Assembly (NCBI GenBank): GCA_001552015.1
Contig: CP010514.1
Coordinates: 540,001 to 572,000 of the forward strand
Length of the DNA stretch: 32,000 bases
Direction of reading: 5' to 3'
Origin: Candidatus Nanopusillus acidilobi
GTDB lineage: Archaea; Nanobdellota; Nanobdellia; Nanobdellales; Nanobdellaceae
Position numbers and translations under genes: made by a program. How positions within the stretch are numbered: the stretch's first letter is position 1; each line of letters starts with the position of its first letter. The notes beneath the pieces were generated by a model. That model was not told the origin of the DNA. It did no database searches and worked only from the letters and a program-made list of their open reading frames with translations. This document shows positions 1 through 32,000 of this stretch, piece by piece.

Positions 1-1
1 A

Positions 2-283
2 GGTTCTTTAAAAGATTTTGCAAGAATATATGCAAAACAAAATTTAGAAGATTATGAATTACAATTAAAGGAATATAATGAAAAAGTTAACTTATGGGTA
101 ACATTATATGCATTTTTCTTTATAACATTCCCAATGGTATTACTAATTTTAGCATTTCTATTTTCAATTGCATCAGGAAATATGAATATTTTAAATTCAT
201 TATTATTTTTCTTTATTGTAATTATACCATTTTCATATATTACATACTTATATATGATACATATATATCAACCAAAGATTTAG
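2..283 (+). CDS. C-terminal end (partial, runs in from upstream) of a T2SS-F/FlaJ/PilC/TadC-like platform membrane protein
   Basis: Frame 2 is open from the window edge to TAG at 281-283 (..DFARIYAKQNLEDYELQLKEYNEKVNLWVTLYAFFFITFPMVLLILAFLFSI..). It aligns by eye with the C-terminus of the 459-aa ORF at 26533-27912 (..EFLILYSQQEMIRYNSFLKKINQVMKTFSDLYVGMVLTIPMIIISVGVM..). ORF-track entry 94..309 is a different, low-complexity frame. Confidence 0.6.
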   Translation, partial: GSLKDFARIYAKQNLEDYELQLKEYNEKVNLWVTLYAFFFITFPMVLLILAFLFSIASGNMNILNSLLFFFIVIIPFSYITYLYMIHIYQPKI

Positions 284-450
284 AAATTAACAAATCCTTT
301 CTTTGCTAAATCAATTGCTTCCTTTTTTAATTTTCTAAAACATGATATATGAAAAATCATTTTTTCTCCATTTAAATTTAATATTTTATATTTTTCATTA
401 TCATATACGGGTCTATTACAATATTTGCATTCCCCAATCTTATTTGCCAT
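280..450 (-). CDS. Small (56 aa) putative zinc-binding protein, not in the ORF track
   Basis: ATG (revcomp of 448-450) to TAA (280-282): MANKIGECKYCNRPVYDNEKYKILNLNGEKMIFHISCFRKLKKEAIDLAKKGFVNF. It has a CxxC...HxxC ligand pattern, lies directly downstream of EF-2 on the same strand, and has lysine-rich composition like the other proteins here. Confidence 0.35.
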   Translation of the reverse strand: MANKIGECKYCNRPVYDNEKYKILNLNGEKMIFHISCFRKLKKEAIDLAKKGFVNF

Positions 451-480
451 AAAAAATAATTATTTTTATTATATAAAAAT

Positions 481-2685
481 TTAGTGAACCCCTTCAGGTA
501 TTCCCTTTCTTTTCCTAATAGAATCTATTATTTGCTGTTGTAAATCTTTTGGTACTTTTTCATATACCTGATCTTCTAAGAACCAAACACCCTTTCCAGA
601 TGTTGCAGATCTTAATTCATCTGTAAATCCAAACATATTTGCTACAGGTACTTTTGCTTTAATTGTTGCTCTTTCTTCTTCAATATTCATTTCCAATATT
701 TGTCCTCTCCTTGACTGTAATATAGATGTTACATCTCCAACAGTTTCTGGAGGAGTATCAATTCTTATAACCTGCAATGGTTCATATAATGTTGGTTGTT
801 CAAGAATAGCACTCTTAATTGCATCCTTTGTTGCAGGAATTATTTGAGCAGGACCTCTATGAATTGCATCTTCATGTAATACTGCATCAATCAATTTTAC
901 TTTCATCATTATACCAGGTTCCCATGCTAATGGACCCTGATCCATTACTTCCTTAAATCCTTCTACAATATATTCTATTACTTCTGGTAAATGAACAATA
1001 CCCCTTGTCATATCAATCAATACATTTCCATTTTGTACCATTATAATTCTCCTTGCTTCTTCTTTATCAAATCCAATTTCATTAAATACTTTCCATAAAT
1101 CTTCCTTTTTAATCCTTCCTTCAGGTAATTTTCCTTCTCTAATATATTCCCTCATTTTTTCATATATTTCATATGGTAAAGGCTCAATTTGTATATATAT
1201 TTTATTATGTTTGTTTGGAGATTTCCCTTCATATACTTGTGTAACTCCATTAACAGATTCTCTATAAATTACTATTGGATCTCCAACCTTTACAGGTATT
1301 CCAAAATCGTTTTGTACTCTATATTCTATTATTTGTAAATGCAAATCTCCTAAACCAGATACTAAAATCTCTCCAGTATCCTTTTTCTGTTCAACTTTTA
1401 TTGTAGGATCTTCTCTTGTTAATAGATCCAATGTTTCAATTAATTTTGGTAGATCATTTGGATTCTTAGGTTCAAATGATTTTGTAACTACAGGATCTAA
1501 CCAATGTTTCATTTCTTCAAATGTTTCAACATTTTTTGGATCTTGAACTTTTCCAACAATTGTTTCTCCTGGATATAATCCTCTTATCCCAACTAAGGCA
1601 ATTATATTACCAGCCTTTACAGAATCTACATTTATTCTTTGTATTCCCTTCCATACAGCAACCTGTTGTATTTTTATTTGTTTTCCAGCTTGAATTAAAT
1701 ATACATCATCACCTTTTGATAATGTACCTGAAAATATTCTTGCAGTTGCAATTTCTTGCTTTGATACTTTATCAATTATTACATTTGTTACATTTATTAC
1801 TATTGGTCCATTTGAATCTAAATTTAACATTGCTTTTCCAATATCTGAATTTACATCTCCCTTCCATATATGAGGAATTCTATATTTTTGCGCTTCAATT
1901 GGAGAAGGTAAATGCCTTATAACCATATCTAATACAACTTTTGCGACAGGTGCCTTTTTTCTCATTTCTTCCTTTAATTTCTCTTTATCTTCTGAATATT
2001 GATTATATATTTCAATTACATCTTTAAATGAAACATTGTATTTTTTCATAAATGGTACAGATAATGCCCAATGGAATTTTGCAGATCCAAATGCAACAGA
2101 TCCATCATTTACATTTACATTCCATTTTCCTTTAAATTCTGGAGGAGAATATTTATCAATTAGTCTATTTATTTCAATAACTATTTTTCCAATTCTATCC
2201 ATAATTTGTTGAGGAGATAATTTTAATTCTGTAATTGCTCTATCAGTTTTATTTATGAATAATACTGGTTTTACATATTCTTTTAATGCAGTCCTTAATA
2301 CAGTTTCTGTTTGTGGCATTATTCCATCAACAAAATCTACTACAACAACTGCGCCATCAATCGCTCTAGCAGCTCTAGTAACCTGTCCTGAAAATTCTAC
2401 ATGTCCTGGGGTATCTATTAGATTTATTAAATAATCCTGATTTTCATAAGTATGGACCATTGAAACTGCAGCTCCATATACTGTTATTTCCCTTTCTCTT
2501 TCAGTTTCATGCCACCATGTAAACATTGCCTCACCTGCAAGTTCTTCTGCTAGCATTCCTGCACCTGCTAATAAAGAATCAGTCAATGTCGTCTTTCCAT
2601 GGTGTATATGCGCAATTATACCTATATTTCTTATATTATTTGGATTATCCATAACTTTCAATATTCTTTCAGTTAAACTGGCCAT
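481..2685 (-). CDS. fusA: Translation elongation factor 2 (aEF-2)
   Basis: 734 aa. G1 motif AHIHHGKTTLTD, DTPGHVEF, NKTDR. C-terminal HEDAIHRGPAQ contains the His that is the diphthamide site in EF-2. A TTTTTAAAA TATA-like box lies ~27 nt upstream of the ATG. Confidence 0.97.
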   Translation of the reverse strand: MASLTERILKVMDNPNNIRNIGIIAHIHHGKTTLTDSLLAGAGMLAEELAGEAMFTWWHETEREREITVYGAAVSMVHTYENQDYLINLIDTPGHVEFSGQVTRAARAIDGAVVVVDFVDGIMPQTETVLRTALKEYVKPVLFINKTDRAITELKLSPQQIMDRIGKIVIEINRLIDKYSPPEFKGKWNVNVNDGSVAFGSAKFHWALSVPFMKKYNVSFKDVIEIYNQYSEDKEKLKEEMRKKAPVAKVVLDMVIRHLPSPIEAQKYRIPHIWKGDVNSDIGKAMLNLDSNGPIVINVTNVIIDKVSKQEIATARIFSGTLSKGDDVYLIQAGKQIKIQQVAVWKGIQRINVDSVKAGNIIALVGIRGLYPGETIVGKVQDPKNVETFEEMKHWLDPVVTKSFEPKNPNDLPKLIETLDLLTREDPTIKVEQKKDTGEILVSGLGDLHLQIIEYRVQNDFGIPVKVGDPIVIYRESVNGVTQVYEGKSPNKHNKIYIQIEPLPYEIYEKMREYIREGKLPEGRIKKEDLWKVFNEIGFDKEEARRIIMVQNGNVLIDMTRGIVHLPEVIEYIVEGFKEVMDQGPLAWEPGIMMKVKLIDAVLHEDAIHRGPAQIIPATKDAIKSAILEQPTLYEPLQVIRIDTPPETVGDVTSILQSRRGQILEMNIEEERATIKAKVPVANMFGFTDELRSATSGKGVWFLEDQVYEKVPKDLQQQIIDSIRKRKGIPEGVH

Positions 2686-2798
2686 TATAATAAAATGAAG
2701 AATAATATTTTAAAAATAAATTTTATGATATTACATATTAGCTATCTTTATATAAATATAGAATATTAAGGAAAAAATATTTTAATAATTTATTAAGA

Positions 2799-2975
2799 TT
2801 ACTTATTAATTTTTAATTCAAAAGATTTTGCCTGAAATCCTACTTTTCTATGGCTTCCATCACAATAAGGTTTATTTTGTGAATGTCCACATCTACATAA
2901 ATGATATAATACTTCTCCATTCACTGATATTTCATATGGTCCATTTTCATATCCTTTTATTACAATTTCTACCAT
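2799..2975 (-). CDS. CDGSH-type iron-sulfur domain mini-protein (58 aa), not in the ORF track
   Basis: MVEIVIKGYENGPYEISVNGEVLYHLCRCGHSQNKPYCDGSHRKVGFQAKSFELKINK. It contains an exact C-X-C-X2-S-X3-P-X-C-D-G-S-H signature. ATG is the revcomp of 2973-2975 and the stop is at 2799-2801. Confidence 0.8.
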   Translation of the reverse strand: MVEIVIKGYENGPYEISVNGEVLYHLCRCGHSQNKPYCDGSHRKVGFQAKSFELKINK

Positions 2976-3013
2976 ATTAAAACCTTTTAAAAAAATCTTA
3001 AAAATATTTTATT

Positions 3014-3613
3014 ATGAGATCTTACTTATATAAAATAATTTTAGGAATTATATCTATATTAATTTTATTTTTTATGCTTTTATTAAATAAAGTAAACTTT
3101 AATAACTATTATGTTTTAAAAAAGACGAATATTACAATAAATAATCAAAATCTATCATTATACTTATTGAATTTATATGGAGAAGGTTGTTATCAATATA
3201 ATATTACAAATGGATATTTTATAATAAAAAATGAAGGACCTGGAATAAATTATATAATACCATTAGTAGAATACATTAATACTACTTCATTTATATTTTG
3301 CAATCAAACATTCTATTATAATATAACAATTGAAGAATGTTTACCAATAAATCCATGCAATATAAAATGCACACCTAGAGAATTATGTCCAATGATAATA
3401 TGCATGGAATATCCATATTGTTCAAATGTAATATATTATATAAATATTACATATCCAATAATAATTGTTAATGATAGTATATTTTTATATAATAATAATG
3501 TTTTTTGTTACTCAGAAAACAATTGTAATATAATTTATCAAATATTACCTAAAAGTTATTTATACAATTTAATATATAATTTAATAAGTTCTATACCAAA
3601 AAATATTGTATGA
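3014..3613 (+). CDS. Membrane-anchored/secreted cysteine-rich protein with many N-glycosylation sequons (hypothetical)
   Basis: 199 aa. It has an N-terminal hydrophobic helix (IILGIISILILFFMLLL), 10 Cys and at least 8 N-x-S/T sequons. Its stop overlaps the next start (ATGA at 3610-3613). Confidence 0.6.
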   Translation: MRSYLYKIILGIISILILFFMLLLNKVNFNNYYVLKKTNITINNQNLSLYLLNLYGEGCYQYNITNGYFIIKNEGPGINYIIPLVEYINTTSFIFCNQTFYYNITIEECLPINPCNIKCTPRELCPMIICMEYPYCSNVIYYINITYPIIIVNDSIFLYNNNVFCYSENNCNIIYQILPKSYLYNLIYNLISSIPKNIV

Positions 3614-4275
3614 AACTTGCAGTATTATATTCTGGAGGAAAAGATTCAAATTATTCATTATATATTGCATCAAAATATCATGAAATATCTGTACTATTAA
3701 ATATAATTCCAAAAAACAATGAAAGTTATTTATATCATTATATTAATAATAATTTAACTGAATTACAATCAAAAGCATTAAATATACCTATAGAAAGATT
3801 TTATATAAATAATGATGAAGAAGAAACATTATTTGAAGCATTAAAATATTTAAAAGAAAAATATAATATTGATGGAATTGTTACTGGAGCAATTAGATCT
3901 ACATATCAGGGATCTAGATTTCAAAGAATATGTAAAAGATTAAATCTATGGTGTTTTAATCCATTATGGTTAAAGGATGAAAAAGAATATTTATATGAAT
4001 TATTAGAAAATAATTTTCAGTTTATAATTGTTGGATGGTATACATATCCTTTAGATATAAATATTTTAGGAAAAATTGTAGATGAAAATATAATAAAAAA
4101 ATTAATTGAATATAAAGAAAAATATAAAATAAATATTGCGGGAGAAGGCGGAGAATATGAAACTTTTGTTTTATATCAACCATTATTTAAGAAAAAAATA
4201 ATAATAAAAGATTATGAAATAAAGGTAGAAAAAAATTATGCAGAATATATTATAAAAAATGCATATTTAAAATGA
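3610..4275 (+). CDS. dph6: Dph6/MJ0570-family PP-loop ATP pyrophosphatase (diphthine-ammonia ligase-like)
   Basis: MKLAVLYSGGKDS PP-loop, GAIRSTYQ..R..ICKRLNL..FNPLW, and GEGGEYETFVL, the hallmark blocks of the COG2102/Dph6 ATP-binding domain. Confidence 0.85.
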   Translation: MKLAVLYSGGKDSNYSLYIASKYHEISVLLNIIPKNNESYLYHYINNNLTELQSKALNIPIERFYINNDEEETLFEALKYLKEKYNIDGIVTGAIRSTYQGSRFQRICKRLNLWCFNPLWLKDEKEYLYELLENNFQFIIVGWYTYPLDINILGKIVDENIIKKLIEYKEKYKINIAGEGGEYETFVLYQPLFKKKIIIKDYEIKVEKNYAEYIIKNAYLK

Positions 4276-4799
4276 TTGGAATAATTCATACAAATAAAGA
4301 AGAACTATCAAAATATGAATTTTTATATCCAATAATAAATATTTTGAAAGAATTAAATATTGATTATAAAGTTCTTTCCTATAAAGATAGAATAAATGAA
4401 TATTTTGAAAAAATAATAATAACTGGTACTGCAATAATGGACTTTGATTATTTAAATTATATAAAAAACTTTGAATTTATAATTGAAAATAATATAAAAA
4501 CCATTGCAATATGTTCTGGAAGTCAAATATTATTAAAATTACTAAATTATGATTTTGAAGATAAAGAATTAATTGGAAAATATTATGTAAAAATAATAAA
4601 TAAAGATAAAATAGTTAATAAAGACTTTGAAGCATATTTTTTAATAACAAAAATTCCAAAGATTAATGAAAAATTTTATATAATTGGAAAGGTTGAAAAT
4701 ATCCCTGTATTGTATAAATATAAAAATATATATTTTTCATTGTTCCATCCAGAAGTTTTAAATAAAGATATAATAATTAATTTTTTAGAATATATATAG
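4272..4799 (+). CDS. Class I glutamine amidotransferase-like protein (GuaA subunit-A-like fold)
   Basis: 175 aa. IIITGT.., nucleophile-elbow-like IAICSGSQILL (compare GICLGHQ) and C-terminal YFSLFHPEV (compare GVQFHPEV, His-Glu of the triad). The start overlaps the dph6 stop (ATGA at 4272-4275). Confidence 0.6.
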   Translation: MIGIIHTNKEELSKYEFLYPIINILKELNIDYKVLSYKDRINEYFEKIIITGTAIMDFDYLNYIKNFEFIIENNIKTIAICSGSQILLKLLNYDFEDKELIGKYYVKIINKDKIVNKDFEAYFLITKIPKINEKFYIIGKVENIPVLYKYKNIYFSLFHPEVLNKDIIINFLEYI

Positions 4800-4800
4800 A

Positions 4801-4855
4801 GCCCCTACTAGGGTAACCTTAGATAGATGAAAAAGGTTGAGTTAGTAGGGGTACA
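4801..4855 (+). ncRNA. Putative H/ACA-box guide sRNA (single hairpin + ACA)
   Basis: GC-rich hairpin in an AT-rich convergent intergenic gap. Lower stem 4802-4810/4843-4851 (9 bp); internal loop GGGT/GAGT; upper stem 4815-4820/4833-4838 (6 bp); 12-nt GA-rich apical loop; ACA at 4853-4855, 14 nt from the upper-stem base. The pocket is complementary to 23S H69 (see findings). Confidence 0.55.
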
Positions 4856-4857
4856 AA

Positions 4858-4905
4858 ATGAAGAAACCGTCCCAGGCTGAAAAATGATGAATTAAAGCTA
4901 ACAGA
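4858..4905 (+). ncRNA. Possible C/D-box-like sRNA module abutting the H/ACA hairpin
   Basis: ATGAAGA (4858-4864, C-like, 1 mismatch) - 12 nt (AACCGTCCCAGG) - CTGA (4877-4880, D') - AAA - ATGATGA (4884-4890, perfect C') - 11 nt - CAGA (4902-4905, D-like, 1 mismatch). Box spacing is canonical for archaeal C/D sRNAs. No target was found in the visible rRNA. Confidence 0.3.
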
Positions 4906-4912
4906 TAAAAAA

Positions 4913-6787
4913 TTATTCTTCAGCTTTTTCCCTTCCTCTTTTACTTCTTCTTCCTGATTCTGATAATACTGCAGCTATTATTATTATTGCTAATACTACC
5001 AATATCAATAATACCAATTCTAATGATGATAATGATATTGAAGGTACTTGATATACTGAATATGTTTCATTTAATGAATATAATACTTTTCCTGTTTGTT
5101 GATCTATTATATTTGCATATACTGTTACATTATTGCTTTCTGCAGTTACATTTAATGGTATTTCCTCACTATATGTTCCTCCTATTTGTATTTCTTGTTG
5201 TTCTGGATATACTTCTCCTCCAACAGCATATGCTTGTATTAATAAATTATATATTGTTGTTGTATTTGAACTTATTACTAAATATATTGTTGTATTCTTT
5301 CCATATTTTAATGGTGTATATCCAATTAATGATGCACTTATTGGTTCTGGTATTATTTGTGTTCCATTTACATATAGATTATATGTATATGTTTGTGATA
5401 TTCCATTATAATTAAATACAAATTCTATTGGATAGTATCCTGCTGTTAAGTTTTCTGGAATATATATTACTACTGGCAATTGTGTTACCTGATTTGGTGA
5501 TAATGTTATTGTTGATAATTGCTGGAATATATTTAATTGTTGTGATTCTATTATTGGTTGTACCTGTATATCCATTGGCAAGTTAGATTCTAAATTTGCA
5601 TATAATTCTATAAATTGTCCTGGTTTTACATTAAATGTATTTGTATATACACTTAATACATTTACTGGTTGTATTCCTTGCTCATTTACTGTTATTGTAT
5701 AATTATATTGATATATCTCTGTTCCATTTTGATATATATATAATATTATCGTATAATATCCTGGATATAACCCTATTGTATTTAATGGTAATATTACTTC
5801 TCCTTGAGAATTTGGAGATATTGTTTGTGAATTTTGTAAATTATATACTAGATCTCCATATTGATCATATACTAACATTTGAACTGTTGCATTTACTGTT
5901 TCATAACCTGGATTTTCCATTAATACTTCTATATTATATATTGAATTAATTAAATTATTCATTAAATTAAAGTTTGGAGATATTGAAATTACCTGTATGT
6001 TTTGTCCATTTTGATTATTTGATATATAGAATGATTGTTCTGTTTGTTGTGTTAATACTTGTCCATTAGATAACACAATATTTAATTGTTCTACTACATA
6101 CATTTGTCCTTGTACATTTTCTAAATAATAGTTTGGTATATTTACTGTTAATAAATTCTCTCCAGATTTTAAATTTACATTTTCTTGTGTTTGATATACA
6201 ATACTTCCTTGTGAATTATATAATGTTAATGTTAATGTAGAAGATTGTATATTTGTTTCAACGTTTTGTAAATATACTACTGATTGTACATTTATTCCAT
6301 ATAATTGTGCTTGCTGTTGTGAAATTACTGATGGTAATTGAATTAATGATAATGTTAAGTTATATGGTACAAATTCTAAATTATATGTTTGGTTTGCTGT
6401 TACATATTCTAAATATGTTGGATATAATAATGATACATATGCTTGAACTGTGAAACCATTGTATTGTACTAAATTCTCCAATTCTAAAGGATTTACTGAT
6501 ACCTGATATATATTTAATCCTGTAGATACTGATATTGGCTCATAATATTGATATATTAATTGCCCGCTTGGTGCATATATATTAAAGTACAAATTTGCTT
6601 CTTCAGGTGTCTGATTTACTCCACATAACTTTACTGTAAATGTTAGATTATTTAATGCATTTGCTAATAATGTTGTTGTTTGTGGTTCTATTATTAATGA
6701 CTGTGAATGTATTCCAAATGCTAATAATACTGCTCCCATTAAAAAACCAAGTAATCTTCTTACTGTTACCACCAAGTTGTTGTTCAT
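4913..6787 (-). CDS. Large cell-surface (S-layer-like) glycoprotein with internal beta-rich repeats and a C-terminal membrane anchor
   Basis: 624 aa. N-terminal signal/anchor (LLGFLMGAVLLAFGIHSQS). Composition is Q/N/T/Y/S/V-rich and nearly free of K/E, unlike the cytosolic proteins here. Many N-x-S/T sequons. Recurring ~100-aa units (e.g. FNIYAPSGQLIYQY.., LTLYNSQGSIVYQT.., QMLVYDQYGDLVYN.., IILYIYQNGTEIYQY..). C-terminal TM (LVLLILVVLAIIIIAAVL) plus a basic tail. Confidence 0.75.
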   Translation of the reverse strand: MNNNLVVTVRRLLGFLMGAVLLAFGIHSQSLIIEPQTTTLLANALNNLTFTVKLCGVNQTPEEANLYFNIYAPSGQLIYQYYEPISVSTGLNIYQVSVNPLELENLVQYNGFTVQAYVSLLYPTYLEYVTANQTYNLEFVPYNLTLSLIQLPSVISQQQAQLYGINVQSVVYLQNVETNIQSSTLTLTLYNSQGSIVYQTQENVNLKSGENLLTVNIPNYYLENVQGQMYVVEQLNIVLSNGQVLTQQTEQSFYISNNQNGQNIQVISISPNFNLMNNLINSIYNIEVLMENPGYETVNATVQMLVYDQYGDLVYNLQNSQTISPNSQGEVILPLNTIGLYPGYYTIILYIYQNGTEIYQYNYTITVNEQGIQPVNVLSVYTNTFNVKPGQFIELYANLESNLPMDIQVQPIIESQQLNIFQQLSTITLSPNQVTQLPVVIYIPENLTAGYYPIEFVFNYNGISQTYTYNLYVNGTQIIPEPISASLIGYTPLKYGKNTTIYLVISSNTTTIYNLLIQAYAVGGEVYPEQQEIQIGGTYSEEIPLNVTAESNNVTVYANIIDQQTGKVLYSLNETYSVYQVPSISLSSLELVLLILVVLAIIIIAAVLSESGRRSKRGREKAEE

Positions 6788-6809
6788 AACATAATTTATG
6801 ATAGAAAGA

Positions 6810-6817
6810 TTTATAAA
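6810..6817 (-). promoter_or_regulatory. TATA box (TTTATAAA) for the surface-protein gene
   Basis: Centred ~26 nt upstream of the ATG at 6787 (minus strand). The same spacing recurs at other genes in the window. Confidence 0.45.
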
Positions 6818-6822
6818 TGTTA

Positions 6823-7617
6823 TTACTTTATAGATAGTATATCGCTATCACCTGGAAGATATTCTAATATGATATTATAATCAACTTTAAAAATATTCTC
6901 CAATTGTTTTGCAATATCAATTGGTTTTTTATTTCCAGGAATTAATATAACATAATTTTTATTATATTTATCTTTTATACTTTCAGGTATTCCTGGAATA
7001 ACATTATAATCTTCAAATGCTAATGCAATTTCCAAATTTACTTTTATATAATTCTTTTCTCCATATATCATAAAAGAACCTTTTTTTAAATACATTCCAG
7101 AAGGTGCCTTTTTTGATACTTGATCTGGATATACATAATATACATCTACAGAAGATAATTTATTCTTCCATGCTCTAGAATATGATCCAACAAATTTTGC
7201 AGCTTCATATATATCTATTTCACTTGCATTTCTTCCATTTTTTAATATACCAAATGGAGATCCAATAATATCTGCATGAAATATCAAATCATTTTTTTCT
7301 AAATATTTATTTATAATAATTTCATTTGTAATAGAATCTTTTCCAGCAATTAATAGAAAATTATTTGTTGTAAACATCCATCTAAATTTCTCATACCATT
7401 TTTTATTTCTCTTAATTTCTTCCTTCTTTTTTTCAATAACTATTTTTTCTTCAATATTATTTAATTTTTCTTCCAATTCTTTTAGTAAATTTTCTATTTT
7501 TTGTTTTTTATTTTTTAATTCTTTTATTTTTTCATATATTTCATTTATATTTTCATATATACTTTTTCTAGTATCAATTTTTATTTCCATTTTTCCAACA
7601 GATATTGTAAAAAGCAC
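6823..7617 (-). CDS. NFACT-R (DUF814) domain protein: coiled coil + RNA-binding half of an FbpA/NEMF/Tae2 (COG1293)-type protein
   Basis: KKWYEKFRWMFTTNNFLLIAGKDSITNEIIINKYLEKNDLIFHADIIGSPFGILK matches the NFACT-R core (..F.W..S.G..I..GR...QNE.L..KY....D...HA...G...V..). It is preceded by a K/E-rich coiled coil and there is no NFACT-N domain. The true start may be the Met at 7590 (MEIKIDTRK). Confidence 0.75.
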   Translation of the reverse strand: MLFTISVGKMEIKIDTRKSIYENINEIYEKIKELKNKKQKIENLLKELEEKLNNIEEKIVIEKKKEEIKRNKKWYEKFRWMFTTNNFLLIAGKDSITNEIIINKYLEKNDLIFHADIIGSPFGILKNGRNASEIDIYEAAKFVGSYSRAWKNKLSSVDVYYVYPDQVSKKAPSGMYLKKGSFMIYGEKNYIKVNLEIALAFEDYNVIPGIPESIKDKYNKNYVILIPGNKKPIDIAKQLENIFKVDYNIILEYLPGDSDILSIK

Positions 7618-8401
7618 ACTTTTTACATTTTTCAGAGAATTTTTTTCCAGGATCTTCTTTTTTATCTATCATATCAATTATTTTATCCTTTATATCAAGT
7701 ATTTTCTTTATTTCATTATTATTTCTAAACTCTATTTCTATTTTATGATTATCTTTTGCATATAATAGTATACCCTTTCTTATATTATAATTTGGAAATT
7801 CATCCTTCAATAATAAATAATATGAATATAATTGTGTAATATGTTCCCTTCTAAAAAAACCAGATTTTATTTCATAAGGTATCATATAATTTTTATATAT
7901 TTCCAATCTATCAATTCTTCCAACTATATTATATTTTAAGGAAGTAACATCAAATTCTGTTTTTATTTTTGGTTCTAAAAATTCCCATAATTCTATTCCA
8001 TATACATCTTTATCTTTCATAAAATTAAATACATTTTTTGCCCTATCTTCTATATCTTTTATTACATAACTATATGCCTTTATTTTTATATCATTTTTAT
8101 CCAAATTTAAATTTTTTATTTGTTCTTCAAATTCTTTTATTGATTCTTCTAATAATTTCATTAAAAAACTATTATATAAATTTAATATTTTTTCATATTC
8201 AAAAAATTCTTTTATATTAAATATTATTTCCTTTTCTTTTTCATTTATTTTATCAAATAAAGAATGAACAATTGATCCAAATATTTTTTGTTCATTATCC
8301 TCTTCAGAATATTCCAAAACTCTTTTTAGATAAACTTTTCTAGGACAGAAAATATAATCTGTTATATCTGTTACTCTAACAAAAATATCATTTAATTCCA
8401 C
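7574..8401 (-). CDS. Cas4-family PD-(D/E)XK nuclease with a 4-Cys Fe-S motif (stand-alone)
   Basis: N-terminal ITDYIFCPRKVYLK, GSIVHSLF, VGRIDRLE, PYEIKSG, QLYSYYLLL (QxxxY) and C-terminal CKKCAFYNIC, which is the full Cas4/DUF83 motif set. No CRISPR array or other cas genes are in the window. Confidence 0.8.
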   Translation of the reverse strand: MELNDIFVRVTDITDYIFCPRKVYLKRVLEYSEEDNEQKIFGSIVHSLFDKINEKEKEIIFNIKEFFEYEKILNLYNSFLMKLLEESIKEFEEQIKNLNLDKNDIKIKAYSYVIKDIEDRAKNVFNFMKDKDVYGIELWEFLEPKIKTEFDVTSLKYNIVGRIDRLEIYKNYMIPYEIKSGFFRREHITQLYSYYLLLKDEFPNYNIRKGILLYAKDNHKIEIEFRNNNEIKKILDIKDKIIDMIDKKEDPGKKFSEKCKKCAFYNICWKNGNKN

Positions 8402-8422
8402 GCTCTAATTATATTTTTAATA

Positions 8423-8431
8423 TTTATAAAA
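8423..8431 (+). promoter_or_regulatory. TATA box (TTTATAAAA) for the ferredoxin / membrane-paralog operon
   Basis: Centred 26 nt upstream of the ATG at 8453. Confidence 0.45.
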
Positions 8432-8452
8432 TATAACATCGATATATTTTGG

Positions 8453-8662
8453 ATGAAAATAAAAACATGGATTGATAAAAATACTTGTATTGGTTGTGGA
8501 ACATGTATTGCAGTTGCACCAGAAATATATGAATTTGATTCAGATGGAAAATCAAAAGCAAAAATTGAAATTATTGAAGATCAAAATTTAATACAAAAAG
8601 CAAGAGATGCTGAAGTTGCATGTCCAACACATTCAGTTAAAATAGAAGAAATAAATGATTAA
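8453..8662 (+). CDS. Single-cluster ferredoxin (4Fe-4S/3Fe-4S type)
   Basis: 69 aa with CIGCGTCIAVAPE...ACPTHSV (CxxCxxC...CP), the Pyrococcus/Thermotoga-type mono-cluster ferredoxin layout. Confidence 0.85.
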   Translation: MKIKTWIDKNTCIGCGTCIAVAPEIYEFDSDGKSKAKIEIIEDQNLIQKARDAEVACPTHSVKIEEIND

Positions 8663-8665
8663 TGA

Positions 8666-8878
8666 ATGAAATATATAGTAGATATTGATTATAGTAAATG
8701 TATAAATTGTTTGGCATGTTATTTAATAAATAAAAATATTTTTTCAATAGAAAATAATAGAATAGTAATAAAAAACAACATAATTTCTTCTGAAAAAGAT
8801 ATAGAAGATATAAAAATTGCCACAAATATATGTCCTACCAATGCTATATATTACCAGGAGATATTGGATAAAGATTAA
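8666..8878 (+). CDS. Second, diverged single-cluster ferredoxin paralog
   Basis: 70 aa with CINCLACYL...NICPTNAI. Same length and Cys spacing as the upstream gene. It starts 4 nt after the upstream stop. Confidence 0.75.
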   Translation: MKYIVDIDYSKCINCLACYLINKNIFSIENNRIVIKNNIISSEKDIEDIKIATNICPTNAIYYQEILDKD

Positions 8879-8904
8879 TAAATTATGAAATATTACTTTA
8901 AAAT

Positions 8905-9480
8905 ATGGCATTCTATGATACAATTATAACATTGCTGAACAACCTTGGATTCTTTAATGTTATATTACCATTTCTATTAGTTTATGCTATAATGTATGGT
9001 ATATTAAGTAAGTATAAAATACTTGGTGATCCTTTTGCTGAAGGAGATAAAGGAAAAACTACAAGGAGTTTAATATCAATTGTATCTGCAGCTACTGGAT
9101 TTTTTATAGTTGCATCTTCAAATGTTGTATTATCATTAAAAACACTAATTCCATATATAGTATTATTCTTATTAACAGTATTTTTCCTTATATTGGCAAT
9201 TTCTCCATTTTTACAGAAAGAAGAAAAGAGTGGAGAAATACAACTTGGTAATAGAACAAGAACAATATTATTAGTATCTACAATAATTATCTTTACATTA
9301 ATAGTAATATTTATACTTGGCTTATATAATTATATTAATTTATCATTAGCATCTACAGTAATTTCTTCATCACAAACATTTATAGAAACAATAGTAGTTC
9401 TTGCAATAATGTTAGGAATAGCATATTGGGCTGTGAAACCTGAAAAAGGCCAAGGATCAGAACATTCAAAATCAAGATGA
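8905..9480 (+). CDS. Multi-pass membrane protein, paralog 1 of a tandem triplet (unknown family)
   Basis: 191 aa. The N-terminal motif LGFFNVILPFLLVYAIMYGIL is shared with the next two ORFs. It has 4-5 predicted TM helices and a C-terminal ..AYWAVKPEKG tail. Confidence 0.7.
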   Translation: MAFYDTIITLLNNLGFFNVILPFLLVYAIMYGILSKYKILGDPFAEGDKGKTTRSLISIVSAATGFFIVASSNVVLSLKTLIPYIVLFLLTVFFLILAISPFLQKEEKSGEIQLGNRTRTILLVSTIIIFTLIVIFILGLYNYINLSLASTVISSSQTFIETIVVLAIMLGIAYWAVKPEKGQGSEHSKSR

Positions 9481-10106
9481 TAACAAACATAGGTCCATTA
9501 TCACAACAAATTACTTCTATTCAGGTGAATTTTAATCAGATATTATCTCAATTTGGACTCATAGATGTTGTTTTACCATTTTTATTAATATTTTCTTTAG
9601 TATTTATGTTATTAGAATTATCCAATTTATTAAAGACAAGCCCTGATGATGATGTAGGTAGAAAACTAAGTGCTTTATTTGCCTTCGGATTTGCTCTCTT
9701 ATCATTATATAATCAAAATTTAATAAAATGGTTAGTATCTTTTATTCCAAATGCTACTATAGTTATAATTGTATTCTTTTTATTAGCTATTACACTAGCA
9801 CTTACAAATAAAAAGGTACCTGGAGTATTAAGAGCCTTCTTTGCCTTCCTTATTGTAGGAATAATATTATGGCTATCTATAAATTCTTTAAGTATAACAG
9901 GATCTTCTACAAAATCCTCATTAACATATTATTTATTAGGTGAAATTAACTATCTTATGCAATCTGGTACATTATCATCATTGCTTACAGTTTTAATTAT
10001 ATTTATATTCCTAATCTTAGTAATGATGTGGGCAGTTAGTGGCGGAGAAAAGAAAGAAGAGGAGGAAGGAGAAATTAAGGGTCCATTATTAGTAAGATCT
10101 AGATAA
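9477..10106 (+). CDS. Multi-pass membrane protein, paralog 2 of the tandem triplet
   Basis: 209 aa with FGLIDVVLPFLLIFSLVFMLL and a C-terminal ..MMWAVSGGEKKEEEE tail. ATGA overlap with paralog 1. Confidence 0.7.
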   Translation: MITNIGPLSQQITSIQVNFNQILSQFGLIDVVLPFLLIFSLVFMLLELSNLLKTSPDDDVGRKLSALFAFGFALLSLYNQNLIKWLVSFIPNATIVIIVFFLLAITLALTNKKVPGVLRAFFAFLIVGIILWLSINSLSITGSSTKSSLTYYLLGEINYLMQSGTLSSLLTVLIIFIFLILVMMWAVSGGEKKEEEEGEIKGPLLVRSR

Positions 10107-10107
10107 A

Positions 10108-10752
10108 ATGGACATCTCGTCATTTATTTATACTTTATTTTCAGAATATGGTATATTTACATTTTTAGCACCATTTTTATTAGTATTTCCATTATTATAT
10201 GGATCTCTTAGAAAAATTGGTTTATTTGGAAGAGATAACCCTAATAAAGAAAAATTATATGCAGTAATTTCCATAGTAATAACATTTTATTATCTATATG
10301 ATATATCTGCTGTTATATTTACATCAAACTTTATATCATTCTTCTTTTTTGAAATGCTTGTTATATTTTTCATTTTAATGATAATTGCATTAATGGCTGA
10401 TATGTCAGAACCTTATGAAGGAGATGAAGAATTTCAGAAATATAAACAATCTTCTCATAATGTTATTGTCGGACTTATAACTCTTGCTGTTCTATTTGCA
10501 TTCCTATATGCATCTTCAGTAAATTTCAGTGGATTTGGAGAAGCTGCTCAAAATATAATATTAGAAATAATAGTTATATTACTATCTAGTGGTTTACTTC
10601 CAGTTATTGTAATAATAGGAATTTTAATTGGAGTTATATATTGGTTAATTCATAAACCAGGACCTCAAAATAAAAAAGTCAAGGGAAAATACCTTTTCAT
10701 AGCACCTGCAGAAGCTCTATATAATATACCAGAAAATCTAAAAAAGAAATAA
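10108..10752 (+). CDS. Multi-pass membrane protein, paralog 3 of the tandem triplet
   Basis: 214 aa with YGIFTFLAPFLLVFPLLYGSL and a C-terminal ..IYWLIHKPGPQNKK tail. It starts 1 nt after the paralog 2 stop. Confidence 0.7.
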   Translation: MDISSFIYTLFSEYGIFTFLAPFLLVFPLLYGSLRKIGLFGRDNPNKEKLYAVISIVITFYYLYDISAVIFTSNFISFFFFEMLVIFFILMIIALMADMSEPYEGDEEFQKYKQSSHNVIVGLITLAVLFAFLYASSVNFSGFGEAAQNIILEIIVILLSSGLLPVIVIIGILIGVIYWLIHKPGPQNKKVKGKYLFIAPAEALYNIPENLKKK

Positions 10753-10757
10753 TAATC

Positions 10758-10766
10758 ATTATAAAA
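10758..10766 (+). promoter_or_regulatory. TATA box (ATTATAAAA) positioned for the ATG at 10787
   Basis: Centred 25 nt upstream of the ATG at 10787, which opens a 10-codon frame that continues into the CBS ORF only after a -1 shift (see findings). Confidence 0.4.
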
Positions 10767-10950
10767 GTTTTTTATTATATAGATTAATGACAGTATTTAT
10801 ATCTAAGGATAAAAAATAGGAGATATTGTCGAATATATAAAAAAAGGGGAAGATATAATTGTAACAGATAATAATGGAAAATTCTTAGGAGTATTAGAGA
10901 ACTCTAAAGCAATTAGATATTTATACAGACCAGATACAAAAATTGAAAGG

Positions 10951-11892
10951 GTGATAAATAAAATAAAACCATTAAAAATAAATAATATAATCGATATAGT
11001 AGAGAAATTAATCAATTCCAATTCCAGAATAGCTTTTGTAAGAGAAGACGGACAAATAAAGATAGTTAATATATATGATATATTAAAAGAAATATTAAAT
11101 GATAAAGATGTATTAGGAAAAATGAATTTAAATGAAATAATAAATGAAGCTTATACAATATATGAAGATGAAAATATTAAAAAAGCAATTGGTATAATGA
11201 AGGATAAAGGTGTATCAAGATTAATAGTATTAGATAAAAATAATAAAGTAGCTGGAATAATTTCATTAACAGATATTCTAAAATATATGCTAATTGATAA
11301 TAGTAACAACATAAGGACTCCGAATGAAAAGGATTTTGATATAAAGATAAAATCTATAATGAATAGTAAATTAATATTTGCAAATAAAGATGATAGTATA
11401 GAGAAAATAATTAATTTAATGATAGAAAATAGGGTATTTTCATTGCCAATATTGGATAAAGGAAATTTAGTTGGTATAATAACTGCAAAAGATATATTAA
11501 TAAGTTATTTACAATATAAAAAGGAAAAAGAATATAATTTAGTTGTCCATGGAGTATCCTTAGATGAAATAGATATAAATTATATAAGGAAATTGTATGA
11601 GAAATTTTACAAAAAATATAGAAATGTTTTAGGAGAAAATATAAGATTATTATTACATATTAAAAAGATAAATGAAGATAAAGAAAATAAAAAAATATAT
11701 TATCAAATTAAAGCAAAATTAATATATAATAATGGTAAATTCTCAATTGATGATCATGGATATGATCTATATTCAACAATAAAGGACATATTTTCAATAT
11801 TAGAAAACGAAGCAGAAAAAGTAAAACATAAAAATGAAGAAAAGTATATGCTTGAAAGTATGTTTAAAAATGATATAATATATTATCTATAA
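10951..11892 (+). CDS. CBS-domain (Bateman module) protein; the true N-terminus is probably further upstream (10787) across a frameshift
   Basis: Repeated CBS blocks (..GVSRLIVLDKNNKVAGIISLTDILKYM.., ..NRVFSLPILDKGNLVGIITAKDILISY..). The frame stays open upstream to 10813 and encodes another CBS-like block (IGDIVEYIKKGEDIIVTDNNGKFLGVLENSKAIRYL) with no ATG. The track start at 10951 is a GTG. Confidence 0.8.
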   Translation: MINKIKPLKINNIIDIVEKLINSNSRIAFVREDGQIKIVNIYDILKEILNDKDVLGKMNLNEIINEAYTIYEDENIKKAIGIMKDKGVSRLIVLDKNNKVAGIISLTDILKYMLIDNSNNIRTPNEKDFDIKIKSIMNSKLIFANKDDSIEKIINLMIENRVFSLPILDKGNLVGIITAKDILISYLQYKKEKEYNLVVHGVSLDEIDINYIRKLYEKFYKKYRNVLGENIRLLLHIKKINEDKENKKIYYQIKAKLIYNNGKFSIDDHGYDLYSTIKDIFSILENEAEKVKHKNEEKYMLESMFKNDIIYYL

Positions 11893-11893
11893 G

Positions 11894-12493
11894 ATGATAT
11901 TAATACCTGGAGATAGCTTAAAGAAAAAGGATATTAATTCATATGAAAGGGAGAATAATTACTATTCAAAATATATATTATTAGTAAACGAGGATAAAAC
12001 TACAAGGCTTTTTGGATATTATATGCCAGAAGTGAATGATATTGTAATTGGAAAAGTAATTGATGTATTATCTAATGGATGGATAATTGATATAAATTCT
12101 CCATATGTAGGAAAACTATCCTTAAAAGATACTGGAGTAGATCCTAGTGATTTATATACCTATGGTGATTATATATTATGCCAAATTATAAAAATGACAA
12201 AAAATAAATTAATAGATTTAGAGATTAAGAAAAAGGAAAAATTAAATGATGGATTAATATTAAAAGTAGATCCTGCAAGAATTCCAAGATTGATTGGAAA
12301 GAATTCTTCAATGTTAAATTTAATTAAAGAAGATTTAAAGATAGATATAATAATTGGAAAAAATGGTAGAGTATATTTAAATGGCGATATAAATAATGTA
12401 TCAAAGGCAGTAGATATTATCAAATTTGTTATAAATAATTCTTATAAAAGGGGCTTAACTGAAAAGGTTAAAGAAATTTTGGAAAATAAATAA
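11894..12493 (+). CDS. rrp4: Exosome complex RNA-binding subunit Rrp4 (S1 + KH)
   Basis: N-terminal ILIPGDSL, S1 block DIVIGKVIDVLSNGWIIDINSPYVGKLSL, and KH block ARIPRLIGKNSSMLNLIKEDLKIDIIIGKNGRVYL. It lies immediately upstream of rrp41, as in the archaeal exosome operon. Confidence 0.85.
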   Translation: MILIPGDSLKKKDINSYERENNYYSKYILLVNEDKTTRLFGYYMPEVNDIVIGKVIDVLSNGWIIDINSPYVGKLSLKDTGVDPSDLYTYGDYILCQIIKMTKNKLIDLEIKKKEKLNDGLILKVDPARIPRLIGKNSSMLNLIKEDLKIDIIIGKNGRVYLNGDINNVSKAVDIIKFVINNSYKRGLTEKVKEILENK

Positions 12494-12496
12494 GAA

Positions 12497-13252
12497 ATGG
12501 TAAAAAGATTTGATGGCAGGGAATATAATGAAGTAAGAAAAATAAATATAAAGCTAAATGTAGTAGATAATGCAAAAGGATCTGCAATATTTTCATTTGG
12601 TGATACTGTTGCATTAGCTGCTGTATATGGACCAAAACCTTCAAAAATGTCTTTAGATTATGATAAAGCATTCTTAAGGGTTAAATATAATATGCTAACA
12701 TTTTCTACACCTGAAAGAAAGAAACCTACGCCAGGTAGAAGAGAAATTGAATTATCTGAAGCAATTAAGAGAGCATTAGAACCTGCATTATTATTAGAAG
12801 AAATCCCTGGAAGTATTATAGATGTATATATTGAAATATTGAATGCAGATGCTGGAACAAGGACTGCAAGTATAAATGCTGCATCTTTGGCATTATCCTT
12901 AGCAGGTATTCCAATGAAAGATTTGGTAGTAGGCCTAGCAGTTGGAAAGATTGGAGAAAAAATTGTAGCAGATTTAAATAAAGAAGAAGAAGATTATGAT
13001 TCAGAAAAATTAAGGAAAGATCCTGAAAAATCAAAATATATAGAATATTATGGAGAAGGAAGAGCTACAGATATACCAGTTGCTATAATTCCTTCTGAGA
13101 AGAAAATTACTTTAATACAATTAGATGGAGAAATTTCAAATAAAGAATTAAATGATGCATTAAATCTAGCATTAGAAAAAGCTTTAGAAATAAAAGATCT
13201 AATGAAGAATAGTATATTAAAGCATTTATCTTCAGATAATTTTATTTATTAG
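12497..13252 (+). CDS. rrp41: Exosome complex exonuclease Rrp41 (RNase PH domain)
   Basis: RFDGREYNEVRKI..AKGSAIFSFGDTVALAAVYGP, PGRREIELSE, NADAGTRTASINAASLAL. It carries a ~17-aa insertion (DSEKLRKDPEKSKYIEYY) before the ..G.ATDIPVA block relative to the usual Rrp41 layout. Confidence 0.92.
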   Translation: MVKRFDGREYNEVRKINIKLNVVDNAKGSAIFSFGDTVALAAVYGPKPSKMSLDYDKAFLRVKYNMLTFSTPERKKPTPGRREIELSEAIKRALEPALLLEEIPGSIIDVYIEILNADAGTRTASINAASLALSLAGIPMKDLVVGLAVGKIGEKIVADLNKEEEDYDSEKLRKDPEKSKYIEYYGEGRATDIPVAIIPSEKKITLIQLDGEISNKELNDALNLALEKALEIKDLMKNSILKHLSSDNFIY

Positions 13253-13269
13253 TATTTTTTATAACAACC

Positions 13270-13277
13270 TTTATAAA
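13270..13277 (+). promoter_or_regulatory. TATA box (TTTATAAA) for the 13300 gene
   Basis: Centred 27 nt upstream of the ATG at 13300. Confidence 0.45.
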
Positions 13278-13299
13278 GTACAAAATATTCTTAAATCAT

Positions 13300-14559
13300 A
13301 TGAAGAAAAATTATAAATATCTGATGATGTTAATTTTTATTTTAAACTTTACAAATATTTATTCACAATCAAATAGTTATGCTTATGCATGGTATAACGA
13401 ATATATAGGTACATTATATATAGATAAACGATTATTAGAATCGTCTGCTAGTATGCTTTCCCAATATTTAGGCCCTTTAGCACCAATTATTATAACAAAT
13501 TTACCATATTTAGTCTCATTTTTTTCTTTATTTTTTATATTTAAAAGATTCTTAAATATTATTCATGAAGATTTAGGACATAAAAATACTATAATTGCAG
13601 TAATAATATCTGCAATCACTACATATCTCTTTTTGCCTTTTGTTATACCTATATTAATTATTGCATTTATAATAAAAGTATTTAGAATTGGTAAATCTAA
13701 ATTGGAAAGTTTTAAAGAAAACTTAGGCAAGATTAATCCTGGATTAAGGGGTATTTTCTCAAGAGCAACATCAGATATTAGGGATTTTGATAAAAATACA
13801 AATAAAATTCTAAAAGATATAAATAAAATAGATAAAATAATAAATTATCCTCCCATAAGAAACTTATTAAATTCTATAGAAAAAGATATAGAAACTTTAA
13901 ATAATATAATATCCCACATATTAAAAGAAACTGAAAACGAAAAATTAACTCCATATAGATTAAAAGCTTATTTACTAAAATTCAATATGACATATAATAA
14001 TGCTATAAATAAAATCAAACAGTTAAATGGAATAATAAATACTATGTTTAGCAATCCTCCTTTATTAAGAAGGATTGGAAATAGGATATTCAGAACAAAT
14101 AAATTTACACCAAAGTATTTGATGGAATTAAGAAATATACCAAACGACTTGACTGCTAGATTAAATACTACATACAAAGAAGGTCAGAAAATATTCGAAG
14201 ATTTAAATAGATTGTTAATTTCTGCAGAAGCTATTAGTAGGAAATATGGAAGTGAAATAAATAATACTTTAAAAAGAAATCTTAATAATAATGCTCTTTT
14301 ATCTCTAGGTAATAAAGCTCCAATAAGAGAAATACAAAAAATAGAAAACACTACCGCTGCTATTTATAAAGATTGGAGGATATCTCCATTAAAAAAATTG
14401 GAAATATCATCTAAAATGTATAAATCTACAAAAAATTTATCTAAATCTTTACGTAAATTTAAAGGAAATCCAAAAAGATTATTAAACTTGACCGACAAAT
14501 ATTATAAGAAAACAATTAAATCAATTGGAAGTATTTCAAAAACCCCTGAAAAACGTTAA
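13300..14559 (+). CDS. Signal-peptide / 2-3 TM / long basic helical-domain protein (paralog A, unknown function)
   Basis: 419 aa. The signal peptide ends ..FTNIYSQS and TM helices lie around residues 60-130. The rest is a K/N/I-rich, predicted helical/coiled region. Same architecture and size as the ORF at 14822-16102. Confidence 0.7.
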   Translation: MKKNYKYLMMLIFILNFTNIYSQSNSYAYAWYNEYIGTLYIDKRLLESSASMLSQYLGPLAPIIITNLPYLVSFFSLFFIFKRFLNIIHEDLGHKNTIIAVIISAITTYLFLPFVIPILIIAFIIKVFRIGKSKLESFKENLGKINPGLRGIFSRATSDIRDFDKNTNKILKDINKIDKIINYPPIRNLLNSIEKDIETLNNIISHILKETENEKLTPYRLKAYLLKFNMTYNNAINKIKQLNGIINTMFSNPPLLRRIGNRIFRTNKFTPKYLMELRNIPNDLTARLNTTYKEGQKIFEDLNRLLISAEAISRKYGSEINNTLKRNLNNNALLSLGNKAPIREIQKIENTTAAIYKDWRISPLKKLEISSKMYKSTKNLSKSLRKFKGNPKRLLNLTDKYYKKTIKSIGSISKTPEKR

Positions 14560-14601
14560 TTAGAGCTAATTTACCAATCTTTCTAAACCTAGAAAAATAT
14601 G

Positions 14602-14666
14602 AAATTCAAATAAAGAATTAAACGATCATTAAATCTAGAATTAGAAAAAGCTATAGAAATAAATTA
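14602..14666 (+). pseudogene. Relic copy of the 3' end of rrp41 (non-coding fragment)
   Basis: 14605-14663 matches 13135-13194 (rrp41 codons ..SNKELNDALNLALEKALEIK) with 3 substitutions and a 1-nt deletion (about 93% identity). Weaker similarity extends on both sides (~13100-13225 vs ~14570-14695). The deletion breaks the frame. Confidence 0.8.
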
Positions 14667-14790
14667 AATTATGAAAGAAACAAACTTAAATACATATAAA
14701 GTCGGTGCTTTATAACTTTTTATTTAATTATTTAATATTTTTTATTTAATTTTTCTATATTTTCTCTCCTTTGTTATAAATTATAAAAAA

Positions 14791-14798
14791 TTTATAAA
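14791..14798 (+). promoter_or_regulatory. TATA box (TTTATAAA) for the 14822 gene
   Basis: Centred ~27 nt upstream of the ATG at 14822. Confidence 0.45.
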
Positions 14799-14821
14799 TT
14801 TCAACAAATTTTTATAACTAA

Positions 14822-16102
14822 ATGAAAGGTATAAATAATATTAATAAGAAGCTATTAATAACTATATTTACTTTTTTATTTCTAATAAGGTTTATATATT
14901 CACAATATCCGACAGGAATATCTCCACAGAATAATGCGGTTAGTAGTTTAGAATCAAATTCTATTATTCAATGGATTATTACATCTTCAACTAATGGTTA
15001 TTCAACTGTAGCTCGATATTTAGCTAATTTTATATCTATTAAGGGAATACCAATCTATGTTTGGTCTATTATAACATTTTTAATGGCTACTTTATTCTTT
15101 ATTGCAATATATATATATCTCTTTGAAATATTTACACAAAGAACTGGAATATCCGAAAGCGAAACAATGAAAAAAGCAAAGATATTGCTTATATTTGCCT
15201 TAAGTGTATTTTCTGCAATAGCAATAGGTTTTGCCATACCATTTTTATTTAATCTTTATGGATTTATTTTATTGATACTTTTATTAATAGCTTTATTTTT
15301 CTTTGGAAGAGCTGCAGTTTCTTATGGAAAAGGCTTTCATTATGCAGCTAAATCATTTGCAGCCAATGTAGAAAAAGATTTATTAGAAGTAGAAAGAGAA
15401 TTAAAAGAAGCAAGAAAAAATCTTTCTGAACAAGATGTAAGATATCTAGAAGAAGGAATAGAAAAAGTTAATAGTATTTATAATGAAGTAAGAAAAGATT
15501 TTAATAATGCAGAGACGAAATTTCAAAATATTTTATCTCATTTAGAACTTGCATACAAAGCATTTATTACTAATTTCATAAATAGATGCGAAGCATACTT
15601 TAACCAACAACATCTTTCACGCAATCAAAGGAAGGAAAAAGCTAAATTTATTAGAGACTTAGCAGAAAAAAGAGATAGAATGAATCGCCAAAAGATATTA
15701 AATACCAAAAAATCACCAAAAGATCTTTATAATGAGATACTAAGTGAGATTGGTAATCTTTATTATCTTAAAAGTTATGAATCAGAATTAAGAAAGCTAC
15801 TGCATATTAGCTATATATTTATTTTTCATTCTTCACAGAGTCCACATACTCGAATATTTAGAGATATACAAGATACAATAAATGAATATGAAAAAGCAAG
15901 AAACTCACTAATGAGATTTTATGGATTTGAAAATGGATTTAAAAGAGATATTAACGTAAGATTTAGGTATTTTTTCAGTGCTCCTGATAATAGAAAATAT
16001 GATATTGGTATATTATCTGCATTAGATAAATCAAAAAATTCGATAGATAGAATAGAAAAAATAATTAATGAAAGAATACAATTTTTAAAGCATCTTCTTT
16101 AA
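14822..16102 (+). CDS. Signal-peptide / 3 TM / long helical-domain protein (paralog B, unknown function)
   Basis: 426 aa. The signal peptide ends ..LIRFIYSQY and there are three TM helices. The remainder is a long charged helical region (..EKDLLEVERELKEARKNLSEQDVRYLEEGIEKV..). Confidence 0.7.
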   Translation: MKGINNINKKLLITIFTFLFLIRFIYSQYPTGISPQNNAVSSLESNSIIQWIITSSTNGYSTVARYLANFISIKGIPIYVWSIITFLMATLFFIAIYIYLFEIFTQRTGISESETMKKAKILLIFALSVFSAIAIGFAIPFLFNLYGFILLILLLIALFFFGRAAVSYGKGFHYAAKSFAANVEKDLLEVERELKEARKNLSEQDVRYLEEGIEKVNSIYNEVRKDFNNAETKFQNILSHLELAYKAFITNFINRCEAYFNQQHLSRNQRKEKAKFIRDLAEKRDRMNRQKILNTKKSPKDLYNEILSEIGNLYYLKSYESELRKLLHISYIFIFHSSQSPHTRIFRDIQDTINEYEKARNSLMRFYGFENGFKRDINVRFRYFFSAPDNRKYDIGILSALDKSKNSIDRIEKIINERIQFLKHLL

Positions 16103-16103
16103 T

Positions 16104-17261
16104 TTATTTGTTTTCTTCAATACTAAATTTTTTAATTGCTAAACTTTCTGCATAATCATCTATATCCGTTGTAATTATATATCCAATAGATACTTCATGC
16201 AATTTATGACCAGCTCTACCAATTCTTTGTATTAACCTTGTAACCTGTCTAGGTGAATTATATTGAATTACAGCATCAACATATCCAATATCTATTCCAA
16301 GTTCTAAAGAAGATGTTGCAATAATTGCCTTAATTTTCCCTTCTTTAAATAATCTTTCATTTCTTTCCCTTACTTCTCTTGATAAAGAACTATGATGTAT
16401 TTCAATCTTATATTCAGGTAACCAAACCTTAAATCTTGAAGACAACAATTCTGCCATTTCTCTTGTATTTACAAATATTATTACAGATTTATGTTTATCC
16501 AATATTTCCTTTATTTTTCTTAAACTCCATGCTATTTTTGGGTTCCAATTATATTTTCTTGCCAATTCTAAATCTTCTTCACTAATTTCCGGATAATATA
16601 CTTCTATATGATATTTTTTCTCTGCATACCAATATGCAATTTTATAATTCCTATATCCAAAAATAAATTTTGCAGCTTCATCCAAATCTCCAATTGTTGC
16701 AGATAATGCAATTCTTTGAAATTCTCCAGCATAATTTACTAATCTTTCCAAACCTAAAGATAATTGTATTCCTCTTTTTTCATTTAATAATTCATGTAAT
16801 TCATCTACAATAACATATTTTACAGTTTTTAATTGTTCTCTTAATCTTTTTCCTAAAAATAATATCTGAAAAGTTTCTGGAGTTGTTATTAAAAATTCTA
16901 CAGGTTTTTTAGATAATCTAGCTCTTTCTTTTTCTTCTGTATCCCCATGCCTAACTGCGACAGATATACCCAAATTATCACCCCACCATTTTATTCTATC
17001 TAATACATCTCTATTCAATGCTCTTAATGGTGATATATAAATTCCCAATAATTGATTTTCAATACCTTTTTCCTTTAATTCCAATATTTTCGAAAATACA
17101 GGTAATATTGCAGCTTCTGTTTTTCCAGATCCTGTGGGAGCAACAATTAAAGTATTATTTCCATTTAATATTTCTGGAATTGCTATTTTTTGAATTGGAT
17201 AGAAATCCTCAAATTTTTTAAAGAATAATTCCTCTATTTTCTTATTTAAATTATATTCCAT
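16104..17261 (-). CDS. lhr: Lhr-type SF2 DEAH-box helicase, core (RecA1+RecA2) only
   Basis: FYPIQ (Q motif), APTGSGKTEAA (I), DELHEL (II), LSATIGD (III), QRIGRAGH (VI). At 385 aa it covers only the N-terminal helicase core of Lhr proteins. Its own TATA box lies ~30 nt upstream (revcomp of ~17285-17298). Confidence 0.85.
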   Translation of the reverse strand: MEYNLNKKIEELFFKKFEDFYPIQKIAIPEILNGNNTLIVAPTGSGKTEAAILPVFSKILELKEKGIENQLLGIYISPLRALNRDVLDRIKWWGDNLGISVAVRHGDTEEKERARLSKKPVEFLITTPETFQILFLGKRLREQLKTVKYVIVDELHELLNEKRGIQLSLGLERLVNYAGEFQRIALSATIGDLDEAAKFIFGYRNYKIAYWYAEKKYHIEVYYPEISEEDLELARKYNWNPKIAWSLRKIKEILDKHKSVIIFVNTREMAELLSSRFKVWLPEYKIEIHHSSLSREVRERNERLFKEGKIKAIIATSSLELGIDIGYVDAVIQYNSPRQVTRLIQRIGRAGHKLHEVSIGYIITTDIDDYAESLAIKKFSIEENK

Positions 17262-17431
17262 AGATATGTATAGTATTTCATTATTATTTTATAAATCATG
17301 ATATAGCCAAAAAGAAAGAAAGTTAATAAATATGATAGATAAATGTAAAAAAGAGGAAAATAAGATAATTAAAGAAAAGTTTAAAGGAAAATTAATTATT
17401 CCAAAGTCAAAAAGTTATAAGATATTTTTAA

Positions 17432-18091
17432 CTATTTTTCCTCAATTAAAATTCCATCTAATGTATATACTTCATATTTTTCTATTCCTCTCGTAATCGG
17501 TCCCTGAAATTCTCCAACATCCCATAATCCTGCTAAATCAGAAAATGCAGGTAAAATTATAATTACCTTATTATCTTTATACCCAATTACAAAAACTTTT
17601 TCATATATACTTTCTCCAATACTTGTAGAAATACTTTTTGCAAAATGATGATGTCCAATAACATAATATTTTCCATTTAATTTTGTATTTAAATGCCCAT
17701 GTGTAAATACAACATTTTTTATTCTTAATGCCTTCAAAATTTTAACGTTATTTATTCCAGAAACTAATTCCTCAATATCACCATCATGATTTCCCTTTAT
17801 TATATATATTTTCTTGAAATATTGAGATATTTCATTTATAAAATATGGAATATCTGACATTTCTTGTAAACTTGTTTCAGGTATATTGTGTTTTAAATCT
17901 CCATCAATAATTAAATATTTTATTTTATATTTTTCATAAATTTTTCTTATTTTATTTATATAATAATTTACTTGAGAAGGAATATTTATTCCCTTTTTAT
18001 ATAATTCTCTTTCAATCCCTATATGTAGATCAGAAATAACTAAAATTTTATCAAAAAATATTAAACCCTCAGTTCCAGTAAATTTAAGCAT
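17432..18091 (-). CDS. Calcineurin-like metallophosphoesterase (MPE/PdeM-like)
   Basis: ISDLHIG (DxH), IIDGDLKHN (GD), GNHDG (GNHD), FTHGH, IGHHH: the full metallophosphoesterase motif set. Confidence 0.8.
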   Translation of the reverse strand: MLKFTGTEGLIFFDKILVISDLHIGIERELYKKGINIPSQVNYYINKIRKIYEKYKIKYLIIDGDLKHNIPETSLQEMSDIPYFINEISQYFKKIYIIKGNHDGDIEELVSGINNVKILKALRIKNVVFTHGHLNTKLNGKYYVIGHHHFAKSISTSIGESIYEKVFVIGYKDNKVIIILPAFSDLAGLWDVGEFQGPITRGIEKYEVYTLDGILIEEK

Positions 18092-18428
18092 TAATTAAAA
18101 TACTCTTTATTTGGTTTATATCTTTTGCATTCTTTATTTTTTCCTTTATTTCTTTTACTTTATCTATATTATCGATCAATAAAACAATATCTCCTAAAGC
18201 TTGTCCAGGTATCCCTTTATTAAATCTAACCCTTAAATTACCTTTATTTCCATGTATATCAACAATCTTTCCAATAAAAATCTTCTTTCCAGGACTTACC
18301 CATATTACATGCTTTCCAATATATTTACTTGCCTCATATTTATTATTTATATTTTCAAATTTTACTATTACCTGATCTGGATATATATGATGCCTACCCA
18401 TCCTGTAATTTAATATTACTCCCTTCAT
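18084..18428 (-). CDS. rpl35ae: Ribosomal protein L35Ae (eL33) with a C-terminal extension
   Basis: GVILNYRMGRHHIYPDQVIVKF...GKHVIWVSPGKKIFIGKIVDIHGNKGNLRVRFNKGIPGQALGDIV matches the eL33 pattern (..G.I...HG..G.VRA.F...LP..A.G..V). Confidence 0.8.
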   Translation of the reverse strand: MKGVILNYRMGRHHIYPDQVIVKFENINNKYEASKYIGKHVIWVSPGKKIFIGKIVDIHGNKGNLRVRFNKGIPGQALGDIVLLIDNIDKVKEIKEKIKNAKDINQIKSILINA

Positions 18429-18430
18429 CT

Positions 18431-20161
18431 CTATTTTGATATATAATAATCTTTAAATATTTTATTTAGCACACCAATAACATTACTATCTAGATAATTT
18501 AATCCATCTTTACTAATATCTTTAATCATTTCTTCCCTATATTTTGGATCATTAAATGTACCAATCTTATTCCCATTATAATCATATACATCAATTCCAT
18601 TTTCTGTTACTATATATAATTTGGATTTTGATAAATATAGATCATAATTTTTATTTTTTTCTTTATCTATTATAGAATACTTAAATCTCAATAGCATTTC
18701 TTCCCTCTTATTTTCAATTAAATTTCTTATATTTCTAATATGATATAGCAAAGATTCTTTTAATTTTTCCAATTCAATTATATCATATTTCTTTTCCTTA
18801 TAATTCTTAATATCATTTTCTAAATTTTCTAATCCACTATATTCTATTGGCATTCTTTCTTTTACATAATTGTTATATTCAATATTAAATAAATCCTGGA
18901 ACTTTGTTTTTAATTCTTCATAAATTAATATATAATTATCTATCATCTTCTTTTCATTTTCTTTATCAATAATTTGTTTTATATTTTTCATTTCAGATAT
19001 AAATTTCTCAGCTTTTTCAAATACATTCATTAAATCTTCATATTTATATTCATTTACCTTGCCATGTTCAAAATCTTTTCTCATTTTCCATACTTCAGAT
19101 AATATATTTACGTATTCAATATTCAATATTCCTTTATCTACAAATAATTTTTTTAACATATCAGGAGTTTCTTTTGGATCTCCAGGTAATAAACCATAAT
19201 CCATTATTACTGCCTGAGCAGAAGTAACCAATGCAACTGCCAAATCTTCAACTATCAAATTATTTATTATATTTTTTAATTTATTTTTAGCTTCTTTTAA
19301 TGCATTCTCTGCAGCAGTTATATACTTATCAGCAGCTTCCTGTGATGGTTTTAAAATTCCTTTCAATAATAATTGCTTCCATGCAATAAACATTCCTCTA
19401 TCATATAAAGGTATTCCATCTCTTAAGAATGTAATTATTACTGGATTTGATTCTGACATTGCTAACCAAAATTCTGTCAAAGTATAAACTTGTGGATGTA
19501 ATTCTTTATTAGAATTTACCAATATTTTTGCCTCCATTGCCTTATTTATTATTAAATCCATTAATTTTATTTTTAATTCTTCAAATGTATGTTGTTTAAC
19601 ATCTGTATCATCAATTACAACATATATATCTACATCGGAAGATTCAACACTACTTCCTTTTACTTGAGAACCCGCTAAAACATATGCAACAACATATCTT
19701 TGTAATATATCAATTATTAATTTTTTATGAACGCTTGTTAACCTAAATATTTCAAATATTCCTTTATCATATATTACATTCCCAATTGTTAATAAATCTA
19801 ATAGTTCAAATCTTGAATCCATTGCAATATTTTTTATATCTTCAATTAATAAAACATGTAACCATATATCTATTTTTTCATTTTTTATTTTCTGTAAATA
19901 TTTTTCTAGAAAAGATGCCTTCAATTTTATTTTTTCCTCTGGATTTAAATCAAAATCTGATAAAATTATTATCCAATGCTTATAAACTTCTATCTCTCTT
20001 TTATATTTTTCAAGCAAGTCCTCACTTGACATTATGGAACTATAATAAGTTAATTCTTTCAATAAATTCGTTATATTCTCATTCTTTTCTTTAAATTCCA
20101 TTATTCCAATTACTCTATCTTTATACTCACTATTAAGTATATCATCCTTAAGATCTGCCAT
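18431..20161 (-). CDS. Large fused protein: degenerate NTase-like repeat + Pol-beta-type minimal nucleotidyltransferase (MNT) + HEPN-like helical domain + coiled-coil/beta C-terminus
   Basis: 576 aa. NTase signature GSQVKGSSVESSDVDIYVVID (G[SG]..DxD). An upstream segment repeats the post-NTase block (..LLDLLTIGNVIYDKGIFE.. vs ..VIITFLRDGIPLYDRGMF..). The downstream helical region is HEPN-like (SQEAADKYITAAENALKEAK.., SAQAVIMDYGLLPGDPKETPDMLKKL, and MRKDFEH, an Rx4H motif). Confidence 0.55.
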   Translation of the reverse strand: MADLKDDILNSEYKDRVIGIMEFKEKNENITNLLKELTYYSSIMSSEDLLEKYKREIEVYKHWIIILSDFDLNPEEKIKLKASFLEKYLQKIKNEKIDIWLHVLLIEDIKNIAMDSRFELLDLLTIGNVIYDKGIFEIFRLTSVHKKLIIDILQRYVVAYVLAGSQVKGSSVESSDVDIYVVIDDTDVKQHTFEELKIKLMDLIINKAMEAKILVNSNKELHPQVYTLTEFWLAMSESNPVIITFLRDGIPLYDRGMFIAWKQLLLKGILKPSQEAADKYITAAENALKEAKNKLKNIINNLIVEDLAVALVTSAQAVIMDYGLLPGDPKETPDMLKKLFVDKGILNIEYVNILSEVWKMRKDFEHGKVNEYKYEDLMNVFEKAEKFISEMKNIKQIIDKENEKKMIDNYILIYEELKTKFQDLFNIEYNNYVKERMPIEYSGLENLENDIKNYKEKKYDIIELEKLKESLLYHIRNIRNLIENKREEMLLRFKYSIIDKEKNKNYDLYLSKSKLYIVTENGIDVYDYNGNKIGTFNDPKYREEMIKDISKDGLNYLDSNVIGVLNKIFKDYYISK

Positions 20162-20185
20162 AAAATAATTTTTTGAAATATTTAT

Positions 20186-20701
20186 TTATATTCTTTTTTC
20201 AAACCATTGATTCAATGATTTATAATCTACATCTTTTTTAATTTCTTCTTTTTCTTCCTTTTTTTCAGAATTTAAATAATTTTGACTCATTTTTATTAAT
20301 TCATTAGTTATATAATTTTTTAATTCTTCTAAAAAAGATGGATCTTCTTTAAATCTATTGAAATATATTTTAATATTGTCGTCTTTAAATCTTGGTATAA
20401 CTTGAATAGTAATATGTTTATATTTTTGACCAGTTTCCCCAGAAGATAATAAAATATTTAATCCATCAAATTTCAATTTATTTTTTAATATTATCGATAT
20501 ATATTTTGAAATTGTAAACATTTTTTGATTTATTTCATCATTTAAACTTGTATAATCTTCTATATGTAATTTTGGAAATATTAAAAAAGACCCCTTTGAA
20601 GGTGGCAAAATATCTAATACACATATTATATCATTATCTTCATACAAAATATAAGAAGGTATTGTTTTATTTGCAATTTTACAATATACACAATCGTCCA
20701 T
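20186..20701 (-). CDS. HIT-fold protein with a degenerate histidine triad and a charged C-terminal extension
   Basis: CVYCKI.., ..DILPPSKGSFLIFPKLH.., GLNILLSSGETGQKYKHITIQVIPR aligns with HIT ..GFN...N.G..AGQ.V.HLHLHVIPR. The triad reads H-I-T-I-Q (20402-20416) instead of H-x-H-x-H. Confidence 0.75.
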   Translation of the reverse strand: MDDCVYCKIANKTIPSYILYEDNDIICVLDILPPSKGSFLIFPKLHIEDYTSLNDEINQKMFTISKYISIILKNKLKFDGLNILLSSGETGQKYKHITIQVIPRFKDDNIKIYFNRFKEDPSFLEELKNYITNELIKMSQNYLNSEKKEEKEEIKKDVDYKSLNQWFEKRI

Positions 20702-20737
20702 AAAAAATTATTAAATCTTGATAGTTATTAATCTTTT

Positions 20738-21718
20738 ATGACAATTTACTTAATAATTATCATATCAACTCTTATACCTTTACTTATATATGCTTTTCTA
20801 ATATATTTATCTGAAAACATTATATTAAAATACATTGGAAAATATTCAAAATACTATTCCTCATGGCCAGAACATTATTTATTAATATATACAGCAGGAA
20901 TGGCTTCTGCTTTACAATCATTTTTACCAGGTTTAGTAGTAGCATTAAATGGAGACCCAAAACTAGGATATTATTTTCAATTATATAATGTAGTATTAGA
21001 TTATACAATTACTTTAGGTACTTTTATATTAGCATTTAATTTTGATAAGGGAATACTTGACAGCAATGTACTTTCTTTAATTATGATTTCAATAATAGCA
21101 CAAGTTATTGCATTAATTTTTAAACAAATAAATTTCTTTTCTGGATCTATTTTATACCTTATATTTATTATAATTTCCATATTTTTATTGTATAAATATA
21201 GAAAAAAAGGCGAAAAAAATATATATATACCAAAAAGTTCATCTTATGAATATTTTAAGGCAATGGTTTTTTCTTTAGAAATTGCTCTAGCAGTATCAAT
21301 AATATATGTTGGTGGAAATATATTGAATAATATTGCAAATACTTTGCAAGGATTAAATTTATCTATACCATTAGTTGGTTATGCAATATCAATAATTTTA
21401 TTTACATTACCAGATATAATATATGGTCATTTTTCTTGGTTTAAAAAGAAGGATCTTAATATTAGTATATCATCAATATCAGGAGAAGAAATAACAGAAT
21501 TTACAATATTTACCGGAATTCTTGGAATGATATCCCCAATAAAATTTTCTAGTCAAGATGTTATACCAATTATTTCATCATTTTTAGTTTTATTAATTTC
21601 TGTCATAATTTTATATATATCTTCATATAAAAAAAGAATACCAAGATGGGTTGGAATTTTATTAATTTCTTTGGGTCTTATACTTGGATTTATAGATGGA
21701 ATAGCAAATCTATCATAA
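20738..21718 (+). CDS. Polytopic membrane protein, possibly a very divergent cation/Ca2+ exchanger (CaCA)-like transporter
   Basis: 326 aa with ~10 TM helices in two halves separated by a charged loop (KYRKKGEKN). There is weak resemblance to alpha-repeats (..SSWPEH.. / ..FTLPDIIYG.. compared with G[ST]SxPE). The family assignment is low confidence. Confidence 0.35.
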   Translation: MTIYLIIIISTLIPLLIYAFLIYLSENIILKYIGKYSKYYSSWPEHYLLIYTAGMASALQSFLPGLVVALNGDPKLGYYFQLYNVVLDYTITLGTFILAFNFDKGILDSNVLSLIMISIIAQVIALIFKQINFFSGSILYLIFIIISIFLLYKYRKKGEKNIYIPKSSSYEYFKAMVFSLEIALAVSIIYVGGNILNNIANTLQGLNLSIPLVGYAISIILFTLPDIIYGHFSWFKKKDLNISISSISGEEITEFTIFTGILGMISPIKFSSQDVIPIISSFLVLLISVIILYISSYKKRIPRWVGILLISLGLILGFIDGIANLS

Positions 21719-21750
21719 TTTAAAAATATTATTATCATTTATTATTTTGA

Positions 21751-21867
21751 ATGAGGAGAAGTTCAAGAAGATGGAAAAAATACTTAAGATCTAGATGGAA
21801 ATGGCAGAGAAGAAGAATTAGAGAAGAAAAAAGACTAAGAAAAATAGCTAGAATGAGAGCTTTATAA
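21751..21867 (+). CDS. rpl41e: Ribosomal protein L41e (eL41), not in the ORF track
   Basis: 38 aa: MRRSSRRWKKYLRSRWKWQRRRIREEKRLRKIARMRAL. It is extremely basic with the RWKW..RRI pattern typical of archaeal L41e. A TATA-like TTTAAAAATATTA lies ~26 nt upstream. Confidence 0.7.
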   Translation: MRRSSRRWKKYLRSRWKWQRRRIREEKRLRKIARMRAL

Positions 21868-21910
21868 ATATTAAGATTTTTAAAATATTATAGTAATATT
21901 GTGTTGTATA

Positions 21911-21945
21911 GCCATGTACATCATATGGTATATGATGTACATGGC
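21911..21945. repeat. Perfect 16-bp inverted repeat with a 3-nt spacer, just upstream of the 16S processing stem
   Basis: GCCATGTACATCATAT-GGT-ATATGATGTACATGGC. Every position 21911-21926 pairs with 21945-21930. It lies downstream of two TATA-like boxes (21861-21868, 21877-21886) and 24 nt upstream of the processing-stem strand. Confidence 0.9.
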
Positions 21946-21968
21946 ACATATGTAGAGATTATCTGAAA

Positions 21969-21988
21969 GGGGATAACTGCAGCGGAAT
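21969..21988 (+). other. 5' strand of the pre-16S rRNA processing stem
   Basis: GGGGAT-AAC-TGCAGCGGAAT pairs with ATTCCGCTGCA-ATCCCC at 23527-23543 (11 + 6 bp with a 3-nt bulge), bracketing the 16S gene as in archaeal pre-rRNA. Confidence 0.7.
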
Positions 21989-22033
21989 CTGCGGCCGTAC
22001 TTTTCGGGCTAGGCCCGCGGCGGAATCCGCCGA

Positions 22034-23525
<1,492 letters not shown>

Positions 23526-23526
23526 A

Positions 23527-23543
23527 ATTCCGCTGCAATCCCC
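23527..23543 (+). other. 3' strand of the pre-16S rRNA processing stem
   Basis: Complementary to 21969-21988 (see that feature). Confidence 0.7.
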
Positions 23544-23572
23544 AAATAAAATTTTCTTATATTATAAAAATA

Positions 23573-24781
23573 ATGTTTGAAATAAAACATAGAGATGGAG
23601 CTGGAAGAATAGGAATTATTAGATATAAAAATAAAAAATTAGAGACACCTCTACTTTTACCAGTTATAAATCCATATAAAAATATTTTACCAATAGATAT
23701 AATAAAAAAATATAGAATTAATGCAATAATTACAAATTCATATATTTTATATAGAAAAAAATTTGATGGAGATATACATAAATTCCTAAATTTTGATGGA
23801 ATTATTGAAACAGATTCTGGATCATATCAAATGTTACATTATAAAAAAGATTTAGAAATAACAAACAGAGAAATCATTGAATATCAAATAAGAATAAACT
23901 CTGATATATTAAACGTTCTAGACATACCTACAGATATTGATAAATCAAAAGAAGAAGCTGAAAAAGAATTAAATATTACAATTGAAAGAATAAGAGAAGG
24001 AATAGAATTAAAAGAAGATAAATTAATTAATGGAGCAATACAAGGTGGAATATATGTTGATTTAAGAAGAAAAGCTGCTGAATATGTAAAAAATTTAAAC
24101 GTAGATATATTTGCAATTGGTACTATTGTTCCATATATGATAAACTATAATTTTTACAAATTATTAGAATTAGCAATTGAACCAAAGATTTTATTACCAT
24201 TTAATAAACCTATTCATTTATTTGGAATGGGTCATACATTAATAATTCCACTATCAATATATTTAGGTTTTGATATATTTGATTCAGCTTCATATATATT
24301 ATTTGCTAAGGATAAGAGAATATTAACACCATATGGTACATTTAGATATGATGAAATAAAGGACTTTTATATTGAAACAAAAAACAATATATATCATATA
24401 GAAGAAATAAAAGATTATAGTAATGAAGAATTAATAAGAATATTAGCTGAACATAATTTATATAGTTTAATTAAAGAAATTGAAATTACAAAAGATGCGA
24501 TAAAGAATGAATATTTAACAGATTTAATATTAATTAAATCACATACCCACTATTCATTATATAAAGCAACAAAATTAATTTTAGAGAAATATTATAATTA
24601 TTTAAAATCTTTAGAACCAATAAGAAAAAGATCTGGAATATTTTATGGAGGGGAATTAAATGAAATTAGAGTAGATGTTAAAAGAGCATTAGAAAGAATA
24701 AATGAAAGGGTTGATAAAAGGGATATTGAAGATATATTTGATTATGTATATCCATTTAATTCATTTAAAAATGTAAAATGA
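23573..24781 (+). CDS. tgtA: Archaeosine tRNA-guanine transglycosylase (ArcTGT), catalytic TIM-barrel part only
   Basis: MFEIKHRDGAGRIGIIRYKNKKLETPLLLPVINP, ETDSGSYQ (catalytic Asp block), LFGMGH, DIFDSASY, AEHNLYSL. At 402 aa it has no PUA/C-terminal domains and contains no cysteine. Confidence 0.85.
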   Translation: MFEIKHRDGAGRIGIIRYKNKKLETPLLLPVINPYKNILPIDIIKKYRINAIITNSYILYRKKFDGDIHKFLNFDGIIETDSGSYQMLHYKKDLEITNREIIEYQIRINSDILNVLDIPTDIDKSKEEAEKELNITIERIREGIELKEDKLINGAIQGGIYVDLRRKAAEYVKNLNVDIFAIGTIVPYMINYNFYKLLELAIEPKILLPFNKPIHLFGMGHTLIIPLSIYLGFDIFDSASYILFAKDKRILTPYGTFRYDEIKDFYIETKNNIYHIEEIKDYSNEELIRILAEHNLYSLIKEIEITKDAIKNEYLTDLILIKSHTHYSLYKATKLILEKYYNYLKSLEPIRKRSGIFYGGELNEIRVDVKRALERINERVDKRDIEDIFDYVYPFNSFKNVK

Positions 24782-25275
24782 ATATATATGAAAAATTAAC
24801 AAAAAGAGAAATTAGAAATTCAAAAAAATTCAAAAGAAATTCAAACATAAATATAATTGCATTAGAATCAAATACAAAAGATTTTGTCTTGGATATAATA
24901 GAAAAAATAGATAGAAAATACAATATGGGATTTAAAATTAATTTAAATATATATAAAAAAATTGAAGAAATTGAAATAAAAGAAAACTCAATATTAATAT
25001 TGCCAATAGAAGGTGTATTTTTATCTTTTTTATTATATAATTATAAAAAAGAGGAAAAATATAAATATTTAATACAAAAGAAGAATAAATATTTTTATAA
25101 TATTGGATATAATATTTCAGAATACTATATATCAAAATATCTAAATAAAGAACCCTATATATTTACAAATTATAAAGATATGCTAAATTTTATATATGAA
25201 ATAATCTCTATGAAAGAAAAATATGTCTTTGGAATAAAAAATATCTTGGACTACCTTTCAAAATATTATTTATAA
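24778..25275 (+). CDS. Hypothetical protein (165 aa), translationally coupled to tgtA
   Basis: ATGA overlap with the tgtA stop. K/N/I/Y-rich with no motif I recognise. Confidence 0.5.
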   Translation: MNIYEKLTKREIRNSKKFKRNSNINIIALESNTKDFVLDIIEKIDRKYNMGFKINLNIYKKIEEIEIKENSILILPIEGVFLSFLLYNYKKEEKYKYLIQKKNKYFYNIGYNISEYYISKYLNKEPYIFTNYKDMLNFIYEIISMKEKYVFGIKNILDYLSKYYL

Positions 25276-25278
25276 AAA
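25269..25278 (+). promoter_or_regulatory. TATA box (TTTATAAAAA) for rps19
   Basis: Centred 26 nt upstream of the ATG at 25299. It overlaps the stop codon region of the preceding ORF. Confidence 0.45.
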
Positions 25279-25298
25279 TTATACATTAAATATAAATA

Positions 25299-25709
25299 AT
25301 GCCAGAATTCATGATTAGAGGATATACATTGGATCAATTAAAAAGCATGAGTATTGAAGAATTTGCACAAAAAGTTGCAGATAGTAGAGTAAAAAGAACA
25401 TTATTAAGAAGATTAAAAATTGGATTTCCACCAGAATGGGAAAATTTCTATAGAAAATGTTATTTACAATTACAAGGAAAATATAATAAAACAGTAAAAA
25501 CACATTCAAGGGAAATTATTATATTACCTTCAATTGTTGGTGCAAAAGTTGGAGTATATAGTGGAAAAGAATTTGTTGAATTCGAAATAAAACCAGAAAT
25601 GATAGGAAGAAGACTGGGAGACTTTGTTCATTCAACAAAGAAAGTTCAACACTCTGCGCCAGGTATCGGAGCTTCTAAATCTTCTAAGTTTATGAAAGCA
25701 AAGAAATAG
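25299..25709 (+). CDS. rps19p: Ribosomal protein S19 (uS19)
   Basis: KTHSREIIILPSIVGAKVGVYSGKEFVEFEIKPEMIGRRLGDFVHSTKKVQHSAPGIG is the canonical uS19 core. It stands alone rather than in an L2-S19-L22-S3 cluster. Confidence 0.93.
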   Translation: MPEFMIRGYTLDQLKSMSIEEFAQKVADSRVKRTLLRRLKIGFPPEWENFYRKCYLQLQGKYNKTVKTHSREIIILPSIVGAKVGVYSGKEFVEFEIKPEMIGRRLGDFVHSTKKVQHSAPGIGASKSSKFMKAKK

Positions 25710-25711
25710 TT

Positions 25712-26536
25712 TTACATATTTATATTTATTAAAAACATACCTTTTGGAACAAATGGAAGTACAATATTAAATAATATTATAACCATAAATAGAAATATTG
25801 CTACATATTTTGCTCCAGCTTTATATGAATCATCATACATCTTTCCCATAGACAATCCAGCAAAAACTGCCTGAATTATTGACATATAATACATTAGATC
25901 ATTAATAAAATTAAAATTAACATTCGATACTTGTCCAGGTAATGAAATTTGTAAGAATGGTAATAAAAATACTTGAAATGTAAATACTATACCTAAGAAA
26001 AAGGCAAATACAATATATGAATGAATTATATTTTCATGTATTTCCGCCTTTTTATCTTCTTTTATTTTTCTAATCTCCATTATACTATTTATAATTGCTT
26101 CCAAACCTTGTTCAAGATTTCCTCCTTCTTTATATATATCTATTAAAGATTGTATTGTTCTCTTAATCATTCTATTATTACTTTCCTCCGCAAATTGCGT
26201 AAATGAATCTTCAATACTTACACCCCAATCAATTCTTGAGGATAAATTTTTTATCAATTCATTAATTCTTCCATAATCATTTTTTTCCAATTGTTTTAAT
26301 GCAATTGGTAGTGATAATCCAGATTTCAATAATCCAATTAAATCAATTGAAAATCTAATAAATTGTTCCTCTTTTTCTTTTTCTATATTATTAACAATTG
26401 TTTGATAAATTAAATAAGGAAATATACCAACTATTATCCCAGTTACAATTGAATTTAAAATGCCAAAATTAAATACAAAATAAAATAGAAATACAAGAAT
26501 TATTATAATAAATATATCAATTATTTCTTCCTTCAT
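25712..26536 (-). CDS. T2SS-F-domain platform membrane protein, second half of a split FlaJ/PilC/TadC-like pair
   Basis: 274 aa: TM pair, then a cytoplasmic T2SS-F-like helical domain (LPIALKQLEKNDYGRINELIKNLSSRIDWGVSIEDSFTQFAEESNNRMIKRTIQSLIDIYKEGGNL), then further TM helices. The start overlaps the stop of the upstream ORF (ATGA). Confidence 0.7.
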   Translation of the reverse strand: MKEEIIDIFIIIILVFLFYFVFNFGILNSIVTGIIVGIFPYLIYQTIVNNIEKEKEEQFIRFSIDLIGLLKSGLSLPIALKQLEKNDYGRINELIKNLSSRIDWGVSIEDSFTQFAEESNNRMIKRTIQSLIDIYKEGGNLEQGLEAIINSIMEIRKIKEDKKAEIHENIIHSYIVFAFFLGIVFTFQVFLLPFLQISLPGQVSNVNFNFINDLMYYMSIIQAVFAGLSMGKMYDDSYKAGAKYVAIFLFMVIILFNIVLPFVPKGMFLININM

Positions 26537-27912
26537 TCTTTTGTTAATTTATCAAATAGAATTATAAAGCCAATATTAATAACAGGTAATCCTATATATG
26601 TAATTATTTCTAATATTCCCTGAATATTTATATTGTATGTTTGCTGTAATATTGATAATAACATTACTCCAACAGATATTATTATCATTGGAATTGTTAA
26701 TACCATTCCAACATATAGATCGGAAAATGTCTTCATTACCTGATTAATTTTCTTTAAAAAAGAATTATATCTAATCATTTCTTGTTGAGAGTATAATATT
26801 AGAAATTCTGATATCTTTCTTCCAGATGTAATTGTTAATATTAGTTCTTCCAGAAAATCTTTTAGATCTTTTGATAATGTATCATCAGCAACAGATCTTA
26901 ATGATTCTACCAATCCTTCTCCCAAATTTATTTTATCATATATTTTTTTAAATTCTTTTGATAAATATCCGTATTCTTCAGTTTCACTTATTATTTTTAT
27001 TATATACTTTACTTCTATCCCAGCATCTGCTAATGATGCCATATGTATTATAGCAAATGGCAAATTTCTATTTATATCTTCTATAATACTCTGTTTTTTA
27101 TAATTGAAATATAAAACAAGTAATCCTATCACAGATAAAAAAGATAATACACCATAGATTAAATAGAAAATATTTAGAAGATATAATGAAATAAAGATTG
27201 AAATAATAATAATAATTGATAAGAATAATAATATAACAGATAATAATTCATCAGGTTCTATATTATAATACGCTTCCTTTAATGAGTATTTTAAATAGAA
27301 ATATAATCTTGGACTATTATTTAAAATTCTTCTAGATAAACCTCCAAATACTTTATATGAAAATCTAATTAACATATCCTTAATTTCTTGATAATAATCT
27401 ATTCTATGCTCTTCAGTTAATTTTAATTTAACTTTTTGTTTTTTCTTTTTTTCTTCCCTTTTTCTAAATAATATACTTGATGCTTCAATAAATCTTTTAC
27501 CAATCTTTATTTCTTCTTTCTTAAATATTTCTGGATAAACTTGATTAATATAATTTATTGTATCATTTATCTTCATTTGATAATATTGAATATTTTTATT
27601 TTCTTCTTCACTTTTTTCTTCTATATTCTTTAGAAATTCTATTACTTTTTGACTATTATTAATTAAATTAATTAAATCATATAATATTAAATATTTTGAT
27701 CTTTCTAAATATTTTATTTTCTTTTCAATTATTGTTATCCTTCTTTTATATTCTTTTTCATCAAAATATCCATCTAAATATAATTTACGAAAATACTTCT
27801 TCATTTCTTCATTTCTCTTTATTTCTTTTACAATATTTTTTAATTTATTAACATATCTTTCTATTTCTTCTATATCCCTTTCCAAGTTTATTAGAACATT
27901 TTTATTAATCAT
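26533..27912 (-). CDS. T2SS-F-domain platform membrane protein, first half, with a ~160-aa N-terminal coiled-coil extension
   Basis: 459 aa: K/E-rich coiled coil, TM pair, T2SS-F-like domain (LPFAIIHMASLADAGIEVKYIIKIISE..YGYLSKEFKKIYDKINLGEGLVESLRSVADDT.SKDLKDFLEELILTITSGRKISEFL), and a C-terminal TM. Confidence 0.7.
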   Translation of the reverse strand: MINKNVLINLERDIEEIERYVNKLKNIVKEIKRNEEMKKYFRKLYLDGYFDEKEYKRRITIIEKKIKYLERSKYLILYDLINLINNSQKVIEFLKNIEEKSEEENKNIQYYQMKINDTINYINQVYPEIFKKEEIKIGKRFIEASSILFRKREEKKKKQKVKLKLTEEHRIDYYQEIKDMLIRFSYKVFGGLSRRILNNSPRLYFYLKYSLKEAYYNIEPDELLSVILLFLSIIIIISIFISLYLLNIFYLIYGVLSFLSVIGLLVLYFNYKKQSIIEDINRNLPFAIIHMASLADAGIEVKYIIKIISETEEYGYLSKEFKKIYDKINLGEGLVESLRSVADDTLSKDLKDFLEELILTITSGRKISEFLILYSQQEMIRYNSFLKKINQVMKTFSDLYVGMVLTIPMIIISVGVMLLSILQQTYNINIQGILEIITYIGLPVINIGFIILFDKLTKE

Positions 27913-27954
27913 TATGAATAGTTTATATATTCTGGAGTATATTAATCTTTTATC

Positions 27955-29448
27955 ATGATAAACATTAAATTTATTAATGATATAAGAATAAATGTACCTA
28001 AAAACAAATTTGAAACAAATATAACTTATCCAATTATAGAACCATTTTCATATGCACATATATATTTTGATAGGAGTACATATGATCTTGTTTATGAAAT
28101 AATAGAACCAAAATTAACTGAAAATGAAGAAAAAATATATAAAAATGTAATTTTTTATATTGAAAAATTATTATATATTAAATTATCAGAAATTAATAAT
28201 TTAAATGATGCTATAAATTATTTACAAAGATTATATGATTTTGTATTAAATGATTTGGGAATACAATTAGGTCAATCTTCATATGAAAAAATATTTTATT
28301 ATATTTTTAGGGATCTTTATGGATATAATAAGGTAGATTCTTTATTAAGAGATCCATTAATTGAAGATATTGAATGCTCTGGTCCAAATTATCCAATATT
28401 TGTTGTTCATAGATATTTTGGAAATTTAAAGACAAATATAGTTTTAAATGATAAAGAAATTAGAGATTTAATTGAAAAATTTGCATTAAGGGCTGGAAAA
28501 CATATATCATATGCAGAACCAATTCTAGATGCAACATTACCAGATGGATCAAGAGTAAATGCAACATATTCACAGGAAATTACTACACATGGTCCAACAT
28601 TTACAATAAGAAAATTTAGGGAAATTCCATGGACTCCAATAGAATTGATAAGATTAGGAAGCGCAACTCCGGAGATATTTGCATATCTATGGTTAGCAGT
28701 AGAATTTAGAAAAAATATAATCGTAATAGGAGGTACTGCTTCTGGAAAAACAACAATGCTAAATGCAATATCAATGTTTATACCACCAAATGCTAGGATT
28801 GTTTCAATTGAAGATACAAGAGAAATAAAATTATATCATCCAAACTGGATTCCTTCCGTAGTAAAATATTCTTCTGATAAAAATAGGGAAATTGATATGT
28901 TTGAATTATTAAGAATGTCTTTTAGACAAAGACCAGATTATGTAATTGTTGGAGAAGTAAGAGGAGAGGAAGCATATGTAATGTTCCAGGGTATGGCTTC
29001 TGGTCATTCCTCTTTATCAACAATGCATGCTGAAAGTACAAAAGCATTAATAAGTAGATTAACAACACCTCCAATAAATTTATCTCCATCATTAATTGAA
29101 TTATTAAATGTTGTTGTAATAATGCAACATGATAATTTTCTTGGAACAAATCTAAGAAGAATTAAAGAAGTTAATGAAATTATAAAATATAATAGATTTA
29201 ATATTGCATATAGATGGAATCCTTTTAAAAGAGAATATTTAGAAAATCCTAAAAAATATTTATTTAGATTAATTGAAAATGATTATGGAATAAGATATAA
29301 AGAATTGTATGAAGAATATATTACAAGAGTAAAATTATTATATAGGTTATCTGAACTAAATATTTCAGATTTTCAAACATTTAGTAAAATTATACAAATG
29401 TATTATTATAATAAAGAGAATGTTTTGAGATATTATAATATTGAATAA
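27955..29448 (+). CDS. Type II/IV secretion family ATPase (FlaI/ArlI / PilB / VirB11-like)
   Basis: IEDIECSGPNYPIFVVHRYFGNLKTNI, Walker A GGTASGKTTMLNA, Asp box/Walker B RQRPDYVIVGEVRGEEA, His box SLSTMHA. It is divergently transcribed from the platform genes. Confidence 0.9.
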   Translation: MINIKFINDIRINVPKNKFETNITYPIIEPFSYAHIYFDRSTYDLVYEIIEPKLTENEEKIYKNVIFYIEKLLYIKLSEINNLNDAINYLQRLYDFVLNDLGIQLGQSSYEKIFYYIFRDLYGYNKVDSLLRDPLIEDIECSGPNYPIFVVHRYFGNLKTNIVLNDKEIRDLIEKFALRAGKHISYAEPILDATLPDGSRVNATYSQEITTHGPTFTIRKFREIPWTPIELIRLGSATPEIFAYLWLAVEFRKNIIVIGGTASGKTTMLNAISMFIPPNARIVSIEDTREIKLYHPNWIPSVVKYSSDKNREIDMFELLRMSFRQRPDYVIVGEVRGEEAYVMFQGMASGHSSLSTMHAESTKALISRLTTPPINLSPSLIELLNVVVIMQHDNFLGTNLRRIKEVNEIIKYNRFNIAYRWNPFKREYLENPKKYLFRLIENDYGIRYKELYEEYITRVKLLYRLSELNISDFQTFSKIIQMYYYNKENVLRYYNIE

Positions 29449-29464
29449 AATTTGGGGTCGAGGG

Positions 29465-32000
29465 AATATATAGTCTCACGGGAACTTCAAGCGGTCGGCT
29501 GAACTCCTTTTCGGAGCTTACACCGCCGCTCTGAGTCGGATCTTTTATCCGACCCCTTAACGGCTGCCTATTTTTGAGGAGGGCTTCACCCTTAGATGCT
29601 TTCAGGGCTTATCCCCTAGGGCGTAGCTACCGGGCATGCCCTTCACGGACAGCCCGTATACCAGAGGCCCCGGCCCACCGTTCCTTTCGTACTAGGTGGA
29701 CCTTCCCCTCAGGCAGCCAGCACTTCCGACAGTTATAACCGAACTGCCTCGCGGCGTTCTGAACCCATCTCACGATCCCCTTTAATGGGTGGACACCCCC
29801 ACCCTTGGCGGCTTCTGCACCACCAGGATGGGGAGAGACGACATCGATGTCGCAAACCGCGGGGTCAATGGGGGCTCTCGCCCGCGACGGCGCTGTTACC
29901 CCCGGAGTAGCTTTTCCGCCAGCCCGTACCCCCACTAGGGAGAGTACGGGGTTCGCTAGGCCCGGGTTTCCCCCCTGTGCCCCTTGATGGTCAGGGCACA
30001 GTCAAGCCAGCTTTTGGCCTTGTCCTCTACGGCGGATTCCTGACCCGCCTGAGCTGACCTTATGGACCCTGCCGATACCTTTTCGGCAGGGTGCCGCCCC
30101 AGCCAAACCGCCCACCTGCTGCTGTCCCCCTTCGGGTTAGCCCTGAAGAACCTAGAGGCGGGTGTTTCATCGTCGCATCCTTCCTACCTAGCGGCAGGAA
30201 TTCATTGCTCCCCGCTACCCTACACACCAGGTTCTTCAGAGCAACAACAGGCTACGGTTAAGCTTCACGGGGTCCTTCTTACCCATCGGAAGTCCCTGGC
30301 CTTCTCACCAGGATAGCTTTTCAGGGGGCGCCGGCCCGGGACAGTGACGGGCTAGTTACGTCGTTCGCAGAGCCAGCATTTAACTGGCAAGGCATTACGC
30401 TACCTTAAGAGGGTCAGAGTTACCCCCGCCGTTTACCGGTCCTTACCCCCCTTGAACGGGGGATTCAGATACCGGTGCTGAGCAGACGTCACCCCCAGTA
30501 CAAACCCTTTCGGGCTTGCTGGGAGCTATGTTTTTGGTAAACAGTCCGCCCGCCCTTGTCACTGCGACCTGCGGTCCACACCGCAGGCATCCCTTCTCCC
30601 GAAGTTACGGGACCAATTTGCCAAGTTCCCTAGACCGGCTTGACCCCCACGGCCTTAGGCTGCTCACCCAGGGGACCTATTCTGGACTTCGGTACGATCG
30701 CCCCGAATCGCATCCTTTCCCTTTTCATTGCCGGAAGGCCTCAGCATAACCCTTTCGGGCCCATCAGGGTTTAGACCGGTTCTCGCCATGACGGCACTCC
30801 CCGGTCTTATCCCCCTTAGCACAGTAAGTGGGTTTTACCCCACCCCCGTGTATGCCTAGCCTTCCAGGTCGGGAAAGGATGTTGCGTTACCGCATCTATC
30901 GGGGCGGTAGGGGAATATTAACCCCTTTCCCTTTCTCCAGACTCCTCTCGGAGCCTGGATTAGGATCGACTAACCCCAGGCTGATCTTCATTGCCTGGGA
31001 AACCTTTCCCCCTTCGGCCGACGGGATTCTCACCCGTCTGATTCTTACTACCGCGGGGATCTGCATTCCCAACGGCTCCAGGCTTCCTTTCGGGAACCCT
31101 TCTAGGCCATCGGGACGCCCGCCTACCTCACGCTGGCAATGCCAGCGGACCGAGGTCTCGGCGGCTGGCTTAGACCCGTCCGTTTTCGGAGCCTATCCCC
31201 TCGTCGGGTGAGTTGTTACACACTCCTTAGATGATAGCCACTATTAGGCCCACATCCCCGATGTCTTAGGGGACAGACTCCTTCAACGTCGTTCAGCCAG
31301 CACTTTGGGGCCTTAACCTCGGTCTCGGTTGTTCCCGTCTCGGAATTGCGGCTTTCCCGCAATTCCCGTTTCCCGGGCTACGGACCCTATGGCTTCGGAG
31401 TTGGACTCCATACGGAAACCCGTACAGAATCCGTCTCTCTACACCATAGGGATCCTAACCCGAGACCTGGCTAGGGTCAGTTTCGGCGGGGACCGGCTAT
31501 GACCGGGCCCGAGTGGCTTTTCACCTCTACCCCGAGGTCATGAGAGAGGTAAGCCCCACCTCTTCGGGCCTCCACGGGAAACCCCGCTTCGCCCTGCCCC
31601 GGGATAGATCGCCCGGTTTCCGGTCATACCCGAGTGACTAAACCGCCCTTATGGGACGGTGCCCCTCACCTGGAAACCAGGTTACGGGCTTTCGGTTTCC
31701 CTATGGCTTCGGTATAAACCTTAACCTCGCCACTCGGGTATACTCCCCCGCAAGTTCTTCAAAACTCACGGTAGAACTAGCTAGCACCTTATCTGGTACT
31801 CACCCGTCACCAGATTTTCCCAGATAAGGTGCTTAACTAGCCCTACCAGACAATCCCCGCCCGGTTTCAGGCTCTTTTCACCCCCTACCAAGGGTTCTTT
31901 TCACCTTTCGGTCGCCCTACTAATACGCTATCGGACTCGGAAAGTATTTAGCCTTGGTGACTAGTTTCCCCCAAATTCCCGACGGAAATTCAACCGCCGG
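29465..32000 (-). rRNA. rrl: 23S (LSU) rRNA, 3' ~2.5 kb (the 5' end lies beyond the window)
   Basis: The minus strand contains CUGAAAGCAUCUAAG (revcomp of 29593-29607), the sarcin-ricin loop region (29680-29693), PTC segments (GGGGGUAACAG.., GAUGUCG.., UGGGUUCAGAACG..CAGUUCGG), and H69-H71 (..GUAACUCUGACCCUCUUAAGGUAGCG..). The 3' end is estimated from alignment to ..CCGUGAGGCUUAACCUU. Confidence 0.95.

Follow-up and report, generated by a model that had tools for sequence, protein, structure and literature searches.

The window analysed here is a stretch of 32,000 nucleotides from the genome of Candidatus Nanopusillus acidilobi, represented by a single contig of 606 kb that is 95% complete. 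The features of the locus under study are listed in Table 1. As the initial sequence-only reading of this DNA had described, a 221-aa ORF and a 175-aa ORF are both present, and the TGA stop codon of the former overlaps the ATG of the latter. The start of dph6 lies 925 bp from the EF-2 gene, with the 58-aa CDGSH gene and the 199-aa ORF in between. The same reading had noted that EF-2 keeps its target histidine, which we located at His609, and had placed EF-2 about 1 kb from dph6; the distance stands and reflects local synteny only. The EF-2 gene is adjacent to the pair in Nanopusillus and Nanobdella, and this adjacency was not seen at six other places (five distinct loci) read with 4 kb of context. 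Nearness to EF-2 was thus rejected as a general functional signal, being confined to the Nanopusillus/Nanobdella synteny block.

Table 1. Coordinates of the features of the dph6-GATase locus in the window
Feature	Position	Strand	Remarks
aEF-2 (substrate protein)	481-2685	-	diphthamide target His609 in HRGPAQ, codon 859-861
CDGSH gene, 58 aa	2799-2975	-	located between EF-2 and the 199-aa ORF
199-aa Cys-rich, membrane-anchored ORF	3014-3613	+	directly upstream of dph6; ATGA overlap of the ORF stop with the dph6 start
dph6, diphthine-ammonia ligase (PP-loop ATP pyrophosphatase), 221 aa	3610-4275	+	SGGKDS residues 8-13 (3631-3648)
Dph6-associated class-I glutamine amidotransferase (GATase), 175 aa	4272-4799	+	Cys81 4512-4514, His159 4746-4748, Glu161 4752-4754
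ATGA overlap, dph6 stop / GATase start	4272-4275	+	translational coupling; AAAATGATTG at 4269-4278

Because its stop codon overlaps the dph6 start, the 199-aa ORF would be the first gene of the dph6-GATase transcription unit. A Pfam profile search matched no family to this ORF. Nanobdella carries a 196-aa ORF in the equivalent position, likewise overlapping dph6, and an ORF of this type is missing 5' of the pair in the other lineages examined. No enzyme role is implied for it.

The 221-aa protein matches the archaeal Dph6 profile TIGR03679 (Dph6_archaeal) with 247.4 bits for a cut-off of 197.3, over profile positions 1-218 of 218, and scores 205.7 bits with PF01902. No other gene of the genome matches PF01902. 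All the motif blocks that had been recognised in the sequence-only reading (SGGKDS, PLW, GEGGEYET) were found, starting at residue 8 for SGGKDS, 117 for NPLW and 178 for GEGGEYET, and the TIGR03679 score backs this identification. The PP-loop, NPLW and GEGGE motifs are invariant across an alignment of 32 Dph6 sequences. As for the diphthamide pathway, the genome contains Dph2 in two pieces, a TP_methylase/Dph5 candidate and EF-2 with its target histidine. Neither a glutamine synthetase nor an Amt transporter was found in the genome, so that glutamine would be supplied by the host.

The AF2 model of the 175-aa protein (pLDDT 97, pTM 0.92) displays a confident class-I GATase fold. Searching with this fold gave 285 PDB matches at E<=0.001, the top ones being all class-I GATases and the best ones archaeal GuaAA, the GMP synthase subunit A, with a TM of about 0.8. 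The profile of the GATase family also matches GuaAA at E 1e-20, with the Cys and the HPE aligned. The nucleophile elbow AICSGSQ (Cys81) and the FHPEV motif (His159, Glu161) align with GICLGHQ and FHPEV of PH1346. The class-I elbow and His-Glu motif pointed out in the sequence-only reading are therefore intact, and the fold and triad that it proposed to verify agree with it, as the predicted fold is that of a class-I GATase and the triad aligns with those of solved GuaAA enzymes. PF00117 scores the protein at 20.1 bits, under the 22.8 cut-off, and it stays below the cut-off of every NCBIfam model. However, since PF00117 gives 36-68 bits for relatives and fused forms, the protein is to be seen as a divergent member of this group and not as a non-member.

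Family members are 30-45% identical to one another, yet the triad is kept in more than 90% of them. Among 63 diverse members, the Cys is retained in 59, the His in 62 and the Glu in all 63; the degenerate members carry Gly or Ser for the nucleophile Cys (4/63) or Ser for the His (1/63), indicating that catalysis is not universally required in the family. Canonical GATases have GG in the oxyanion-strand motif; this family has GT, with G52 and T53 conserved throughout.

We then considered the other identities and partners that could claim the GATase. The sequence-only reading had asked whether a guaAB gene in the genome could do so, and no GuaA C-domain (GuaAB/GMP_synt_C, PF00958) was matched in the genome, the control search being positive in 14/14 genomes. 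GuaAA itself was rejected as an identity, as the NF001975 score is 24 bits for a cut-off of 198. The same applies to PdxT (24.9 bits vs 181), with PdxS (SOR_SNZ) not found in the genome, and to HisH (16.2 bits vs 105.4), the single His_biosynth match being triosephosphate isomerase, so that there is no HisF. NAD synthase (NAD_synthase, NadE) was not found in the genome either, and the sole other GATase that it encodes is part of CTP synthase. A quick tree separates 41 family members from GuaA-type (5 rows) and PyrG GATases by a branch with an SH-aLRT of 92. One genome encodes both a family member and a true fused GuaA (688 bits); its dph6 precedes the family gene by about 1 kb in the same orientation. 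Four genomes with the family GATase carry a GuaAA-like paralogue too. The GATase thus belongs to a separate family, which would be dedicated to Dph6 and seems to derive from the GuaAA glutaminase lineage. Its relatives are named 'GMP synthase (glutamine-hydrolysing)', 'glutamine amidotransferase-related' or 'hypothetical' in databases.

The conservation of the pair was studied at several scales. A query for related loci with the single protein returned two loci, and an exhaustive profile search for the GATase family returned 310 cluster representatives at E<=1e-10. Within the phylum, 82 of the 401 sampled genomes have a full-length family match at E<1e-17; this tally and those of Dph6 include the unpublished genomes G243, G244, G321, G332, G359 and G395, on which neither an analysed locus nor a specific claim rests. 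The dph6 gene is directly upstream of the GATase gene on the same strand at 60 of 79 loci and lies at 0.4-1.3 kb at 5 more, while no dph6 was present in the flank read at the other 14, two of which are truncated by the end of a contig. These unlinked loci have no common alternative neighbour: the GATase gene overlaps an alpha/beta hydrolase gene in one genus, and elsewhere we found a HAD hydrolase, SIMPL, ASCH or nothing. A 4-bp overlap, with the Dph6 stop 3 bases past the GATase start, was observed in 28 of 33 tabulated Dph6-linked loci, a count that includes the Nanopusillus locus itself (L009) and two duplicate places. The same overlap occurs in Nanoarchaeota MC-1 and, outside the phylum, in Thermofilum pendens (GTGA), the unplaced assembly GCA_002011075.2 and a Marine Group III (MG-III) euryarchaeote. 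In four species of one genus the two proteins are fused in ORFs of 413-440 aa, in which PF01902 and PF00117 both score above cut-off, and metagenomic Dph6-GATase fusions measure 411-470 aa. Overlapping genes are common in the compact Nanopusillus genome, where the upstream ORF overlaps dph6 too; the pair stands above chance because it recurs in many lineages, and it was found in many different flank contexts. The survey across DPANN genomes suggested earlier thus confirmed the conservation of the pair, by the linked loci and by the fusions; the pair is not specific to DPANN, given Thermofilum pendens and Marine Group III. Dph6 occurs without the GATase partner in most genomes of the phylum, including one of 490,885 bp that is presumably Nanoarchaeum equitans, which shows that the partner is dispensable for Dph6 as such.

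To look at the association of the two proteins, the pair was modelled as a complex, as the sequence-only reading had proposed. The predicted complex passes its controls: it scores 0.92, and the highest-scoring of 3 controls 0.00. The mark of the complex is reached by 58/80 solved complexes and 2/110 mismatched pairs. The runs gave 100% contact agreement and a partner pLDDT of at least 94. This model supports a binding of the GATase to Dph6. Of the 11 non-catalytic GATase residues conserved in the family, 8 lie in the predicted interface (hypergeometric p about 1e-6), and so do 4 of the 5 positions at which partnered Dph6 is best told apart from unpartnered Dph6, W114, L121, Y23 and T98 (p about 5e-4; Mann-Whitney p 0.012). 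These statistics are not fully independent, because the same alignments were fed to the predictor and the sequences are related by phylogeny. Partnered and unpartnered Dph6 differ mainly at this predicted docking surface (W114, F116, L121, Y23, T98). On the GATase side, the model puts residues 54-56, beside the conserved G52/T53, at the contact surface; the oxyanion strand likewise lies at the subunit interface of HisH/HisF. The Y103/Q104 region of PF0828 was modelled in 2012 as contacting EF-2 (PMC3541065), and the predicted docking site of the GATase overlaps it, so that a steric clash between EF-2 and the GATase is possible in this model.

We consider it likely, with good confidence, that the overlapping genes encode a two-subunit glutamine-hydrolysing diphthamide synthetase working like archaeal GuaAA/GuaAB. 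The two-subunit, glutamine-dependent amidation first suggested for this pair is supported by the fold, the lack of a rival partner in the genome, the conservation and the predicted complex. In this enzyme, Dph6 would bind ATP at its PP-loop and adenylate the diphthine carboxylate on EF-2 His609. The GATase would dock with its active-site face on the region of Dph6 that runs from the conserved Y99/Q100 to FNPLW, hydrolyse glutamine through Cys81-His159-Glu161 and pass the ammonia, perhaps through a channel, to the adenylated intermediate. The products would be diphthamide, AMP, PPi and glutamate, and EF-2 or ATP may gate the reaction allosterically. Since the pairing is kept, or the two proteins are fused, in many archaea, glutamine rather than free ammonia would probably supply the final nitrogen of diphthamide. 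We also lean, by a small degree, towards a stronger form of this proposal, namely an obligate glutamine-hydrolysing enzyme in which the glutaminase would be switched on only with ATP and diphthine-EF-2 on Dph6, with an internal path for ammonia. Given its presence in Nanoarchaeota, Thermofilum pendens and a Marine Group III euryarchaeote and its alternation with the AsnB-type fusion, glutamine would then be the physiological donor across a large part of the archaea.

Other explanations can account for part of these data. The GATase could have glutaminase activity and be expressed together with Dph6 without being dedicated to it, so that ammonia would rise locally and feed both Dph6 and other ammonia-dependent enzymes (an AsnA-type asparagine synthetase, for instance), with no stable complex or channel. 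About one in six family loci are indeed unlinked from dph6, a general source of ammonia could help a cell in which neither glutamine synthetase nor Amt was found, and Podar et al. put the Nst1 homologue under amino-acid metabolism, beside asparagine synthetase (PMC3655853). However, the natural fusions with Dph6, the 4-bp coupling kept across phyla and a complex model that passes its controls all argue for dedication, as do the clustering of family-specific conserved residues in the predicted Dph6 interface and the lack of a common alternative neighbour at the unlinked loci, and we judge such a free-standing role to be unlikely. A subunit with a structural or regulatory role, for example stabilising Dph6 or helping it to recognise EF-2, and with a vestigial glutaminase chemistry, would fit the 5 of 63 members that have lost the Cys or the His and are still full-length ORFs, the degenerate Pfam score of the Nanopusillus copy and the family-conserved GT (G52/T53) in place of GG on the oxyanion strand. 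We regard it as very unlikely, since the triad persists in members of such low mutual identity and since the nucleophile elbow and the HPE match those of active GuaAA enzymes exactly in the alignment.

Finally, the protein could be an orphan GMP-synthase subunit A, or a PdxT- or HisH-like subunit, either working for another synthetase or in the course of decay, and lie beside dph6 as a passenger in a compact genome. This reading draws on the GuaAA identity of the nearest solved relatives, on the 'GMP synthase (glutamine-hydrolysing)' name given to relatives and on the frequency of overlapping genes in the genome. It is already largely refuted by the genome content, from which GuaAB, PdxS, HisF and NadE are missing, by the NF001975 score far below its cut-off, by the separate tree branch and the coexistence, in one genome, of a family member and a true GuaA, and by the presence of the pair in varied flanks in three lineages (Nanoarchaeota, Thermofilum pendens and Marine Group III), with fusion in several species; we hold it to be extremely improbable. 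Our preferred interpretation remains that of a glutamine-hydrolysing diphthamide synthetase.

In archaea and eukaryotes, the EF-2 translocase carries diphthamide as a conserved modification, and the last step of its synthesis is catalogued solely as an ammonia ligase. In 2012, Su et al. reportedly found that the characterised Dph6 enzymes work with ammonium. We know of no earlier glutamine amidotransferase with a protein side chain as acceptor. If our proposal is true, the dedicated class-I glutaminase would define a glutamine-dependent form of the enzyme, settle the source of the amide nitrogen in these organisms and extend the ammonia-channelling amidotransferases to the modification of a protein. 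It would also correct the widespread 'GMP synthase' mislabel of this family, and reconstructions of reduced DPANN metabolisms would no longer take the gene as evidence of purine synthesis. Thermofilum pendens, a cultured thermophile with the pair, would be a convenient test system.

The closest parallel is the archaeal GMP synthetase (GuaAA + GuaAB; M. jannaschii, P. horikoshii PH1346; PDB 1wl8, 2d7j, 2lxn, 7d40, 2a9v), in which a class-I GATase of about 180 aa also works with an adenylating PP-loop enzyme, and with which the Dph6 pair presumably shares its logic, the acceptor being adenylated and then attacked by glutamine-derived ammonia. Here, in contrast, the acceptor enzyme is Dph6 (PF01902) and the substrate a side chain of EF-2 instead of XMP, and the GATase family has conserved residues of its own (L12, E16, P20, I101, G102, Y122, L124), several of which are not shared by PH1346. 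The lipid II amidotransferase MurT/GatD, PdxS/PdxT and HisF/HisH likewise have a small class-I glutaminase encoded beside its synthase and dependent on it, although the folds and substrates of these synthases are unrelated to those of the Dph6 pair. The Dph6 subunit is itself an ordinary member of the group of stand-alone ammonia-dependent enzymes (EC 6.3.1.14; MJ0570/PF0828; yeast YLR143W, with C-terminal RidA-like domains), whereas a form that hydrolyses glutamine would call for an EC number of its own (6.3.5.-).

Concerning earlier work, we found no description of a class-I GATase partner for Dph6 in the literature, and a preprint surveying ATP-PPases does not mention Dph6. The statement of the sequence-only reading that no glutaminase partner was known is thus right for a class-I partner but not for glutamine as the donor, since fusions of AsnB, a class-II GATase, with DUF71 were read in 2012 as a source of glutamine-derived ammonia for Dph6 (de Crecy-Lagard et al., PMC3541065). 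What is new here is the class-I partner. In these AsnB(GAT-II + Asn_synthase)-DUF71/Dph6 fusions, known from Methanohalophilus mahii, Methanosalsum zhilinae and 'Ca. Nanosalinarum', Dph6 is also tied to a glutamine amidotransferase, but it is a class-II (Ntn) GATase that comes with an extra PP-loop domain at the N-terminus of Dph6, while the pair described here has a class-I triad GATase, downstream or fused C-terminally, and no extra PP-loop domain. A separate AsnB-like gene beside stand-alone Dph6 was rejected as a partner, being present at only 1 of 18 loci. None of the 56 listed genomes with long Dph6 reading frames (AsnB-fusion type) has a strong match to the class-I family. AsnB-type Dph6 fusions occur in many genomes of the same phylum, where they apparently take the place of the class-I partner.

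The gene pair lies in a genome consisting of a single contig of 605,887 bp with a G+C content of 23%, and its best homologues carry the names Nanopusillaceae and Nanobdella aerobiophila, placing it in the Nanopusillus/Nanobdella group. The sequence-only reading had described a Dph6 ORF bearing SGGKDS, PLW and GEGGEYET blocks, translationally coupled to a 175-aa ORF with a class-I glutamine amidotransferase (GATase) nucleophile elbow and His-Glu motif, in the vicinity of an EF-2 gene that keeps the diphthamide target histidine. It had proposed that the two proteins form a two-subunit, glutamine-dependent diphthamide synthetase. Since the ORF coordinates, the overlap, the motifs (SGGKDS, NPLW and GEGGEYET in Dph6), the triad codons and His609 of EF-2 were all found, and Dph6 was also recognized by its domain scores, this observation is confirmed in full.

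Features of the window around the dph6-GATase pair (window coordinates)
Feature	Position	Strand	Remarks
EF-2	481-2685	-	diphthamide target His609 retained
58-aa ORF	2799-2975	-	CxC...CDGSH-type motif; between EF-2 and dph6 operon
199-aa Cys-rich ORF	3014-3613	+	N-terminal hydrophobic helix; stop overlaps dph6 start (ATGA)
dph6	3610-4275	+	TIGR03679 247 bits (cut-off 197); PF01902 206 bits
class-I GATase, 175 aa	4272-4799	+	ATG overlapped by dph6 TGA stop
GATase Cys81 codon	4512-4514	+	triad
GATase His159 codon	4746-4748	+	triad
GATase Glu161 codon	4752-4754	+	triad
G+C-rich stretch	4801-4905		immediately 3' of GATase stop

In Nanobdella aerobiophila, a 58-aa zf-CDGSH gene occupies the position equivalent to that of the 58-aa ORF. 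The 199-aa ORF matched no Pfam family; a 196-aa counterpart stands at the same place in Nanobdella and is absent there in other lineages.

The Pfam GATase score of the 175-aa protein (20 bits) is under the 22.8 cut-off, and its NCBIfam matches to PdxT and GuaAA are weak. Profile comparison and structure prediction support the class-I GATase fold: the AlphaFold model, obtained from a 63-sequence alignment, has a pLDDT of 97 and a pTM of 0.92, its top Foldseek matches are archaeal GMP-synthase A subunits (TM ~0.8), and the profile of its family matches GuaAA of PH1346 and MJ1575 at ~1e-20, with the nucleophile elbow and His-Pro-Glu aligned residue for residue. Family members are named GMP synthase, GATase-related or hypothetical in databases. 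Residues L12, E16, F17, P20, I101, G102, Y122, L124 and N164 are conserved in the family, and GuaAA (PH1346) lacks P20, I101, G102, Y122 and L124 among others in the profile alignment. One genome contains both a family member, with dph6 ~1 kb upstream, and a genuine fused GuaA (688 bits), and in four further genomes a second, GuaAA-like small GATase is found beside the family member. Finally, in a quick maximum-likelihood tree a branch (SH-aLRT 92) splits all 41 family rows from GuaA-type and PyrG GATases. These own conserved residues, the coexistence with GuaA and the separate branch indicate that the 175-aa protein would work like GuaAA yet is, as judged from sequence, not a GuaAA member.

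Among 63 diverse family members, the triad is retained at Cys in 59, at His in 62 and at Glu in all 63. The nucleophile Cys is replaced by Gly or Ser in P0011, P0020, P0024 and P0090, which are still full-length, and the catalytic His by Ser in P0008, which is full-length and still coupled to dph6; these five proteins may be non-catalytic subunits.

When 1.84 billion representatives were searched exhaustively with the family profile, 310 matched at E<=1e-10, nearly all of 165-200 aa and some of 411-470 aa. The close homologues, at 43-93% identity, are all directly 3' of dph6, in three distinct flank contexts. In our sample of the phylum Nanobdellota, 82 of 401 genomes contain a full-length family match at E<1e-17. 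The survey of dph6-GATase co-occurrence shows that the pair recurs across the phylum, with dph6 immediately before the GATase gene and in the same orientation in 60 of the 79 loci read and 0.4-1.3 kb upstream in a further 5; in the remaining 14, two of which are cut by contig ends, no dph6 was seen in the flank read, and no shared alternative neighbour was found. The Dph6 stop falls three bases past the GATase start, giving the 4-bp overlap of the window, in 28 of 33 tabulated Dph6-linked loci (a count including the window's own locus and two duplicate places). In four species of one genus, Dph6, a linker and the GATase form one protein of 413-440 aa, with both Pfam domains above cut-off in the two scanned and the triad motifs readable in all four; four more fusions occur among metagenome sequences. 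Outside the phylum, overlapping dph6 and GATase genes also occur in Thermofilum pendens Hrk5 (CP000505), the unplaced assembly GCA_002011075.2 and a Marine Group III euryarchaeote. The T. pendens GATase (locus L050, CP000505, 1040088-1048627) nests, with weak support in a quick tree, among nanoarchaeal sequences near Nanopusillus/Nanobdella, a placement that may reflect gene exchange between crenarchaea of hot springs and their nanoarchaeal symbionts. At three loci of one genus (L075:62-1618, L085:23-1678 and L088:25-1617), a Dph6-type GATase does not stand beside dph6. It is preceded there by a gene of 519-552 aa that encodes a C-terminal alpha/beta-hydrolase (lipase-like) domain; the GATase start overlaps the stop of this gene in two of the loci and lies close behind it in the third.

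Structure prediction supports the binding of Dph6 and the GATase to each other. The predicted complex scored 0.92 and the highest-scoring of its three controls 0.00, with 100% contact agreement between runs and a partner pLDDT of at least 94; 58 of 80 solved complexes attain the mark of 0.92, as do 2 of 110 mismatched pairs. PP-loop/GATase enzymes have been solved, but the solved structures matching the GATase model or family profile include no Dph6-GATase complex. On the GATase, the predicted interface comprises helix 10-23, residues 54-56 beside the conserved G52/T53 strand, 99-103, 122-126 and 161-163, the latter adjoining the catalytic His and Glu in the model; on Dph6, it comprises 19-24 just after the PP-loop and 98-123, including Y99/Q100 and the FNPLW motif. 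Sequence comparison agrees with this interface in two tests: it holds 8 of 11 family-conserved non-catalytic GATase residues (p ~1e-6) and, from a comparison of 32 partnered with 27 unpartnered Dph6, four of the five most discriminating Dph6 positions (W114, L121, Y23 and T98; p ~5e-4; Mann-Whitney p 0.012), the sequences in both tests being related to one another and the predictor having used the same alignments.

Could another enzyme claim this GATase? The genome's sole other PF00117 match belongs to the glutaminase of CTP synthase, and no GMP_synt_C domain, as expected of a GuaAB partner, NAD synthase or PdxS was found there. HisF was rejected, the single His_biosynth match being triosephosphate isomerase. 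From gene content, then, this genome has no other synthetase able to claim it. CTP synthase itself lies outside the window in three pieces in different frames (G000:C1:449329-450899 on the same contig; L001, L047, L048). Two of them cover the N-domain, one at positions 1-130 and the other at 129-265, and a separate 252-aa ORF encodes the glutaminase. Either the gene is split or frameshifted, or the breaks are sequencing errors. Of the diphthamide enzymes, Dph6 is encoded once, Dph2 in two pieces and Dph5 by a candidate gene. The Dph2 pieces are distant (G000:C1:391398-391988 and 575898-576083), and Dph2 of the related Nst1 nanoarchaeon is reported to be likewise in two pieces (PMC3655853).

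In the proposed mechanism, Dph6 would adenylate the diphthine carboxylate on EF-2 His609, and the GATase, sitting on the conserved face of Dph6 beside the PP-loop, would hydrolyse glutamine and hand over ammonia, yielding diphthamide, AMP, PPi and glutamate. Since neither a glutamine synthetase nor an Amt transporter was found in the genome, host-derived glutamine would be the nitrogen currency. We class the pair as a putative PP-loop amidotransferase of the split, glutamine-dependent type, in which the glutaminase family is new and the substrate is a protein. In the literature, we found only the class-II/AsnB idea for glutaminase supply to Dph6 (PMC3541065) and no description of a class-I partner, the homologue being given merely as a putative glutamine amidotransferase in the Nst1 genome paper (PMC3655853). 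Several points count against the two-subunit reading: 5 of 63 family members lack Cys or His, some family loci are unlinked from dph6, and most Dph6 enzymes do without this partner. Moreover, the predicted docking surface overlaps the Dph6 surface that contacts EF-2 in a 2012 model (PMC3541065), and EF-2 and the GATase may clash there.

Dph6 was found in 387 of the 401 genomes, many in reading frames of ~490 or ~700 aa. Among the long frames scanned, three are GAT-II + Asn_synthase + Dph6 and five Asn_synthase + Dph6, with no other type. These are the AsnB-DUF71 fusions known since 2012 from de Crecy-Lagard et al., who read them as supplying glutamine-derived ammonia (PMC3541065). None of the 56 listed genomes with long Dph6 frames has a strong class-I family match, so that the class-I partner and the AsnB-type fusion look like alternative glutaminase solutions; the weak matches in these genomes are mostly frames of ~515-715 aa, a kind of frame that turned out to be a fused GuaA in the single case scanned. 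A third group has a stand-alone Dph6, including a genome of 490,885 bp, presumably that of Nanoarchaeum equitans. In the ~490-aa fusions of an Asn_synthase-like PP-loop domain to Dph6 (loci L098, L099, L100, L101 and L103), GAT-II is absent from the protein and none is encoded in the upstream flank. One genome of the phylum contains two tandem Dph6 paralogues (L118:727-2180, minus strand).

Follow-up and report, generated by a model that had tools for sequence, protein, structure and literature searches.

A conserved hairpin RNA of Nanopusillaceae, a probable box H/ACA guide for helix 69 of 23S rRNA, adjoins a predicted C/D box sRNA

Introduction

In P. abyssi, motif 3 of the sRNA Pab40, equivalent to motif 3 of P. 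furiosus Pf7, guides formation of psi2016 in the loop of helix 69 (H69) of 23S rRNA, and is active in vitro with aCbf5, aNop10 and L7Ae. In H. volcanii, SL2 of sR-h45 guides psi1940 and psi1942 of H69, which correspond to E. coli positions 1915 and 1917, and this modification depends on Cbf5 in vivo. Yeast snR191 and human U19 likewise guide two conserved H69 pseudouridines, in the standard configuration with an unpaired UN. For Nanoarchaeota a single H/ACA sRNA had been described before, an abundant RNA of 159 nt in N. equitans, with a TTTAAA box A promoter of its own. N. equitans also possesses dicistronic units of a tRNA and a C/D sRNA, and Pyrobaculum has polycistronic C/D sRNAs. Eukaryotic scaRNAs carry the C/D and the H/ACA guide classes in one molecule. 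They have been stated to be absent from archaea.

We analysed a hairpin encoded at positions 4801-4855 of a 32,000-nt stretch of Candidatus Nanopusillus acidilobi DNA (contig CP010514.1, positions 540,001 to 572,000, forward strand), referred to as the window. A FlaI-like ORF of the window shares 98% identity with Ca. Nanopusillus acidilobi / Nanobsidianus stetteri, in keeping with a nanoarchaeal source; exact-match look-ups of the GATase-like ORF of the window and of the FlaI homologue of Nanobdella gave no record. We consider it probable that the RNA is an archaeal box H/ACA guide sRNA made of one hairpin with a K-loop, and that it targets U1917 of H69. With Pab40 motif 3 it shares the plan of hairpin, pocket, hairpin and ACA as well as the H69-loop target; unlike the three-hairpin Pab40, it consists of one hairpin with a much smaller pocket, and an Rfam scan (E<=10) detects no sequence relation between the two. 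The H69-loop pseudouridylation site is also common to sR-h45 SL2, yet sR-h45 is a double hairpin with K-turns that leaves UNUN unpaired, serves two uridines and has ACA at 17 and 19 nt, whereas the Nanopusillus hairpin is predicted to address U1917 alone at the canonical spacing of about 15 nt, because the equivalent of U1915 is base-paired to the guide. The 159-nt RNA of N. equitans is likewise a nanoarchaeal H/ACA sRNA with TTTAAA upstream, but it forms a double hairpin with internal K-turns, its sequence and pockets are unrelated, and its predicted targets are 16S U234, 23S U614 and 16S U796, not H69. snR191 and U19, although H69 pseudouridine guides too, are eukaryotic two-hairpin snoRNAs without K-turns and with Nhp2 in place of L7Ae. 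The N. equitans and Pyrobaculum units resemble the present locus in that a C/D guide stands beside another structured RNA with almost no spacer, and differ from it in the partner, here an H/ACA-type hairpin. Composite scaRNAs also have a C/D guide alongside an H/ACA guide, but within one molecule, whereas at this locus the two are adjoining elements. In the literature searched, an H/ACA-C/D tandem is not described for archaea.

Results

Features of the locus are collected in Table 1, where every stem, loop and ACA position of the hairpin agrees with those of the initial annotation, made from the DNA letters.

Table 1. Coordinates of the hairpin, its neighbours and its predicted target in the window
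Feature	Position	Strand	Remarks
Candidate archaeal TATA/box A promoter, GTTTTAAATAAA	4755-4766	+	about 40-47 nt upstream of hairpin
Lower stem (P1), 5' strand, CCCCTACTA / CCCCUACUA	4802-4810	+	pairs with 4843-4851
5' pocket strand, GGGU (DNA GGGT)	4811-4814	+	invariant, complementary to H69
Upper stem (P2), 5' strand, AACCUU	4815-4820	+	pairs with 4833-4838
Apical loop of 12 nt, putative K-loop, AGATAGATGAAA / AGAUAGAUGAAA	4821-4832	+	
Upper stem, 3' strand, AAGGUU	4833-4838	+	
3' pocket strand, GAGU (DNA GAGT)	4839-4842	+	invariant, complementary to H69
Lower stem, 3' strand, TAGTAGGGG / UAGUAGGGG	4843-4851	+	
ACA box	4853-4855	+	follows T4852; 14 nt (4839-4852) from upper stem
Predicted C/D box sRNA	4857-4905	+	2-3 nt 3' of ACA
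C box, AAUGAAGA	4857-4864	+	contains AUGAAGA
D' guide, ACCGUCCCAG, 12 nt	4865-4876	+	
D' box, CUGA	4877-4880	+	followed by 3 nt
C' box, AUGAUGA	4884-4890	+	
D guide, 11 nt	4891-4901	+	
D box, CAGA	4902-4905	+	
Helix 69 of 23S rRNA, GGGGGUAACUCUGACCCUC	30409-30427	-	predicted target uridine 30416

The hairpin folds with an MFE of -23.7 kcal/mol (z = -4.5 to -4.95), and 0-1 of 200 shuffles are equally stable. Its lower stem has 9 bp in the window and 8-10 bp among orthologs, against a canonical 7-9 bp for archaeal H/ACA RNAs (at least 7 bp in another descriptor), and would keep 7 bp if two A-U pairs opened for the target. The pocket is the weak point of the structure: a published search descriptor asks for 5-11 nt per strand, and the nominal pocket (5'/3' strand) is 4/4 in the window, 5/4 in strain YN1 and in lineage L002, 5/4-5 in Nanobdella and, owing to a G.A at the stem top, 6/5 in L007 and L008. 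That range is thus reached by some orthologs only, or with terminal A-U pairs breathing. In the 37 C MFE of the window sequence G4811-U4842 and U4814-G4839 pair inside the nominal 4/4 pocket, so that the free RNA retains a pocket of only 2x2 nt; at 80 C about 3x3 nt are predicted. The description as a textbook H/ACA hairpin with a 4/4 internal loop therefore stands for the plan of stems, loop and ACA, for the spacing and for the loop coordinates, but is too strong because the pocket is minimal.

Neither composition nor shape singles the hairpin out. Its GC content is 43.6% against a background of 23.5%, but several coding stretches reach 45-51%, and it is therefore not the only GC-rich island outside the rRNA genes, as had been proposed. 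A home-made loose H/ACA descriptor gives about 0.5 matches per 28 kb of random AT-rich sequence and has 2 matches in the window against 0.5 expected; by itself the hairpin shape is therefore without significance. The evidential weight lies in stability, conservation and target.

The suggestion that the apical loop could form a K-loop gained in plausibility. Across orthologs the loop follows the consensus N-G-A-U-(2-3 nt)-A-U-G-A-A atop a 6-bp upper stem; the GA...UGA bases are invariant, and variation is confined to the middle of the loop and the 3n positions. Tandem sheared pairs are proposed at G4822.A4830 and A4823.G4829, a geometry derived from sequence only. With N.A and then two G.A above the 6 bp of the upper stem, the distal G.A would occupy the ninth position above the pocket, or the ninth or tenth in the window-type loop with its one extra A; published distances are 9-10 (8-11), with K-turns and K-loops 5-6 bp above the pocket. 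These features are consistent with binding of L7Ae to the apical loop.

All Nanopusillaceae lineages recovered carry the element at this locus, as eight distinct sequences from Nanopusillus, Nanobdella, strain YN1 and three other Nanopusillaceae lineages, the latter comprising two genome bins and two metagenome contigs. Over these eight sequences 97.5% of the cells of the alignment (one sequence at one pair) are paired, and the unpaired cells are pocket-flanking only. Comparison among related Nanoarchaeota, which the initial annotation had put forward as a check, revealed compensatory changes on both sides of four pairs, three of them in the lower stem, although the orthologs all come from a single family, have a mean column identity of 85% and represent few independent events. 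No shuffle out of 500 attained the observed covariation score; pairing in slid-register controls is 58.5% at most. The closing pair of the upper stem is A-U, G.U or U-A among orthologs, and A.A in Nanobdella. The pocket strands AGGGU (A4810 plus GGGU) and GAGU are unchanged in all orthologs; from the proportion of invariant columns, we estimate the chance of invariance of the nine pocket bases alone at roughly 7%. GGGGUACA is invariant as well, and the exact 14 nt between upper stem and ACA, claimed at the outset for the window and within the canonical 14-16 nt, are kept in all orthologs despite indels on the 5' side. The same architecture is present in 7 of the 7 folded orthologs and absent from three bacterial chance matches to the search pattern.

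The distribution is narrow. When 185,579 species genomes were scanned for the pattern, nine loci matched, all in Nanopusillaceae, plus three structureless chance matches, and the 159-nt H/ACA sRNA of N. equitans did not match. A metagenome scan with a fixed 6-nt gap found no match; a second one adds no deeper divergence, because it matched Nanopusillus-type microvariants only, plus about five structureless chance matches. Around two remoter homologues of the upstream gene (L005 and L006) synteny is lost, the element is absent and covariance model R1 found no match. Rfam at the gathering threshold recognizes only the rRNAs in the window, and at E<=10 the hairpin region matches no H/ACA family, with weak C/D matches just downstream. 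The hairpin is a new RNA family for Nanopusillaceae, unannotated and outside Rfam.

As first proposed, the sequence ACUC-UG-ACCC, expected from the H/ACA pairing rule, lies in the 23S rRNA at 30420-30411. It occurs nowhere else in 16S and 23S. Its unpaired U is position 30416, which we take to be E. coli U1917 on a position-for-position alignment with the E. coli H69 sequence, in agreement with the earlier assignment. ACTCTNACCC occurs once in the whole window, both strands considered, against 0.09 expected, and the H69 sequence of the window is identical in strain YN1. On the 5' side, (A)GGGU is complementary to 23S ACCC(U), E. coli 1919-1923; on the 3' side, GAGU is complementary to ACUC (1913-1916), and pairing reaches GAGUUA/UAACUC if two lower-stem pairs open. 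Guide and target thus match in eight invariant Watson-Crick pairs (4+4), and opening of the uppermost lower-stem pairs would raise the number to 10-12. With this extension the computed pairing is 6+5 bp in the window, just as suggested initially, 6+5 in YN1, 6+6 in Nanobdella and 4+6 in L007. The reported minimum for H/ACA activity is 8 bp.

When the pockets of the window, YN1, Nanobdella and L007 were compared with the rRNAs of the window and the complete rRNAs of YN1, the H69 U1917 equivalent was the only U with at least eight contiguous pairs in 16S and complete YN1 23S. In trials with random pockets matched in composition and Watson-Crick pairs only, 1.2% attain 8 bp or more and 0.06% attain 11 bp or more; when G.U is allowed, 19-27% of random pockets find some rRNA site of at least eight pairs. 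The pseudo-guide duplex energy is -14.3 kcal/mol in the window and -10.7 for the 4+4 pairs alone; a cut-off of -16 has been used elsewhere, under a different energy model.

The hairpin begins 2 nt past the stop codon of the ORF at 4272-4799, which belongs to a diphthamide-synthase/GATase operon. The box A candidate upstream is identical in 8 of 8 orthologs, and in most of them overlaps the HPEVLNK codons of the upstream gene. In one locus (L017) the upstream GATase gene is absent and the TTTAAA motif stands in non-coding DNA, while the hairpin and the C/D RNA remain. Promoters of N. equitans sRNAs and tRNAs have TTTAAA 26 nt upstream of the start. The conserved motif may accordingly be read as a putative promoter.

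A C/D box sRNA conserved next to the hairpin had been overlooked in the initial annotation. Positions 4857-4905 have the box order (C, consensus RUGAUGA, then D', C' and D), the guide lengths of about 12 nt and the size of about 50 nt of an archaeal C/D box sRNA, and we therefore predict one there. Its boxes are kept in all orthologs, with the C box 2-3 nt after the ACA in each of them, and position 5 of the C box covaries with position 2 of the D box (G with CUGA, A with CAGA). Rfam reports sub-threshold matches to seven archaeal C/D families for this downstream region. Guides of this class are complementary to rRNA or tRNA and place their target at the fifth position upstream of D or D'. The D guides of YN1, L002, L007 and L008 form 9-11 Watson-Crick bp with 23S rRNA near the peptidyl-transferase centre. 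The D guide of the window and the conserved D' guide found no match in 16S or 23S, and a search for a D' target in rRNA and all ortholog loci likewise found none. A conceivable candidate is CUGGGAC as the anticodon loop of a tRNA-Pro.

Among the H/ACA proteins that the initial annotation had named for checking, the published gene table of N. acidilobi lists L7Ae, a 'Pseudouridine synthase' (arCOG00987, present in the proteome) and a Zn-ribbon RNA-binding protein (arCOG00906) that is a neighbour of aIF2-alpha. The table has no entry for Gar1 by name. From the COG names, arCOG00987 is presumably Cbf5 and arCOG00906 presumably Nop10. No gene for Cbf5, Nop10, Gar1 or L7Ae is present in the window or the ortholog loci, where tblastn with queries for the four proteins gave no match.

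Discussion

What other role could explain a hairpin so placed? It might belong to the C/D sRNA transcript as a folded 5' domain and be no pseudouridylation guide: one more K-loop hairpin for L7Ae, which would stabilise or process the methylation-guide RNP or aid its assembly. Its complementarity to H69 would then be fortuitous. The C box that follows only 2-3 nt past the ACA in every ortholog fits such a domain, as does the lack of any obvious terminal stem in the C/D RNA itself; the size of the pocket is very small, and once G.U is allowed a good many random pockets find eight or more rRNA pairs. We nevertheless regard this role as unlikely, since it explains neither an invariant ACA at exactly 14 nt nor a K-loop at the distance specific to H/ACA RNAs. 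Moreover, the sole all-Watson-Crick match (P about 0.0006-0.012) falls on a uridine that is among the very few with a known H/ACA guide in other archaea, and the mismatches, G.A in L007 and L008 and A.A in Nanobdella, widen the pocket with the stems intact. A genuine H/ACA RNA could also act on another substrate (tRNA, 5S rRNA or other RNA), or assist the folding of H69 as a non-catalytic chaperone. The targets examined were 16S and 23S rRNA, no tRNA gene lies in the window or the ortholog loci, and in published experience many computational H/ACA target predictions fail experimentally. Yet H69 is the sole fitting site in 16S and 23S for all ortholog pockets tested, and it is a known guided pseudouridine elsewhere, which leaves only a slim chance for a different substrate.

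The location 2 nt after a stop codon brings up a 3' structure of the upstream diphthamide-synthase/GATase operon mRNA, acting as terminator or stabiliser. Transcription termination in archaea relies on oligo-T tracts, not on hairpins. A T-stretch terminator has been noted for N. equitans. We rule out a terminator because in L017, a context without the GATase gene, the hairpin persists together with the TTTAAA motif and the C/D RNA; given also that an mRNA 3' structure leaves the K-loop, the ACA and the conserved pocket unexplained, we find this origin of the hairpin scarcely credible.

We thus favour an H/ACA guide for U1917, and infer that the hairpin RNA is expressed, assembles with the H/ACA proteins and directs modification of this uridine. 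L7Ae would bind the apical K-loop, the PUA domain of Cbf5 would contact the lower stem and the ACA, and Nop10 would bridge L7Ae and Cbf5. The internal loop would then open into a pseudouridylation pocket, in which the 3' strand GAGU(UA) would pair with A1913-C1916 of 23S rRNA, extendable to U1911, and the 5' strand (A)GGGU with A1919-C1922, extendable to U1923. U1917-G1918 would stay unpaired where the upper stem begins, some 15 nt away from the ACA, and Cbf5 would there isomerise U1917 (position 30416 of the window) to pseudouridine. A box A promoter of its own, within the 3' end of the upstream gene, probably drives transcription of the RNA jointly with the C/D sRNA.

The conserved junction of 2-3 nt bears on the making of the two RNPs and on whether they remain linked. 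It is conceivable, if rather doubtful, that H/ACA hairpin and C/D sRNA persist unseparated as a chimeric guide RNA of about 105 nt with three L7Ae sites. Such a chimera would be an archaeal counterpart of the eukaryotic composite scaRNAs, and in its YN1-type form would direct two enzymes to a single nascent 23S rRNA, Cbf5 to H69 in domain IV and fibrillarin to the peptidyl-transferase region in domain V.

As a probable member of the well-known H/ACA class, the hairpin is a fairly ordinary addition. Its eight invariant pairs would provide a natural case at the reported lower limit for H/ACA RNPs, and it offers an exact prediction of RNA and uridine in N. acidilobi and Nanobdella aerobiophila, both of which can be grown in co-culture. 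The H69 pseudouridine is, to our knowledge, one of very few rRNA modifications common to all three domains. If the hairpin is indeed its guide, RNA-guided pseudouridylation of H69 extends to Nanopusillaceae, and genomes of about 0.6-0.8 Mb would retain a dedicated guide RNA for a single uridine.

Results

The hairpin reads GCCCCUACUA-GGGU-AACCUU-AGAUAGAUGAAA-AAGGUU-GAGU-UAGUAGGGG-U-ACA, exactly as the initial annotation described it, and occupies part of the 113 nt that separate two convergent ORFs. Its predicted RNA fold consists of a lower stem, an internal loop, an upper stem and a 12-nt loop, with a minimum free energy (MFE) of -23.7 kcal/mol and z of -4.5 to -4.95. The internal-loop pocket proposed from the sequence is present, but in the MFE structure its outer bases are G.U-paired, which leaves just 2x2 nt unpaired at 37 C; at 80 C the opening is about 3x3 nt. 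Nanopusillus-type nanoarchaeotes grow at 80-85 C. The hairpin is GC-rich for this genome (43.6% vs a background of 23.5%), yet, contrary to what had been stated, the window has other such islands besides the rRNAs. By itself the H/ACA shape proves little, because the permissive descriptor that we wrote for the analysis also matches random sequence (0.5 sites per random 28 kb); within the window it matched the hairpin and one more site. The latter is AT-rich, runs antisense within ORF 4913-6787 and fits the chance rate.

Five syntenic loci were reached through homologues of the upstream ORF: strain YN1, a Nanopusillaceae genome bin, Nanobdella aerobiophila and two metagenome contigs. In all five the element follows the stop codon immediately. 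A scan of one genome per species across 185,579 species with the degenerate pattern AGGGT-N7-GAT-N1-6-TGAA-N6-7-GAGT-N9-TACA matched nine Nanopusillaceae loci, including one new lineage (L017) that gave the alignment extra variation. It also matched three bacterial loci, which we rejected as orthologs, their stems being absent and their folding no better than shuffles. A metagenome scan enlarged the set by Nanopusillus-type microvariants only. On eight distinct sequences 97.5% of the cells (one sequence by one pair) are paired in the proposed structure and four pairs carry both-sided changes (C-G/U-A twice, A-U/G-C, A-U/U-A), so the conservation suggested as a check holds among relatives. None of 500 column shuffles reached the observed covariation score, and with the 3' partners shifted 1-3 columns pairing falls to 38-58%. 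The sole non-pairs, a G.A topping the lower stem (lineages L007 and L008) and an A.A at the foot of the upper stem (Nanobdella), are all at the pocket edge. Independent events are few because all genomes come from one family, with a mean column identity of 85%. Invariance of the nine pocket bases, with a chance of about 7% as we estimate from the fraction of invariant columns, is alone only weak evidence.

Comparison with published archaeal H/ACA RNAs gives a lower stem of 8-10 bp (published, 7-9 bp), an upper-stem base-to-ACA distance of 14 nt (14-16 nt) and a K-loop atop a 6-bp upper stem (K-turn or K-loop height above the pocket, 5-6 bp). The 14-nt spacing noted initially is exact in every ortholog sequence, even though the window type lacks 1 nt of the 5' strand, which shifts the stem register. 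In most orthologs the loop flanks read N-G-A-U on the 5' side and A-U-G-A-A on the 3' side, a layout that, read from sequence, stacks N.A, G.A and A.G on the upper stem. Neither the motif's G, A and U nor GGGGUACA varies; the N and the loop centre do. The distal G.A lies at position 9 from the pocket (9 or 10 in the window type, whose loop has one additional A within the 3' A-run), against a published 9-10, or 8-11 overall; together with the invariant motif this upholds the K-loop first offered as a possibility. Pocket size is the only hallmark that does not clearly fit: nominal strands are 4/4 nt in the window, 5/4 in YN1 and lineage L002, and 6/5 in L007 and L008, and one published search descriptor has 5-11 nt per strand.

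Under the H/ACA rule an unpaired UN is flanked by two duplexes, formed by the 3' pocket strand 5' of the target and by the 5' pocket strand 3' of the UN. We scanned every U of the 16S and the incomplete 23S in the window, and of the full-length YN1 16S and 23S, for at least 8 contiguous pairs with at least 3 in each arm. A single site qualified, GGUAACUC-UG-ACCCUCUU in helix 69 (H69) of the 23S rRNA, which has the same sequence in YN1. The match first proposed for the window pocket is the sole qualifying rRNA site also for the YN1, Nanobdella and L007 pockets; their arms (3' + 5') are 6+5, 6+6 and 4+6, and the window's are 6+5. The extension to 6+5 was found as claimed. The invariant guide-target core is only 4+4 Watson-Crick pairs, and for longer arms one or two A-U or G.U pairs at the head of the lower stem must open. 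The minimum reported for guided pseudouridylation is 8 bp, and a natural guide with 3+5 pairs has been reported. In trials with random pockets of the same composition, 8 or more pairs turned up in 1.2% and 11 or more in 0.06% when only Watson-Crick pairs were counted, and in 27% and 6% with G.U allowed; ACTCTNACCC occurs once in the window vs 0.09 expected. The pseudo-guide duplex energy, -14.2 to -17.8 kcal/mol (core alone -10.7), is near a bound of -16 kcal/mol used elsewhere with another energy model.

The unpaired U we take to be the equivalent of E. coli U1917, from a position-for-position alignment with E. coli H69; the U1915 equivalent is base-paired to the guide, and its modification is not predicted. 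Pseudouridines are very few in archaeal rRNAs. The H69 match stands above coincidence because H/ACA RNAs guide modification of the corresponding uridine in P. abyssi (Pab40 motif 3, psi2016) and H. volcanii (sR-h45 SL2, psi1940/1942), as snoRNAs do in yeast and human.

A box C/D sRNA, overlooked initially, starts 2-3 nt past the hairpin ACA. It gives weak matches to seven archaeal C/D families; its boxes are kept in all orthologs, and two non-consensus box positions covary (AUGAGGA with CUGA, AUGAAGA with CAGA). The D guides of YN1, L002, L007 and L008 form 9-11 Watson-Crick bp with UGUCGUCUCUCCC of the 23S rRNA, near the peptidyl-transferase centre, and extra spacer bases in L002 and L008 move the predicted methylation site one nucleotide relative to YN1. 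In the window and in L017 the D guides have degenerated to AT-rich sequence and match no rRNA. Every ortholog keeps the D' guide core ACCGUCCCAG, for which neither 16S nor 23S offers a target; the complement of this core, CUGGGAC, is similar to a tRNA-Pro(GGG) anticodon loop, and no tRNA genes were found in the window or any fetched locus.

All orthologs carry a GTTTTAAATAAA motif 40-47 nt ahead of the hairpin. The motif is similar to the TTTAAA box A found in N. equitans sRNA promoters, and its persistence in a non-coding spacer of L017, where the GATase-like gene is missing, suggests a box A/TATA promoter that in the other genomes would sit within the 3' end of the gene upstream. Judging from this conservation, the L017 context and the likeness to box A, hairpin and C/D RNA are probably transcribed as their own unit. 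Elsewhere, C/D sRNAs are known in polycistronic form and in dicistronic units with a tRNA; we found no published report of an H/ACA-C/D tandem in archaea.

Are the protein partners present? Neither the window nor any fetched locus holds a Cbf5, Nop10, Gar1 or L7Ae gene. By their older COG names, two entries of the N. acidilobi gene table are presumably of the TruB/Cbf5 and Nop10 families. The check called for initially was answered in part by that gene and proteome table (PMC4935971, supplementary file 2), which holds L7Ae (Nps_02695), a 'Pseudouridine synthase' (Nps_01225, arCOG00987) seen in the proteome, a Zn-ribbon RNA-binding protein (arCOG00906) beside aIF2-alpha, a Nop56 homologue and fibrillarin, with no entry for Gar1 by name. 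In N. equitans, of the same phylum, an H/ACA sRNA is abundantly expressed.

Elsewhere in the window, the 16S and 23S genes are unlinked: they sit on opposite strands, separated by about 6 kb that includes protein genes (tRNA-guanine transglycosylase-like, S19, T2SS-F/E-like), an arrangement shared by YN1. A FlaI-like ATPase adjoining the 23S gene has 98% identity to Ca. Nanopusillus acidilobi, Nanopusillus sp. and Nanobsidianus stetteri proteins, which identifies the source of the window as a nanoarchaeote of the Nanopusillus type. The complementary 16S leader and trailer presumably form a pre-rRNA processing stem, and the leader is the window's most GC-rich non-rRNA stretch (69%). Just upstream of it are a near-perfect hairpin-forming inverted repeat and a 38-codon ORF whose very basic peptide, MRRSSRRWKKYLRSRWKWQRRRIREEKRLRKIARMRAL, has no Pfam match and could be a small ribosomal-type protein, or spurious. 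Adjacent exosome subunit genes (Rrp4-like S1/KH protein, RNase PH-domain protein) are preceded by a CBS-domain gene, and several ORFs near them have no Pfam match. The YN1 rRNA locus (L010) carries an archaeal RNase P RNA (85.5 bits vs a Rfam gathering score of 84); N. equitans, in contrast, is reported to be without RNase P.

Coordinates of features in the window, except where another locus is named
Feature	Position	Strand	Remark
Motif GTTTTAAATAAA	4755-4766	+
GATase-like ORF, weak	end 4799
H/ACA-type hairpin	4801-4855	+
C box AAUGAAGA	4857-4864	+
D' guide	4865-4876	+	12 nt
D' box CUGA	4877-4880	+
C' box AUGAUGA	4884-4890	+
D guide		+	11 nt, between C' and D boxes
D box CAGA	4902-4905	+
Surface-type protein ORF	end 4913		624 aa
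Second descriptor match	6297-6371	+
Exosome subunit genes	11894-13252	+
ORFs near exosome genes	8905-10752, 13300-16102		no Pfam match
38-codon ORF	21751-21867	+
Inverted repeat GCCAUGUACAUCAUAUGGUAUAUGAUGUACAUGGC	21911-21946	+
16S leader GGGGAUAACUGCAGCGGAAU	21970-22033	+
Archaeal 16S gene	22034-23527	+	Rfam
16S trailer AUUCCGCUGCAAUCCCC	23528-23545	+
23S gene	29466-32000	-	Rfam; most of length, 5' end cut
D-guide 23S site	29831-29843	-	L010 23S positions 2556-2568; ~E. coli 2505-2515 by our alignment
Predicted target U, unpaired	30416
RNase P RNA, L010	12259-12493	-
Motif GTTTTAAATAAA, L017	~3260-3271	-

Discussion

We consider it likely that the element is a true H/ACA guide sRNA of the K-loop type, made of a single hairpin and directed at the H69 U1917 equivalent. 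The main rival, to which we give a small chance, takes the hairpin to be an accessory domain of the C/D transcript that it directly precedes and the H69 match to be accidental; it leaves unexplained the ACA spacing, the position of the K-loop and the place where the match falls. Another substrate, or a function as a chaperone, is improbable, and the scanned rRNAs offer the pocket one qualifying site. That the element is an mRNA 3' structure is very improbable.

No Rfam family is detectably homologous to the hairpin, and the N. equitans H/ACA sRNA likewise differs from it, with no detectable homology. The hairpin is a further member of a well-known class, made mildly unusual by its minimal pocket and by being fused directly to a C/D guide.

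Follow-up and report, generated by a model that had tools for sequence, protein, structure and literature searches.

Minimal mobile elements, described in Neisseria by Saunders and Snyder, and the 'replacement' flexible genomic islands of Rodriguez-Valera and colleagues are reportedly sites where variable genes are traded by homologous exchange, with no mobility genes involved. The locus considered here lies in a 32,000-nt stretch (the window, that is, the whole DNA analysed; Table 1) from Candidatus Nanopusillus acidilobi, a hot-spring nanoarchaeon of the Nanopusillaceae, and resembles these systems in several respects: its flanks, rrp41 and a DEAD-box helicase gene, are housekeeping genes with at least eight alternative contents between them; the locus itself is without an integrase or transposase; its haplotype blocks are reassorted, with breakpoints in conserved sequence; and its cargo, predicted here to be of the envelope or surface type, is under diversifying selection. 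It differs from them in being archaeal (DPANN) and not bacterial, in having its left boundary within the last ~17 codons of an essential gene, each class bringing its own Rrp41 tail, and in containing a relic of the flank which splits the island into two separately exchangeable slots.

The relic may also be compared with the products of other processes. Like the junctions of illegitimate (microhomology-mediated) tandem duplications, it shows one head-to-tail joint, from the interior of the DEAD gene to rrp41 codon 212, with truncated, decaying copies of both flanking genes at that joint and more microhomology deletions nearby; here, however, the 'copies' carry unalignable genes and most of the duplicated DEAD part is missing, so that either the event joined two haplotypes or replacement and deletion came after it. 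As is the case for integrative elements residing in the 3' ends of tRNA or protein genes, a live gene with a substituted 3' end is followed by an insert and by the displaced original as a direct repeat, and both filled and empty sites occur in the population, but unlike such elements the locus has no recombinase, no element-like cargo, no counterpart on viral contigs, and a right end made of local chromosomal DNA. As in gene–pseudogene concerted evolution or gene conversion, relic cores are nearest to the live core of their own genome and share private variants with it, although the tracts here are 68 nt or less and much of the 'freshness' of the relic comes from haplotype exchange between genomes. 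No description of this locus was found in the literature.

Table 1. Features of the rrp41–DEAD locus, numbered from the first letter of the window
Feature	Position	Strand	Basis or remark
rrp4, exosome cap subunit, conserved left flank	11894–12493	+	Pfam RRP4_S1 and KH_6
rrp41, RNase PH-type exosome subunit, live gene	12497–13252	+	Pfam RNase_PH, RNase_PH_C
Live core copy, rrp41 codons 212–234	13131–13198	+	Alignment to 14601–14666
Derived C-terminal tail of live rrp41 (...MKNSILKHLSSDNFIY, stop)	13199–13252	+	Haplotype-specific, always linked to ORF1; tail cluster 3
rrp41–ORF1 intergenic region	13253–13299	+	TATA-like box TTTATAAA at 13270–13277, 23 nt before ORF1 ATG
ORF1, 419-aa all-helical protein, predicted membrane-anchored, class 'ORF1', first slot	13300–14559	+	Homologues, TM prediction, AF2
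DEAD-box helicase gene relic fragment	14564–14591	+	Copy of 16728–16756, helicase aa ~167–183; blastn, local alignments
Relic core copy (codons 212–234)	14601–14666	+	Two 1-nt deletions and 4 substitutions vs live copy
Relic of ancestral-type rrp41 tail, with old stop TAA at 14713–14715	14667–14715	+	ORF2-linked class (...NTYK.S.L, stop)
Former rrp41 3'UTR, now ORF2 upstream region	14716–14821	+	TATA-like TTTATAAA at 14791–14798, 24 nt before ATG
ORF2, 426-aa predicted membrane protein, class 'ORF2', second slot	14822–16102	+	Homologues, TM prediction, hhalign
DEAD-box helicase gene, conserved right flank, source of junction fragment (16728–16756)	16104–17261	−	Pfam DEAD 4e-42, Helicase_C 5e-25

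The rrp41 repeat and its junction

The gene at the left of the locus had been named rrp41 by a sequence-only reading of the window, and this identity is confirmed by the presence of both domains characteristic of the archaeal exosome subunit, PF01138 RNase_PH (1.6e-34) and PF03725 RNase_PH_C (7e-10), which together span aa 12–227 of 251, and by rrp4 lying directly upstream; its dN/dS is 0.08–0.2. Both flanks are strongly conserved across related loci, at 88–99% aa identity for rrp4 and 94–99% for the DEAD helicase. The same reading noted that rrp42 does not follow rrp41, which is correct, as no second RNase PH gene was found after rrp41 in any Nanopusillaceae locus nor elsewhere in the window and the operon context rrp4-rrp41-rrp42 is thus absent here; the suggested tie to a rearrangement is not supported, because rrp42 is missing at this position from all Nanopusillaceae loci, including distant relic-free ones. 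A more distant nanoarchaeon (L012) retains rrp4-rrp41-x-rrp42, and Cluster 2 DPANN encode rrp42 (PMC7414124). No exact-protein records were found for Rrp41, ORF1 or ORF2.

Local alignment places a second copy of rrp41 codons 212–234 downstream of ORF1, with a score of 105 against 27.8 ± 3.6 (maximum 41) for 500 dinucleotide shuffles, about 21 sd above them, and this relic core is the top match for the core query in the whole window on both strands, appearing also as repeat family D1/D9. Positions 13135–13194 and 14605–14663 differ by exactly three substitutions and one 1-nt deletion, and the two copies bracket the open reading frame at 13300–14559, both as first read from the sequence; a second 1-nt deletion in the relic lies just left of 14605 (GAAATTTC vs GAAA-TTC), and in the window the relic core translation is frameshifted and contains stop codons. 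The weaker similarity that had been noted on either side did not hold up: 13100–13130 and 14570–14600 are not homologous, 14564–14591 deriving from the DEAD helicase gene (16728–16756), and the rightward extension beyond the core is not significant when tested alone (z = 0.8–1.6). The live core is the last conserved stretch of rrp41 and is the zone of crossovers.

In a genome of 28% G+C, where short AT-rich matches are abundant, a low-complexity similarity arising by chance, or else an artefact of assembly, might be invoked, but the probability of either is negligible given the distance of the score from the shuffles, the translation of the relic to an Rrp41 C-terminus in other genomes, and the recurrence of both layout and junction in 31 assemblies made independently in several studies, single-cell genomes (SAGs) and MAGs included.

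These 31 assemblies are the carriers of the relic among ~90 related loci, a set consisting mostly of metagenome contigs from mixed populations, plus SAGs and MAGs. In all 31 filled loci the left junction is identical, a ~50-nt internal fragment of the DEAD gene being fused to rrp41 codon 212, and whatever cassette lies downstream it reads ...CATAATTTACCAATCTTTCYAAACCTAGAGAAATAY up to the joint and GAAATTTC... from it. The full ~50-nt fragment, found in L001, L002 and L004, matches the live DEAD gene, which lies 2 kb further downstream, at 90–96% identity; in the window this left side of the junction has been shortened by a subclade-specific deletion of ~260 nt, leaving a spacer of 41 nt here vs ~300 nt in most loci. 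The junction is therefore of single origin and has the topology of a tandem duplication, with a downstream end newly joined to an upstream start, and the earlier view of the repeat as the footprint of a duplication-type rearrangement is borne out to this extent. A whole unit in two alignable copies is not present, the doubling extending only to the core of 68 nt and to ~50 nt of DEAD sequence. Since a clean tandem duplication predicts ~650 nt of DEAD sequence at the joint and the spacer is unmatched, it is necessary to postulate either that further sequence was deleted or that the joint originated as templated filler (template switch). Decayed DEAD 3' sequence and the end of another cassette were considered as sources of the ~250-nt spacer that separates ORF1 from the DEAD fragment, but blastn, tblastn and an nhmmer profile matched equivalent spacers only.

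Beyond the core, the relic tail once repaired translates to ...IMKETNLNTYKVGAL and a stop, and clusters with the live tail of L041 and all relics preceding ORF2. The relic as a whole translates to ...EIKEIMKNTILNTYKASTL, with its stop at the same position as in the outgroups L005, L006 and L008–L010, which carry this other, ancestral type of rrp41 tail, whereas the live protein in the window ends in ...KHLSSDNFIY. The segment 14601–14715 is a displaced rrp41 3' end of ancestral type, running from codon 212 to the old stop, and is a pseudogene fragment. An origin of the live tail from the ancestral one, through a 1-nt frameshift and read-through into the old 3'UTR, was also considered and dropped, as the tail-only alignment is not significant (z = 0.8–1.6). 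The last ~17 residues of Rrp41 come in different variants, one linked to each cassette class, and the extreme C-terminus of the protein therefore appears to be dispensable, or at least replaceable.

Neutral drift of the relic

The sequence-only reading took the relic to be far better conserved than the two protein-coding genes beside it, but its diversity (0.144 in the core and 0.185 in the tail, with 0.146 in the DEAD fragment and 0.178 in the spacer) equals that of 4-fold degenerate sites (0.140–0.224), and it is therefore not unusually conserved. Live cores differ on average at 4.1 of 68 positions in pairwise comparison, and relic cores are 2.5 times more diverse. Stops or frameshifts disrupt 18/31 relics, while about 12/31 keep an intact frame to the old stop. 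The relic is under no selection and is drifting neutrally.

The sequence-only reading also allowed that the relic itself has a function, which could be that of a regulatory RNA, a small peptide, an element of the ORF2 promoter, or a terminator or insulator serving ORF1. We regard this as highly improbable, even though the relic occurs in all filled haplotypes, a sizeable minority of copies are intact and the predicted ORF2 promoter region that follows directly is conserved. Neither conservation above the neutral level nor an RNA family match was found at the relic (Rfam detected only rRNAs in the window), the intact copies are accounted for by their recent origin from live 3' ends, and the conservation is confined to the segment after the old stop. 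This segment, at 14716–14821, is the most conserved non-coding part of the locus (mean pairwise difference 0.087 vs 0.14–0.19 in the relic parts) and is found equally downstream of live rrp41 in ORF1-less genomes. The TATA-like box within it is the predicted promoter of ORF2, and its counterpart in the rrp41–ORF1 intergenic region, where mean identity is 93% (five genomes), is the predicted promoter of ORF1, judging by the archaeal TATA consensus.

Cassette classes and their exchange

Between flanks that are 88–99% identical, the rrp41–DEAD gap of Nanopusillaceae holds at least eight gene arrangements, made up of classes ORF1, ORF2 and X and an optional L6a/L6b pair, all very divergent helical proteins with predicted membrane anchors, and it is this varied content between constant flanks in close relatives that defines a replacement island. 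ORF1 has 76 homologues at 49–93% identity, a signal-like N-terminus and two TM segments, and its AF2 model is an all-helical bundle (pLDDT 73) for which Foldseek gave no informative match in the PDB (best E = 0.11). For ORF2 there are 97 homologues at 40–96% identity, a signal-like N-terminus and about three TM segments. Pfam, PADLOC and PHROGs returned only sub-threshold coiled-coil noise for the cassette proteins, the membrane location and role of which are thus given here as predictions. In both proteins dN/dS is about 1 overall and exceeds 1 C-terminally, rising in ORF1 from 0.3 at the N-terminus to 1.35–1.5 in the C-terminal third and in ORF2 from 0.5–0.9 in the N-terminal part to 1.1–2.0 in the C-terminal half.

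The simplest account offered for the layout was an in-genome tandem duplication of the rrp41 3' end together with its following gene, with extremely rapid divergence of ORF1 and ORF2 afterwards and a relic that changed little. The junction topology, the same length and architecture of the two proteins, their elevated dN/dS and a transitive profile link through class X (hhalign probability 90% for ORF1 and 94% for ORF2) all agree with it. Nevertheless, we consider this account unlikely. The relic evolves at the neutral rate, and its divergence from the gene is about that of neutral divergence between genomes, from which paralogues with omega ~1 would be expected to be about 40–60% identical, as within-class orthologues are; ORF1 and ORF2 instead cannot be aligned (BLASTP E = 0.47; shallow and deep hhalign probability 0.3–5%), and each is closer to class X than to the other. 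ORF2 had been called a distant paralogue of ORF1, a relationship with no direct demonstration and only this transitive link. Genes of the ORF2 and X classes are also found at this site in genomes that have never carried the junction, the distant L009 and L010 among them, and the right breakpoint falls inside the DEAD gene and not after the cassette gene. Within each class divergence is on the same dS timescale as in the flanks, yet the classes are mutually unalignable, and so they predate the junction. ORF1 and ORF2 are allele classes of long standing, and only a third class connects them.

Comparison of presence and absence among relatives, one of the checks suggested at the outset, revealed how the classes move. 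The rrp41 tails group by the gene downstream, irrespective of whether a tail is live or relic: L041 has a live tail that falls among the relics found before ORF2, whereas L032, L070, L079 and L024 have relics that fall among live ends of the L6a type, and L033 and L021 have relics that fall among live ends of the X5 type. L033 combines the derived spacer deletion and relic-core variants of the window's subclade with an X5-type tail and X5, a mosaic that maps a crossover to the core's 3' edge. L041 is an empty site, matching the filled locus L018 leftward up to the core and rightward from the relic core with an overlap of 76 nt, so that the two differ by the insert and one repeat copy, the overlap being the core. 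Gene and relic cores also share private variants within a genome, and the differences between them sum to 215 within own genomes against 239.3 ± 5.6 when permuted (0/20,000 as low). Tail–cassette covariation, the empty site and gene–relic exchange together indicate that homologous recombination reassorts the cassettes, the crossovers lying in the ~68-nt core, although this AT-rich segment of 68 nt offers few informative sites from which to infer their positions. Recombination through this segment, an option raised in the sequence-only reading, is the one borne out by the population data. The permutation signal may partly reflect hybrid repeats from integration rather than ongoing conversion. 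Some of the mosaicism could be chimeric metagenome assembly, although SAGs and MAGs agree.

Direct repeats around a single-gene insert, a live 3' end that differs from the displaced one, filled and empty sites whose overlap equals the repeat, and the same ORF1 module in front of four different downstream blocks would also be expected had ORF1 been the cargo of a site-specific integrative element targeting the rrp41 3' end, with the repeats as attL and attR. That such an element is responsible is nonetheless very unlikely. Pfam searches of the 1.5-kb module, the cassette genes, the 32-kb window and the flanks found no mobility gene such as an integrase or transposase, neither ORF1 relatives nor the junction sequence was found on IMG/VR viral contigs, and the window has no tRNA genes, which rejects a tRNA/att-type target. 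On its right the module ends in sequence from the neighbouring DEAD gene, a sign of local rearrangement. The repeat stops on the right where rrp41 ceases to be conserved, with no defined att core, and the repeats differ variably between genomes in conversion-like patterns.

Proposed history and meaning of the locus

We therefore consider it likely that the relic is a displaced ancestral rrp41 end in a cassette locus that was stacked by one illegitimate recombination and then shuffled by homologous recombination; the order of events and the recombination route given below are our reconstruction. Of the earlier interpretation, the duplication-type footprint and recombination through the segment are retained, while simple duplication, a function for the relic, att-like integrase action and the connection with rrp42 are abandoned. 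A single ancestral illegitimate recombination would have linked rrp41 codon 212 to a position within the DEAD gene, at about aa 167. Two haplotypes with different cassette classes may have undergone an unequal crossover, or the segment may have been duplicated within one genome and one slot replaced afterwards. In this way an ORF1-class block (rrp41 core, ORF1-linked tail, ORF1 and its 3' flank) may have been stacked in front of a resident block consisting of an rrp41 3' end and its own cassette. No haplotype with the new rrp41 tail, ORF1 and DEAD without a relic was found among the related loci, and the proposed ORF1-only parent is thus unsampled.

Later deletions would have removed most of the duplicated DEAD sequence, with a further ~260 nt lost in the subclade of the window. 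The two direct copies of the ~68-nt core and the conserved flank genes could then have provided homology for RadA-type homologous recombination, which would have swapped second-slot cassettes, each with its linked rrp41-tail relic, produced or maintained the ORF1-less empty sites, and occasionally converted relic and live gene to one another.

A more far-reaching reading, which we hold to be rather improbable, is that the relic and the DEAD fragment are a selected landing pad of 'portable homology' that turned a one-slot island into a two-slot cassette system free of recombinases. Were it true, each slot could be filled and exchanged independently in Nanopusillaceae populations, giving new combinations of host-interaction surface proteins, and ORF1 could be excised and re-inserted via the 68-nt direct repeats, making the locus an analogue of integrons or shufflons driven by homologous recombination only.

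The observation is real but essentially ordinary, and the locus is more interesting than the relic: Nanopusillaceae possess beside their exosome genes a recombination-shuffled site with deeply divergent classes of helical, putatively membrane-anchored proteins, the C-terminal domains of which show dN/dS above 1. Nanoarchaeota are obligate ectosymbionts. This lifestyle and the known variation of their surface proteins make the cassette proteins candidates for the factors that govern attachment to the host or host range; in co-sorted single-cell data, the class of cassette could be set against the identity of the host. Nanoarchaeal surface proteins accumulate non-synonymous variation (PMC6142677), and the study of Jarett (2018) describes how such proteins diversify in general terms only. 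The relic, as an ordinary neutral pseudogene fragment, is a useful marker which dates and orients the rearrangement and preserves the ancestral Rrp41 C-terminus, and it shows that crossovers take place within ~68 nt of homology in natural nanoarchaeal populations.

The rrp41 repeat and the joint upstream of it

Local alignment places a second copy of rrp41 codons 212-234 (the core) downstream of the gene with a score of 105, as compared to 27.8 +/- 3.6 (maximum 41) for 500 dinucleotide-preserving shuffles, and this copy, here called the relic, is the top match to the core query within the whole window, which has a G+C content of 28%. The core observation of the sequence-only reading, an rrp41 3' end repeated with 3 substitutions and one 1-nt deletion, is thereby confirmed and is exact within its range, an additional 1-nt deletion lying just to the left; with shuffles reaching only 41, a chance match between AT-rich sequences can be discarded. 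The copies do flank ORF1, with ORF2 next downstream. The weaker similarity claimed on both sides was not recovered: the downstream copy is preceded by 30 nt with no resemblance to rrp41, and rightward similarity past the core is not significant when tested alone (z = 0.8-1.6).

Features of the window (window positions)
Feature	Position	Strand	Remarks
NFACT-R RNA-binding-domain gene	6823-7617	minus	
Cas4/PD-(D/E)XK-type nuclease gene	7574-8401	minus	Cas_Cas4 1e-19
Three small ORFs	8905-10752	plus	191, 209 and 214 aa
rrp41	12497-13252		Pfam RNase_PH 1.6e-34, RNase_PH_C 7e-10; preceded by rrp4
Core, first copy	13131-13198		rrp41 codons 212-234
ORF1	13300-14559		between both core copies
DEAD fragment	14564-14591		28 nt, matching 16728-16756
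Core, second copy	14601-14666		in the relic
ORF2	14822-16102		downstream of the relic
DEAD-box helicase gene	16104-17261	minus	convergent, after ORF2
16S rRNA gene	22034-23527	plus	complete
23S rRNA gene	29466-32000	minus	cut by the window end

An Rrp41 scan of a genome collection recovered syntenic loci in Candidatus Nanopusillus and Nanobsidianus (Nanopusillaceae, Nanoarchaeota), and a metagenome scan added 77 further loci, mostly from hot-spring metagenomes; loci are given L numbers below. The flanking genes (a CBS-domain gene, rrp4, rrp41, the DEAD helicase gene, a metallophosphoesterase gene, L35Ae and a gene for a 576-aa protein) share 88-99% protein identity, with dN/dS of 0.04-0.2 and dS of about 0.22-0.5 relative to the window. 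The intergenic region between the DEAD and metallophosphoesterase genes measures 736 nt in L001 (5649-6384) against 173-266 nt in the window and L002-L004; the L001 region holds an extra insert of ~500 nt, marking a second indel-prone spot near the locus.

Every ORF1-bearing locus long enough to show it carries the relic, which always starts at codon 212. The ~50 nt directly upstream align in the same orientation, at 90-96% identity, with an internal stretch of the DEAD helicase gene (2 kb downstream) that encodes helicase residues ~167-183 (LGLERLVNYAGEFQR). The resulting junction, ...CATAATTTACCAATCTTTCYAAACCTAGAGAAATAY|GAAATTTCAAAT..., is identical in 31 of 31 filled loci (those with both ORF1 and relic), and this DEAD-codon 212 joint arose once. 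Since downstream sequence is joined head-to-tail to upstream sequence, it constitutes the novel joint of a tandem duplication, and the relic is what remains of part of a gene at a duplication-type junction; the DEAD piece could conceivably be template-switch 'filler' instead. The short DEAD fragment of the window reflects a ~260-nt deletion common to the window, L017, L018, L033 and L062, which apparently arose between short GC(A)TAATTT repeats and which leaves an ORF1-relic spacer of 40-80 nt in this subclade as compared to ~300 nt elsewhere.

The ~250-nt spacer, when searched for similarity, matches nothing else. Its consensus includes decayed open stretches (e.g., NDKI.FKKLKSLEGSINK...) faintly like ORF1's own C-terminus. 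The ORF1 stop position varies (L004, L068, L080), some ORF1s extending 100-150 nt into sequence that other genomes have as non-coding spacer.

Decay of the relic and absence of rrp42

Translated in frame, the L001 and L004 relics read EISNKELNDALNLALEKSLEIKEIMKNTILNTYKASTL followed by a stop, as does the window relic once two 1-nt gaps are repaired, and the stop falls at the position of that of genuine Rrp41 in genomes without the junction, where the protein ends in ...HEYKVSNL (L005) or ...L.(Y/N)F.I(T/N)KL (L008-L010). In all ORF1-bearing genomes the live Rrp41 ends differently, in ...KHLSS(D/N/SG)NFIY; the live tail is therefore derived, while the relic keeps the ancestral type. A further tail, ...CKEIIYKFQQIYITK, was observed where ORF2 directly follows rrp41 in the ORF1-less genomes L047, L048, L056 and L072, unlike the ...NTYKASTL of L041, so that at least four tail variants of the essential Rrp41 circulate.

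The relic, presumed functionless, had been described as far better conserved than the two protein-coding paralogs; conservation beyond expectation is not upheld by its diversity. The mean pairwise difference among 22 ORF1-relic-ORF2 loci is 0.144 in the relic core, 0.146 in the DEAD fragment, 0.185 in the relic tail and 0.178 in the spacer, against 0.140, 0.176 and 0.224 at the 4-fold sites of rrp41, DEAD and rrp4, respectively. The sole segment more conserved than neutral (0.087) is the former rrp41 3'UTR, now the ORF2 upstream region, in which a TATA-like TTTATAAA at 14791 lies 24 nt before the ORF2 ATG; a TTTATAAA box at 13270 likewise precedes ORF1, by 23 nt. Core diversity is 2.5 times higher in the relic than in the live gene (10.3 vs 4.1 differences per 68 nt), 18 of 31 relics contain premature stops or frameshifts, and an Rfam search gave no match at the relic. 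The relic is neutral DNA, and its apparent conservation relative to the two flanking genes comes from the far greater age of ORF1 and ORF2 compared with the junction.

The absence of rrp42 from its canonical place had been read as consistent with rearrangement at the rrp41 3' end. The absence itself holds, rrp42 being found nowhere in the window; the link does not, as the gene does not follow rrp41 in any Nanopusillaceae locus, including distant ones which never had the junction. Cluster 2 DPANN are reported to encode Rrp4, Rrp41 and Rrp42 and to lack Csl4 (PMC7414124), and a more distant nanoarchaeon keeps the order rrp4-rrp41-(455-aa gene)-rrp42. The break downstream of rrp41 is thus an old trait of the whole family, with no connection to the relic.

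Cassette classes and their exchange

ORF2 had been called a distant paralog of ORF1. Direct similarity does not show this (BLASTP E = 0.47; hhalign probability 0.3% with 5-sequence profiles and 5% with profiles of 34 and 24 sequences), and the one link is transitive, through a third class at the same site, class X (L005-L007 and others), which in hhalign scores 90% against ORF1 (E = 1.7e-6, 228 columns) and 94% against ORF2. In the distant L009 and L010, ORF2 also matches the single genes that occupy this site. A shared architecture comprises a signal-like N-terminus ending Y/F-S/A-Q, 2-4 TM helices and a charged helical C-terminal half. AlphaFold2 predicts an all-helical ORF1 (pLDDT 85-98 for most of residues ~140-330); no informative match to the model was found in the PDB, and searches of the cassette proteins against Pfam, PADLOC and PHROGs returned nothing above noise.

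Both families are large, intact genes forming 76 clusters for ORF1 and 97 for ORF2 (40-96% identity). Within-class dS is 0.17-0.25 for ORF1 and 0.31-0.44 for ORF2, a synonymous timescale shared with the flanks, with a 4-fold degenerate-site diversity of 0.12-0.14; within-class dN/dS is 0.7-1.3 overall, rising from 0.3-0.6 in the N-terminal signal/TM portion to 1.1-2.0 in the C-terminal domain. Both are real, fast-evolving proteins, probably envelope-associated, and the cassette classes represent ancient allelic lineages at a single locus, not products of the junction event. The 1.1-kb contig L069 (417-1103) carries the N-terminal part of ORF1 followed by an inverted copy of residues 61-215, which could be an inverted duplication but is more likely a chimeric/fold-back assembly or amplification artefact.

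The arrangements found between rrp41 and DEAD are ORF1-relic-ORF2 (the window and about 20 others), ORF1-relic-X, ORF1-relic-L6a/L6b-X, ORF1-relic-L6a/L6b-ORF2, X alone, L6a/L6b-X, ORF2 alone, and deletion derivatives that retain the ORF1-linked tail plus a remnant of the ORF1 N-terminus (L007 type). L6a (237 aa) and L6b (256 aa) are an optional minus-strand pair (L006 10755-12298) that follows the rrp41 end or the relic and precedes the X or ORF2 cassette, with equivalents in L024, L032, L046, L049, L050, L052, L054, L070 and L079; both are highly charged, lack TM segments and matched nothing beyond coiled-coil-like entries below threshold, and both look frameshifted in L049 and L050. L007, L040, L042, L043, L066 and L075 lack the relic; in them the ORF1-linked rrp41 tail leads into about 23-26 codons left of the ORF1 N-terminus, then into what remains of the L6b N-terminus and finally into an X-type gene. 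L031 has an ORF1-type 3'UTR joined directly to an X5-type upstream region (X5 belonging to class X); all seven are deletion or recombinant derivatives.

The core end, tail and 3'UTR group by the gene that follows, irrespective of live or relic status: the live end of L041 (rrp41-ORF2, lacking ORF1) is almost the same as the L020 relic, the L032 and L070 relics correspond to the live ends in L046, L052 and L006, and the L033 relic to those in L035, L036 and L074. The comparison of related strains for presence or absence of the ORF1 segment, proposed in the sequence-only reading, yielded an empty site in L041, whose left side aligns with filled L018 as far as the core and whose right side does so from the relic core onward, the two alignments overlapping by 76 nt. 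The deletion subclade shares relic-core variants (CAAAA-TTC..., GCTATAGAA); L033 carries an X5-type tail and X5 and the others ORF2-type tails and ORF2, indicating a crossover at the 3' edge of the relic core. Relic cores are nearer to the live core of their own genome than to those of other genomes (summed differences 215 vs 239.3 +/- 5.6; 0 of 20,000 permutations as low), and gene and relic have private variants in common: TTGG in L004, L021 and L082, GAACTAAAT in L020, L022, L023 and L067, and T-CATTAG in L032. The rrp41-DEAD interval is a recombination-shuffled cassette site.

The att-like behaviour suggested earlier is not supported, with no integrase, transposase or tRNA gene found in the window and no viral copies of the module in a search of viral contigs; nothing suggests a dedicated recombinase. 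The steps we infer are that one illegitimate recombination would have joined DEAD (at about aa 167) to rrp41 codon 212 and stacked an ORF1-class block ahead of the resident block of rrp41 3' end and cassette, either by unequal exchange between two haplotypes with different cassette classes or by duplication within a genome and replacement of one slot. The bulk of the duplicated DEAD part would have been lost later, leaving ~50 nt, and homologous recombination through rrp41, the 68-nt core copies and DEAD may afterwards have reassorted the blocks.

Replacement genomic islands, or 'minimal mobile elements', have conserved flanks and alternative cargo, lack mobility genes and are exchanged by homologous recombination, and the locus behaves like them in each respect. 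Its layout is also like that of integrative elements at gene 3' ends, whose defining recombinase is absent here. The relic itself is ordinary, the finding being real and explained; the cassette locus, a candidate determinant of host interaction, is of moderate interest. Jarett et al. 2018 (PMC6142677) reported that hypothetical surface proteins of these organisms show raised non-synonymous variation; no mention of the locus was found in that paper, from whose text the word 'exosome' is absent.

Other features of the window

The Cas4-type gene overlaps the start of the NFACT-R gene by 44 nt, neither further cas genes nor a CRISPR array being noticed elsewhere in the window. The three successive small ORFs upstream of CBS-rrp4-rrp41, with overlapping or adjacent stops and starts, gave sub-threshold matches only (e.g., T4SS-pilin-like, E = 0.004) and may encode small membrane or pilin-like proteins. 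The 16S and 23S rRNA genes are unlinked, lying on opposite strands ~6 kb apart with protein genes in between, including those for tRNA-guanine transglycosylase, ribosomal protein S19, two T2SS-F/FlaJ-like proteins and a T2SS-E ATPase.
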